A stretch of DNA of 64,000 nt from NCBI RefSeq assembly GCF_030013205.1, contig NZ_CP122648.1, one strand, 5' to 3'. Both the position numbers and the translations under genes were made by a program. Source of the DNA: Escherichia coli. Its GTDB lineage: Bacteria; Pseudomonadota; Gammaproteobacteria; Enterobacterales; Enterobacteriaceae. Position 1 is the first letter of the stretch. The number at the start of each line of letters is the position of its first letter. The notes below the pieces were generated by a model. That model made no database searches and had not been told where the DNA came from. It saw only the letters and a program-made list of their open reading frames with translations. Below are positions 1-64,000 of this stretch, one piece after another.

Positions 1-15588: not shown

Positions 15589-16696
15589 AACCGATGTTCC
15601 GGGATTGTCTCCATATTTTGACAAAAGAAATAACAAAGTTTACTGGCGTTACAGGCATCCCATAACAGGCAAAAATCACGGTCTCGGCAGTATTGACCAG
15701 AAACTGGCAGAAACTATTGCAGCAGAAGCGAACAGCCGTCTTGCCAGGCAGCAAATGGAACAAATGCTCAGTCTGCAGGAGAAAATTATTAGAGATACCG
15801 GCGGTTCATCAACTGTTTCCAGTTTTCTGAATAATTACAGAAAAATTCAACAGGAAAGATATGAAAACGGAGAAATCAAACTCAACACGCTGAAACAAAA
15901 AGCGGCCCCTCTCAGAGTATTTGATGAACGTTTTGGCACCAGACCGTTAGATGCCATAACCGTAAAGGATGTGGTATCGGTGCTGGAAGAGTACAAGACC
16001 AGAGGACATAACAGAATGGGACAAATTTTCAGGAAGGTACTGATCGATGTTTTCCGGGAAGCTCAGCAAACAGGCGATGTCCCGCCAGGCTTTAACCCTG
16101 CAGAATCGGCAAAAAAACCACAGGTGCGGATATCAAGACAGCGACTGACTTTTGATGAGTGGGTGATGATTTATAACGCAGCGGAAAAGGATGGTTACTT
16201 TTTACAGCGCGGTATGCTGCTGGCACTGATGACAGGCCAGCGCCTTTCAGATATTTGCAAAATGCAATTTTCGGATATCCGGGATGGTTATCTTCATGTC
16301 GAACAGCAAAAAACAGGAGCCCGGATTGCCATCCCTCTGGCTCTGCGCTGCGATAAATTAAATCTCACTCTGGATGATGTGGTGTCATCCTGTCGCGATT
16401 GCGTTCTTAGCCCGTGGCTATTGCACCACCATCACGCGAAAGGGACAGCTAAGCGCGGCGGGATGGTTAAACCAGCAACGTTAACCGTTGCATTTAAAAA
16501 AGCGCGGGATTCTGTGGATTACAACTGGCGTGCTAATGGCACCCCACCCTCTTTCCATGAGCAGAGATCTTTATCAGAAAGATTGTTCAGAGAACAGGGA
16601 ATTGATACCCAAATTTTGCTGGGTCATTCGAATCAAAAAATGACCGATATTTACAACGACGCACGCGGTAAGGAGTGGAAAAAACTGGTTATTTGA
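15566..16696 (+). CDS. int: phage integrase (tyrosine recombinase)
   Basis: 376-aa ORF with lambdoid integrase features, ending 45 bp from the ompW stop. Confidence 0.9.
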   Translation: MARPRKYKTDVPGLSPYFDKRNNKVYWRYRHPITGKNHGLGSIDQKLAETIAAEANSRLARQQMEQMLSLQEKIIRDTGGSSTVSSFLNNYRKIQQERYENGEIKLNTLKQKAAPLRVFDERFGTRPLDAITVKDVVSVLEEYKTRGHNRMGQIFRKVLIDVFREAQQTGDVPPGFNPAESAKKPQVRISRQRLTFDEWVMIYNAAEKDGYFLQRGMLLALMTGQRLSDICKMQFSDIRDGYLHVEQQKTGARIAIPLALRCDKLNLTLDDVVSSCRDCVLSPWLLHHHHAKGTAKRGGMVKPATLTVAFKKARDSVDYNWRANGTPPSFHEQRSLSERLFREQGIDTQILLGHSNQKMTDIYNDARGKEWKKLVI

Positions 16697-16737
16697 TAAC
16701 CAGTTTTGCAGAAGAGTTTTGCAGAGGTTTTGCAGAG
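16681..16737. repeat. prophage-chromosome junction: hairpin plus three tandem GTTTTGCAGA copies
   Basis: Inverted repeat AAAACTGGTTAT-TTG-ATAACCAGTTTT (16681-16707) and GTTTTGCAGA at 16703, 16716 and 16727, between the int and ompW stops. Confidence 0.5.
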
Positions 16738-16741
16738 AAAA

Positions 16742-17380
16742 TTAGAAGCGGTATCCGGCAGAGAACATAAACCCCCAAGGATCCAGTCGTACCGCGTCTT
16801 TCACGGGGGTTCCATTAAATTTATAGCTGGCGGTGGTATCGATATCCATGTACCACACTGACATGTTAACCAACCAGTCACGGTTAATCAGATAATCAAC
16901 CCCCACCTGCCCGGCAGCTCCCCAGGAATCTTTCAGACTGAGATCGGAAAGCCCCGCCTCTTTGCCATGATCGTTAAATCCATTATCAAAGAAGGTGGTG
17001 TAGTTAATACCTGCCCCAACGTAAGGACGGAATTTGCTGCTGGCATCACCAAAATACCACTGCGCCATCAGTGTTGGCGGCAGATGATGAACGGTTGCAA
17101 TATCGCCGGTCGCCCGGGTGCCGATTTTATGGCGGAACGGCGTCGCTGCCAGCAATTCCACACCAATGTTATCGGTCGCCATATAAGTAAACGTCAGGCC
17201 CAGTTGCGTGTTATTGGTCACGCTGAATCCACCCAGACTTCCTAACGTACCACCAGCACCTTCTGTTGGACGTACGGTTGCAGAACCTGCACGCATAAAA
17301 AATTCGCCTGCTTCATGCGCAAAGGCACTGCCAGAGAGAAGAGTTGTTACTGCCAAAGCCGCCACTGTTAACTTTTTCAT
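16742..17380 (-). CDS. ompW: outer membrane protein W
   Basis: 212-aa translation matches E. coli OmpW as I recall it. Confidence 0.95.
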   Translation of the reverse strand: MKKLTVAALAVTTLLSGSAFAHEAGEFFMRAGSATVRPTEGAGGTLGSLGGFSVTNNTQLGLTFTYMATDNIGVELLAATPFRHKIGTRATGDIATVHHLPPTLMAQWYFGDASSKFRPYVGAGINYTTFFDNGFNDHGKEAGLSDLSLKDSWGAAGQVGVDYLINRDWLVNMSVWYMDIDTTASYKFNGTPVKDAVRLDPWGFMFSAGYRF

Positions 17381-17736
17381 ATCCGCTCCGTCGTTATGGT
17401 TATAAAAACGTGACGAATATACCTACATTGGAGTAACAAATGATCCTACATAGATCACATTACATATGATAATTCACCATTTATTGATCTGGATTAATTT
17501 ATAAGTTGCATTGAGAATCCTGGTTAATGTGATTTAAATCAATTTTTAAATATTTTCGCTACGCAAATATTAACTCGACCGCCACTTGCCGCGATTTGCC
17601 CACGTCTGAAGGCCAGCAATTACCTCCGCTTTACAAAGATATGCTTTTCCATACAAGACCTGATGCTGCCACCCGAGGCTTAACCAGGGTACAATTGCCC
17701 GCTAATTAACACCTGCATAAAACTCAAGGAGAGTGC

Positions 17737-18480
17737 ATGTCTATCACGGCGCAGTCCGTATACCGTGACACCGGAAATTTCTTCCGTAATCAATTTATGA
17801 CCATTCTGTTGGTATCGTTGCTATGTGCGTTTATCACAGTGGTGTTAGGGCATGTTTTCTCACCCAGTGATGCACAGCTTGCGCAGCTCAATGACGGCGT
17901 GCCCGTTAGCGGCAGTAGTGGGTTGTTCGACCTGGTTCAGAATATGTCACCGGAACAGCAACAAATTTTGCTGCAGGCTTCAGCGGCGTCCACTTTTTCA
18001 GGATTAATCGGTAACGCCATTCTCGCCGGAGGCGTAATATTAATTATCCAGCTGGTGTCTGCGGGTCAGAGAGTCAGTGCGCTGCGAGCTATTGGTGCCA
18101 GTGCGCCGATATTGCCCAAGTTATTTATTCTGATTTTTCTGACTACCCTTTTAGTACAGATTGGCATCATGCTGGTGGTCGTTCCGGGAATTATCATGGC
18201 CATTTTATTGGCCCTGGCACCGGTGATGTTGGTACAGGACAAAATGGGCATTTTTGCCTCGATGCGTAGCAGCATGCGCCTGACCTGGGCGAATATGCGT
18301 CTGGTGGCACCCGCAGTACTGAGCTGGTTGCTGGCAAAGACACTGTTGCTGCTTTTTGCCTCTTCTTTTGCCGCATTAACCCCGGAAATTGGTGCCGTAC
18401 TGGCGAACACCTTGAGCAACCTGATTTCAGCCGTACTGCTCATCTATCTGTTCCGCCTGTATATGTTGATTCGCCAATAA
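17737..18480 (+). CDS. yciC: inner membrane protein YciC
   Basis: 247-aa membrane protein; synteny with ompW and yciB. Confidence 0.9.
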
Positions 18481-18509
18481 CCTTAAGCATTTGATTACGG
18501 AATCGTAAA

Positions 18510-19049
18510 ATGAAGCAGTTTCTTGATTTTTTACCGCTGGTTGTCTTTTTCGCGTTTTACAAGATTTATGACATCTATGCGGCTACTGCGGCGCTGATCG
18601 TCGCCACGGCGATTGTGCTTATATATAGCTGGGTTCGCTTTCGTAAGGTTGAGAAGATGGCCCTGATCACTTTTGTTCTGGTGGTCGTCTTCGGTGGCTT
18701 GACGCTGTTCTTCCACAATGATGAGTTTATTAAATGGAAGGTTACAGTCATTTATGCTCTGTTTGCGGGAGCCCTGTTAGTCAGCCAATGGGTGATGAAA
18801 AAGCCGCTAATTCAGCGGATGCTGGGTAAAGAACTCACGCTGCCGCAACCGGTATGGTCGAAGCTGAATCTGGCCTGGGCTGTTTTCTTTATCCTTTGCG
18901 GTCTGGCAAACATCTACATCGCATTCTGGCTGCCGCAAAATATTTGGGTCAACTTTAAAGTCTTTGGCCTGACCGCCCTTACCTTAATCTTCACATTGTT
19001 AAGCGGTATCTATATCTACCGCCACATGCCGCAGGAAGATAAATCCTAA
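18510..19049 (+). CDS. yciB: intracellular septation protein YciB (IspZ)
   Basis: 179-aa membrane protein; synteny. Confidence 0.9.
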
Positions 19050-19153
19050 CCAGACTGCCAGTCCTTCGGGGCTGGCGCTGTATCTCCTCTGTTCTCCTCA
19101 GGAAAATCATAGTAGCATCGCGCCTGTGATTTTCCTTTTAAGTCGGTTTTACC

Positions 19154-19552
19154 ATGTCTACAACACATAACGTCCCTCAGGGCGATCTTGTTTTACGTAC
19201 TTTAGCCATGCCCGCCGATACCAATGCCAATGGTGACATCTTTGGTGGTTGGTTAATGTCACAAATGGATATTGGCGGCGCTATTCTGGCGAAAGAAATT
19301 GCCCACGGTCGCGTAGTGACTGTGCGGGTTGAAGGAATGACTTTCTTACGGCCAGTTGCGGTCGGCGATGTGGTGTGCTGCTATGCACGCTGTATCCAGA
19401 AAGGGACGACATCGGTCAGCATTAATATTGAAGTGTGGGTGAAAAAAGTAGCGTCTGAACCCATCGGGCAACGCTATAAAGCGACAGAAGCATTATTTAA
19501 GTATGTCGCGGTTGATCCTGAAGGAAAACCTCGCGCCTTACCTGTTGAGTAA
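19154..19552 (+). CDS. yciA: acyl-CoA thioesterase YciA
   Basis: 132-aa hotdog-fold-like ORF; synteny. Confidence 0.9.
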   Translation: MSTTHNVPQGDLVLRTLAMPADTNANGDIFGGWLMSQMDIGGAILAKEIAHGRVVTVRVEGMTFLRPVAVGDVVCCYARCIQKGTTSVSINIEVWVKKVASEPIGQRYKATEALFKYVAVDPEGKPRALPVE

Positions 19553-19557
19553 TAGTC

Positions 19558-19581
19558 AAAAGCCTCCGGTCGGAGGCTTTT
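19558..19581. terminator. bidirectional terminator between yciA and tonB
   Basis: AAAGCCTCCG-GT-CGGAGGCTTTT hairpin flanked by A/T runs. Confidence 0.7.
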
Positions 19582-19591
19582 GACTTTCTGC

Positions 19592-20311
19592 TTACTGAAT
19601 TTCGGTGGTGCCGTTAATTTTAAACAGGATATTCACCACAATCCCACTGCCTGGCTTACCCGGCTCATAACGCCATCTGCGCATCGCATTTTTCACCTCA
19701 CGCTCAAACATGTTCGCAGGTTTGGCTGAGAGGATTTGTACGTTATCCACGCGACCATCCGGCGTGACGTCAAATTTAACTTTAACCTGCCCTTCAATGC
19801 GCAATGCCTGTGCTCGTGCCGGATACTGCGGCTGATTACGGCTTAATGCGCGTGGTCCTGAAGCCACACTGGTAACCGGCTTGCTGGTTGCAGCCGTCGC
19901 CGTACTTGATGTCGGGCGCGCGGGTGCCGTATTTTCAAACGGTGATGCCGGACGCGACTCTACGGGTTTGACATCGCTTTTTGGCTGCTCCTGTACCTTT
20001 TTCACCGGCTTCGGTTTTGGCTTAGGTTTCGGCTTCGGCTTTTCAATGACCACCGGTGCTTCTTTTGGCGGTTCGGGGATCGGCTCAGGTTCCGGTTCTG
20101 GCTCTACCACCGGCTCCTGTGGCGGCTGAACGGCTTGTGGCGGTTCGAGATCCGCAGGCGCAACCATCGTGACAGAAATTGGCTGCGCAGGCGCAGGTAG
20201 TTCAATAACCTGATGTACCGAGGTATAGAGCAGACCCGCCACAACAGCACCATGAATGCAGACCGAAAGTAACGTCGGCCAGGGGAAGCGGCGAGGTAAA
20301 TCAAGGGTCAT
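19592..20311 (-). CDS. tonB: TonB energy transducer
   Basis: [21 protein letters not shown]..., Pro-rich EP/KP repeats; start taken at the internal Met of the track ORF. Confidence 0.95.
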
Positions 20312-20534
20312 TGAAGTCATAATCATTTCAGTAGAAAAACCAGGCCTCGATTTTAAATGCAAATAGCAATCATATTCAATAAGGCAAGACGATCAGGATC
20401 AGTGAAAATGTCATTTTTGGCGTAATTGACCTTACTTTTTAAATGGTCTTAACAAAGACATCATCTTTCCGTTGCAGATCTTCGCCCTTTCAAATAACGT
20501 ACTTTACAACTTTCCCGAACAAGGAGTTGTGCCC

Positions 20535-20831
20535 GTGTTGTATGTTATTTACGCTCAAGACAAAGCTGATAGCCTCGAAAAACGCCTTTCCGTTCGTCCG
20601 GCACATTTAGCACGTTTACAGTTACTGCATGATGAAGGTCGTTTGTTGACCGCCGGTCCAATGCCAGCGGTAGACAGTAACGATCCAGGGGCTGCGGGAT
20701 TTACTGGCTCAACCGTTATTGCTGAATTTGAATCGCTGGAAGCAGCTCAGGCCTGGGCCGATGCTGACCCGTACGTAGCGGCAGGAGTCTATGAACACGT
20801 TTCAGTGAAACCATTTAAGAAAGTGTTCTGA
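20535..20831 (+). CDS. yciI: YciI-like protein
   Basis: Matches YciI from [11 protein letters not shown]...; GTG/TTG start assumed. Confidence 0.8.
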
Positions 20832-21130
20832 ATAGAGATTCAATATTTAAGGGCACGGTTTTAGCAACCGTGTTCTTGTTTGGCCTTTCCTTATAGGTCG
20901 GTCAGTGCATTCACCCCACAAGCAGATAATAACTTTATCTGTATTTCTTTATATGATGTGAGCATATTCAGGAAAAATGCCCTTTCCTGACGCAGAGTTG
21001 CTCACTCAAAACCTTTGATTACTGCGGATAAAGTCATCTACTATTGTTTAACACATTCACGCGCTGCATGTATGTTCAGAAAATGTGCACGCTAAGATAA
21101 TTAAACAAAATTGTGGTTACAGAGGTATCA

Positions 21131-22384
21131 GTGAGTCACTGGGCTACATTCAAACAAACAGCAACTAATTTATGGGTGACCCTACGGCACGACATTCTCG
21201 CGCTGGCCGTCTTTTTAAATGGATTGCTTATTTTTAAAACAATCTATGGTATGTCGGTCAATTTGCTTGATATTTTCCATATCAAAGCATTTTCAGAGTT
21301 GGATCTCTCCTTGCTGGCAAACGCCCCACTCTTTATGCTCGGCGTCTTTCTTGTCCTGAACTCCATTGGCTTACTGTTCCGGGCAAAGCTGGCATGGGCA
21401 ATCAGTATCATTTTGTTGTTGATAGCGCTAATTTACACCCTGCATTTTTATCCCTGGCTGAAATTTAGTATTGGATTTTGCATTTTTACGCTGGTGTTTT
21501 TGCTGATACTGCGCAAAGACTTCTCCCACAGTAGCGCCGCAGCCGGGACAATTTTCGCATTTATTAGTTTCACGACGTTACTGTTTTACTCCACCTACGG
21601 TGCGCTTTATTTAAGCGAAGGTTTTAATCCGCGAATAGAAAGTTTGATGACCGCGTTCTATTTTTCGATAGAAACCATGTCAACCGTCGGCTATGGCGAT
21701 ATTGTCCCTGTTTCTGAATCAGCACGATTGTTCACTATTTCGGTCATTATTTCCGGCATTACCGTTTTTGCCACCTCCATGACTTCAATTTTTGGTCCGC
21801 TTATCCGCGGGGGATTCAACAAACTTGTAAAAGGAAACAATCATACAATGCATCGTAAAGATCATTTTATTGTTTGCGGACATTCGATTCTCGCCATCAA
21901 TACGATTCTGCAACTGAATCAACGCGGACAAAACGTAACGGTTATCAGCAATTTGCCTGAAGATGATATCAAGCAACTTGAGCAACGCTTAGGTGATAAC
22001 GCTGATGTTATCCCCGGTGACAGTAATGACAGTTCAGTATTAAAGAAAGCAGGAATCGATCGATGCCGGGCCATTCTGGCGCTGAGTGATAACGATGCAG
22101 ATAACGCGTTTGTTGTACTCTCGGCAAAAGATATGAGCAGTGATGTCAAAACAGTTCTCGCCGTCAGTGATAGCAAAAACCTGAATAAGATTAAGATGGT
22201 ACATCCGGATATCATTCTCTCACCGCAACTGTTTGGCAGCGAAATTCTGGCGCGAGTTTTAAATGGTGAAGAGATTAATAATGATATGCTCGTTTCAATG
22301 TTGTTGAACTCCGGTCATGGTATTTTCAGCGATAACGATGAACAAGAAACGAAAGCTGACAATAAAGAATCGGCGCAAAAATAG
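21131..22384 (+). CDS. kch: voltage-gated potassium channel Kch
   Basis: TVGYGD selectivity filter and C-terminal RCK/TrkA-like domain; GTG start assumed. Confidence 0.9.
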   Translation: MSHWATFKQTATNLWVTLRHDILALAVFLNGLLIFKTIYGMSVNLLDIFHIKAFSELDLSLLANAPLFMLGVFLVLNSIGLLFRAKLAWAISIILLLIALIYTLHFYPWLKFSIGFCIFTLVFLLILRKDFSHSSAAAGTIFAFISFTTLLFYSTYGALYLSEGFNPRIESLMTAFYFSIETMSTVGYGDIVPVSESARLFTISVIISGITVFATSMTSIFGPLIRGGFNKLVKGNNHTMHRKDHFIVCGHSILAINTILQLNQRGQNVTVISNLPEDDIKQLEQRLGDNADVIPGDSNDSSVLKKAGIDRCRAILALSDNDADNAFVVLSAKDMSSDVKTVLAVSDSKNLNKIKMVHPDIILSPQLFGSEILARVLNGEEINNDMLVSMLLNSGHGIFSDNDEQETKADNKESAQK

Positions 22385-22754
22385 ACTTTAAAGACGGAAG
22401 AGTAAACTTATTGGGCACCGCAATGGTGCCCAGTACATTTAGATATTGTAGATCGCAAACAATAACGAGTTACGCTGTTTGTTTAGAATGCACTTCCTGA
22501 TGCTGTGGATACGCATATTTCGGCGCGACTGCCCCTCAAGCCAACGCGATTTACGTCGGCTAGCCTGACGCTGCATGCGCCAGCGCCCCACTTCCGTTCT
22601 ACTCCGCTTCATGTTAACTACTCTATGCAATAACAGAATGGTCATTATACCCCCGCCCCCGACGCTGACCAGTGCTTTTCCCGCGTTTTTATTTGCCAGA
22701 TGAATCCATATGCGTAAACTCATAACAATGCGCTTTCAAAAGGATTTCTAATCT

Positions 22755-24579
<1,825 letters not shown>

Positions 24580-24631
24580 ATAATCGCTTTCGGCGTGAAA
24601 AAGGGCTGACAACTGTCAGCCCTTATTGTGT

Positions 24632-25636
24632 TTAAAGCGGATCGACTTTCAGGCAAGAAACGGCGTGTCTGAAACTCCCCTCCAGAACAGGACGTGTTTT
24701 GGCGCACTCCGGACCGGCAATCGGGCAACGGGTACGGAAAACACAACCGGAAGGCGGGTTGATCGGCGACGGTAATTCCCCTTCCAGTAACTGGATGGTT
24801 TTGTTCTTCTCCAGATCCGGATCAGGTATGGGGACTGCCGACATCAATGCCCGGGTGTAAGGATGTAGTGGATTGTGGTAGACCTCATCATAGGTCCCCA
24901 GTTCTACCGCATGGCCGAGATACATCACCAGCACACGATCGGAAATGTGTTTTACCACGGCCAGGTCGTGAGCGATAAAAATTAATGACAATCCCATCTC
25001 GCGTTGCAGCTGCTGGAGCAGGTTGACCACCTGCGCCTGAATTGACACGTCCAGCGCCGACACCGGCTCATCACAGATAATCAGCTTCGGTTCAAGAATA
25101 AGAGCACGAGCAATCCCGATACGCTGGCACTGCCCACCAGAGAACTCATGCGGATAGCGGTTAATCAGGTTAGGCAATAACCCGACTTTCAGCATCATCG
25201 CCTTCACGCGCTCGCGAACTTCCTGGCGTGACATTTTCGGATGATAAGTACGCAGTGGTTCAGCGATGATCTCGCCGATGGTCATACGCGGGTTAAGCGA
25301 TGCCAACGGATCCTGGAAAATCATCTGAATATCACTGCGAACGGCACGCCATTCATCGGGCTTCATGCCCAGCAACTCTTTACCTAACCAGGCAACATGA
25401 CCGTCGGTCGCCTTGACCAAACCGATGATGGCGCGAGCAAAGGTGGACTTACCGCATCCCGATTCCCCTACCACACCTAATGTTTCCCCTTCATACAGGC
25501 GAAGAGTGACACCATCGACGGCTTTGAGCGTTTTCGGCGGTTGCCAGAACCACTGTTTGCCATCTTTGATTTCAAAGTGCACTTTCAGATCGGCGATTTC
25601 AAGGAGGACTTTTCTTCCTTCAGTTACAGCATTCAT
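24632..25636 (-). CDS. oppF: oligopeptide ABC transporter ATPase OppF
   Basis: 334 aa with Walker A GESGCGKS; opp operon synteny. Confidence 0.95.
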   Translation of the reverse strand: MNAVTEGRKVLLEIADLKVHFEIKDGKQWFWQPPKTLKAVDGVTLRLYEGETLGVVGESGCGKSTFARAIIGLVKATDGHVAWLGKELLGMKPDEWRAVRSDIQMIFQDPLASLNPRMTIGEIIAEPLRTYHPKMSRQEVRERVKAMMLKVGLLPNLINRYPHEFSGGQCQRIGIARALILEPKLIICDEPVSALDVSIQAQVVNLLQQLQREMGLSLIFIAHDLAVVKHISDRVLVMYLGHAVELGTYDEVYHNPLHPYTRALMSAVPIPDPDLEKNKTIQLLEGELPSPINPPSGCVFRTRCPIAGPECAKTRPVLEGSFRHAVSCLKVDPL

Positions 25637-26646
25637 AACAGTTCCTCCACCGGTTTAAAGCAAGCACGCAGACGGCCAGGCGTAAACTCTTCCAGCGGCG
25701 GTGCGCTACTACAAATTTCCATCGCATGTGGACAACGTGGCTGGAACGGGCAACCTTTCGGTAATCGCAGCAAGTTTGGCGGATTACCCGGGATGGTCAA
25801 CATTGTTTCACCTTCCGCATCGAGACGCGGCACCGCGTTGAGCAAACCGATAGAATAAGGATGAACGGGTTGATAAAAGACATCGCGCGCATTGCCATAT
25901 TCCATCGTGCGCCCAGCGTACATTACCAGCACTTTGTCGCAGATCCCCGCCACCACGCCAAGATCGTGGGTGATCATAATGATGGCGGTATTAAATTCCC
26001 GCTTCAGTTCATTTAATAGCGTCATGATCTGCGCCTGTACGGTGACGTCCAGCGCAGTAGTGGGTTCATCCGCAATCAGCAGCTTAGGTCGACATAGCAA
26101 TGCCATCGCAATCATGACTCGCTGACGCATGCCACCAGAAAATTCATGCGGGTACATTTTCATGCGTTTACGTGCTTCCGGCATTTTTACCGCATCGAGC
26201 ATCCGCACCGACTCTTCAAACGCCTCAGCTTTGCTCATGTTCTTATGCAGCATCAGCACTTCCATCAACTGCTCACCGACGCGCATATAGGGATTCAACG
26301 AAGTCATTGGGTCCTGAAAAATCATTGAGATTTGTTCAGCACGCAGTTTATTGAGTTCACGCTCTGGCAAATTGAGGATTTCACGCCCATTGAAGGTTGC
26401 CGATCCGCCAATACGTCCGTTGGCAGCCAACAGGCCCATCAACGCAAATGCAGTTTGCGATTTACCCGAACCCGACTCACCTACAATGCCCAACGTTTCT
26501 CCGGCACGTAGGGAAAAATTCAAATCATTGACCGCCGTGACGTCGCCGTCCGGGGTACTAAAGGTGACACGCAAATCTTTCACGTTCAGCAGTGCGTCAG
26601 CCTGTTGTTGTGCGAGCGGCACAGTTGCAGTTTCAATTACGCTCAT
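25633..26646 (-). CDS. oppD: oligopeptide ABC transporter ATPase OppD
   Basis: 337 aa with Walker A GESGSGKS. Confidence 0.95.
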   Translation of the reverse strand: MSVIETATVPLAQQQADALLNVKDLRVTFSTPDGDVTAVNDLNFSLRAGETLGIVGESGSGKSQTAFALMGLLAANGRIGGSATFNGREILNLPERELNKLRAEQISMIFQDPMTSLNPYMRVGEQLMEVLMLHKNMSKAEAFEESVRMLDAVKMPEARKRMKMYPHEFSGGMRQRVMIAMALLCRPKLLIADEPTTALDVTVQAQIMTLLNELKREFNTAIIMITHDLGVVAGICDKVLVMYAGRTMEYGNARDVFYQPVHPYSIGLLNAVPRLDAEGETMLTIPGNPPNLLRLPKGCPFQPRCPHAMEICSSAPPLEEFTPGRLRACFKPVEELL

Positions 26647-26657
26647 GGCTGCACTCC

Positions 26658-27566
26658 TTAACGATCTTTCGGGTCGAGGGCATCACGCAAGCCATCGCCG
26701 ATAAAGTTGAAACAAAACAGTGTCACCACGAGGAATCCCGCTGGGAACAACAATAACCATGGAGAGACTTCCATCGAGTTCGCGCCATCACTCAGCAATG
26801 CACCCCAGCTGCTTAACGGCTCTTGCGTACCCAACCCCAGGAAGCTAAGGAAAGATTCAAAGAGGATCATGCTGGGCACCAGAAGTGATGCGTAGACCAC
26901 CACCACACCGAGTACATTCGGCACAATGTGGCGAATAACAATGCCCGACGTCGATACACCGCCAACTTGTGCCGCCTCAATAAACTCTTTGCGCTTCAGA
27001 CTCAGGGTTTGCCCACGCACAATACGAGCCATATCCAGCCAGGAAACCATGCCTATCGCCACGAAAATCAGCAGGATGTTTTGACCGAAAAAGGTCACCA
27101 GCAAAATGACGAAGAACATGAATGGGAAGGAGTTGAGGATTTCCAGCAGACGCATCATTACCGAATCCACTTTACCGCCCAGATAACCGGAAAGCGAACC
27201 ATAAAGTGTCCCGACGACCACAGCCACCAGTGCCGCAGCAACACCGACCATGAGTGAGATACGCCCGCCAATCGCAACACGCACAAGCAGGTCGCGACCG
27301 GATGAGTCAGTACCAAAGTAGTGACCGGACTCCATATCCGGGGCGCTGGACATCATCGCCCAGTCAGTATCGTCATAGGCAAACTGCGAAAGCATCGGTG
27401 CCAGGATGACAAATAACGCGATTAGCACCAGCACTATCAGACTGGCAACCGCCGCACGGTTATGCATAAAACGTCGACGTGCGTCCTGCCACAAGCTGCG
27501 CCCTTCGACCTCCAGCTTTTCACTGAAATTTTCCAGCGTCTCGCTGTTTTTCTTACTTAACATCAT
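26658..27566 (-). CDS. oppC: oligopeptide ABC transporter permease OppC
   Basis: 302-aa permease; synteny. Confidence 0.95.
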   Translation of the reverse strand: MMLSKKNSETLENFSEKLEVEGRSLWQDARRRFMHNRAAVASLIVLVLIALFVILAPMLSQFAYDDTDWAMMSSAPDMESGHYFGTDSSGRDLLVRVAIGGRISLMVGVAAALVAVVVGTLYGSLSGYLGGKVDSVMMRLLEILNSFPFMFFVILLVTFFGQNILLIFVAIGMVSWLDMARIVRGQTLSLKRKEFIEAAQVGGVSTSGIVIRHIVPNVLGVVVVYASLLVPSMILFESFLSFLGLGTQEPLSSWGALLSDGANSMEVSPWLLLFPAGFLVVTLFCFNFIGDGLRDALDPKDR

Positions 27567-27580
27567 CGCGAGCTCCAGTA

Positions 27581-28501
27581 TCAGTAACGGATTTTCGGGT
27601 CGATAACCGCATATAGCACATCGACAATGGCATTAAACAAAATGGTTAACGCGCCAACCAGAATGGTCAGACTTAACACTAAGGAATAGTCACGGTTCAA
27701 TGCGCCATTAACGAACAATTGCCCAATCCCCGGTAAACCATAAATGGTTTCGATAACCATAGAACCGGTAATAATGCCGACAAATGCGGGGCCCATATAG
27801 GAGAGCACGGGTAACAGAGCAGGTTTTAATGCGTGGCGTAAAATGATCCGCCGCATAGGTAACCCTTTCGCCCGGGCAGTACGAATAAAGTTGGAGTGTA
27901 AAACCTCAATCATAGAGCCACGGGTAATACGCGCAATACTGGCGATATAGGCGAGTGACAACGCCACCATCGGCAATATCATGAATTTAAGCGCCCCACC
28001 ATTCCAGCCACCGCCCGGCAGCCAATGCAAAATGATCGCAAATATCATGACTAATAATGGCGCAACCACAAAACTGGGGATAACAACCCCGGTCATTGCC
28101 AGCCCCATCACGGTATAGTCCCATTTGGTGTTTTGTTTTAATGCGGCAATAACGCCAGCACTAACACCCAGTATTACCGCAAGGAAAAATGCTGCGGCTC
28201 CCAGTTTGGCAGAAACGGGAAAACTGGATGCAACCAGGTCGTTGACCGAATAATCTTTATATTTAAACGATGGACCGAAATCGCCATGCGCCAGTTGTTT
28301 CAGGTAGCTGAAATACTGTGTCATGATCGGATCATTAAGATGATATTTCGCTTCGATATTGGCCATCACTTCTGGCGGTAAAGTACGTTCGCCGGTAAAA
28401 GGGCTTCCCGGCGCGAGGCGCATCATGAAGAACGAAATAGTAATAAGAATAAATAGCGTCGGAATCGCTTCCAGACAGCGACGTAGAATAAATTTTAACA
28501 T
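27581..28501 (-). CDS. oppB: oligopeptide ABC transporter permease OppB
   Basis: 306-aa permease; synteny. Confidence 0.95.
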   Translation of the reverse strand: MLKFILRRCLEAIPTLFILITISFFMMRLAPGSPFTGERTLPPEVMANIEAKYHLNDPIMTQYFSYLKQLAHGDFGPSFKYKDYSVNDLVASSFPVSAKLGAAAFFLAVILGVSAGVIAALKQNTKWDYTVMGLAMTGVVIPSFVVAPLLVMIFAIILHWLPGGGWNGGALKFMILPMVALSLAYIASIARITRGSMIEVLHSNFIRTARAKGLPMRRIILRHALKPALLPVLSYMGPAFVGIITGSMVIETIYGLPGIGQLFVNGALNRDYSLVLSLTILVGALTILFNAIVDVLYAVIDPKIRY

Positions 28502-28586
28502 TGCCCTACCTTCTGGCCTGTGCCTTCTGTAATGCGATAAAAATCAGACACCGTGGAGCAGGACACGCCTGCCCCACGTATTGCCA

Positions 28587-30218
28587 TTAGTGCTTCACAA
28601 TGTACATATTCCGGGTGTAGGTATTATCCAGCGGATCTTTGCCGGTATAGCCACCAACCCACGGTTTCACCAGACGCGCATTCACGTAGTAATAAACAGG
28701 AACAATGGCCGAATCCTTATCCAGCTGTTGTTCTGCTTTAGTGTACAGAGCTGTGCGCTGCGCCTCGTCAGTCGCTTTCAGCGTTTCCGCCATAATGCTG
28801 TCAAAGGCCGGGCTCTTATAATGCGCGGTATTCATCGAGCTGTTCGACAGCATGGTGTTCAGGAAGGAAGTTGGTTCGTTGTAGTCTGCACACCAGCCTG
28901 CACGGGCCACATCAAAAGTGCCCTGGTGACGGGTGTCGAGGAACGTTTTCCACTCCTGGTTAACCAGTTTGACGTTTACACCAATGTTTTTCTTCCACAA
29001 TGAAGAGGCTGCAATCGCCAGCTTTTTATGCAGATCGGAGGTGTTATACAACAGGTTGATGGTTAACGGTTTGTCTGCGGTATAACCCGCTTCAGCCAGC
29101 AGTTTTTTCGCTTCTTCGTTACGTTTTTCCTGGCTCCAGCCAAACCATTCCGGCTGAGTCAATTTTGCGCCATCAGTATACGGTGGAGTGTAACTATAGG
29201 CGGGCATGTCGCCCTGCGCTTTCACTTTATTAACAATGATATCGCGGTCCATACCCAGTTTCAGTGCGGTACGCACACGTACATCGTTAAATGGCGGTTT
29301 CTGGTTGTTAATTTCGTAATAATAAGTGCACAGGTATGGATCAACGTGAACTTCGTCCGGGATCTCTTTTTTCAGCTTCTGGAACAATTCGATCGGCATG
29401 TTGTTATAAGTCATGTCGATTTCACCACTACGGTAGCGATTGACATCGGTAACTTCAGAAGCAATAGGCAAATAGGTTACCTGGTTAATAACGGTTTTCG
29501 CGTTGTTCCAGTAGGTCGGGCTGCGTTCAAGAACGATTCGTTCGTTTACGACCCAATCTTTTAAGGTATAGGCACCGTTGGTGACGATATTACCAGGCTG
29601 GGTCCATTTTTCGCCGAATTTCTCGATAGCGGCTTTTGGCACCGGTGAAGTTGACGGGTGAACAAGTAATTTATAGAAGTACGGAACGGGTTCACTTAAG
29701 GTGACTTCTAATGTGTGATCATCAATAGCTTTCACGCCGAGATCGGTAATCGGTTTTTTCCCTTCAAGAATTTCATCAATACCGGCGATATGCCCATATT
29801 GCAGATAACTGGCATACGGAGAAGCGGTGTTCGGATCAACAGAACGTTGCCAGCTATACACAAAGTCTTGGGCTGTGACTGGCGTGCCATCAGACCATTT
29901 CGCATCTTTACGCAAATGGAAGGTCCAGACTTTCGCGTCTTTATTATCCCAGGATTCAGCGACGCCAGGTGCCGGATGGCCGTCAAGATCGCTGACCAGT
30001 AAGCCTTCAAACAGGTCTCGGCTGATATTAGACTCCGGAACACCTTCAATTTTGTGCGGATCTAATGACTGAACTTCTGAACCATTGTTACGTACCAGCG
30101 TTTGTTTTTCCGCCAGTGTGACGCCTGCGGGTACATCAGCTGCCAGCGCGATATTCCCTGCCATAAGCGCAGCCAGAACGCCAGCTGCGACTAAACTTCT
30201 CTTGGTGATGTTGGTCAT
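28587..30218 (-). CDS. oppA: periplasmic oligopeptide-binding protein OppA
   Basis: MTNITKRSLVAAGVLAALMAGNIALA signal peptide; start at the internal Met of the track ORF. Confidence 0.95.
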   Translation of the reverse strand: MTNITKRSLVAAGVLAALMAGNIALAADVPAGVTLAEKQTLVRNNGSEVQSLDPHKIEGVPESNISRDLFEGLLVSDLDGHPAPGVAESWDNKDAKVWTFHLRKDAKWSDGTPVTAQDFVYSWQRSVDPNTASPYASYLQYGHIAGIDEILEGKKPITDLGVKAIDDHTLEVTLSEPVPYFYKLLVHPSTSPVPKAAIEKFGEKWTQPGNIVTNGAYTLKDWVVNERIVLERSPTYWNNAKTVINQVTYLPIASEVTDVNRYRSGEIDMTYNNMPIELFQKLKKEIPDEVHVDPYLCTYYYEINNQKPPFNDVRVRTALKLGMDRDIIVNKVKAQGDMPAYSYTPPYTDGAKLTQPEWFGWSQEKRNEEAKKLLAEAGYTADKPLTINLLYNTSDLHKKLAIAASSLWKKNIGVNVKLVNQEWKTFLDTRHQGTFDVARAGWCADYNEPTSFLNTMLSNSSMNTAHYKSPAFDSIMAETLKATDEAQRTALYTKAEQQLDKDSAIVPVYYYVNARLVKPWVGGYTGKDPLDNTYTRNMYIVKH

Positions 30219-30955
30219 TGTTTTTTGGACTCCCTCATTATAATTACTGGTATTAACCAGCATGTGTAATCCCGGATTGGGACCCTGCACAGGCTCGGAG
30301 ACTTTCTGCTGTCAGGTTACTTTATCGTTACGTATTACTATCACCGACTTTATTTATTCTGGTGATTCAGACGATCACCTTATGTCGATTCGTACTGTGT
30401 CTCCCCTGTCGAGACACATTATTCTTTCGCGACGCTCTTTAATTGTTAATTATTCTCATTACCAATAAAGAATCGTCTGGCGGTTGCCCGGAAAGTACCA
30501 AATGCGGTTCTTACTCGCCAATACATTTTGCAAAATTGTTAAGCAATTCTCTTTTATTGACCGTATCAGAATCTATAGCTTGCATCCATGTCTTAACAAA
30601 CATCTTTTAATTCAATCAAATAGAGATTGGTTAAGCATGTCTCTCTTTTCTGATTACAGTTCCAGTAGTGAAATGCACAACAATTTAACAATTGATTATT
30701 ATTTAGCACTTTCCTCTACCAAAGGCAGTGGAATTACTAATATCATTTCAATTATTCTTCAGCAAGCCCAGGATTATGATGTGGCGAAAATAACATGATG
30801 GTGAGGAGAAGCAGTTAAGGAAATCCTTATAACCAACTGTAATTTGAGAAGAATATTTTCACCCATTCCTTTTGCTTTTGATAACTGCGCGGTAACAAAG
30901 TAAAAATAATGACGAAGTAAACGGAGCATGACAGCTCCGTTTCATTTGAAAGGAA

Positions 30956-31603
30956 TTAATTAAGCAGGCCGGGGAAAATCCCCTTAATACCAGTAACGAT
31001 AAATTCAATCCCCAATGCCATCAGCAATAGCCCCATAATACGCGTGATCACGTTGATGCCGGTCTGGCGTAAAACCCGTACCAGCCACGGTGCCATGCGG
31101 AACAATCCCCAGCAACATAAAGCGAACAATGCAATAGCCACAAAGAAACCAAACAGATAGCTAATGCTGTGATAACGCGTACCCCAGACGATGGTAGAAC
31201 TGATCGCCCCTGGCCCCGCCATCAACGGCAATGCCAATGGCACCACACCAATGCTTTCACGTACCGCGGTTTCTGATTTTTCTTGCTTGTTCTGTTTATC
31301 CTCGCCAAGCTTGCCGCTGATCATCGACATCGCTATCGTCACCACCAGGATGCCCCCGGCGATACGGAACGAATCAATTGATATACCAAAAAGTTGCAGA
31401 ATCGTGTCGCCGAGAAAAAGCGAGATCCACAAGATAATGGCCACAGACAGGTTGGCTGTAAGGTTAGTTTTGTTTCGCGCTGCCGCTGTCTGATAACTGG
31501 TCATGCTGATAAAGACGGGAATAATCCCTACCGGGTTGACCAGCGCAAATAACCCGATGAAAAATTTGAAGTAAACGGGAAAATCAAAAAGGGTCTGAAT
31601 CAC
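30956..31603 (-). CDS. ychE: MarC-family inner membrane protein YchE
   Basis: 215-aa membrane protein; synteny. Confidence 0.9.
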   Translation of the reverse strand: MIQTLFDFPVYFKFFIGLFALVNPVGIIPVFISMTSYQTAAARNKTNLTANLSVAIILWISLFLGDTILQLFGISIDSFRIAGGILVVTIAMSMISGKLGEDKQNKQEKSETAVRESIGVVPLALPLMAGPGAISSTIVWGTRYHSISYLFGFFVAIALFALCCWGLFRMAPWLVRVLRQTGINVITRIMGLLLMALGIEFIVTGIKGIFPGLLN

Positions 31604-32079
31604 GGTTAGCTCCGAAGCAAAAGCCGGATAATGTTAGCCATAAATAAGGTTGAAAAGACGCGCTGACAATACGCCTTTTGACAGCATTTTTCACCTCCTA
31701 ACTACTTAAAATTGCTATCATTCGTTATTGTTATCTGGTTGTGCAAAACATGCTAATGTAGCCACCAAATCATACTACAATTTATTAACTGTTAGCTATA
31801 ATGGCGAAAAGCGATGCTGAAAGGTGTCAGCTTTGCAAAAATTTGATTTGGATCACGTAATCAGTACCCAGAAGTGAGTAATCTTGCTTACGCCACCTGG
31901 AAGTGACGCATTAGAGATAATAACTCTAATGTTTAAACTCTTTTAGTAAATCACAGTGAGTGTGAGCGCGAGTAAGCTTTTGATTTTCATCGGTTAAGCA
32001 AATCATCACCGCACTGACTATACTCTCGTATTCGAGCAGATGATTTACTAAAAAAGTTTAACATTATCAGGAGAGCATT

Positions 32080-34755
32080 ATGGCTGTTACTAATGTCGCT
32101 GAACTTAACGCACTCGTAGAGCGTGTAAAAAAAGCCCAGCGTGAATATGCCAGTTTCACTCAAGAGCAAGTAGACAAAATCTTCCGCGCCGCCGCTCTGG
32201 CTGCTGCAGATGCTCGAATCCCACTCGCGAAAATGGCCGTTGCCGAATCCGGCATGGGTATCGTCGAAGATAAAGTGATCAAAAACCACTTTGCTTCTGA
32301 ATATATCTACAACGCCTATAAAGATGAAAAAACCTGTGGTGTTCTGTCTGAAGACGACACTTTTGGTACCATCACTATCGCTGAACCAATCGGTATTATT
32401 TGCGGTATCGTTCCGACCACTAACCCGACTTCAACTGCTATCTTCAAATCGCTGATCAGCCTGAAGACCCGTAACGCCATTATCTTCTCCCCGCACCCGC
32501 GTGCAAAAGATGCCACCAACAAAGCGGCTGATATCGTTCTGCAGGCTGCTATCGCTGCCGGTGCTCCGAAAGATCTGATCGGCTGGATCGATCAACCTTC
32601 TGTTGAACTGTCTAACGCACTGATGCACCACCCAGACATCAACCTGATCCTCGCGACTGGTGGTCCGGGCATGGTTAAAGCCGCATACAGCTCCGGTAAA
32701 CCAGCTATCGGCGTAGGCGCGGGCAACACTCCAGTTGTTATCGATGAAACTGCTGATATCAAACGTGCAGTTGCATCTGTACTGATGTCCAAAACCTTCG
32801 ACAACGGCGTAATCTGTGCTTCTGAACAGTCTGTTGTTGTTGTTGACTCTGTTTATGACGCAGTACGTGAACGTTTCGCAACCCACGGCGGCTATCTGTT
32901 GCAGGGTAAAGAGCTGAAAGCTGTTCAGGACGTTATCCTGAAAAACGGTGCGCTGAACGCGGCTATCGTTGGTCAGCCAGCCTATAAAATTGCTGAACTG
33001 GCAGGCTTCTCCGTACCAGAAAACACCAAGATTCTGATCGGTGAAGTGACCGTTGTTGATGAAAGCGAACCGTTCGCACATGAAAAACTGTCCCCGACTC
33101 TGGCAATGTACCGCGCTAAAGATTTCGAAGACGCGGTAGAAAAAGCAGAGAAACTGGTTGCTATGGGCGGTATCGGTCATACCTCTTGCCTGTACACTGA
33201 CCAGGATAACCAACCGGCTCGCGTTTCTTACTTCGGTCAGAAAATGAAAACGGCTCGTATCCTGATTAACACCCCGGCTTCTCAGGGTGGTATCGGTGAC
33301 CTGTATAACTTCAAACTCGCACCTTCCCTGACTCTGGGTTGTGGTTCCTGGGGTGGTAACTCCATCTCTGAAAACGTTGGTCCGAAACACCTGATCAACA
33401 AGAAAACCGTTGCTAAGCGAGCTGAAAACATGTTGTGGCACAAACTTCCGAAATCTATCTACTTCCGCCGTGGCTCTCTGCCAATCGCGCTGGATGAAGT
33501 GATTACTGATGGCCACAAACGTGCGCTCATCGTGACTGACCGCTTCCTGTTCAACAATGGTTATGCTGATCAGATCACTTCCGTACTGAAAGCAGCAGGC
33601 GTTGAAACTGAAGTCTTCTTCGAAGTAGAAGCTGACCCGACCCTGAGCATCGTTCGTAAAGGTGCAGAACTGGCAAACTCCTTCAAACCAGACGTGATTA
33701 TCGCGCTGGGTGGTGGTTCCCCGATGGACGCCGCGAAGATCATGTGGGTCATGTACGAACATCCGGAAACTCACTTCGAAGAACTGGCGCTGCGCTTTAT
33801 GGATATCCGTAAACGTATCTACAAGTTCCCGAAAATGGGCGTGAAAGCGAAAATGATCGCTGTCACCACCACTTCTGGTACAGGTTCTGAAGTCACTCCG
33901 TTTGCGGTTGTAACTGACGACGCTACTGGTCAGAAATATCCGCTGGCAGACTATGCGCTGACCCCGGATATGGCGATTGTCGATGCCAACCTGGTTATGG
34001 ACATGCCGAAGTCCCTGTGTGCTTTCGGTGGTCTGGACGCAGTAACTCACGCCATGGAAGCTTATGTTTCTGTACTGGCATCTGAGTTCTCTGATGGTCA
34101 GGCTCTGCAGGCGCTGAAACTGCTGAAAGAATATCTGCCAGCGTCCTACCACGAAGGATCTAAAAATCCGGTAGCGCGTGAACGTGTTCACAGTGCAGCA
34201 ACTATCGCGGGTATCGCGTTTGCGAACGCCTTCCTGGGTGTATGTCACTCAATGGCGCACAAACTGGGTTCCCAGTTCCATATTCCGCACGGTCTGGCAA
34301 ACGCCCTGCTGATTTGTAACGTTATTCGCTACAACGCGAACGACAACCCGACCAAGCAGACTGCATTCAGCCAGTATGACCGTCCGCAGGCTCGCCGTCG
34401 TTATGCTGAAATTGCTGACCACCTGGGTCTGAGCGCACCGGGCGACCGTACTGCTGCTAAGATCGAGAAACTGCTGGCATGGCTGGAAACGCTGAAAGCT
34501 GAACTGGGTATTCCGAAATCTATCCGTGAAGCTGGCGTTCAGGAAGCAGACTTCCTGGCGAATGTGGATAAACTGTCTGAAGATGCATTCGATGACCAGT
34601 GCACCGGCGCTAACCCGCGTTACCCGCTGATCTCCGAGCTGAAACAGATTCTGCTGGATACCTACTACGGTCGTGATTATGTAGAAGGTGAAACTGCAGC
34701 GAAAAAGGAAGCCGCTCCGGCTAAAGCTGAGAAAAAAGCGAAGAAATCCGCTTAA
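32080..34755 (+). CDS. adhE: bifunctional aldehyde/alcohol dehydrogenase AdhE
   Basis: 891-aa ORF starting [26 protein letters not shown]... Confidence 0.97.
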
Positions 34756-35057
34756 TCAGTAGCGCTGTCTGGCAACATAAACGGTCCCTTCTGGGGCCGT
34801 TTTTTTGTTTTACCCAAAGCAACTTTCCCATAAACCGACAGCATTTGCCTTCATCATATTTACGGCGATGTATAACGCCTACACACAGCGATATTGTACT
34901 TTACAGGTCACAAGTCAACGTCACTGTAAAAGCGCTCTGTGAGGGGTATAGTGGCGTTAAAGAACTGTCGAGAAGGGTATATACACCGGATGAAGTGAGT
35001 AAAACGAACTGACAGGATAAAAGCGCCCTGCTCACCCTGTCAGTAAAGAAATTCTTA

Positions 35058-35675
35058 TTAATCGTGGCGATGCCTTTCCTGAATAGCCGTTAATGAGCCG
35101 ACTTCTAACGCTTCTTTATAGTGTTTACGGCATACAGAAACGTAGCGTTCATTACCACCAATAACCACCTGCTCACCTTCGTTATAAGGTCTGCCTGCTT
35201 GATCAAGACGCAGCACCATGCTTGCTTTGCGGCCACAAAAACAGATGGTTTTTAATTCAACCAGTTTGTCGGACCATGCCAGTAAGTATTGGCTGCCAAT
35301 AAATAACTCACCTCGAAAATCGGTACGTAAACCATAACAAAGTACGGGTATATCGAGTTGATCGACAACCTCCGATAATTCATATACTTGTTGTCTGGTT
35401 AAAAACTGGCATTCATCAACCAGTACGCAATGAATTGCCTGCTGTTCATGTTCCGCACGAATCTCATCAAATAATGATGAATTTTGGTTAAATAATTTTG
35501 CAGGCGATGACAAACCTATACGCGAGCTGACTTTCCCGGCACCAAAGCGATCATCAATTTCTGCCGTATATACGACAGTGCGCATGCCGCGTTCCTGGTA
35601 ATTGTATGAAGATTGCAACAATGCTGTAGACTTACCCGCATTCATTGCGGAATAGTAGAAATATAGCTGTGCCAT
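35058..35675 (-). CDS. tdk: thymidine kinase
   Basis: 205 aa with P-loop GKST. Confidence 0.95.
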
Positions 35676-36278
35676 CAGCCACAGGCCCTCAATGATATGA
35701 ATTAAAGTTGGCTGGAGTTTATCATAATTCGTCAGTTTTTCAGCTCAACAGTATGCACAGAAGTGGTATATGCGTTCTCCCTTACGAAGCCTTGCATAAT
35801 CCTTCTGAGCTATCATTACAACTGCCTCGCTTGTTATAAGCGGGTAAATGACTGCTGGTAACTATTCACAATCTTTAACCTGTTGCGCAAGTAATAGCCC
35901 TCTGTTGACCTCCTGGAGATAGTGCAATACTAAGTCCCTGCTCTTATTGCGACTGTTCTACTTTTCATCATTCGCTTAATAGGGAATTCTCGTAAACACG
36001 ACTAATACAGAAGACTGAAAGGTCGTCAGCCTACGATAATCTCCCCATAAAATGTGACATGAATCAGGAAGTTTTAACCTCACGTGCTGCGAAATCATCG
36101 GCGCAAATAGGGCTATATGCCGCGTCTTTTCTGGCTAATTTTATGAAAAGATATTTATTGGCGGCACAAAATAAAGAACAATTTTGAATTCCTTACATTC
36201 CTGGCTATTGCACAACTGAATTTAAGGCTCTATTATTACCTCAACAAACCACCCCAATATAAGTTTGAGATTACTACA

Positions 36279-36692
36279 ATGAGCGAAGCACTTAAAATTC
36301 TGAACAACATCCGTACTCTTCGTGCGCAGGCAAGAGAATGTACACTTGAAACGCTGGAAGAAATGCTGGAAAAATTAGAAGTTGTTGTTAACGAACGTCG
36401 CGAAGAAGAAAGCGCGGCTGCTGCTGAAGTTGAAGAGCGCACTCGTAAACTGCAGCAATATCGCGAAATGCTGATCGCTGACGGTATTGACCCGAACGAA
36501 CTGCTGAATAGCCTTGCTGCCGTTAAATCTGGCACCAAAGCTAAACGTGCTCAGCGTCCGGCAAAATATAGCTACGTTGACGAAAACGGCGAAACTAAAA
36601 CCTGGACTGGCCAGGGCCGTACTCCAGCTGTAATCAAAAAAGCAATGGATGAGCAAGGTAAATCCCTCGACGATTTCCTGATCAAGCAATAA
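36279..36692 (+). CDS. hns: nucleoid-associated protein H-NS
   Basis: 137-aa [39 protein letters not shown]... Confidence 0.97.
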
Positions 36693-36720
36693 TCTTTTGT
36701 AGATTGCACTTGCTTAAAAA

Positions 36721-36745
36721 TCCCGCCATCGGCGGGATTTTTTAT
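36721..36745 (+). terminator. hns rho-independent terminator
   Basis: TCCCGCC-ATC-GGCGGGA hairpin followed by TTTTTT. Confidence 0.75.
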
Positions 36746-36781
36746 TGTCCGGTTTAAGACAATTTAATAAGAATAAGCTAT

Positions 36782-37497
36782 AATAAATATCCTCCGGCAT
36801 AGCCGGAGGTTTTTCAAATGCGCCTATAAGGCTCTCTTACCAGCCGCGCCCTAACAGGCGCACACGATCTGACATTTGCATCCAACTTCGTTACTTACGG
36901 CCCGTAAACGGGCTGCCCGGATAGGGAATCGATAACTGCTCTCCCATTTTATCCTCTTCAAGCTGGTGCTTTATGTAATCCTGTATCTTCGCCGTGTTCT
37001 TACCCACCGTATCGACGTAGTACCCTCTGCACCAGAACTCTCTGTTCCTGTATTTGAATTTCAAATCACCAAACTGCTCGTAAAGCATCAGACTGCTTTT
37101 CCCTTTCAGATATCCCATAAAGCCGGATACGCTCATTTTGGGCGGGATCTCCACAAGCATATGGATATGATCTGCACAGCATTCAGCTTCCAGAATCCGT
37201 ACGCTTTTCCACTCACACAGCTTTCTCAAAATACTGCCTATTGCTCTACGCTTCTCTCTGTAGAACACTTGTCTTCGGTATTTTGGCGCAAAAACTATGT
37301 GATATTTACAGTTCCATCGGGTGTGCGCTAAGCTCTTTTCGTTCCCCATTGGGACCCCCTTTTGATTTCTTGTTTGACACTTGCAGTTGCCAGACCGCAA
37401 GGTGTTTTAACAAATCAAAAGGGGTTTTAATAACTGGCTCAAAGCTGAAAGCTTTCCGGAACCCCCAGCCTAGCTGGGGGTTTTCTGTGCACAAAAA
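36782..37497 (-). mobile_element. IS200 copy A
   Basis: About 716 bp; end hairpins CCTCCGGCATAGCCGGAGG and CCCCCAGCCTAGCTGGGGG; near-identical to copy B; boundaries from where the two copies diverge. Confidence 0.85.
36891..37349 (-). CDS. tnpA: IS200 transposase TnpA (Y1/HUH, 152 aa)
   Basis: MGNEKSLAHTRWNCKYHIVFAPKYRRQV..., matching IS200 TnpA as I recall it. Confidence 0.9.
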   Translation of the reverse strand: MGNEKSLAHTRWNCKYHIVFAPKYRRQVFYREKRRAIGSILRKLCEWKSVRILEAECCADHIHMLVEIPPKMSVSGFMGYLKGKSSLMLYEQFGDLKFKYRNREFWCRGYYVDTVGKNTAKIQDYIKHQLEEDKMGEQLSIPYPGSPFTGRK

Positions 37498-37547
37498 AAC
37501 GGCGTCGATTGCTCAACGCCGTTTCGTGGATAACACCGATACGGATG

Positions 37548-38456
37548 TTACTTCTTAATGCCCATCTCTTCTTCAAGCCAGGCTTTAAATTCCGTGCCAA
37601 GGGTGTTATGACGAATACCGTATTCAACGAAGGCCTGCATGTAACCTAATTTATTACCGCAGTCATGGCTCTTCCCTTTCATATGATAGGCTTCCACCGT
37701 TTCTTTTTCGATCAGCATATCAATTGCGTCGGTGAGCTGAATTTCATCACCAGCTCCCGGAGGGGTTTTTGCCAGCAACGGCCAAATATCCGCGCTAAGT
37801 ACGTAACGACCCACAATAGCGAGATTAGACGGCGCAACATCCGCTTTCGGTTTTTCTACCACACCAACCATCGGTACGCTTTCACCCGGCGCTAATTCAA
37901 CGCCTTTGCAATCCACAACGCCATATGCGGTAACATCAGCAACCGGTTCAACCATGATCTGGCTATGACCCGTTTCATCAAAGCGGCGGATCATCTCTGC
38001 CAGGTTATCCTGTGACAAATCGGATTCATATTCATCCAGAATAACGTCAGGCAAAATAACAGCCACAGGTTCATCACCCACTACCGGGTGAGCACACAAT
38101 ACCGCATGTCCCAGGCCTTTCGCCAGCCCCTGACGAACTTGCATAATAGTCACGTGCGGCGGACAAATAGACTGCACTTCATCAAGCAGTTGACGTTTTA
38201 CACGTTTTTCCAGCATTGCTTCCAGTTCAAAACTGGTATCAAAGTGGTTTTCAATCGAGTTTTTAGATGAGTGAGTAACCAGCACAATTTCAGTAATGCC
38301 AGCCGCAATACATTCATTCACGACGTATTGAATTAATGGCTTATCGACAAGTGGCAGCATCTCTTTCGGGATGGCTTTCGTCGCCGGCAACATCCTGGTT
38401 CCTAATCCCGCAACGGGGATAACGGCTTTTTTGACTTTCGTATTAATGGCAGCCAT
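37548..38456 (-). CDS. galU: UTP-glucose-1-phosphate uridylyltransferase GalU
   Basis: 302-aa [38 protein letters not shown]... Confidence 0.97.
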
Positions 38457-38657
38457 TTAAATTCTCCTGGACTGTTCGTGTTTTGAACGTGTTCATATTT
38501 CTGTATCGCATCCCAGTATATCAGCACCCCGAAGGGGCTAAGTTCTGAAAAGGAGGCGAGTTAGCATAATTAAGACAATTACTTATACGAATGGCGACGA
38601 TAGTAACACCAGCCGACATTAGCAGGTAATGCAAATTTAGCCCGCGTTATCGTTTGC

Positions 38658-39671
38658 TCATTCTGCAGACAACATCAAGCGAAGCCGACCACCGGTTCCC
38701 CATATTTGGCATTGCCAGGCATCGCATCGCTGGCTCAATTGATTCAAATAAGCGTTACCTAAAGTGCCTAACGGAACACCATTACTGATTTGCACCTGGT
38801 GTTCGCCAGTATTTAATGTCGCATTCAGACCCGCAGAAACCAGAATGAGATTTTTCAGTTCGCGATGATAATAGCCAACTAATAGCGGAAACTGCCCCGG
38901 TAGATTGGCCTGACGGAGTAAATGGTTTACCTGCTTCAATAACGCGCCCAACTCTGGCAACCGTTGATTTTGATGTGCAAGCTGTTCCTGTAATAATCCG
39001 TTAAACAATGCGCGTAATAACAAGGCAGCAAGTACGCCATTATGTCCAGCTCGGGTGACATCAAGGCAATAAAATGCCAGATCGTTTTCCGAAAGTGCGG
39101 CAATATCAAGCACCAGGCCGGGTTTGTCCGCGGCAACCAATTGACGATAATTAACCCGGCAATGGGAAATCACCTGCTGAACCGGCGGTTGCAATTCCTG
39201 TAATAATTTCGCCGCTGCGGCAGGGTTATCAACCATTGCATCCCAGTCGCGAAAAAGCCTCTCCTCTTCCTCAACGCGGGAATTAAACATGCTGGGATAG
39301 AGACAGGCAAAAACCATCTCGCGCAAGCGATTCAGATCTTTAACTGGTTTCAGCAAAACATCTTCAACGCCCAGACGTAACGCTTTGGCAATATCTGCCA
39401 TATTTTCAGTGGCAGATATCACCAGAACAGGTGTCTGGTCGCCTCTGTTACGTATATGCTCCAGCAGTTTAAGCCCGTTCATTCGTGGCATCGCGATATC
39501 ACATATCATCAGGTCTGGAGTGAAACCTCCCAGCAACTCAAGGGCATCCACCCCATCAGCCGCCAGTACCGTTGTCGCTCCCAATGAGGAAAACCACGAA
39601 TCCAGAAGCGAGCGAAATACCTGCTCATCTTCAACAATGAGAATCTGTTTTCCGACCAATGGCTGCGTCAT
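38658..39671 (-). CDS. rssB: RpoS-degradation adaptor response regulator RssB
   Basis: 337 aa with N-terminal receiver domain. Confidence 0.95.
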   Translation of the reverse strand: MTQPLVGKQILIVEDEQVFRSLLDSWFSSLGATTVLAADGVDALELLGGFTPDLMICDIAMPRMNGLKLLEHIRNRGDQTPVLVISATENMADIAKALRLGVEDVLLKPVKDLNRLREMVFACLYPSMFNSRVEEEERLFRDWDAMVDNPAAAAKLLQELQPPVQQVISHCRVNYRQLVAADKPGLVLDIAALSENDLAFYCLDVTRAGHNGVLAALLLRALFNGLLQEQLAHQNQRLPELGALLKQVNHLLRQANLPGQFPLLVGYYHRELKNLILVSAGLNATLNTGEHQVQISNGVPLGTLGNAYLNQLSQRCDAWQCQIWGTGGRLRLMLSAE

Positions 39672-39762
39672 GTTCTCTCCCCTGACTGGCTTTACTCAAT
39701 AGTGGCATGCTATTGCCACCTGCGCCTGTCAGAATTAACTTAAGTGTAGATAAAAATTCTGG

Positions 39763-40668
39763 TCAAATGTTGGTGCGTACCAACGGCAAAAGTTCATCCA
39801 TTTTCTTTTCCACTGCCAGCTGCCCAGCCGCAATGGCAGCGTGCGCGCGATGGAAATCAAGCGTAGATATTTGCGGGCAAACAGGTTGAATCAGAATATC
39901 GGGCGGATCACCTGCCATGCGGTTCCTTTTAAGGCGGTTCTCCAGCACCTGGATAGAAGTGGTCATAATCTCTGTTGCCGTTGGCGCTGTCACCGCCCGA
40001 CGTGTCGTTATGCTGCCCAACCTTTCTTTCAGACGCGCATGCCACGGCAGAGAATCACCATTCTCGCTATTTTCTTCACTAACATTAAAGGAGAGCAGAT
40101 CTTGTTGCATCAAATGAGCATCGTGCTGCAGGTCGACCGCTATCACAATATCAGCACCCAATGCACGCGTGAGCGAAATAGGAATTGGGTTAACTACAGC
40201 GCCATCAACCAGCCAGTAGCCGTTATGCGCAACGGGTGCCATTAGTCCTGGAATACTGCATGATGCACGAATAGCAAGATGGAGATCGCCTTCAGTAAAC
40301 CATAATTCGCGCCCAGTACTTAAATTGGTGGCAACAGCCGCGAAGCGACGGGAACAATTTTCGATCTCTGTTTCCGGCATTATTTCGCGATATTGATTGA
40401 AGACACGCTCGCCGCGCAGTAACCCACCGCGCTGCCAGGAGAGATCCATCAGGCGTAAAACATCCCAATAACTGAAAGAGGTCACCCAATCTTCCAGCGC
40501 AGATAGTCGATCGCATGCATAGGCAGCGCCCACCAGCGAACCAATTGAACATCCTGCAACGATATCAATTTCAATACCCACTTTTTTTAGCGCATTAATA
40601 ACGCCAATATGCGACCAACCTCTCGCCGCGCCAGATCCCAGCGCCAGCCCTATTTTTATCTTTCTCAT
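39763..40668 (-). CDS. rssA: patatin-like phospholipase RssA
   Basis: 301 aa with GxGxxG and GCSIGS motifs. Confidence 0.93.
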   Translation of the reverse strand: MRKIKIGLALGSGAARGWSHIGVINALKKVGIEIDIVAGCSIGSLVGAAYACDRLSALEDWVTSFSYWDVLRLMDLSWQRGGLLRGERVFNQYREIMPETEIENCSRRFAAVATNLSTGRELWFTEGDLHLAIRASCSIPGLMAPVAHNGYWLVDGAVVNPIPISLTRALGADIVIAVDLQHDAHLMQQDLLSFNVSEENSENGDSLPWHARLKERLGSITTRRAVTAPTATEIMTTSIQVLENRLKRNRMAGDPPDILIQPVCPQISTLDFHRAHAAIAAGQLAVEKKMDELLPLVRTNI

Positions 40669-40780
40669 TATTCCCGCAAGATTCCCCTGGAATGCAATCG
40701 TAGCAACATCGCTACTGCTCGGTTAACATAGTGCTACTCAGGCGGTTAATACGCCGTTATTGTTTCCAGGGAGATTATTT

Positions 40781-41239
40781 GTGTCTCAGCTTTGTCCCTG
40801 TGGTAGTGCTGTCGAGTATAGCCTATGTTGCCACCCTTATGTGTCTGGTGAAAAGGTTGCACCTGATCCAGAACATCTCATGCGTTCGCGTTACTGCGCT
40901 TTTGTGATGAAAGACGCAGATTATTTAATAAAGACCTGGCATCCATCTTGTGGAGCGGCGGCGTTACGTGCCGAATTGATTGCCGGATTTGCGCATACTG
41001 AATGGTTAGGATTGACCGTATTTGAACATTGTTGGCAGGACGTCGACAATATCGGATTTGTCAGTTTTGTTGCGCGATATACCGAAGGTGGCAAAACAGG
41101 TGCAATCATTGAACGTTCGCGATTTTTGAAAGAAAACGGTCAATGGTACTATATTGACGGTACACGTCCGCAGTTTGGCCGCAACGATCCCTGCCCTTGT
41201 GGTTCAGGTAAAAAATTTAAAAAGTGCTGCGGCCAATAA
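40781..41239 (+). CDS. ychJ: SEC-C motif protein YchJ
   Basis: CPCGSG...CC motifs at both ends; GTG start assumed. Confidence 0.85.
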
Positions 41240-41288
41240 TGGTTGACGGTACGGTTTAGCAAACACTCTCAACAAGGTTTTTCCAGCA

Positions 41289-42131
41289 ATGCATTCACTC
41301 CAACGTAAAGTTCTGCGTACTATTTGTCCGGACCAAAAAGGTCTGATCGCACGTATTACCAATATTTGCTACAAGCACGAGTTAAATATCGTACAGAACA
41401 ATGAATTTGTTGATCACCGTACCGGGCGCTTTTTTATGCGCACGGAACTGGAAGGAATTTTTAATGATTCCACCCTGCTGGCGGATCTCGACAGCGCATT
41501 GCCAGAAGGCTCCGTACGTGAGCTGAATCCTGCCGGTCGTCGCCGGATAGTGATTCTGGTCACTAAAGAGGCGCATTGCCTCGGCGATTTGTTGATGAAA
41601 GCCAATTACGGCGGCCTGGATGTCGAAATCGCGGCAGTTATTGGTAACCACGATACTTTACGTTCTCTGGTTGAGCGTTTTGATATTCCGTTTGAGCTGG
41701 TAAGCCATGAAGGGTTAAGCCGCAACGAGCACGATCAAAAGATGGCGGATGCCATTGATGCTTATCAGCCTGACTACGTGGTGCTGGCGAAGTATATGCG
41801 GGTATTAACGCCAGAATTTGTGGCACGCTTCCCGAATAAGATCATCAATATTCACCATTCATTCCTGCCAGCGTTTATCGGCGCACGTCCTTATCACCAG
41901 GCCTATGAACGTGGCGTGAAGATTATTGGCGCAACCGCTCACTATGTGAATGACAATCTGGACGAAGGTCCAATCATCATGCAGGACGTTATTCATGTCG
42001 ATCATACCTACACAGCTGAAGATATGATGCGCGCAGGTCGTGACGTCGAGAAAAACGTCTTAAGTCGCGCACTCTACAAAGTACTGGCGCAGCGCGTCTT
42101 TGTTTACGGTAATCGGACGATTATTCTTTAA
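41289..42131 (+). CDS. purU: formyltetrahydrofolate deformylase PurU
   Basis: 280 aa with ACT and formyltransferase domains. Confidence 0.95.
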   Translation: MHSLQRKVLRTICPDQKGLIARITNICYKHELNIVQNNEFVDHRTGRFFMRTELEGIFNDSTLLADLDSALPEGSVRELNPAGRRRIVILVTKEAHCLGDLLMKANYGGLDVEIAAVIGNHDTLRSLVERFDIPFELVSHEGLSRNEHDQKMADAIDAYQPDYVVLAKYMRVLTPEFVARFPNKIINIHHSFLPAFIGARPYHQAYERGVKIIGATAHYVNDNLDEGPIIMQDVIHVDHTYTAEDMMRAGRDVEKNVLSRALYKVLAQRVFVYGNRTIIL

Positions 42132-42290
42132 TCGCCAGCAAAAATAACTGGTTACGTTTAATCCGTTACGGATGAAAATTACGCAACCAGTTCATTTTTC
42201 TCAACGTAACACTTTACAGCGGCGCGTCATTTGATATGATGCGCCCCGCTTCCTGATAAGGGAGCAGGCCAGTAAAAAGCATTACCCCGT

Positions 42291-42375
<85 letters not shown>

Positions 42376-42409
42376 TCTCAAGCATTACCTCAAAATTTGA
42401 ATTACCCTT

Positions 42410-42494
<85 letters not shown>

Positions 42495-42855
42495 TCACTT
42501 TCAAAAGTCCCTGAACTCTCAAACGAATCCGTAATTAAACATTCTGCCCAAGCGGGGAAGGATGAGAAGCTTCGACCAAGGTTCGACTCGAGCGCCAGCG
42601 AGAGAGCGTTGCCGCAGGCAACGACCCGAAGGGCGAAGCGCGCAGCGCTGAGTAATCCTTCCCCCACCACCATCACTTTCAAAAGCCCCGGAATTCTCAA
42701 ACGAATCCGCAATTAAATATTCTGCCCATGCGGGAAAGGATGAGAAGCTTCGACCAAGGTTCGACTTGAGCGCCAGCGAGAGAGCGTTGCCGCAGGCAAC
42801 GACCCGAAGGGCGAAGCGCGCAGCGCTGAGTAATCCTTCCCCCACCACCATCACT
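42495..42855 (+). repeat. rtT: rtT region: two tandem ~178-bp repeats, each ending with the tRNA-Tyr 3' segment
   Basis: Two near-identical units each ending AATCCTTCCCCCACCACCATC. Confidence 0.8.
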
Positions 42856-43034
42856 TCCTGTAAATACTCAAAACCTGTTACTCCGAGCTAATTCTGCCCA
42901 ATGGCACCGCGTTTACCGGACCTACAATATCCTCCCCTGTAGGTCGGATAAGCGAAGCGCATCCGACAACTCACCCCGTACCGTGCCCATAAAAAAACCC
43001 CGCCGAAGCGGGGTCTATGCAAACTAAAATTCGC

Positions 43035-43712
43035 TTAGTGACGAGCGCGCACCAGCTGATACTTACGTGTCAGATACTCCACCGGTACGCTCCAGATGTG
43101 CACCAGACGCGAGAACGGGAACAGCAGGAATAACGTCATCCCCAACACCAGGTGCAGACGGAAGATAAATGCCACACCATCAAGGTGTTGAGAAGCACCA
43201 CCGTGGAAGGTCACTACCGACTGCGCCCAGCCAACCAGTTTCATCATCTCGCTACCGTCCATATGCTGGGCTGAGAACGGAATGGTCAGCAAGCCCAGCG
43301 CGCACTGGATAACGAGCAGCGACAGGATCAGGATATCCGCTCCGGTAGTGGTTGCACGCACGCGTGGGCTGAACAGACGACGCTTCAGCAACAGCACGCC
43401 GCCAATCAGACACAGCACACCGCTGGCACCACCAGCAAACATCGCCATTTTCTGTTTCACTTCAATCGGCAGCCAGGCTTCATACATCCAGTGCGGCGTC
43501 AGCATACCGAAGAAGTGACCAACAAAAATCCCCAGAATACCGATATGGAACAGGTTCGACGCCAGGTTCATCCCTTTGCGATCCAGCATCTGGCTGGACG
43601 CCGCGCGCCAGGTGTACTGCCCGTAGTCATAACGCAGCCAGCTACCAATCAGGAAGACCGCCCCGGCTATGTACGGGTAGATATCAAAGAAGAACATATT
43701 CAGGAATTGCAT
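43035..43712 (-). CDS. narI: nitrate reductase A gamma subunit NarI
   Basis: 225-aa membrane cytochrome b; synteny. Confidence 0.95.
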
Positions 43713-44422
43713 TAGTGCTGTCCTCCGGTGGTGATATTCAGATATTGCGGCGCGACGGCACCGGCAAAGCGACGCTGATGAGCAGTGATTGCTGAATCAC
43801 CGCAGCCTTTGTCAGCAAAGAATTTAACCTGCTCTTCTTCCCAGACGGCATCCAGCGCCTGCGGCGTATCGTCGCGCGCTTCGTCGGCAATTTTTTCCGC
43901 CACTTTGTCGCTGTCGATAGCGGTATTCGCCAGTTTCAGCAGCAGATCAAACAGCACGGCATAACGGCTTTCACGCTGTTGCAGACGCGCACTCAGCAAT
44001 GCCAGAATCGGCGCAATATCTATCAAACCCTCCACGGCTTCGCTTTGCGGCAGCTGCGCCAGGTACTCCAGATACAGCGGCAGATGGTCGGGCAATTCGC
44101 GGCTGTTTAACTGCAAACCGTGCTGCTCATACTGCGCCAGCAGGTCTACCATCGCCTGACCGCGGTCGCGGGATTCACCGTGCACATGTTCAAACAGCAA
44201 CAGTGACGTGGCACGACCACGGTCGAACAGTTCGCTGTACTGGGCCTGAGCATCGAGCGGATCCATCGCCGTTAAATCGCGCAGGAAAATGCCCAGCGCA
44301 TGGGCATCTTCTTTCGACAGATTTTTCGACGCGGCAATCGCCTCAAACATCTCTTGTTGATGCTGCCATAAGGCAGCATCCGGATATTCAAGGAGACGCG
44401 ATACAATCACGAGTTCGATCAT
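43712..44422 (-). CDS. narJ: nitrate reductase assembly chaperone NarJ
   Basis: 236 aa; synteny. Confidence 0.95.
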
Positions 44423-45957
44423 GGGTGCGGCTCCGTTTTGCTGGTTACGTCGATGGCATCGATACGGCGGCTGTTGAACAGATTGAATTTGGTATCTGAA
44501 CCGTGGCAGCCATCACCAAAGGTAAAGCCGCAGCCATTTTTCTCCGGGAAGGCTTCCCGCGCCAGTTCACGATGACTGCTCGGCACCACAAAGCGATCTT
44601 CGTAGTTAGCAATCGCCAGATAACGGTACATCTCCTGTGCCTGGGCTTCGGTCAGACCGACCTCTTCCAGCGCACGGGTATCGACTTTACCGTCAACGGT
44701 TTCAGCACGTTTGTAATGACGCATCGCCAGCATACGTTTCAGCGCGCGCAGTACCGGTTTGGTATCACCGGCGGTCAGCAGATTCGCCAGATACTGTACC
44801 GGAATACGCAGGCTTTCGACGTCTGGCAGAATGCCGTTGCTGCCCAGCTCACCCGCGTCTGCTGCAGACTGAATCGGAGACAGAGGCGGCACGTACCAGA
44901 CCATCGGCAGTGTGCGATATTCTGGATGCAGCGGCAGCGCCAGTTTCCATTCCATCGCCATTTTATAAACCGGCGACTGCTGTGCGGCTTCAATAACGCT
45001 CAGCGGAATACCGTCTTTAATTGCCTGCTCGATGACTTTCGGATCGTTCGGATCGAGGAACACCTCCAGCTGACGCTGGTAGAGATCTTTCTCGTTCTCG
45101 GTGCTGGCTGCACGTTCAATGGCGTCCGCATCGTACAGCAGCACGCCGAGATAACGGATACGACCGACACAGGTTTCAGAGCACACCGTCGGCTGACCCG
45201 CTTCAATACGCGGATAGCAGAAGATGCACTTCTCAGACTTACCGCTCTTCCAGTTGAAGTAGATTTTTTTGTATGGGCATCCGGTGATGCACATACGCCA
45301 GCCACGGCATTTATCCTGGTCGATCAGGACGATGCCATCTTCTTCACGCTTGTAAATCGCACCGCTCGGGCAGGTCGCCACACATGCCGGGTTCAGGCAG
45401 TGTTCGCACAGGCGCGGCAAATACATCATGAAGGTGTTTTCGAACTGGCTATACATCGCCTTCTGGATGTTGTCGAAGTTCTTGTCTTTCGCCAGCTTGT
45501 CAAACTCACCGCCCAGGTCATCTTCCCAGTTCGGCCCTTTTTCGATTTTCGCCATACGTTCGCAGGTAATCAGCGAACGCGGACGGGCAATCGGCTGCGA
45601 TTTGCTGCCTTCCGGCGCGGTATGCAGGTTCTGATAATCAAAATCGAACGGCTCGTAATAATCGTCGATCCCCGGCAGATGCGGGTTAGCGAAGATTTTA
45701 CCCAGCAGCATGGCACGGTTACCCATGCGCGGCTGCAGTTTGCCATTGATTTTACGGATCCAGCCGCCTTTGTATTTTTCCTGGTTTTCCCAGTCAGTCG
45801 GGAAGCCCTGGCCCGGCTTGGTTTCCACGTTGTTGAACCACGCGTATTCCACGCCTTCGCGGCTGGTCCAGACGTTTTTACAGGTAACTGAACAGGTGTG
45901 GCAGCCGATGCACTTATCGAGATTCAGCACCATGCCGACTTGTGAACGAATTTTCAT
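44419..45957 (-). CDS. narH: nitrate reductase A beta subunit NarH
   Basis: 512 aa with multiple Cys clusters. Confidence 0.95.
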   Translation of the reverse strand: MKIRSQVGMVLNLDKCIGCHTCSVTCKNVWTSREGVEYAWFNNVETKPGQGFPTDWENQEKYKGGWIRKINGKLQPRMGNRAMLLGKIFANPHLPGIDDYYEPFDFDYQNLHTAPEGSKSQPIARPRSLITCERMAKIEKGPNWEDDLGGEFDKLAKDKNFDNIQKAMYSQFENTFMMYLPRLCEHCLNPACVATCPSGAIYKREEDGIVLIDQDKCRGWRMCITGCPYKKIYFNWKSGKSEKCIFCYPRIEAGQPTVCSETCVGRIRYLGVLLYDADAIERAASTENEKDLYQRQLEVFLDPNDPKVIEQAIKDGIPLSVIEAAQQSPVYKMAMEWKLALPLHPEYRTLPMVWYVPPLSPIQSAADAGELGSNGILPDVESLRIPVQYLANLLTAGDTKPVLRALKRMLAMRHYKRAETVDGKVDTRALEEVGLTEAQAQEMYRYLAIANYEDRFVVPSSHRELAREAFPEKNGCGFTFGDGCHGSDTKFNLFNSRRIDAIDVTSKTEPHP

Positions 45958-48900
45958 TTTACGCTCTCCTGTACCTGGTCATTGCCTTCGCCATCTAACC
46001 AGTCAATGTTCTTCATCTTACGCACTACAACAAACTCATCGCGGTTAGAACCTACGGTGCCGTAGTAGTTAAAGCCGTATGCCAGATGGGCATAGCCGCC
46101 AATCATATGCGTCGGTTTCGGCGTGATACGGGTGACCGAGTTATGGATACCACCACGCTGTTGGGTAATTTCCGAACCCGGCAGGTTAACGATACGTTCC
46201 TGCGCGTGGTACATCATGGTCATCCCTGCCGGAACACGCTGGCTGACAACCGCACGGGCAGTCAGAGCACCGTTGCTGTTGAAGACTTCAATCCAGTCGT
46301 TATCGACAATGCCCAGATCTTTGGCATCGGCTTCACTCAGCCAGACCACCGGACCACCGCGACCTAAAGTCAGCATCAGCAGGTTGTCGCTGTAGGTGGA
46401 GTGGATACCCCACTTCTGGTGCGGCGTCAGGAAGTTGAGCGCTTTTTCCGGGTTGCCGTTGGATTTCTGGCCTATCACTTCTTTCACCGAACGGGTGTCG
46501 ATCGGCGGACGATAAACCAGCAAGCTTTCACCGAAATCACGCATCCACTGGTGATCCTGATACAGCTGCTGACGGCCAGAGAGCGTACGCCACGGGATCA
46601 GCTCGTGAACGTTGGTGTAACCGGCGTTGTAAGAAACGTGTTCATCTTCAAGGCCAGACCAGGTCGGGCTGGAGATGATTTTGCGCGGCTGTGCCTGAAT
46701 ATCGCGGAAGCGAATCTTCTCGTCTTCTTTATTCAGCGCCAGATGCGTATGGTCACGACCGGTAAACTCGCTCAGGGCAGCCCAGGCTTTTACAGCTACC
46801 TGACCATTGGTTTCCGGTGCCAGCGTCAGGATCATCTCTGCCGCATCAATTGCGGTATTGAGCATCGGCTGACCTTTTGCCGGACCTTCCGCTTTGGTGT
46901 AGTTGAGCTTACGCAGCAGATCCATCTCGCTCTGGGTGTTCCAGGCAATCCCTTTACCGCCGTTACCGATTTTCTCCATCAGCGGGCCGATAGAGGTAAA
47001 GCGTTCGTAAGTTGCCGGATAATCGCGCTCTACGACCATAATGTGCGGTGCAGTTTTACCTGGGATCAGGTCGCATTCGCCTTTTTTCCAGTCTTTCACA
47101 TCCAGCGGCTGCGCCAGTTCAGCGGCAGAGTCGTGCTGGATAGGCAGCGTGACGATGTCGGTTTCTTTACCCAGATGACCAACGCACACTTCGGAGAATT
47201 TCTTCGCGATGGCTTTGTAGATTTCCCAGTCGCTTTTCGCTTCCCAGGCCGGATCGACCGCCGCAGACAGCGGGTGAATAAACGGATGCATATCCGAAGT
47301 ATTCATGTCGTCTTTTTCGTACCAGGTCGCCGTCGGCAAAATGATGTCGGAATAGAGACAGGTGCTCGACAGACGGAAGTCCAGCGTAACCACCAGATCC
47401 AGCTTGCCTTCCAGACCATTGTCCTGCCAGTCCACTTCTTCCGGCTTCACGCCGCCCTGCTGCCCCAGATCTTTACCCTGGATACCGTGCTCCGTCCCCA
47501 GCAGGTACTTGAGCATAAACTCATGACCTTTACCGGAAGAACCGAGCAGGTTAGAACGCCAGATGAACAGGTTGCGCGGGTGGTTTTTACCGTTTTCTGG
47601 TTGTTCTGCCGCAAAACGGATAGAACCCTCTTTCAGGGATTTCACGGTGTAATCCACCGGATTCATGCCCGCTTTTTCCGCTTCGCGAGCGATAGTTAGC
47701 GGGTTAGTGCCTAACTGCGGCGCAGACGGCAGCCAGCCCATACGTTCTGCACGGACGTTAAAGTCGATCAAGTGTCCGGTATAACGGGATTTATCCGCCA
47801 TCGGCGACAGCAACTCGTCTGCGGTCACGGTTTCATAACGCCACTGGCTGGAGTGGTTATAAAAATAAGAGGTGCTGTTCATGTGACGCGCCGGACGCTG
47901 CCAGTCGAGGGCAAACGCCAGCGGCTGCCAGCCGGTTTGCGGACGCAGTTTTTCCTGACCTACATAGTGCGCCCAGCCCCCCCCGCTCTGACCGACACAG
48001 CCGCAGAAAATCAGCATGTTGATCAGACCACGATAGTTCATATCGAGGTGATACCAGTGGTTCAGCCCCGCACCGACGATAATCATCGAACGACCGTGCG
48101 TTTTATCCGCGTTATCGGCAAATTCACGGGCGATGCGAATAATCTGGCTGCGAGAAACGCCGGTAATCTGCTCGGCCCACGCAGGGGTGTAAGCTTTCAC
48201 ATCGTCGTAGCTGGTTGCGCAGTTAACGTCGTTCAGGCCACGTTCCAGACCATAGTTTGCCAGCGTCAGATCGTAAACGGTGGTCACCAGAGCGGTGCGG
48301 CCATCAGCCAGTTGCAGGCGTTTCACCGGCAGCTTGTGCAGCAGAATGTTTTCCAGTTCCACTTTGTTGAAGTGTTCAGTGCCGTCGCCACCAAAGTACG
48401 GGAAGCCCACCTCAGCGATCTCATCCTGGCTACCCAGCAGGCTCAGTTGCAGCTCGGTTTCTTCGCCAGTTTTGCCGTCGCGCTGCTCAAGATTCCATTT
48501 GCCCTTCTCGCCCCAGCGGAAGCCAATAGAACCGTTCGGCGCAACCATTTCGCCATTGGTATTAAAGGCGACTGTTTTCCATTCCGGATTGTTTTCCTGG
48601 CCCAGCGCATCCACCAGATCGGCAGCGCGCAGCATACGACCCGCAGCGTAGTAACCGTCGCGCTCTTCCAGCATCACCAGCATCGGCATGTCGGTGTAGC
48701 GACGCACATAGTCGGTGAAATACTGGCTTGGGTTGTCGAGGTGGAATTCACGCAGCATTACGTGGCCCATCGCCAGCGCCATTGCCGCATCGGTGCCCTG
48801 TTTCGGTGCCAACCACAGATCGCACAGTTTGGCGATTTCAGCGTAGTCTGGCGTGACGGCAACAGTTTTGGTGCCTTTGTAACGCACTTCAGTAAAGAAG

Positions 48901-49697
48901 TGAGCATCCGGGGTACGCGTCTGCGGCACGTTTGAACCCCAGGCGATGATGTAGCTGGAGTTGTACCAGTCAGCAGATTCCGGTACGTCAGTCTGCTCGC
49001 CCCAGGTTTGCGGAGATGCAGGAGGCAGGTCGCAGTACCAGTCGTAGAAGCTTAAGCAAGTACCGCCAAGCAGCGAGAGATAGCGCGCGCCGGAAGCGTA
49101 AGAAACCATCGACATTGCCGGAATTGGCGAGAAGCCAGCGACGCGGTCCGGGCCGTAGTTTTTGATGGTGTAAACGTTAGAGGCGGCGATCATTTCATTC
49201 ACTTCCTGCCAGGAAGAACGAACAAAACCACCGCGTCCACGCGCCTGCTTAAAGCTTTTCGCTTTATCGGCGTCTTCAATGATAGAAGCCCATGCCTCAA
49301 CCGGATCGCTATGCAGCGCCTTCGCTTCACGCCACATTTTCATCAGGCGTTTGCGCATCATCGGGTATTTCAGACGGTTGGCGCTGTAAAGATACCAGGA
49401 GTAGCTGGCACCACGCGGGCAGCCGCGAGGTTCATGGTTTGGCAGGTCCGGGCGAGTACGCGGATAGTCAGTCTGCTGGGTTTCCCAGGTCACCAGACCG
49501 TTTTTAACGTAGATTTTCCAGCTGCAGGAGCCGGTGCAGTTTACCCCGTGGGTAGAGCGGACGATTTTGTCATGCTGCCAACGCTGGCGATATCCATCCT
49601 CCCAGTCACGGTTGGTATTGAGAAGCTGGCCATGCCCATCGGCAAAGGTTTCACCCTTCTGTTTGAAGTAGCGAAACCGGTCCAGGAATTTACTCAT
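45954..49697 (-). CDS. narG: nitrate reductase A alpha subunit NarG
   Basis: 1247-aa molybdoenzyme catalytic subunit. Confidence 0.97.
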   Translation of the reverse strand: MSKFLDRFRYFKQKGETFADGHGQLLNTNRDWEDGYRQRWQHDKIVRSTHGVNCTGSCSWKIYVKNGLVTWETQQTDYPRTRPDLPNHEPRGCPRGASYSWYLYSANRLKYPMMRKRLMKMWREAKALHSDPVEAWASIIEDADKAKSFKQARGRGGFVRSSWQEVNEMIAASNVYTIKNYGPDRVAGFSPIPAMSMVSYASGARYLSLLGGTCLSFYDWYCDLPPASPQTWGEQTDVPESADWYNSSYIIAWGSNVPQTRTPDAHFFTEVRYKGTKTVAVTPDYAEIAKLCDLWLAPKQGTDAAMALAMGHVMLREFHLDNPSQYFTDYVRRYTDMPMLVMLEERDGYYAAGRMLRAADLVDALGQENNPEWKTVAFNTNGEMVAPNGSIGFRWGEKGKWNLEQRDGKTGEETELQLSLLGSQDEIAEVGFPYFGGDGTEHFNKVELENILLHKLPVKRLQLADGRTALVTTVYDLTLANYGLERGLNDVNCATSYDDVKAYTPAWAEQITGVSRSQIIRIAREFADNADKTHGRSMIIVGAGLNHWYHLDMNYRGLINMLIFCGCVGQSGGGWAHYVGQEKLRPQTGWQPLAFALDWQRPARHMNSTSYFYNHSSQWRYETVTADELLSPMADKSRYTGHLIDFNVRAERMGWLPSAPQLGTNPLTIAREAEKAGMNPVDYTVKSLKEGSIRFAAEQPENGKNHPRNLFIWRSNLLGSSGKGHEFMLKYLLGTEHGIQGKDLGQQGGVKPEEVDWQDNGLEGKLDLVVTLDFRLSSTCLYSDIILPTATWYEKDDMNTSDMHPFIHPLSAAVDPAWEAKSDWEIYKAIAKKFSEVCVGHLGKETDIVTLPIQHDSAAELAQPLDVKDWKKGECDLIPGKTAPHIMVVERDYPATYERFTSIGPLMEKIGNGGKGIAWNTQSEMDLLRKLNYTKAEGPAKGQPMLNTAIDAAEMILTLAPETNGQVAVKAWAALSEFTGRDHTHLALNKEDEKIRFRDIQAQPRKIISSPTWSGLEDEHVSYNAGYTNVHELIPWRTLSGRQQLYQDHQWMRDFGESLLVYRPPIDTRSVKEVIGQKSNGNPEKALNFLTPHQKWGIHSTYSDNLLMLTLGRGGPVVWLSEADAKDLGIVDNDWIEVFNSNGALTARAVVSQRVPAGMTMMYHAQERIVNLPGSEITQQRGGIHNSVTRITPKPTHMIGGYAHLAYGFNYYGTVGSNRDEFVVVRKMKNIDWLDGEGNDQVQESVK

Positions 49698-50090
49698 CGG
49701 TTTTCTCCTGTGGGAGCCTGTCGGCCCTCTGATAAATCGACATTGCTAATGTTTAAGGGCAAGGTAACGCTCTGAAACAGCGTGGGAATTGATAACGATC
49801 AAGAGTGATGGGGATGAAAAATAAAGTAAATTCCTAAGATACCCCTTTAGGATAATTAACAGCCACAACATAACAGACTGTAAATTAAGACGTTTTATAC
49901 CTGTAGTTATTTAAACTATTAAGATTTTTATGCAGATGGGTATTAAGGAGTATTCCCCATGGGTAACATATTAATGGCTCTTAATGAAATCCGGCGAAAT
50001 AAGCCACTCACACATGAGTATGTTGTAACTAAACGACAGATAAAAAAAGCGCGACATCATGCCGCGCAAAGGATAATCAAATATTAAGAT

Positions 50091-51482
50091 TTATTTTTTA
50101 GAATGCCGACCATATACCGCCCAAGTAATCACTACACAGGCGATATAGAAAATCAAAAATACTTTCATTGCGCCGACTGGCGAACCCGTTAATGCCAGCG
50201 AGCTACCGAACGCTTTCGGGATAAAGAAGCCACCAATCGCGCCAATCGCAGAGATGAAACCCAGCGCCGCCGCCGTGTCGGTTGCCGCTTCACGCATCGC
50301 ACGTTCGTCAGAACCCCCTTCTGCTTTCACGCGATCCATTGTCAGTTTACGGAAGATCACGGAAATCATCTGGAAAGTGGAACCACTACCCAGCCCAGCT
50401 GTCAGGAACAGCGCCAGGAAGACCGCGAAGAACGCCATGAAGCTTCCGCCCTGCCCGTCAGTCGGTAAGGTCAGGAACAGCAGGCCGCTGAAAATCGCCA
50501 TCAGGATAAAGTTCACCAGTGTGACACGAGTTCCGCCCAGACGGTCAGATAATGCACCACCTGCAGAACGCGCCAGCGCACCAATAAACGGCCCGAAGAA
50601 AGCGTATTGCAGAATCTGAACATCCGGGAACTGCGTTTTTGACAGCATCGCAAAGCCCGCGGAGAAGCCGATGAAGGAGCCGAAGGTTGCCAGATACAGC
50701 AGGCTCATAATCCACAGATGACCCCGTTTGAGTACCGGCAACTGCTCCTTGATGGAGGCTTTCGAGGTAGCAAGATCGTTCATGCCAAACCACGCCGCAA
50801 TGGTGAAGATGGCAAGGAACGGCACCCATACCCAGGACGCATTCGCCAGATACAGCTCACTCCCATCCGGCTGTTTAACACCCTGGCTACCAAATACTGC
50901 GAAAATCGACAGTGATACCACCAGCGGAGCAACCAACTGCATGACGCTGACGCCCATGTTGCCCAGACCACCATTCAGACCCAGCGCGCCACCCTGCTTC
51001 TGTTTCGGAAAGAAGAAGCTGATGTTTGCCATACTGGAAGCGAAGTTCGCGCCAGCAAAGCCGCACAGCAGAGAGATGATGATGAAGACGCTATAAGGCG
51101 TGGAGGTATCCTGCACGGCAAAACCCAGCCAGACGCAAGGAATAATCAGAATACCGGTGCTGAACGCCGTCCAGCGACGACCACCGAAGATAGGAACCAT
51201 AAAGGAGTATGGAACACGTAATAACGCGCCAGAAACCGAAGGCAGCGCAGTCAACATAAATAGCTGATCGGTCGTAAAATTAAAACCAACTTTTGGTAAG
51301 TTCACCGCAACAGCGCTGAACAACATCCATACGCAAAACGCCAGCAGCAGACAGGGAACGGAAATCCACAGGTTGCGGCTGGCAATACGTTGACCGCGTT
51401 GTTGCCAGAACGCAGGATCTTCCGGTCGCCAATCTGTAATGACAGCTCCAGTAGCCCTTTCGGGGGCGGATGAGTGACTCAT
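50091..51482 (-). CDS. narK: nitrate/nitrite transporter NarK
   Basis: MFS transporter; start taken at MSHSSAPERATG... Confidence 0.93.
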   Translation of the reverse strand: MSHSSAPERATGAVITDWRPEDPAFWQQRGQRIASRNLWISVPCLLLAFCVWMLFSAVAVNLPKVGFNFTTDQLFMLTALPSVSGALLRVPYSFMVPIFGGRRWTAFSTGILIIPCVWLGFAVQDTSTPYSVFIIISLLCGFAGANFASSMANISFFFPKQKQGGALGLNGGLGNMGVSVMQLVAPLVVSLSIFAVFGSQGVKQPDGSELYLANASWVWVPFLAIFTIAAWFGMNDLATSKASIKEQLPVLKRGHLWIMSLLYLATFGSFIGFSAGFAMLSKTQFPDVQILQYAFFGPFIGALARSAGGALSDRLGGTRVTLVNFILMAIFSGLLFLTLPTDGQGGSFMAFFAVFLALFLTAGLGSGSTFQMISVIFRKLTMDRVKAEGGSDERAMREAATDTAAALGFISAIGAIGGFFIPKAFGSSLALTGSPVGAMKVFLIFYIACVVITWAVYGRHSKK

Positions 51483-51820
51483 AGACACCTCTGATACTCG
51501 TTTCGATGTCTGCCACCTTAGTGTCTGTAGCTAAAGGCAATTTGATGTAAATCAAACGATAAGATAACTTTATCTATCATTGATATTTATCATTACCCAT
51601 AGTGAGTACAGTGATTTCATAAAAATTATGAGATTTTTCACGGTGCTGTAAAATCCCTACCCTTACCGATGTAAAGCGACTAACCACACGGCAAATAAGG
51701 AGTAACTCTTTCCGGGTATGGGTATACTTCAGCCAATAGCCGAGAATACTGCCATTCCAGAATGTATCGTCACATTCATTAAGGTTATTGCTCATTTAAA
51801 GCCTGAAGGAAGAGGTTTAC

Positions 51821-53617
51821 ATGCTTAAACGTTGTCTCTCTCCGCTCACCCTGGTTAATCAGGTTGCGCTTATTGTGTTGCTTTCTACTGCTATTGGACT
51901 GGCAGGGATGGCGGTTTCTGGCTGGCTGGTGCAAGGCGTTCAGGGCAGCGCCCATGCGATCAACAAAGCGGGATCGCTGCGCATGCAAAGTTACCGTCTG
52001 TTGGCAGCAGTGCCATTAAGCGAGAAAGACAAGTCCTTAATTAAAGAGATGGAACAAACAGCATTTAGCGCCGAATTAACCCGAGCAGCAGAACGAGACG
52101 GACAACTGGCGCAATTACAGGGTTTACAAGATTACTGGCGTAATGAACTGATCCCTGCGCTGATGCGTGCACAAAACCGCGAAACGGTGTCAGCGGATGT
52201 CAGCCAGTTTGTTGCCGGGCTTGATCAGCTGGTATCTGGTTTTGACCGCACCACGGAAATGCGTATTGAGACAGTGGTGCTGGTCCATCGGGTAATGGCG
52301 GTATTTATGGCACTTTTACTAGTGTTCACTATTATCTGGTTGCGTGCGCGATTGCTACAACCGTGGCGGCAACTGCTGGCAATGGCGAGTGCCGTCAGCC
52401 ATCGCGATTTTACCCAACGCGCGAACATCAGCGGGCGCAACGAAATGGCGATGCTTGGAACTGCGTTGAACAATATGTCTGCAGAACTGGCCGAAAGTTA
52501 TGCCATACTTGAGCAGCGGGTTCAGGAGAAAACCGCCGGGCTGGAGCATAAAAATCAGATCCTCTCTTTTTTATGGCAGGCCAACCGCCGATTGCATTCC
52601 CGCGCCCCGCTGTGTGAACGCCTGTCACCTGTACTCAACGGCTTACAGAATTTGACCCTGCTACGTGATATTGAACTGCGGGTGTATGACACTGATGATG
52701 AAGAGAATCATCAGGAGTTTACCTGCCAGCCAGATATGACTTGTGATGATAAAGGCTGCCAGCTCTGCCCGCGCGGCGTATTACCCGTTGGCGATCGCGG
52801 CACAACCCTGAAGTGGCGGCTGGCTGACTCTCATACGCAGTACGGTATTTTGCTGGCGACCCTGCCGCAGGGGCGTCATCTTAGCCATGATCAACAACAA
52901 CTGGTGGATACCCTGGTTGAACAACTCACCGCCACGCTGGCGTTGGATCGCCATCAGGAACGTCAGCAACAGTTGATCGTGATGGAAGAGCGTGCCACCA
53001 TTGCGCGCGAACTGCATGATTCTATTGCCCAATCTCTCTCTTGCATGAAGATGCAGGTGAGTTGTTTACAGATGCAGGGCGATGCGCTGCCAGAAAGCAG
53101 TCGCGAACTGTTAAGTCAGATCCGTAACGAACTGAATGCATCCTGGGCGCAGTTGCGTGAATTGCTCACCACATTCCGTTTGCAGCTCACCGAGCCTGGA
53201 TTACGTCCGGCGCTGGAGGCGAGTTGCGAAGAGTACAGCGCCAAATTTGGCTTCCCGGTGAAGCTGAATTATCAATTGCCGCCTCGTCTGGTGCCTTCGC
53301 ATCAGGCAATCCACTTGTTGCAAATTGCCCGTGAGGCATTAAGTAACGCCCTCAAACATTCGCAAGCGAGTGAAGTCGTGGTGACGGTGGCGCAAAACGA
53401 TAATCAGGTCAAACTGACCGTCCAGGATAACGGCTGCGGCGTGCCTGAAAATGCCATCCGCAGCAATCACTACGGCATGATAATAATGCGCGACCGTGCG
53501 CAAAGTTTACGAGGCGATTGCCGCGTCCGCCGTCGTGAATCAGGTGGCACCGAAGTGGTGGTCACCTTTATTCCCGAAAAAACTTTCACAGACGTCCAAG
53601 GAGATACCCATGAGTAA
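51821..53617 (+). CDS. narX: nitrate/nitrite sensor kinase NarX
   Basis: 598 aa with HAMP and histidine kinase domains. Confidence 0.95.

Positions 53618-64000: not shown

Follow-up and report, generated by a model that had tools for sequence, protein, structure and literature searches.

Three tandem repeats and a hairpin at an int–ompW prophage junction in Escherichia coli: a putative outer P' arm of a lambdoid attP fixed beside a hybrid ompW gene

The described systems closest to the int–ompW junction considered here are phage lambda, phage 21, the e14 element, and the PPompW prophages. In lambda, the sites P'1-P'3 lie in the arm beside the 3' end of int, and P1, in the same orientation, lies far out in the other arm. 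In phage 21 (M61865.1), the int stop codon is followed by three tandem 12-mers, a hairpin, an icd surrogate, the core, and a fourth co-oriented copy. The three copies, GTTTTGGGGAA(G/A), stand right after int with a spacing of 13/12, and the fourth is found about 115-120 nt past the icd core with a 0-mismatch IHF site just before it. Schneider is said to have proposed in 1992 that these repeated dodecamers of phage 21 are arm recognition sites, and Wang et al. reportedly found in 1997 that the minimal phage 21 attP had to include the outermost dodecamers. The e14 element, a cryptic prophage of E. coli K-12 that occupies icd, has three GTTATCAAAA copies (TTTTGATAAC in the sense of int) with a spacing of 13/11, a fourth copy in the other arm at about 118 nt from the core, and the surrogate icd 3' end, but differs in having cargo genes (ymfD, ymfE, lit) that separate intE from the repeats. 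The PPompW prophages of STEC/EPEC are integrated in ompW, have a 121-bp attL/R, and gave evidence of excision and attP by PCR after induction (Nakamura et al. 2021, PLoS Pathog, PMC8112680). The 121-bp attL/R of that paper is an imperfect duplication of the ompW 3' end, and arm-type sites have 0 mentions in it.

The window is the whole stretch of E. coli DNA that was analyzed, 64 kb in length, and it contains a prophage int gene that converges with ompW. The features of this junction, in window positions, are as follows.

15340-15588, plus strand: xis, an excisionase gene of 82 aa (Pfam Exc PF07825, E = 4.4e-7; annotated as an excisionase in K_EC180)
15566-16696, plus strand: int open reading frame, 376 aa, with its TGA stop codon at 16694-16696
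16681-16707, minus strand: hairpin with 12-bp arms, a TTG loop, and A6 and T4 on its flanks
16703-16712, plus strand: putative arm-type site, copy 1 of GTTTTGCAGA, exact match, in the P'-arm cluster
16716-16725, plus strand: putative arm-type site, copy 2 of GTTTTGCAGA, exact match
16727-16736, plus strand: putative arm-type site, copy 3 of GTTTTGCAGA, exact match
16742-16841, minus strand: phage-borne surrogate ompW 3' end, comprising the stop codon and the last ~33 codons and forming part of the attP P' arm
16742-17380, minus strand: hybrid ompW open reading frame, convergent with int
16833-16860, no strand assigned: 28-bp attP/attB identity block GTGGTATCGATATCCATGTACCACACTG, from three- and seven-way alignments

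The stop codons of int and ompW are 45 bp apart (spacer 16697-16741), in agreement with the original prediction, which had also placed a 12-bp-arm hairpin and three repeats between them. Both elements are present, but the 5' arm and the loop of the hairpin are inside int. The two arms, 16681-16692 (AAAACTGGTTAT) and 16696-16707 (ATAACCAGTTTT), are 12 nt each and 100% complementary; the 5' arm is made of the last int codons, and the loop overlaps the int stop codon. The first repeat copy shares 5 nt with the 3' arm of the hairpin, and the start-to-start spacing of the three GTTTTGCAGA copies is 13 and 11. The 64 kb contain no further copy of GTTTTGCAGA; 0.28 would be expected, and three or more were reached in 0 of 100 shuffles, so that a chance origin of the triplet is excluded. 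When E. coli lysogens are compared, none of the 30 repeat bases changes, and the 3-nt spacer is either AGA or GGG.

The junction is 100% identical over 601 bp to that of E. coli K_EC180 (NZ_CP062203.1), and the gene coordinates match with an offset of 3551. The far prophage end lies outside the window, and its analysis refers to the K_EC180 record, which is matched to the window over these 601 bp and by gene coordinates. The K_EC180 element is a ~22-kb defective Stx2e prophage that extends from a 126-bp ompW 3' remnant beside yciE to the int/ompW junction; the context of the window element is a swine-type strain. The PPompW family is defined by an integrase with >90% identity and coverage relative to that of O145:H28 PPompW, located at ompW (Nakamura 2021). 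The window Int is 96-98% identical to PPompW integrases, and domain by domain 96-100% identical to the integrase of LC567822 (PPompW), the prophage interrupts ompW in both, and the window element belongs to the family by this definition. The PPompW phage records (LC567818-LC567841) match the junction with 93.9% DNA identity over the int 3' end and the arm, and they resemble it in the site used, the hairpin, the three repeats, and the concept of an ompW 3' surrogate. They differ in a surrogate loop that reads KYKSGVTTVKDS (window SYKFNGTPVKDA), in another variant of the P arm, and in a C:G form of the hairpin. The window prophage is of the published PPompW type, ~22 kb in size, defective, and carries Stx2e. 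The int-repeats-ompW junction occurs, at a query coverage of at least 80%, in 1714 of 5426 complete E. coli genomes.

Comparison with strains that have no prophage at ompW, namely MG1655, Nissle 1917, and the swine strain CFSAN018748, separates phage DNA from host DNA. In each of them, a different terminator (GACCCCGTATATTACGGGGTC) stands between yciE and ompW, and GTTTTGCAG is absent downstream of ompW. The native ompW/yciE terminator GACCCCGTATATTACGGGGTC remains at the far prophage end, where one copy of the repeat is also found. With no repeats beside ompW in these strains and one at the far end, the refutation test set by the original prediction does not refute it. Relative to these strains, the window is host-like only from ~16842 on, and 16742-16841 has diverged. 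In the free phage CP025907.1, the int stop, the hairpin, the three repeats, the ompW-like 3' end, the core, and the P arm form one continuous run, and the same order from int stop to P arm is uninterrupted in several IMG/VR contigs. Because the stretch that leads from the int stop into phage DNA is contiguous in a free phage, it is attP, and 16681-16741 is accordingly its outer, int-proximal (P') arm. Judged from these alignments, the hairpin and the three repeats are all phage DNA. The original view of a prophage junction with ompW as the integration site is borne out, but the junction is not at the ompW 3' end, since 16742-16841 is itself phage DNA and the boundary lies inside ompW.

The position of the crossover can be narrowed within the gene. 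The 28-bp block GTGGTATCGATATCCATGTACCACACTG is the sole sequence common to attP (phage 204576, PPompW), attB (MG1655), and both junctions, and the identity of PPompW attP with attB stops at CACACTG, which corresponds to 16860. At position 16841, the window has the phage-specific G, while the far end and CFSAN018748, an isogenic-like prophage-free strain, have the host A, which puts the exchange to the right of 16841. An attB rebuilt from the left part of the K_EC180 far end and the right part from the window is 100% intact in six prophage-free genomes, and CFSAN018748 matches exactly over 692 nt of the K_EC180 left flank and over 1302 nt of the window from 16846 on. The intersection of the 16841 polymorphism with the end of attP/attB identity at 16860 confines the crossover, on these alignments, to 16842-16860 (ATATCCATGTACCACACTG), inside ompW at codons ~174-180 and about 105-125 bp beyond the hairpin and repeats. 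Near 16844/16845 lies the centre of an imperfect inverted repeat, GTGGTAT-N10-GTACCAC, which suggests a pair of candidate core-type half-sites with a predicted 7-bp overlap such as ATATCCA at 16842-16848. The 45-bp spacer, which had been put forward as the att region, is displaced by this result. The matching att copy anticipated at the far end does exist, as an ompW 3' fragment and not as the repeats, of which that end holds a single motif copy. JJ1886 (ST131) was also considered for narrowing the interval and was set aside, as its ompW allele is divergent, yciEFG is missing, the remnant is different, and host and phage alleles cannot be safely assigned. The narrowed interval appears undescribed in the literature searched, the 121 bp having been left unnarrowed in Nakamura 2021.

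A true prophage boundary inside ompW instead of after it is mostly an annotation matter. The last ~100 nt of 'ompW' and the presumed terminator are phage DNA in ~1,700 of 5,426 complete E. coli genomes, and the shift of the boundary bears on the design of att-site PCR, the typing of Stx-phage insertion sites, and the comparison of ompW alleles.

The three repeats are 105-140 bp from the crossover interval, and the motif recurs in the opposite arm of attP. A fourth exact copy, co-oriented with the others, is present at the K_EC180 far end (L003 40051-40060), where it is the only one in the 45 kb around that end. This copy lies ~118-119 nt past the core; every intact attP has a copy at an offset of +119 in spite of considerable sequence differences between the P arms, and one is also found at the JJ1886 far end. 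An IHF consensus with one mismatch precedes the P-arm copy by ~20 nt at a conserved position, and no IHF site with at most one mismatch was found in the int-side arm. An inverted P2-like copy of the motif was likewise not found in the attP arms, and for want of these two elements the full lambda site set is not reproduced.

An IMG/VR pattern scan for the GTTTTGCAGA triplet, in which gaps of 1-6 were allowed, returned 36 loci. In 32 of them, the triplet follows the int stop by 3-21 nt, and the integrases are ~375 aa long and 45-100% identical to the window Int. The spacing is 13/11 in all 32 despite the range of gaps allowed. The targets at these loci are ompW, icd, or ushA, and the integrases of the icd and ushA elements are ~50-70% identical. 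Since the same triplet stands beside integrases with different targets, the repeats track the integrase rather than the target, whereas core-type sites would be expected to do the reverse. The survey was ascertained by the motif itself, so that the invariance of the 9-mer in it is partly circular, and phage 21 and e14 were for this reason examined independently as non-circular cases. In a protein-based IMG/VR search for Int relatives, nearly all contigs end exactly at the int stop, and the informative ones are L076 and L097. The former provides a natural variant of the third repeat copy, ATTTTGCAGA, and the latter, whose Int is 58% identical, lacks repeats of this kind directly behind int.

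The domain content of the integrase is that expected for a protein with two DNA-binding modes. The N-terminus matches Pfam Arm-DNA-bind_1 PF09003 (E = 7e-22, residues 2-71), and the protein also matches Phage_integrase PF00589 (E = 6e-17) and PF22022. It aligns with the lambda Int structures 5j0n/1z1b in a full-length match (residues 14-375, E = 1e-56). Residues R226, K249, H331, R334, H354, and Y363 are invariant in a 10-sequence family alignment and align with the catalytic region of lambda Int. By these matches, the enzyme is a heterobivalent lambda-type tyrosine integrase with an arm-binding domain. It is 51% identical to phage 21 Int and 50% identical to e14 IntE.

The motifs of the window element, phage 21, and e14 have GTTTTG in common and differ in their 3' halves, and the layout of three copies plus one is alike in all of them; with the loci described above, this 3+1 architecture is family-wide. 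The phage 21 motif is GTTTTGGGGAAG and that of the window is GTTTTGCAGA(A/G)G, and the target is icd in the former and ompW in the latter. The two elements have the P-arm flank TGATTT(C/T)ATTGA in common, and the phage 21 IHF site before the fourth copy occupies the same position as the IHF-like site of the window element's P arm. The hairpin of phage 21 lies between the repeats and the surrogate gene, whereas that of the window lies on the int side of the repeats. The likeness to lambda consists in a heterobivalent Int with PF09003, in three tandem sites on the int side with a co-oriented one far out on the other side, and in core-type sites that are apart from the arm sites. The lambda arm consensus, C/AAGTCACTAT, differs from GTTTTGCAGA, and the lambda target is intergenic. 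The P' sites of lambda are at ~+50 to +85 from the core, compared with ~105-140 in the window, and the longer distance is due to the gene fragment that is interposed. Analogues of the lambda P2, H', and X sites were not identified in the attP of the window element.

These comparisons make the repeats best read as arm-type binding sites for the lambda-family Int, with binding predicted by analogy. They are arm-type and not core-type in this assignment because they lie 105-140 bp from the crossover, are present in the other arm, and are unchanged across targets. The original prediction had offered integrase-binding and core-type sites as alternatives, and of these the first is the most likely and the second is excluded by the distance, the copy in the other arm, and the variety of targets. 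In the proposed mechanism, the N-terminal domains of Int protomers would bind the three GTTTTGCAGA copies, and their C-terminal domains would bind the core ~105-140 bp away. The fourth co-oriented copy by the IHF-like site would let Int bridge both arms to form an intasome, which would serve integration and, with Xis, excision. Integration would fix the P' arm of attP next to ompW. We have considerable confidence in the whole reading, in which 16681-16741 is the outer P' arm of a lambdoid attP, the repeats are analogues of P'1-P'3, and the hairpin is a probable substitute terminator. A lysogen with a fixed attP arm of the lambda/21 type is a standard case and offers nothing new in principle. 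The arm motif GTTTTGCAGRRG seems to be undescribed, a search of the literature for it having returned nothing relevant, and the rest is an ordinary, well-understood kind of feature at a published site. The motif GTTTTGCAG defines an integrase subfamily with shared arm specificity and different targets (ompW, icd, ushA). This subfamily illustrates the modular exchange of arm and core specificity, and from the motif one can predict which prophages of one host could engage in cross-talk by way of their arms.

Other explanations of the repeats have been weighed against this assignment. The repeats adjoin int at an apparent gene boundary, and the 45-bp spacer could on this ground be taken as the att core, with repeats of the core type and a crossover just past the ompW stop codon. 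This is almost certainly not the case, since attB lacks the spacer and the next 100 nt of 'ompW', which are specific to the phage, only 16833-16860 is common to attP, attB, and both junctions, the 126-bp native ompW 3' remnant is at the far end, and phages with icd or ushA as their target carry these repeats too. It is very unlikely that the repeats bind Xis, Fis, or IHF instead of the arm-binding domain of Int. An Exc-family xis does adjoin int, and lambda Xis also binds head-to-tail tandem repeats; however, the motif is found in both arms (3+1), as is suited to bridging by Int, while the Xis sites of lambda are confined to the int-distal arm. The cluster moreover holds the position of lambda P'1-P'3 beside the int 3' end, a separate IHF-like site is present in the P arm, and the phage 21 counterparts are, as noted above, said to have been proposed as arm recognition sites. 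We infer on this basis that Int, in preference to another protein, would bind the repeats. A role in RNA, for example as Hfq or sRNA sites in the ompW 3'UTR, is extremely improbable, as is a functionless product of chance or slippage. The repeats of the lysogen are between the ompW stop and the hairpin and would probably be transcribed with ompW, but phage 21 and the icd/ushA relatives keep them although they lie beyond the hairpin from the host gene and are therefore not in the host-gene 3'UTR there. Conservation across integrases that are ~50% identical argues for an int-linked function, and the 0.28 expected copies and the shuffles given above speak against chance.

The hairpin probably serves the hybrid ompW, and perhaps also int, as an intrinsic terminator that works in both directions, an activity that we infer from its layout and context. 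The native terminator has been left at the far prophage end, and the hybrid ompW consequently needs a new one. On the minus (ompW-sense) strand, the RNA folds with -14.7 kcal/mol (z = -6.1) and can be read as an 8-bp stem, with G/C in it, and a U6 tract behind it once the four closing A-U pairs are assigned to the tail; the hairpin has only 3 G-C pairs. On the plus strand, the folding energy is -21.8 kcal/mol (z = -3.1). A matching A tract on the other side of the hairpin completes an arrangement typical of terminators that serve two convergent genes. Variation in the stem is limited to one compensatory pair, a double change from T:A to C:G (GGTTAT/ATAACC to GGTCAT/ATGACC) in PPompW, JJ1886, and phage 204576, and the window hairpin has the T:A form. 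Phage 21, e14, and the icd/ushA relatives also have a hairpin between int and the end of the surrogate gene.

A palindromic protein site, or an RNase III/retroregulation (sib-like) element on the int mRNA, is an unlikely though credible alternative to a terminator. The palindrome, perfect over 12 bp, runs across the int stop codon, and a symmetric protein site would equally be expected to show the compensatory change. The stem is rich in A and U, and a terminator consensus scan did not report the hairpin; a comparison with Rfam gave a chance match only, far below threshold. Against this stand the classic bidirectional layout, with stem and U6 on the ompW-sense strand and the A tract opposite, the displacement of the native terminator to the far end, and the recurrence of a hairpin in the same setting in phage 21, e14, and the icd/ushA relatives. 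In addition, lambda sib is across att from int and is separated from it by integration, but the window hairpin stays with int in both states. A terminator remains the moderately favoured reading of the hairpin.

The site is internal to the gene, and the phage for that reason carries a substitute for all of ompW 3' of the crossover, both codons and a putative terminator, while the native 126-bp 3' remnant sits at the far prophage end. The surrogate, 16742-16841, diverges from MG1655, is present in the free-phage attP (L006), and adjoins an upstream ompW part that is ~99% identical. The hybrid gene, host in its 5' part and phage in its 3' part, encodes a complete 212-aa OmpW (Pfam OmpW E = 2e-77). 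This protein equals E. coli OmpW (2mhl/2f1t) up to ...MDIDTTA, and the next ~13 residues differ. The surrogate keeps the final beta-strand, ...VRLDPWGFMFSAGYRF, with the stop codon after it, and the ~12-17 residues before the strand are replaced. By OmpW topology, the replaced segment reads as the last extracellular loop. Lysogeny at ompW, which about one in three complete E. coli genomes shows, might then amount to lysogenic conversion, through altered receptor properties of OmpW or through ompW expression coupled to Int occupancy, but we consider this improbable. If it were true, the altered receptor properties could concern colicin S4, OmpW-dependent phages, and antibodies, and the phage would also supply an ompW 3'UTR and terminator holding three Int-binding sites. 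The replaced segment itself is variable: native OmpW has NYKLGGAQQHDS, the window has SYKFNGTPVKDA, PPompW and JJ1886 both have KYKSGVTTVKDS, and in strain H3 it is 5 residues longer.

The phage-borne 3' end of ompW (window 16742-16841), compared with the loci L001, L129, L125, and L004 (the integrase locus of a published ompW-integrated, or PPompW, prophage), keeps both the ...WYMDIDTTA stretch and the last strand, VRLDPW.FMFSAGYRF*, whereas the stretch between them differs from that of the native gene, as listed below.

Variable segment of OmpW.
Native ompW: NYKLGGAQQHDS
Window: SYKFNGTPVKDA
PPompW and JJ1886: KYKSGVTTVKDS
Strain H3: KYKSDGRKLAKGSYSDN (+5 aa)

From the topology of the OmpW barrel (2F1T), we take the replaced segment to be the last extracellular loop, which means that lysogeny at ompW is predicted to exchange one surface loop of this protein.

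The triplet of putative arm-type sites, GTTTTGCAG at a spacing of 13/11, is also found in phages with integrases only ~50-60% identical to that of the window, and these phages integrate at the 3' end of ushA or icd.

Phages carrying the GTTTTGCAG triplet, by comparison locus.
ushA-targeting: L011, L012, L014, L020, L026, L028-L031, L038
icd-targeting: L018, L032, L034-L037

The triplet is thus shared across ompW, ushA, and icd targets, and icd is found as a target both with this motif and with that of phage 21, a distribution which argues that the putative arm and core specificities are separate modules, each exchanged on its own. One integrase with 96% identity has an intact attP (L076 2640-2800) in which the third arm copy is ATTTTGCAGA and the left core half is GGTTGTGTCGATATCC rather than CGTGGTATCGATATCC, so that attP/attB identity is reduced to TCGATATCCATGTACCACACTG. 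A 58%-identical integrase relative (L097 2620-3100) lacks tandem repeats after the int stop; a hairpin (TCTGCATTCAG...CTGAATGCAGA) is present there instead, along with an AT-rich stretch. Cargo lies between int and attP in e14, and a similar insertion in L097 may explain the absence of adjacent repeats.

In some genomes and contigs, the unit of int, repeats, surrogate 3' end, and core is followed by phage DNA, forming an attP-like unit within the chromosome, or by another OmpW-family sequence (examples of such units are L126, from SMN152SH1, and L041). Nakamura et al. (PMC8112680) describe prophages arranged in tandem or as prophage-in-prophage, along with an ompW-like site, 'attB-in-PP_3', and these units are consistent with their description.

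A full-length prophage occupies ompW in E. coli ST131 strain JJ1886 (NC_022648.1), where ISEcp1-blaCTX-M-15 interrupts the tape-measure gene (split gene at L127 35324-38096, NC_022648.1 ~1472324-1475096). The ompW region of this strain is a divergent allele (L124, L128 7159-7360); the host part of the gene is unlike both Nissle and K-12, and the far-end remnant contains a 15-nt insertion and directly adjoins trpA, with yciE, yciF, and yciG absent.

What remains of the prophage (window 1-16696) amounts to ~22 kb in all, and stx2e lies immediately upstream of position 1. A truncated small terminase is joined to remnants of tail fibres, an IS481-family transposase insertion occupies 5188-6261, and a SIR2-family gene and dicA/dicB/dicC/hokD-type genes are also present; int, xis, and both att junctions appear intact. 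Between ompW and yciC, a YkgJ-family pseudogene fragment is annotated (window ~17620-17709), in lysogens and non-lysogens alike. Another intra-prophage attB is derived from the ykgJ/ecpE region according to Nakamura et al. (PMC8112680).

What the first reader, a model, noticed from the sequence alone, without database searches (positions are those of the whole stretch)
36782..37548. IS200 inserted exactly at the T-tract of the galU terminator (and likewise at kdsA)
Copy A ends within the A/T run that forms the U-tract of the galU terminator hairpin (ACGGCG...CGCCGT on the minus strand). Copy B (59836-60550) ends within the U-tract of the kdsA terminator (AAAGCCTTAGCG...CGCTAAGGCTTT). Both are in the same orientation relative to the terminator, which suggests terminator-proximal target preference.
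Basis: seen in the sequence. Interest (0 to 1): 0.4.

Follow-up and report, generated by a model that had tools for sequence, protein, structure and literature searches.

The report
IS200 inserts at terminator T-tails
Two copies of the small mobile element IS200C sit exactly at the end of the T-tail of the galU and kdsA transcription terminators; a survey of about 140 other insertions shows that this whole group of elements nearly always lands there, a habit reported before only in weaker form.

Summary
Copy A is 36782-37492 and copy B is 59835-60545. Both are 711-bp IS200C elements with tnpA on the minus strand.

Empty-site alignments show each copy inserted without target duplication, directly after the T-run of an intact hairpin+T-run terminator (galU, T7; kdsA, T6). 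In both, the left end abuts the T-run.

This is not chance:
- All 80 distinct IS200C left-end junctions from other genomes and metagenomes have a GC-rich hairpin and a 5-10 nt T-rich tail with core TTNTT. The last two bases are T in 80 of 80.
- Only 16-18% of matched control TTNTT sites look like this (p about 1e-46 to 1e-61).
- 52 of 57 relatives from Proteobacteria, Clostridia and Negativicutes, and two Yersinia pestis IS1541 copies, show the same pattern.

Inferred mechanism: the conserved AAAA just 5' of the left-end hairpin pairs with the T-rich core (the IS608 guide rule). The target also resembles the element's own right end, a hairpin plus a 9-nt tail ending TTATT.

The association is not new. 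From memory, it was reported for IS1541 in 1998. A 2025-26 preprint shows it statistically for the IS200 family. What I add is its near-obligate precision and breadth.

The parts
36782..37492 (-). IS200C copy A, 711 bp. The right end is at 36782 and the left end at 37492.
   Evidence: Alignment of the two copies and with the empty K-12 site; repeat family D1; RefSeq annotation of the identical region as an IS200C family transposase.
36891..37349 (-). tnpA of copy A, 152 aa, Y1 HUH transposase.
   Evidence: ORF list; Pfam PF01797 Y1_Tnp, E = 3.8e-38.
37462..37480 (-). Left-end subterminal hairpin, CCCCCAGC-TAG-GCTGGGGG. It starts 12 nt from the left tip.
   Evidence: Fold energy -18.7 kcal/mol. 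Conserved in position in 57 relatives. Described for Salmonella IS200 as a bidirectional terminator (PMC4513863).
37481..37484 (-). AAAA directly 5' of the left-end hairpin; candidate guide sequence (GL).
   Evidence: Read from the sequence. The motif GAAAAC is conserved in relatives. The guide role is inferred from the IS608 rule (PMC5934647).
37359..37482 (-). Match to Rfam STnc490, the IS200 5'UTR / art200 sRNA region.
   Evidence: Rfam RF01405, 146.4 bits against a gathering score of 56.
36782..36809 (-). Right end: hairpin CCTCCGGC-TAT-GCCGGAGG (36791-36809) plus the 9-nt tail ATATTTATT (36782-36790). It is preceded by GAAAAA.
   Evidence: Fold energy -15.9 kcal/mol, z = -4.3. The simple scan calls it terminator-like. 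The same architecture appears in about 40 of 44 relatives.
37493..37524 (-). galU intrinsic-terminator-like hairpin (37500-37521, extended by A:T pairs to 37524) and its T7 tract (37493-37499). This is the target of copy A.
   Evidence: Fold energy -19.8 kcal/mol, z = -5.2. Present and intact at the empty K-12 site. Lies 55 nt after the galU stop codon.
37548..38456 (-). galU coding sequence, co-oriented with tnpA and upstream of the left end.
   Evidence: ORF list; RefSeq annotation.
59835..60545 (-). IS200C copy B, 711 bp, 5 mismatches to copy A, with identical TnpA (tnpA at 59944-60402).
   Evidence: RefSeq annotation.
60546..60577 (-). kdsA intrinsic-terminator-like hairpin (60552-60574, extended by A:T pairs) and its T6 tract (60546-60551). 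This is the target of copy B.
   Evidence: Fold energy -19.4 kcal/mol, z = -5.6. Present at the empty site in strain 2016C-3878. Lies 51 nt after the kdsA stop codon at 60597-60599.
60597..61451 (-). kdsA coding sequence, co-oriented with tnpA of copy B.
   Evidence: ORF list; RefSeq annotation.

Best explanation
Both features are ordinary copies of IS200C, a single-gene element of the IS200 group in the IS200/IS605 family. The family is known to move as single-stranded DNA using the Y1 HUH transposase TnpA. Each copy was pasted into the strand that reads 'hairpin then T-tail', immediately 3' of the tail of an intrinsic terminator (galU, kdsA). The left end abuts the tail, nothing is duplicated, and the terminator stays intact.

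Shown here: this placement is the element's normal target choice. The target is a GC-rich hairpin followed by a 5-10 nt T-rich tail whose last five bases are TTNTT.

Inferred:
1. The T-rich core is read by base pairing with the conserved AAAA just 5' of the left-end hairpin, as the guide sequence reads TTAC in IS608.
2. The hairpin requirement arises because the target copies the element's own right end (GAAAAA, 8-bp hairpin, 9-nt tail ending TTATT), or because a hairpin extruded on single-stranded DNA presents the tail.
3. The target strand is the lagging-strand template.

Likely consequences (inferred): the upstream gene keeps its terminator. tnpA sits behind two terminators in series, the host's and the left-end hairpin. 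The insertion should therefore be close to harmless and the transposase nearly silent, which fits IS200's reputation as dormant yet multi-copy.

The confidence of 0.85 applies to the identification and to the terminator-like target rule. For the inferred recognition mechanism (guide pairing plus right-end mimicry) I would give about 0.45.
For: Identity of the element:
- Pfam Y1_Tnp match, RefSeq 'IS200C' annotation, and Rfam STnc490 match.

Precise insertion without duplication:
- Empty-site alignments.

Target rule for IS200C:
- There are 129 junctions and 80 distinct flanks.
- Base counts: position -1, T in 80/80; -2, T in 80/80; -3, T 51, A 15, G 8, C 6; -4, T in 73; -5, T in 79.
- 71 of 80 pass a strict automated terminator-like test and 80 of 80 pass a loose one.
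- Among 684 control TTNTT sites (outside long ORFs, 15-150 nt downstream of a co-oriented ORF), 16.1% and 17.7% pass. Binomial p = 2e-46 and 7e-61.
- Median DNA folding energy is -10.9 for observed flanks against -2.6 kcal/mol for controls.
- A co-oriented ORF of at least 80 codons ends within 150 nt upstream at 58 of 76 sites, at a median of 42.5 nt.

Breadth:
- 54 of 57 relatives (66-94% TnpA identity; Enterobacterales, Vibrio, Sutterella, Clostridia, Negativicutes, Erysipelotrichaceae) have a TT|G junction, and 52 have the hairpin.
- Yersinia pestis IS1541A and IS1541B conform.

Guide and cleavage logic:
- GAAAA(A) precedes both end hairpins, and the right end finishes in TTATT or TTTTT in about 40 of 44 relatives.
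- The IS608 rule is that the guide 5' of the hairpin pairs with the cleavage or target site (PMC5934647).

Strand:
- The window's plus strand has negative GC skew throughout, so both top strands lie on the G-rich strand, which is the lagging-strand template.
- 46 of 61 surveyed flanks have positive skew on the top strand.
Against: - No transposition assay, so target selection is inferred from surviving insertions.
- The IS608 model does not predict any need for a hairpin in the target. Both TnpA hairpin-binding sites are thought to be occupied by the element's own ends during integration. What reads the hairpin is therefore unknown.
- There is no covariation between guide and target to exploit, because the guide is invariant.
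- The GC-skew bias is confounded by gene orientation.
- One frequent site (yncD-mcbR type, L009) appears head-on to replication, judged from my memory of the K-12 map.
- 18 of 76 sites lack an obvious co-oriented upstream ORF.
- The simple terminator scan missed both host terminators. The terminator call therefore rests on folding energies and gene context.
Confidence: 0.85

Rival explanations
1. Survivorship rather than targeting. IS200 inserts after any TT or T-run, and only copies that land just past a terminator persist, because those are harmless.
For: Only fixed insertions were seen. Sites after terminators are plausibly neutral. 58 of 76 sites lie just downstream of a co-oriented ORF. 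The 2025-26 preprint reads the family-wide signal as a persistence niche.
Against: Equally 'safe' control sites (TTNTT, outside ORFs, 15-150 nt downstream of a co-oriented ORF) are terminator-like in only 16-18% of cases, against 89-100% observed. Selection for harmlessness would not fix the orientation in 80 of 80 cases. It would not fix the hairpin-to-cut distance at 5-10 nt either. Nor would it explain the same rule holding in distant phyla.
Confidence: 0.07
2. Transcription-coupled targeting. The element uses the single-stranded non-template strand exposed where RNA polymerase pauses and releases at an intrinsic terminator. The hairpin would then matter as RNA, not as DNA.
For: The cut lies 5-10 nt (mode 6-7) after the stem. 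From general knowledge, this is about where intrinsic termination occurs. The target strand is the non-template strand of the upstream gene wherever one is identifiable (58 of 76 sites; both window copies).
Against: The family is experimentally tied to the lagging-strand template at replication forks (PMC5027513). Both window copies, and 75% of flanks by GC skew, fit that. The element's own right end has the same hairpin+tail form, which points to DNA-level recognition. 18 of 76 sites have no obvious upstream gene.
Confidence: 0.15
3. Coincidence. The target is just a T-run, and two copies happen to lie near terminators because long T-runs are concentrated there.
For: Both window sites are pure T6/T7 runs. 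Two cases alone prove little.
Against: Only 8.4% of all TTTTT-ending sites, and 14.3% of those outside ORFs, have an adjacent hairpin, against 80 of 80 observed junctions. About a third of targets have non-T bases in the tail (TTATT, TTGTT, TTCTT, TAATT), yet all keep the hairpin.
Confidence: 0.01
4. Mis-drawn boundaries. The hairpin and T-run belong to the element and travel with it.
For: IS200 ends are themselves hairpin-rich, and automated IS callers place the ends imprecisely.
Against: Genomes lacking the element carry the same hairpins and T-runs at both sites. The 80 flanking hairpins all differ in sequence.
Confidence: 0.01

Closest known systems
IS1541 of Yersinia pestis (IS200 group)
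   Same: About 87% DNA identity to IS200C. It has the same end structures and the same junction type: hairpin + ATTGTT or T6, then GTGCCCAGAAAACC. From memory only (Odaert et al. 1998, J Bacteriol 180:178, not held in the library): stem-loops resembling rho-independent terminators were noted at 8 of 14 insertion sites and proposed as hot spots.
   Different: As I recall it, that report was a partial association with no defined cut position or core. Here the rule is essentially complete (80 of 80), positioned to the base, and extended to E. coli and to other phyla.
IS608 / ISDra2 (IS200/IS605 family, experimentally characterised)
   Same: They share the Y1 HUH TnpA, subterminal hairpins, absence of inverted repeats and target duplication, and insertion 3' of a short sequence that abuts the left end. 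That sequence is read by a guide 5' of the left-end hairpin (PMC5934647). They also share a lagging-strand template preference (PMC5027513).
   Different: Their targets are plain tetra- or pentanucleotides (TTAC, TTGAT) with no required secondary structure. IS200-group targets add an obligatory upstream hairpin, tolerate any base at position -3, and have a left tip-to-hairpin distance of 12 nt.
Bacterial group IIC introns
   Same: They insert just downstream of intrinsic-terminator motifs, an inverted repeat followed by Ts (PMC1702495, PMC4748821). The 'safe site' logic is the same, and the target is a structure plus a very short sequence.
   Different: They are ribozyme/reverse-transcriptase retroelements that recognise the stem-loop with intron RNA. 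They share no protein or mechanism with IS200.
Structure-targeting insertion sequences and RAYT/REP systems (ISPpu9 in REPs; TnpA-REP)
   Same: Extragenic hairpins are the substrate or target. RAYTs are Y1 relatives of IS200 TnpA, and REPs carry a guide tetranucleotide 5' of the hairpin (PMC8450116; PMC6006769).
   Different: The targets are a specific repeated REP sequence family, not the generic class of terminators. ISPpu9 is reported as inserted into REP sequences, but I did not check its transposase family. RAYTs are domesticated genes rather than mobile elements.
Family-wide statistic in bioRxiv 10.1101/2025.07.22.666184
   Same: It reports terminator-like sequences over-represented immediately upstream of insertion sequences, most strongly for IS200/IS605. 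Its Supplementary Table 1 gives 40.21% of 20,314 IS200-family copies with such a sequence upstream of the ORF and outside the element, against at most 4.1% for the seven other families in the excerpt I read.
   Different: It treats the whole family together and interprets the signal mainly as limiting transposase expression. It uses automated element boundaries. In the parts I read it gives no cut position, core motif, right-end resemblance or guide logic.

Membership tests
IS200/IS605 family, IS200 group | Encodes a Y1 HUH transposase (TnpA, about 150 aa) as its only gene. | tested here: met
   The 152-aa ORF matches PF01797 with E = 3.8e-38. The motifs HIH and ...DYIKHQ are visible in the translation. 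There is no tnpB and the element is 711 bp.
IS200/IS605 family, IS200 group | No terminal inverted repeats and no target-site duplication. | tested here: met
   Filled versus empty site alignments at galU/hns and kdsA. The ends, GTGCAC... and ...TTTATT, are not inverted repeats.
IS200/IS605 family, IS200 group | Subterminal hairpins at both ends. | tested here: met
   Left-end hairpin -18.7 kcal/mol; right-end hairpin -15.9 kcal/mol with z = -4.3. Both are conserved in relatives.
IS200/IS605 family, IS200 group | Insertion 3' of a specific short sequence that then flanks the left end. | tested here: met
   The core TTNTT abuts the left end in 80 of 80 distinct junctions.
IS200/IS605 family, IS200 group | A guide sequence 5' of each hairpin, complementary to the cleavage sites. 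| tested here: inconclusive
   GAAAA(A) precedes both hairpins and could pair with TTNTT or TTATT. Pairing itself was not tested, and there is no covariation to exploit.
IS200/IS605 family, IS200 group | Single-stranded circular intermediate, with the top strand inserted into the lagging-strand template. | not testable with these tools
   Orientation is consistent: negative GC skew on the window's plus strand and positive skew on the top strand in 46 of 61 flanks. This is confounded by gene orientation.
IS200/IS605 family, IS200 group | IS200-type 5'UTR / antisense sRNA region (STnc490 / art200). | tested here: met
   Rfam RF01405, 146.4 bits, in both copies.
Intrinsic (rho-independent) terminator (the two target sites) | A GC-rich stem-loop followed directly by a T-run, shortly after a co-oriented gene. 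| tested here: met
   Fold energies -19.8 and -19.4 kcal/mol, z = -5.2 and -5.6, followed by T7 and T6. The sites lie 55 and 51 nt after the galU and kdsA stop codons.
Intrinsic (rho-independent) terminator (the two target sites) | Actually terminates transcription. | not testable with these tools
   No transcript data. The simple scan missed both sites because of its loop and tail rules.
Group IIC intron | [quoted passage not shown] | tested here: not met
   The only ORF is a Y1 transposase. Rfam found no intron family in the window. The resemblance is in target choice only.

The most novel reading that the evidence does not exclude
Across several bacterial phyla, IS200-group elements use a structure-dependent target that the IS608 paradigm does not predict. 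That target is any intrinsic-terminator-like hairpin with a 5-10 nt tail ending TTNTT. In effect it is a surrogate of the element's own right end, and it is used almost without exception. If this has not been set out explicitly before, it would explain how a 'dormant' element stays multi-copy and harmless. It would also supply the missing substrate for IS200 transposition assays.
Probability: 0.45. Interest if true: 0.6.

Novelty: already known. Interest (0 to 1): 0.4.

Why it matters
In this window the matter is ordinary. These are two catalogued IS200C copies, also present at the same sites in 118 (galU) and 255 (kdsA) of 5,426 complete E. coli genomes.

The general rule behind them is more useful:
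- It predicts where IS200-group elements can land.
- It would explain, if the inferred consequences hold, why they rarely break genes and why tnpA is so poorly expressed.
- It helps annotators place the ends of elements that lack inverted repeats and duplications.
- It suggests that assays of IS200 transposition, which is reported to occur at a notoriously low frequency (PMC4513863), should offer a single-stranded terminator hairpin with a TTNTT tail as target.
- It adds a second, mechanistically unrelated class of mobile element, beside group IIC introns, that exploits terminators as safe sites.

Tried and rejected
- **Simple terminator scan.** It missed both host terminators because of its loop and tail rules, though it did flag the element's right end. 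I used folding energies and context instead.
- **Literature.** Nine full-text searches and about 20 look-ups found no explicit statement that IS200 targets terminators. Odaert 1998, Cornelius 2009, Siguier 2014, He 2015 and Barabas 2008 are not held. The 1998 prior art is therefore cited from memory only.
- **Tandem dimers as a test of 'right end = target'.** Exact right-end/left-end junctions occur in 80 genomes, and three dimers checked lie at three different loci. This does not discriminate, because a second hit on the same intact terminator gives the same structure.
- **GC skew as a test of lagging-strand bias.** 46 of 61 flanks are positive, but the result is confounded by the co-oriented upstream gene.
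- **Covariation between guide and right-end tail among relatives.** None is visible, because the guide is nearly invariant.
- **Survey of the source genome itself.** I could not list all roughly 18 copies of strain K_EC180, because the genome search returns only one place per record.

Full report
**What is in the window**

Positions 36782-37492 and 59835-60545 hold two 711-bp copies of one element. They differ at 5 positions, lie in the same orientation, and are 23,053 bp apart. Each has one gene on the minus strand: 152 aa, identical in both copies, matching Pfam Y1_Tnp with E = 3.8e-38. RefSeq annotates the identical sequence in E. coli K_EC180 as an IS200C family transposase. Rfam finds the IS200 STnc490 region in both copies.

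On the element's top strand (the window's minus strand) the ends read as follows.
- Left end: GTGCACAG-AAAA-[CCCCCAGC TAG GCTGGGGG].
- Right end: GAAAAA-[CCTCCGGC TAT GCCGGAGG]-ATATTTATT.

Both hairpins fold well, at -18.7 and -15.9 kcal/mol.

**The observation**

Directly 5' of each left end lies a host hairpin followed by a T-run.
- Downstream of galU: ACGGCGTTGAGCAATCGACGCCGT then T7, -19.8 kcal/mol, z = -5.2, 55 nt after the stop codon.
- Downstream of kdsA: GCCTTAGCGTTCTGCGCTAAGGC then T6, -19.4 kcal/mol, z = -5.6, 51 nt after the stop codon.

A K-12 derivative has the uninterrupted galU/hns site...GACGCCG-T7|ATAGC.... Strain 2016C-3878 has the uninterrupted kdsA site...TTAAGAC-T6|CATGG.... 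The elements therefore sit exactly at the 3' end of the T-run. Nothing is duplicated or lost, and the terminators remain whole. The junction is ambiguous by 0-2 nt because the right end also ends in TT.

Its end coordinate for copy A includes the terminator, and copy B is 59835-60545. The filled galU site occurs in 118 of 5,426 complete E. coli genomes and the filled kdsA site in 255.

**Is it more than chance?**

I collected left-end junctions from other assemblies in two ways. I looked up the exact TnpA protein, and I scanned metagenome contigs for the first 31 nt of the left end. Together with the window, this gave 129 junctions with enough upstream sequence, falling into 80 distinct flanks.

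Every one shows a GC-rich hairpin followed by a T-rich tail ending against GTGCAC.

| Position | Base counts |
|---|---|
| -1 | T 80/80 |
| -2 | T 80/80 |
| -3 | T 51, A 15, G 8, C 6 |
| -4 | T 73/80 |
| -5 | T 79/80 |
| -6 | T 61/80 |

The core is TTNTT. The tail from the GC foot of the stem to the cut is 5-10 nt, most often 6-7.

I applied a strict automated test: DNA folding energy at or below -6 kcal/mol, at least 5 pairs, at least 3 G-C pairs, and a tail of 4-11 nt. It passes 71 of 80 flanks. The other 9 are clear hairpins whose tail pairs with an upstream A-tract. Relaxing the tail rule passes 80 of 80.

Controls came from the same E. coli DNA.

| Control set | Fraction terminator-like |
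|---|---|
| All TTNTT sites | 6.6% |
| TTNTT outside long ORFs | 8.9% |
| TTTTT-ending sites outside ORFs | 14.3% |
| TTNTT outside ORFs, 15-150 nt downstream of a co-oriented ORF | 16.1% strict, 17.7% loose |

Against that last and most favourable control, binomial p is 2e-46 (strict) and 7e-61 (loose). A co-oriented ORF of at least 80 codons ends within 150 nt upstream at 58 of 76 sites, at a median of 42.5 nt.

**Breadth**

A scan of one genome per species with the TnpA protein returned 80 loci at 66-94% identity. They come from Enterobacterales, Vibrio, Sutterella, Clostridia, Negativicutes and Erysipelotrichaceae.
- Of the 57 loci with a recognisable left-end hairpin and enough flank, 54 have a TT|G junction at the expected distance.
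- 52 of those also have the flanking hairpin.
- Two of the remaining cases conform by eye.
- Three copies in Colibacter massiliensis share the left end and differ in the hairpin beside it.
- Two Yersinia pestis IS1541 copies on pFra/pMT1-type plasmids read AGCGCCCATAGTGGGCGCTATTGTT|GTGCCC and GGCCACTATATTTAGTGGCCTTTTTT|GTGCCC.

The right end is equally conserved. It consists of GAAA(A/T)A, an 8-bp CC-led stem, a 3-nt loop, and a 9-nt tail ending TTATT or TTTTT, in about 40 of 44 relatives.

**How it most likely works**

Shown: the elements are IS200-group members, inserted precisely and without duplication after a hairpin plus TTNTT tail, always left end first.

Established for the family, from the literature: TnpA moves the top strand as single-stranded DNA and inserts it 3' of a short target. 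That target is read by base pairing with a guide located 5' of the left-end hairpin. The right-end cleavage site is read the same way by a second guide (PMC5934647). Targets lie preferentially on the lagging-strand template (PMC5027513).

Inferred for IS200:
- The AAAA before each hairpin is the guide.
- TTNTT (target) and TTATT (right tip) are the cleavage sites.

The hairpin requirement is the part the IS608 model does not predict. The simplest reading is that the target imitates the element's right end, which the independent scan itself classifies as terminator-like. Alternatively, an extruded hairpin on single-stranded DNA may present the tail.

Both window copies have their top strand on the G-rich strand, the lagging-strand template. 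46 of 61 surveyed flanks agree, but this is confounded by the co-oriented upstream gene.

Consequence (inferred): the host terminator survives, and tnpA sits behind it and behind its own left-end terminator hairpin (PMC4513863). That fits a nearly silent but persistent element.

**Rivals**

- **Survivorship alone.** It cannot explain 100% orientation, the fixed distance, or the excess over equally safe control sites.
- **Transcription-coupled access to the non-template strand at terminating polymerase.** This is not excluded. The cut lies about where termination occurs, and the target strand is the non-template strand of the upstream gene wherever one is identifiable. The right-end resemblance and the family's link to replication argue for DNA-level recognition.
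- **Chance, or mis-drawn boundaries.** Both are refuted by the survey and the empty sites.

**Comparison with what is known**

The element passes every sequence-level membership test for the IS200 group.

The association with terminators is not new.
- From memory, and not verifiable here because the paper is not held, Odaert et al. 1998 noted terminator-like stem-loops at 8 of 14 IS1541 sites and called them possible hot spots.
- A 2025-26 preprint reports terminator-like sequences immediately upstream of insertion sequences, most strongly for IS200/IS605. It gives 40.21% of 20,314 copies upstream of the ORF and outside the element, against at most 4.1% in the seven other families in the excerpt I read. 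It reads this mainly as limiting transposase expression.
- In the searchable library I found no statement of the exact cut position, the TTNTT core, the right-end resemblance or the near-obligate character.
- Group IIC introns are the closest functional analogue.

**Verdict**

The thing itself is a catalogued element behaving as its group does, so I rate novelty as already known. Interest is moderate, because the rule turns out to be much stricter and more widespread than the literature I could reach states, and because it is directly testable.

Noticed in passing
L215, L216, L217 (E. coli chromosomes); junction query: Exact head-to-tail IS200C dimers (...ATATTTATT|GTGCAC...) occur in 80 of 5,426 genomes. 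Three that I checked lie at three different loci, each behind a terminator. In one, the two copies differ at 8 positions, so they are separate insertions. Either the resident right end was used as the target, or the same intact terminator was hit twice.
   Followed up: partly
window 36718-36746 (+): The hns terminator reads hairpin + TTTTTTATT on the plus strand. It looks like a perfect IS200 target only about 36 bp from copy A, yet it is empty. It lies on the C-rich strand, the leading-strand template.
   Followed up: no
L024 and L097 (metagenome contigs): The same terminator (AAAAAAACCGGGGAAATTCCCCGG...) carries IS200C after T7ATT in one contig and after T8 in another. This could be two independent insertions or a polymorphic tail.
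   Followed up: no
L009-type junction (yncD / mcbR neighbourhood): This was the most frequent junction in the metagenome sample (8 of 129). Judged from my memory of the K-12 map, the upstream gene there is head-on to replication, which would be an exception to the lagging-strand rule.
   Followed up: no
window 36756-36784 (+): A promoter-like match (AAGACA, 17 nt, TATAAT; 10 of 12) spans the flank/right-end junction and points into the element, antisense to tnpA. The count is no higher than in shuffled sequence (1 found, 1.5 expected).
   Followed up: no
window 58812-59646: There are two tandem 535-bp Ldr/rdlD type I toxin-antitoxin repeats (Rfam rdlD at 58983-59048 and 59518-59583). They sit next to copy B's right flank. 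The terminator-like hairpin just downstream of the second Ldr toxin ORF, at 59788-59813, is unoccupied.
   Followed up: no
window 42286-42850 and 6220-6387: There is a duplicated tRNA pair followed by two RtT repeats (Rfam RF00391), and a sok antitoxin RNA match (RF01794).
   Followed up: no
plasmid collection, hits H47-H73: Many E. coli plasmids carry truncated IS200 pieces. These include the left 337 bp or 498 bp at 96-98% identity, and a 141-bp right-end piece at 92% identity on plasmids of about 90 kb. They are unannotated in the gene tables.
   Followed up: no
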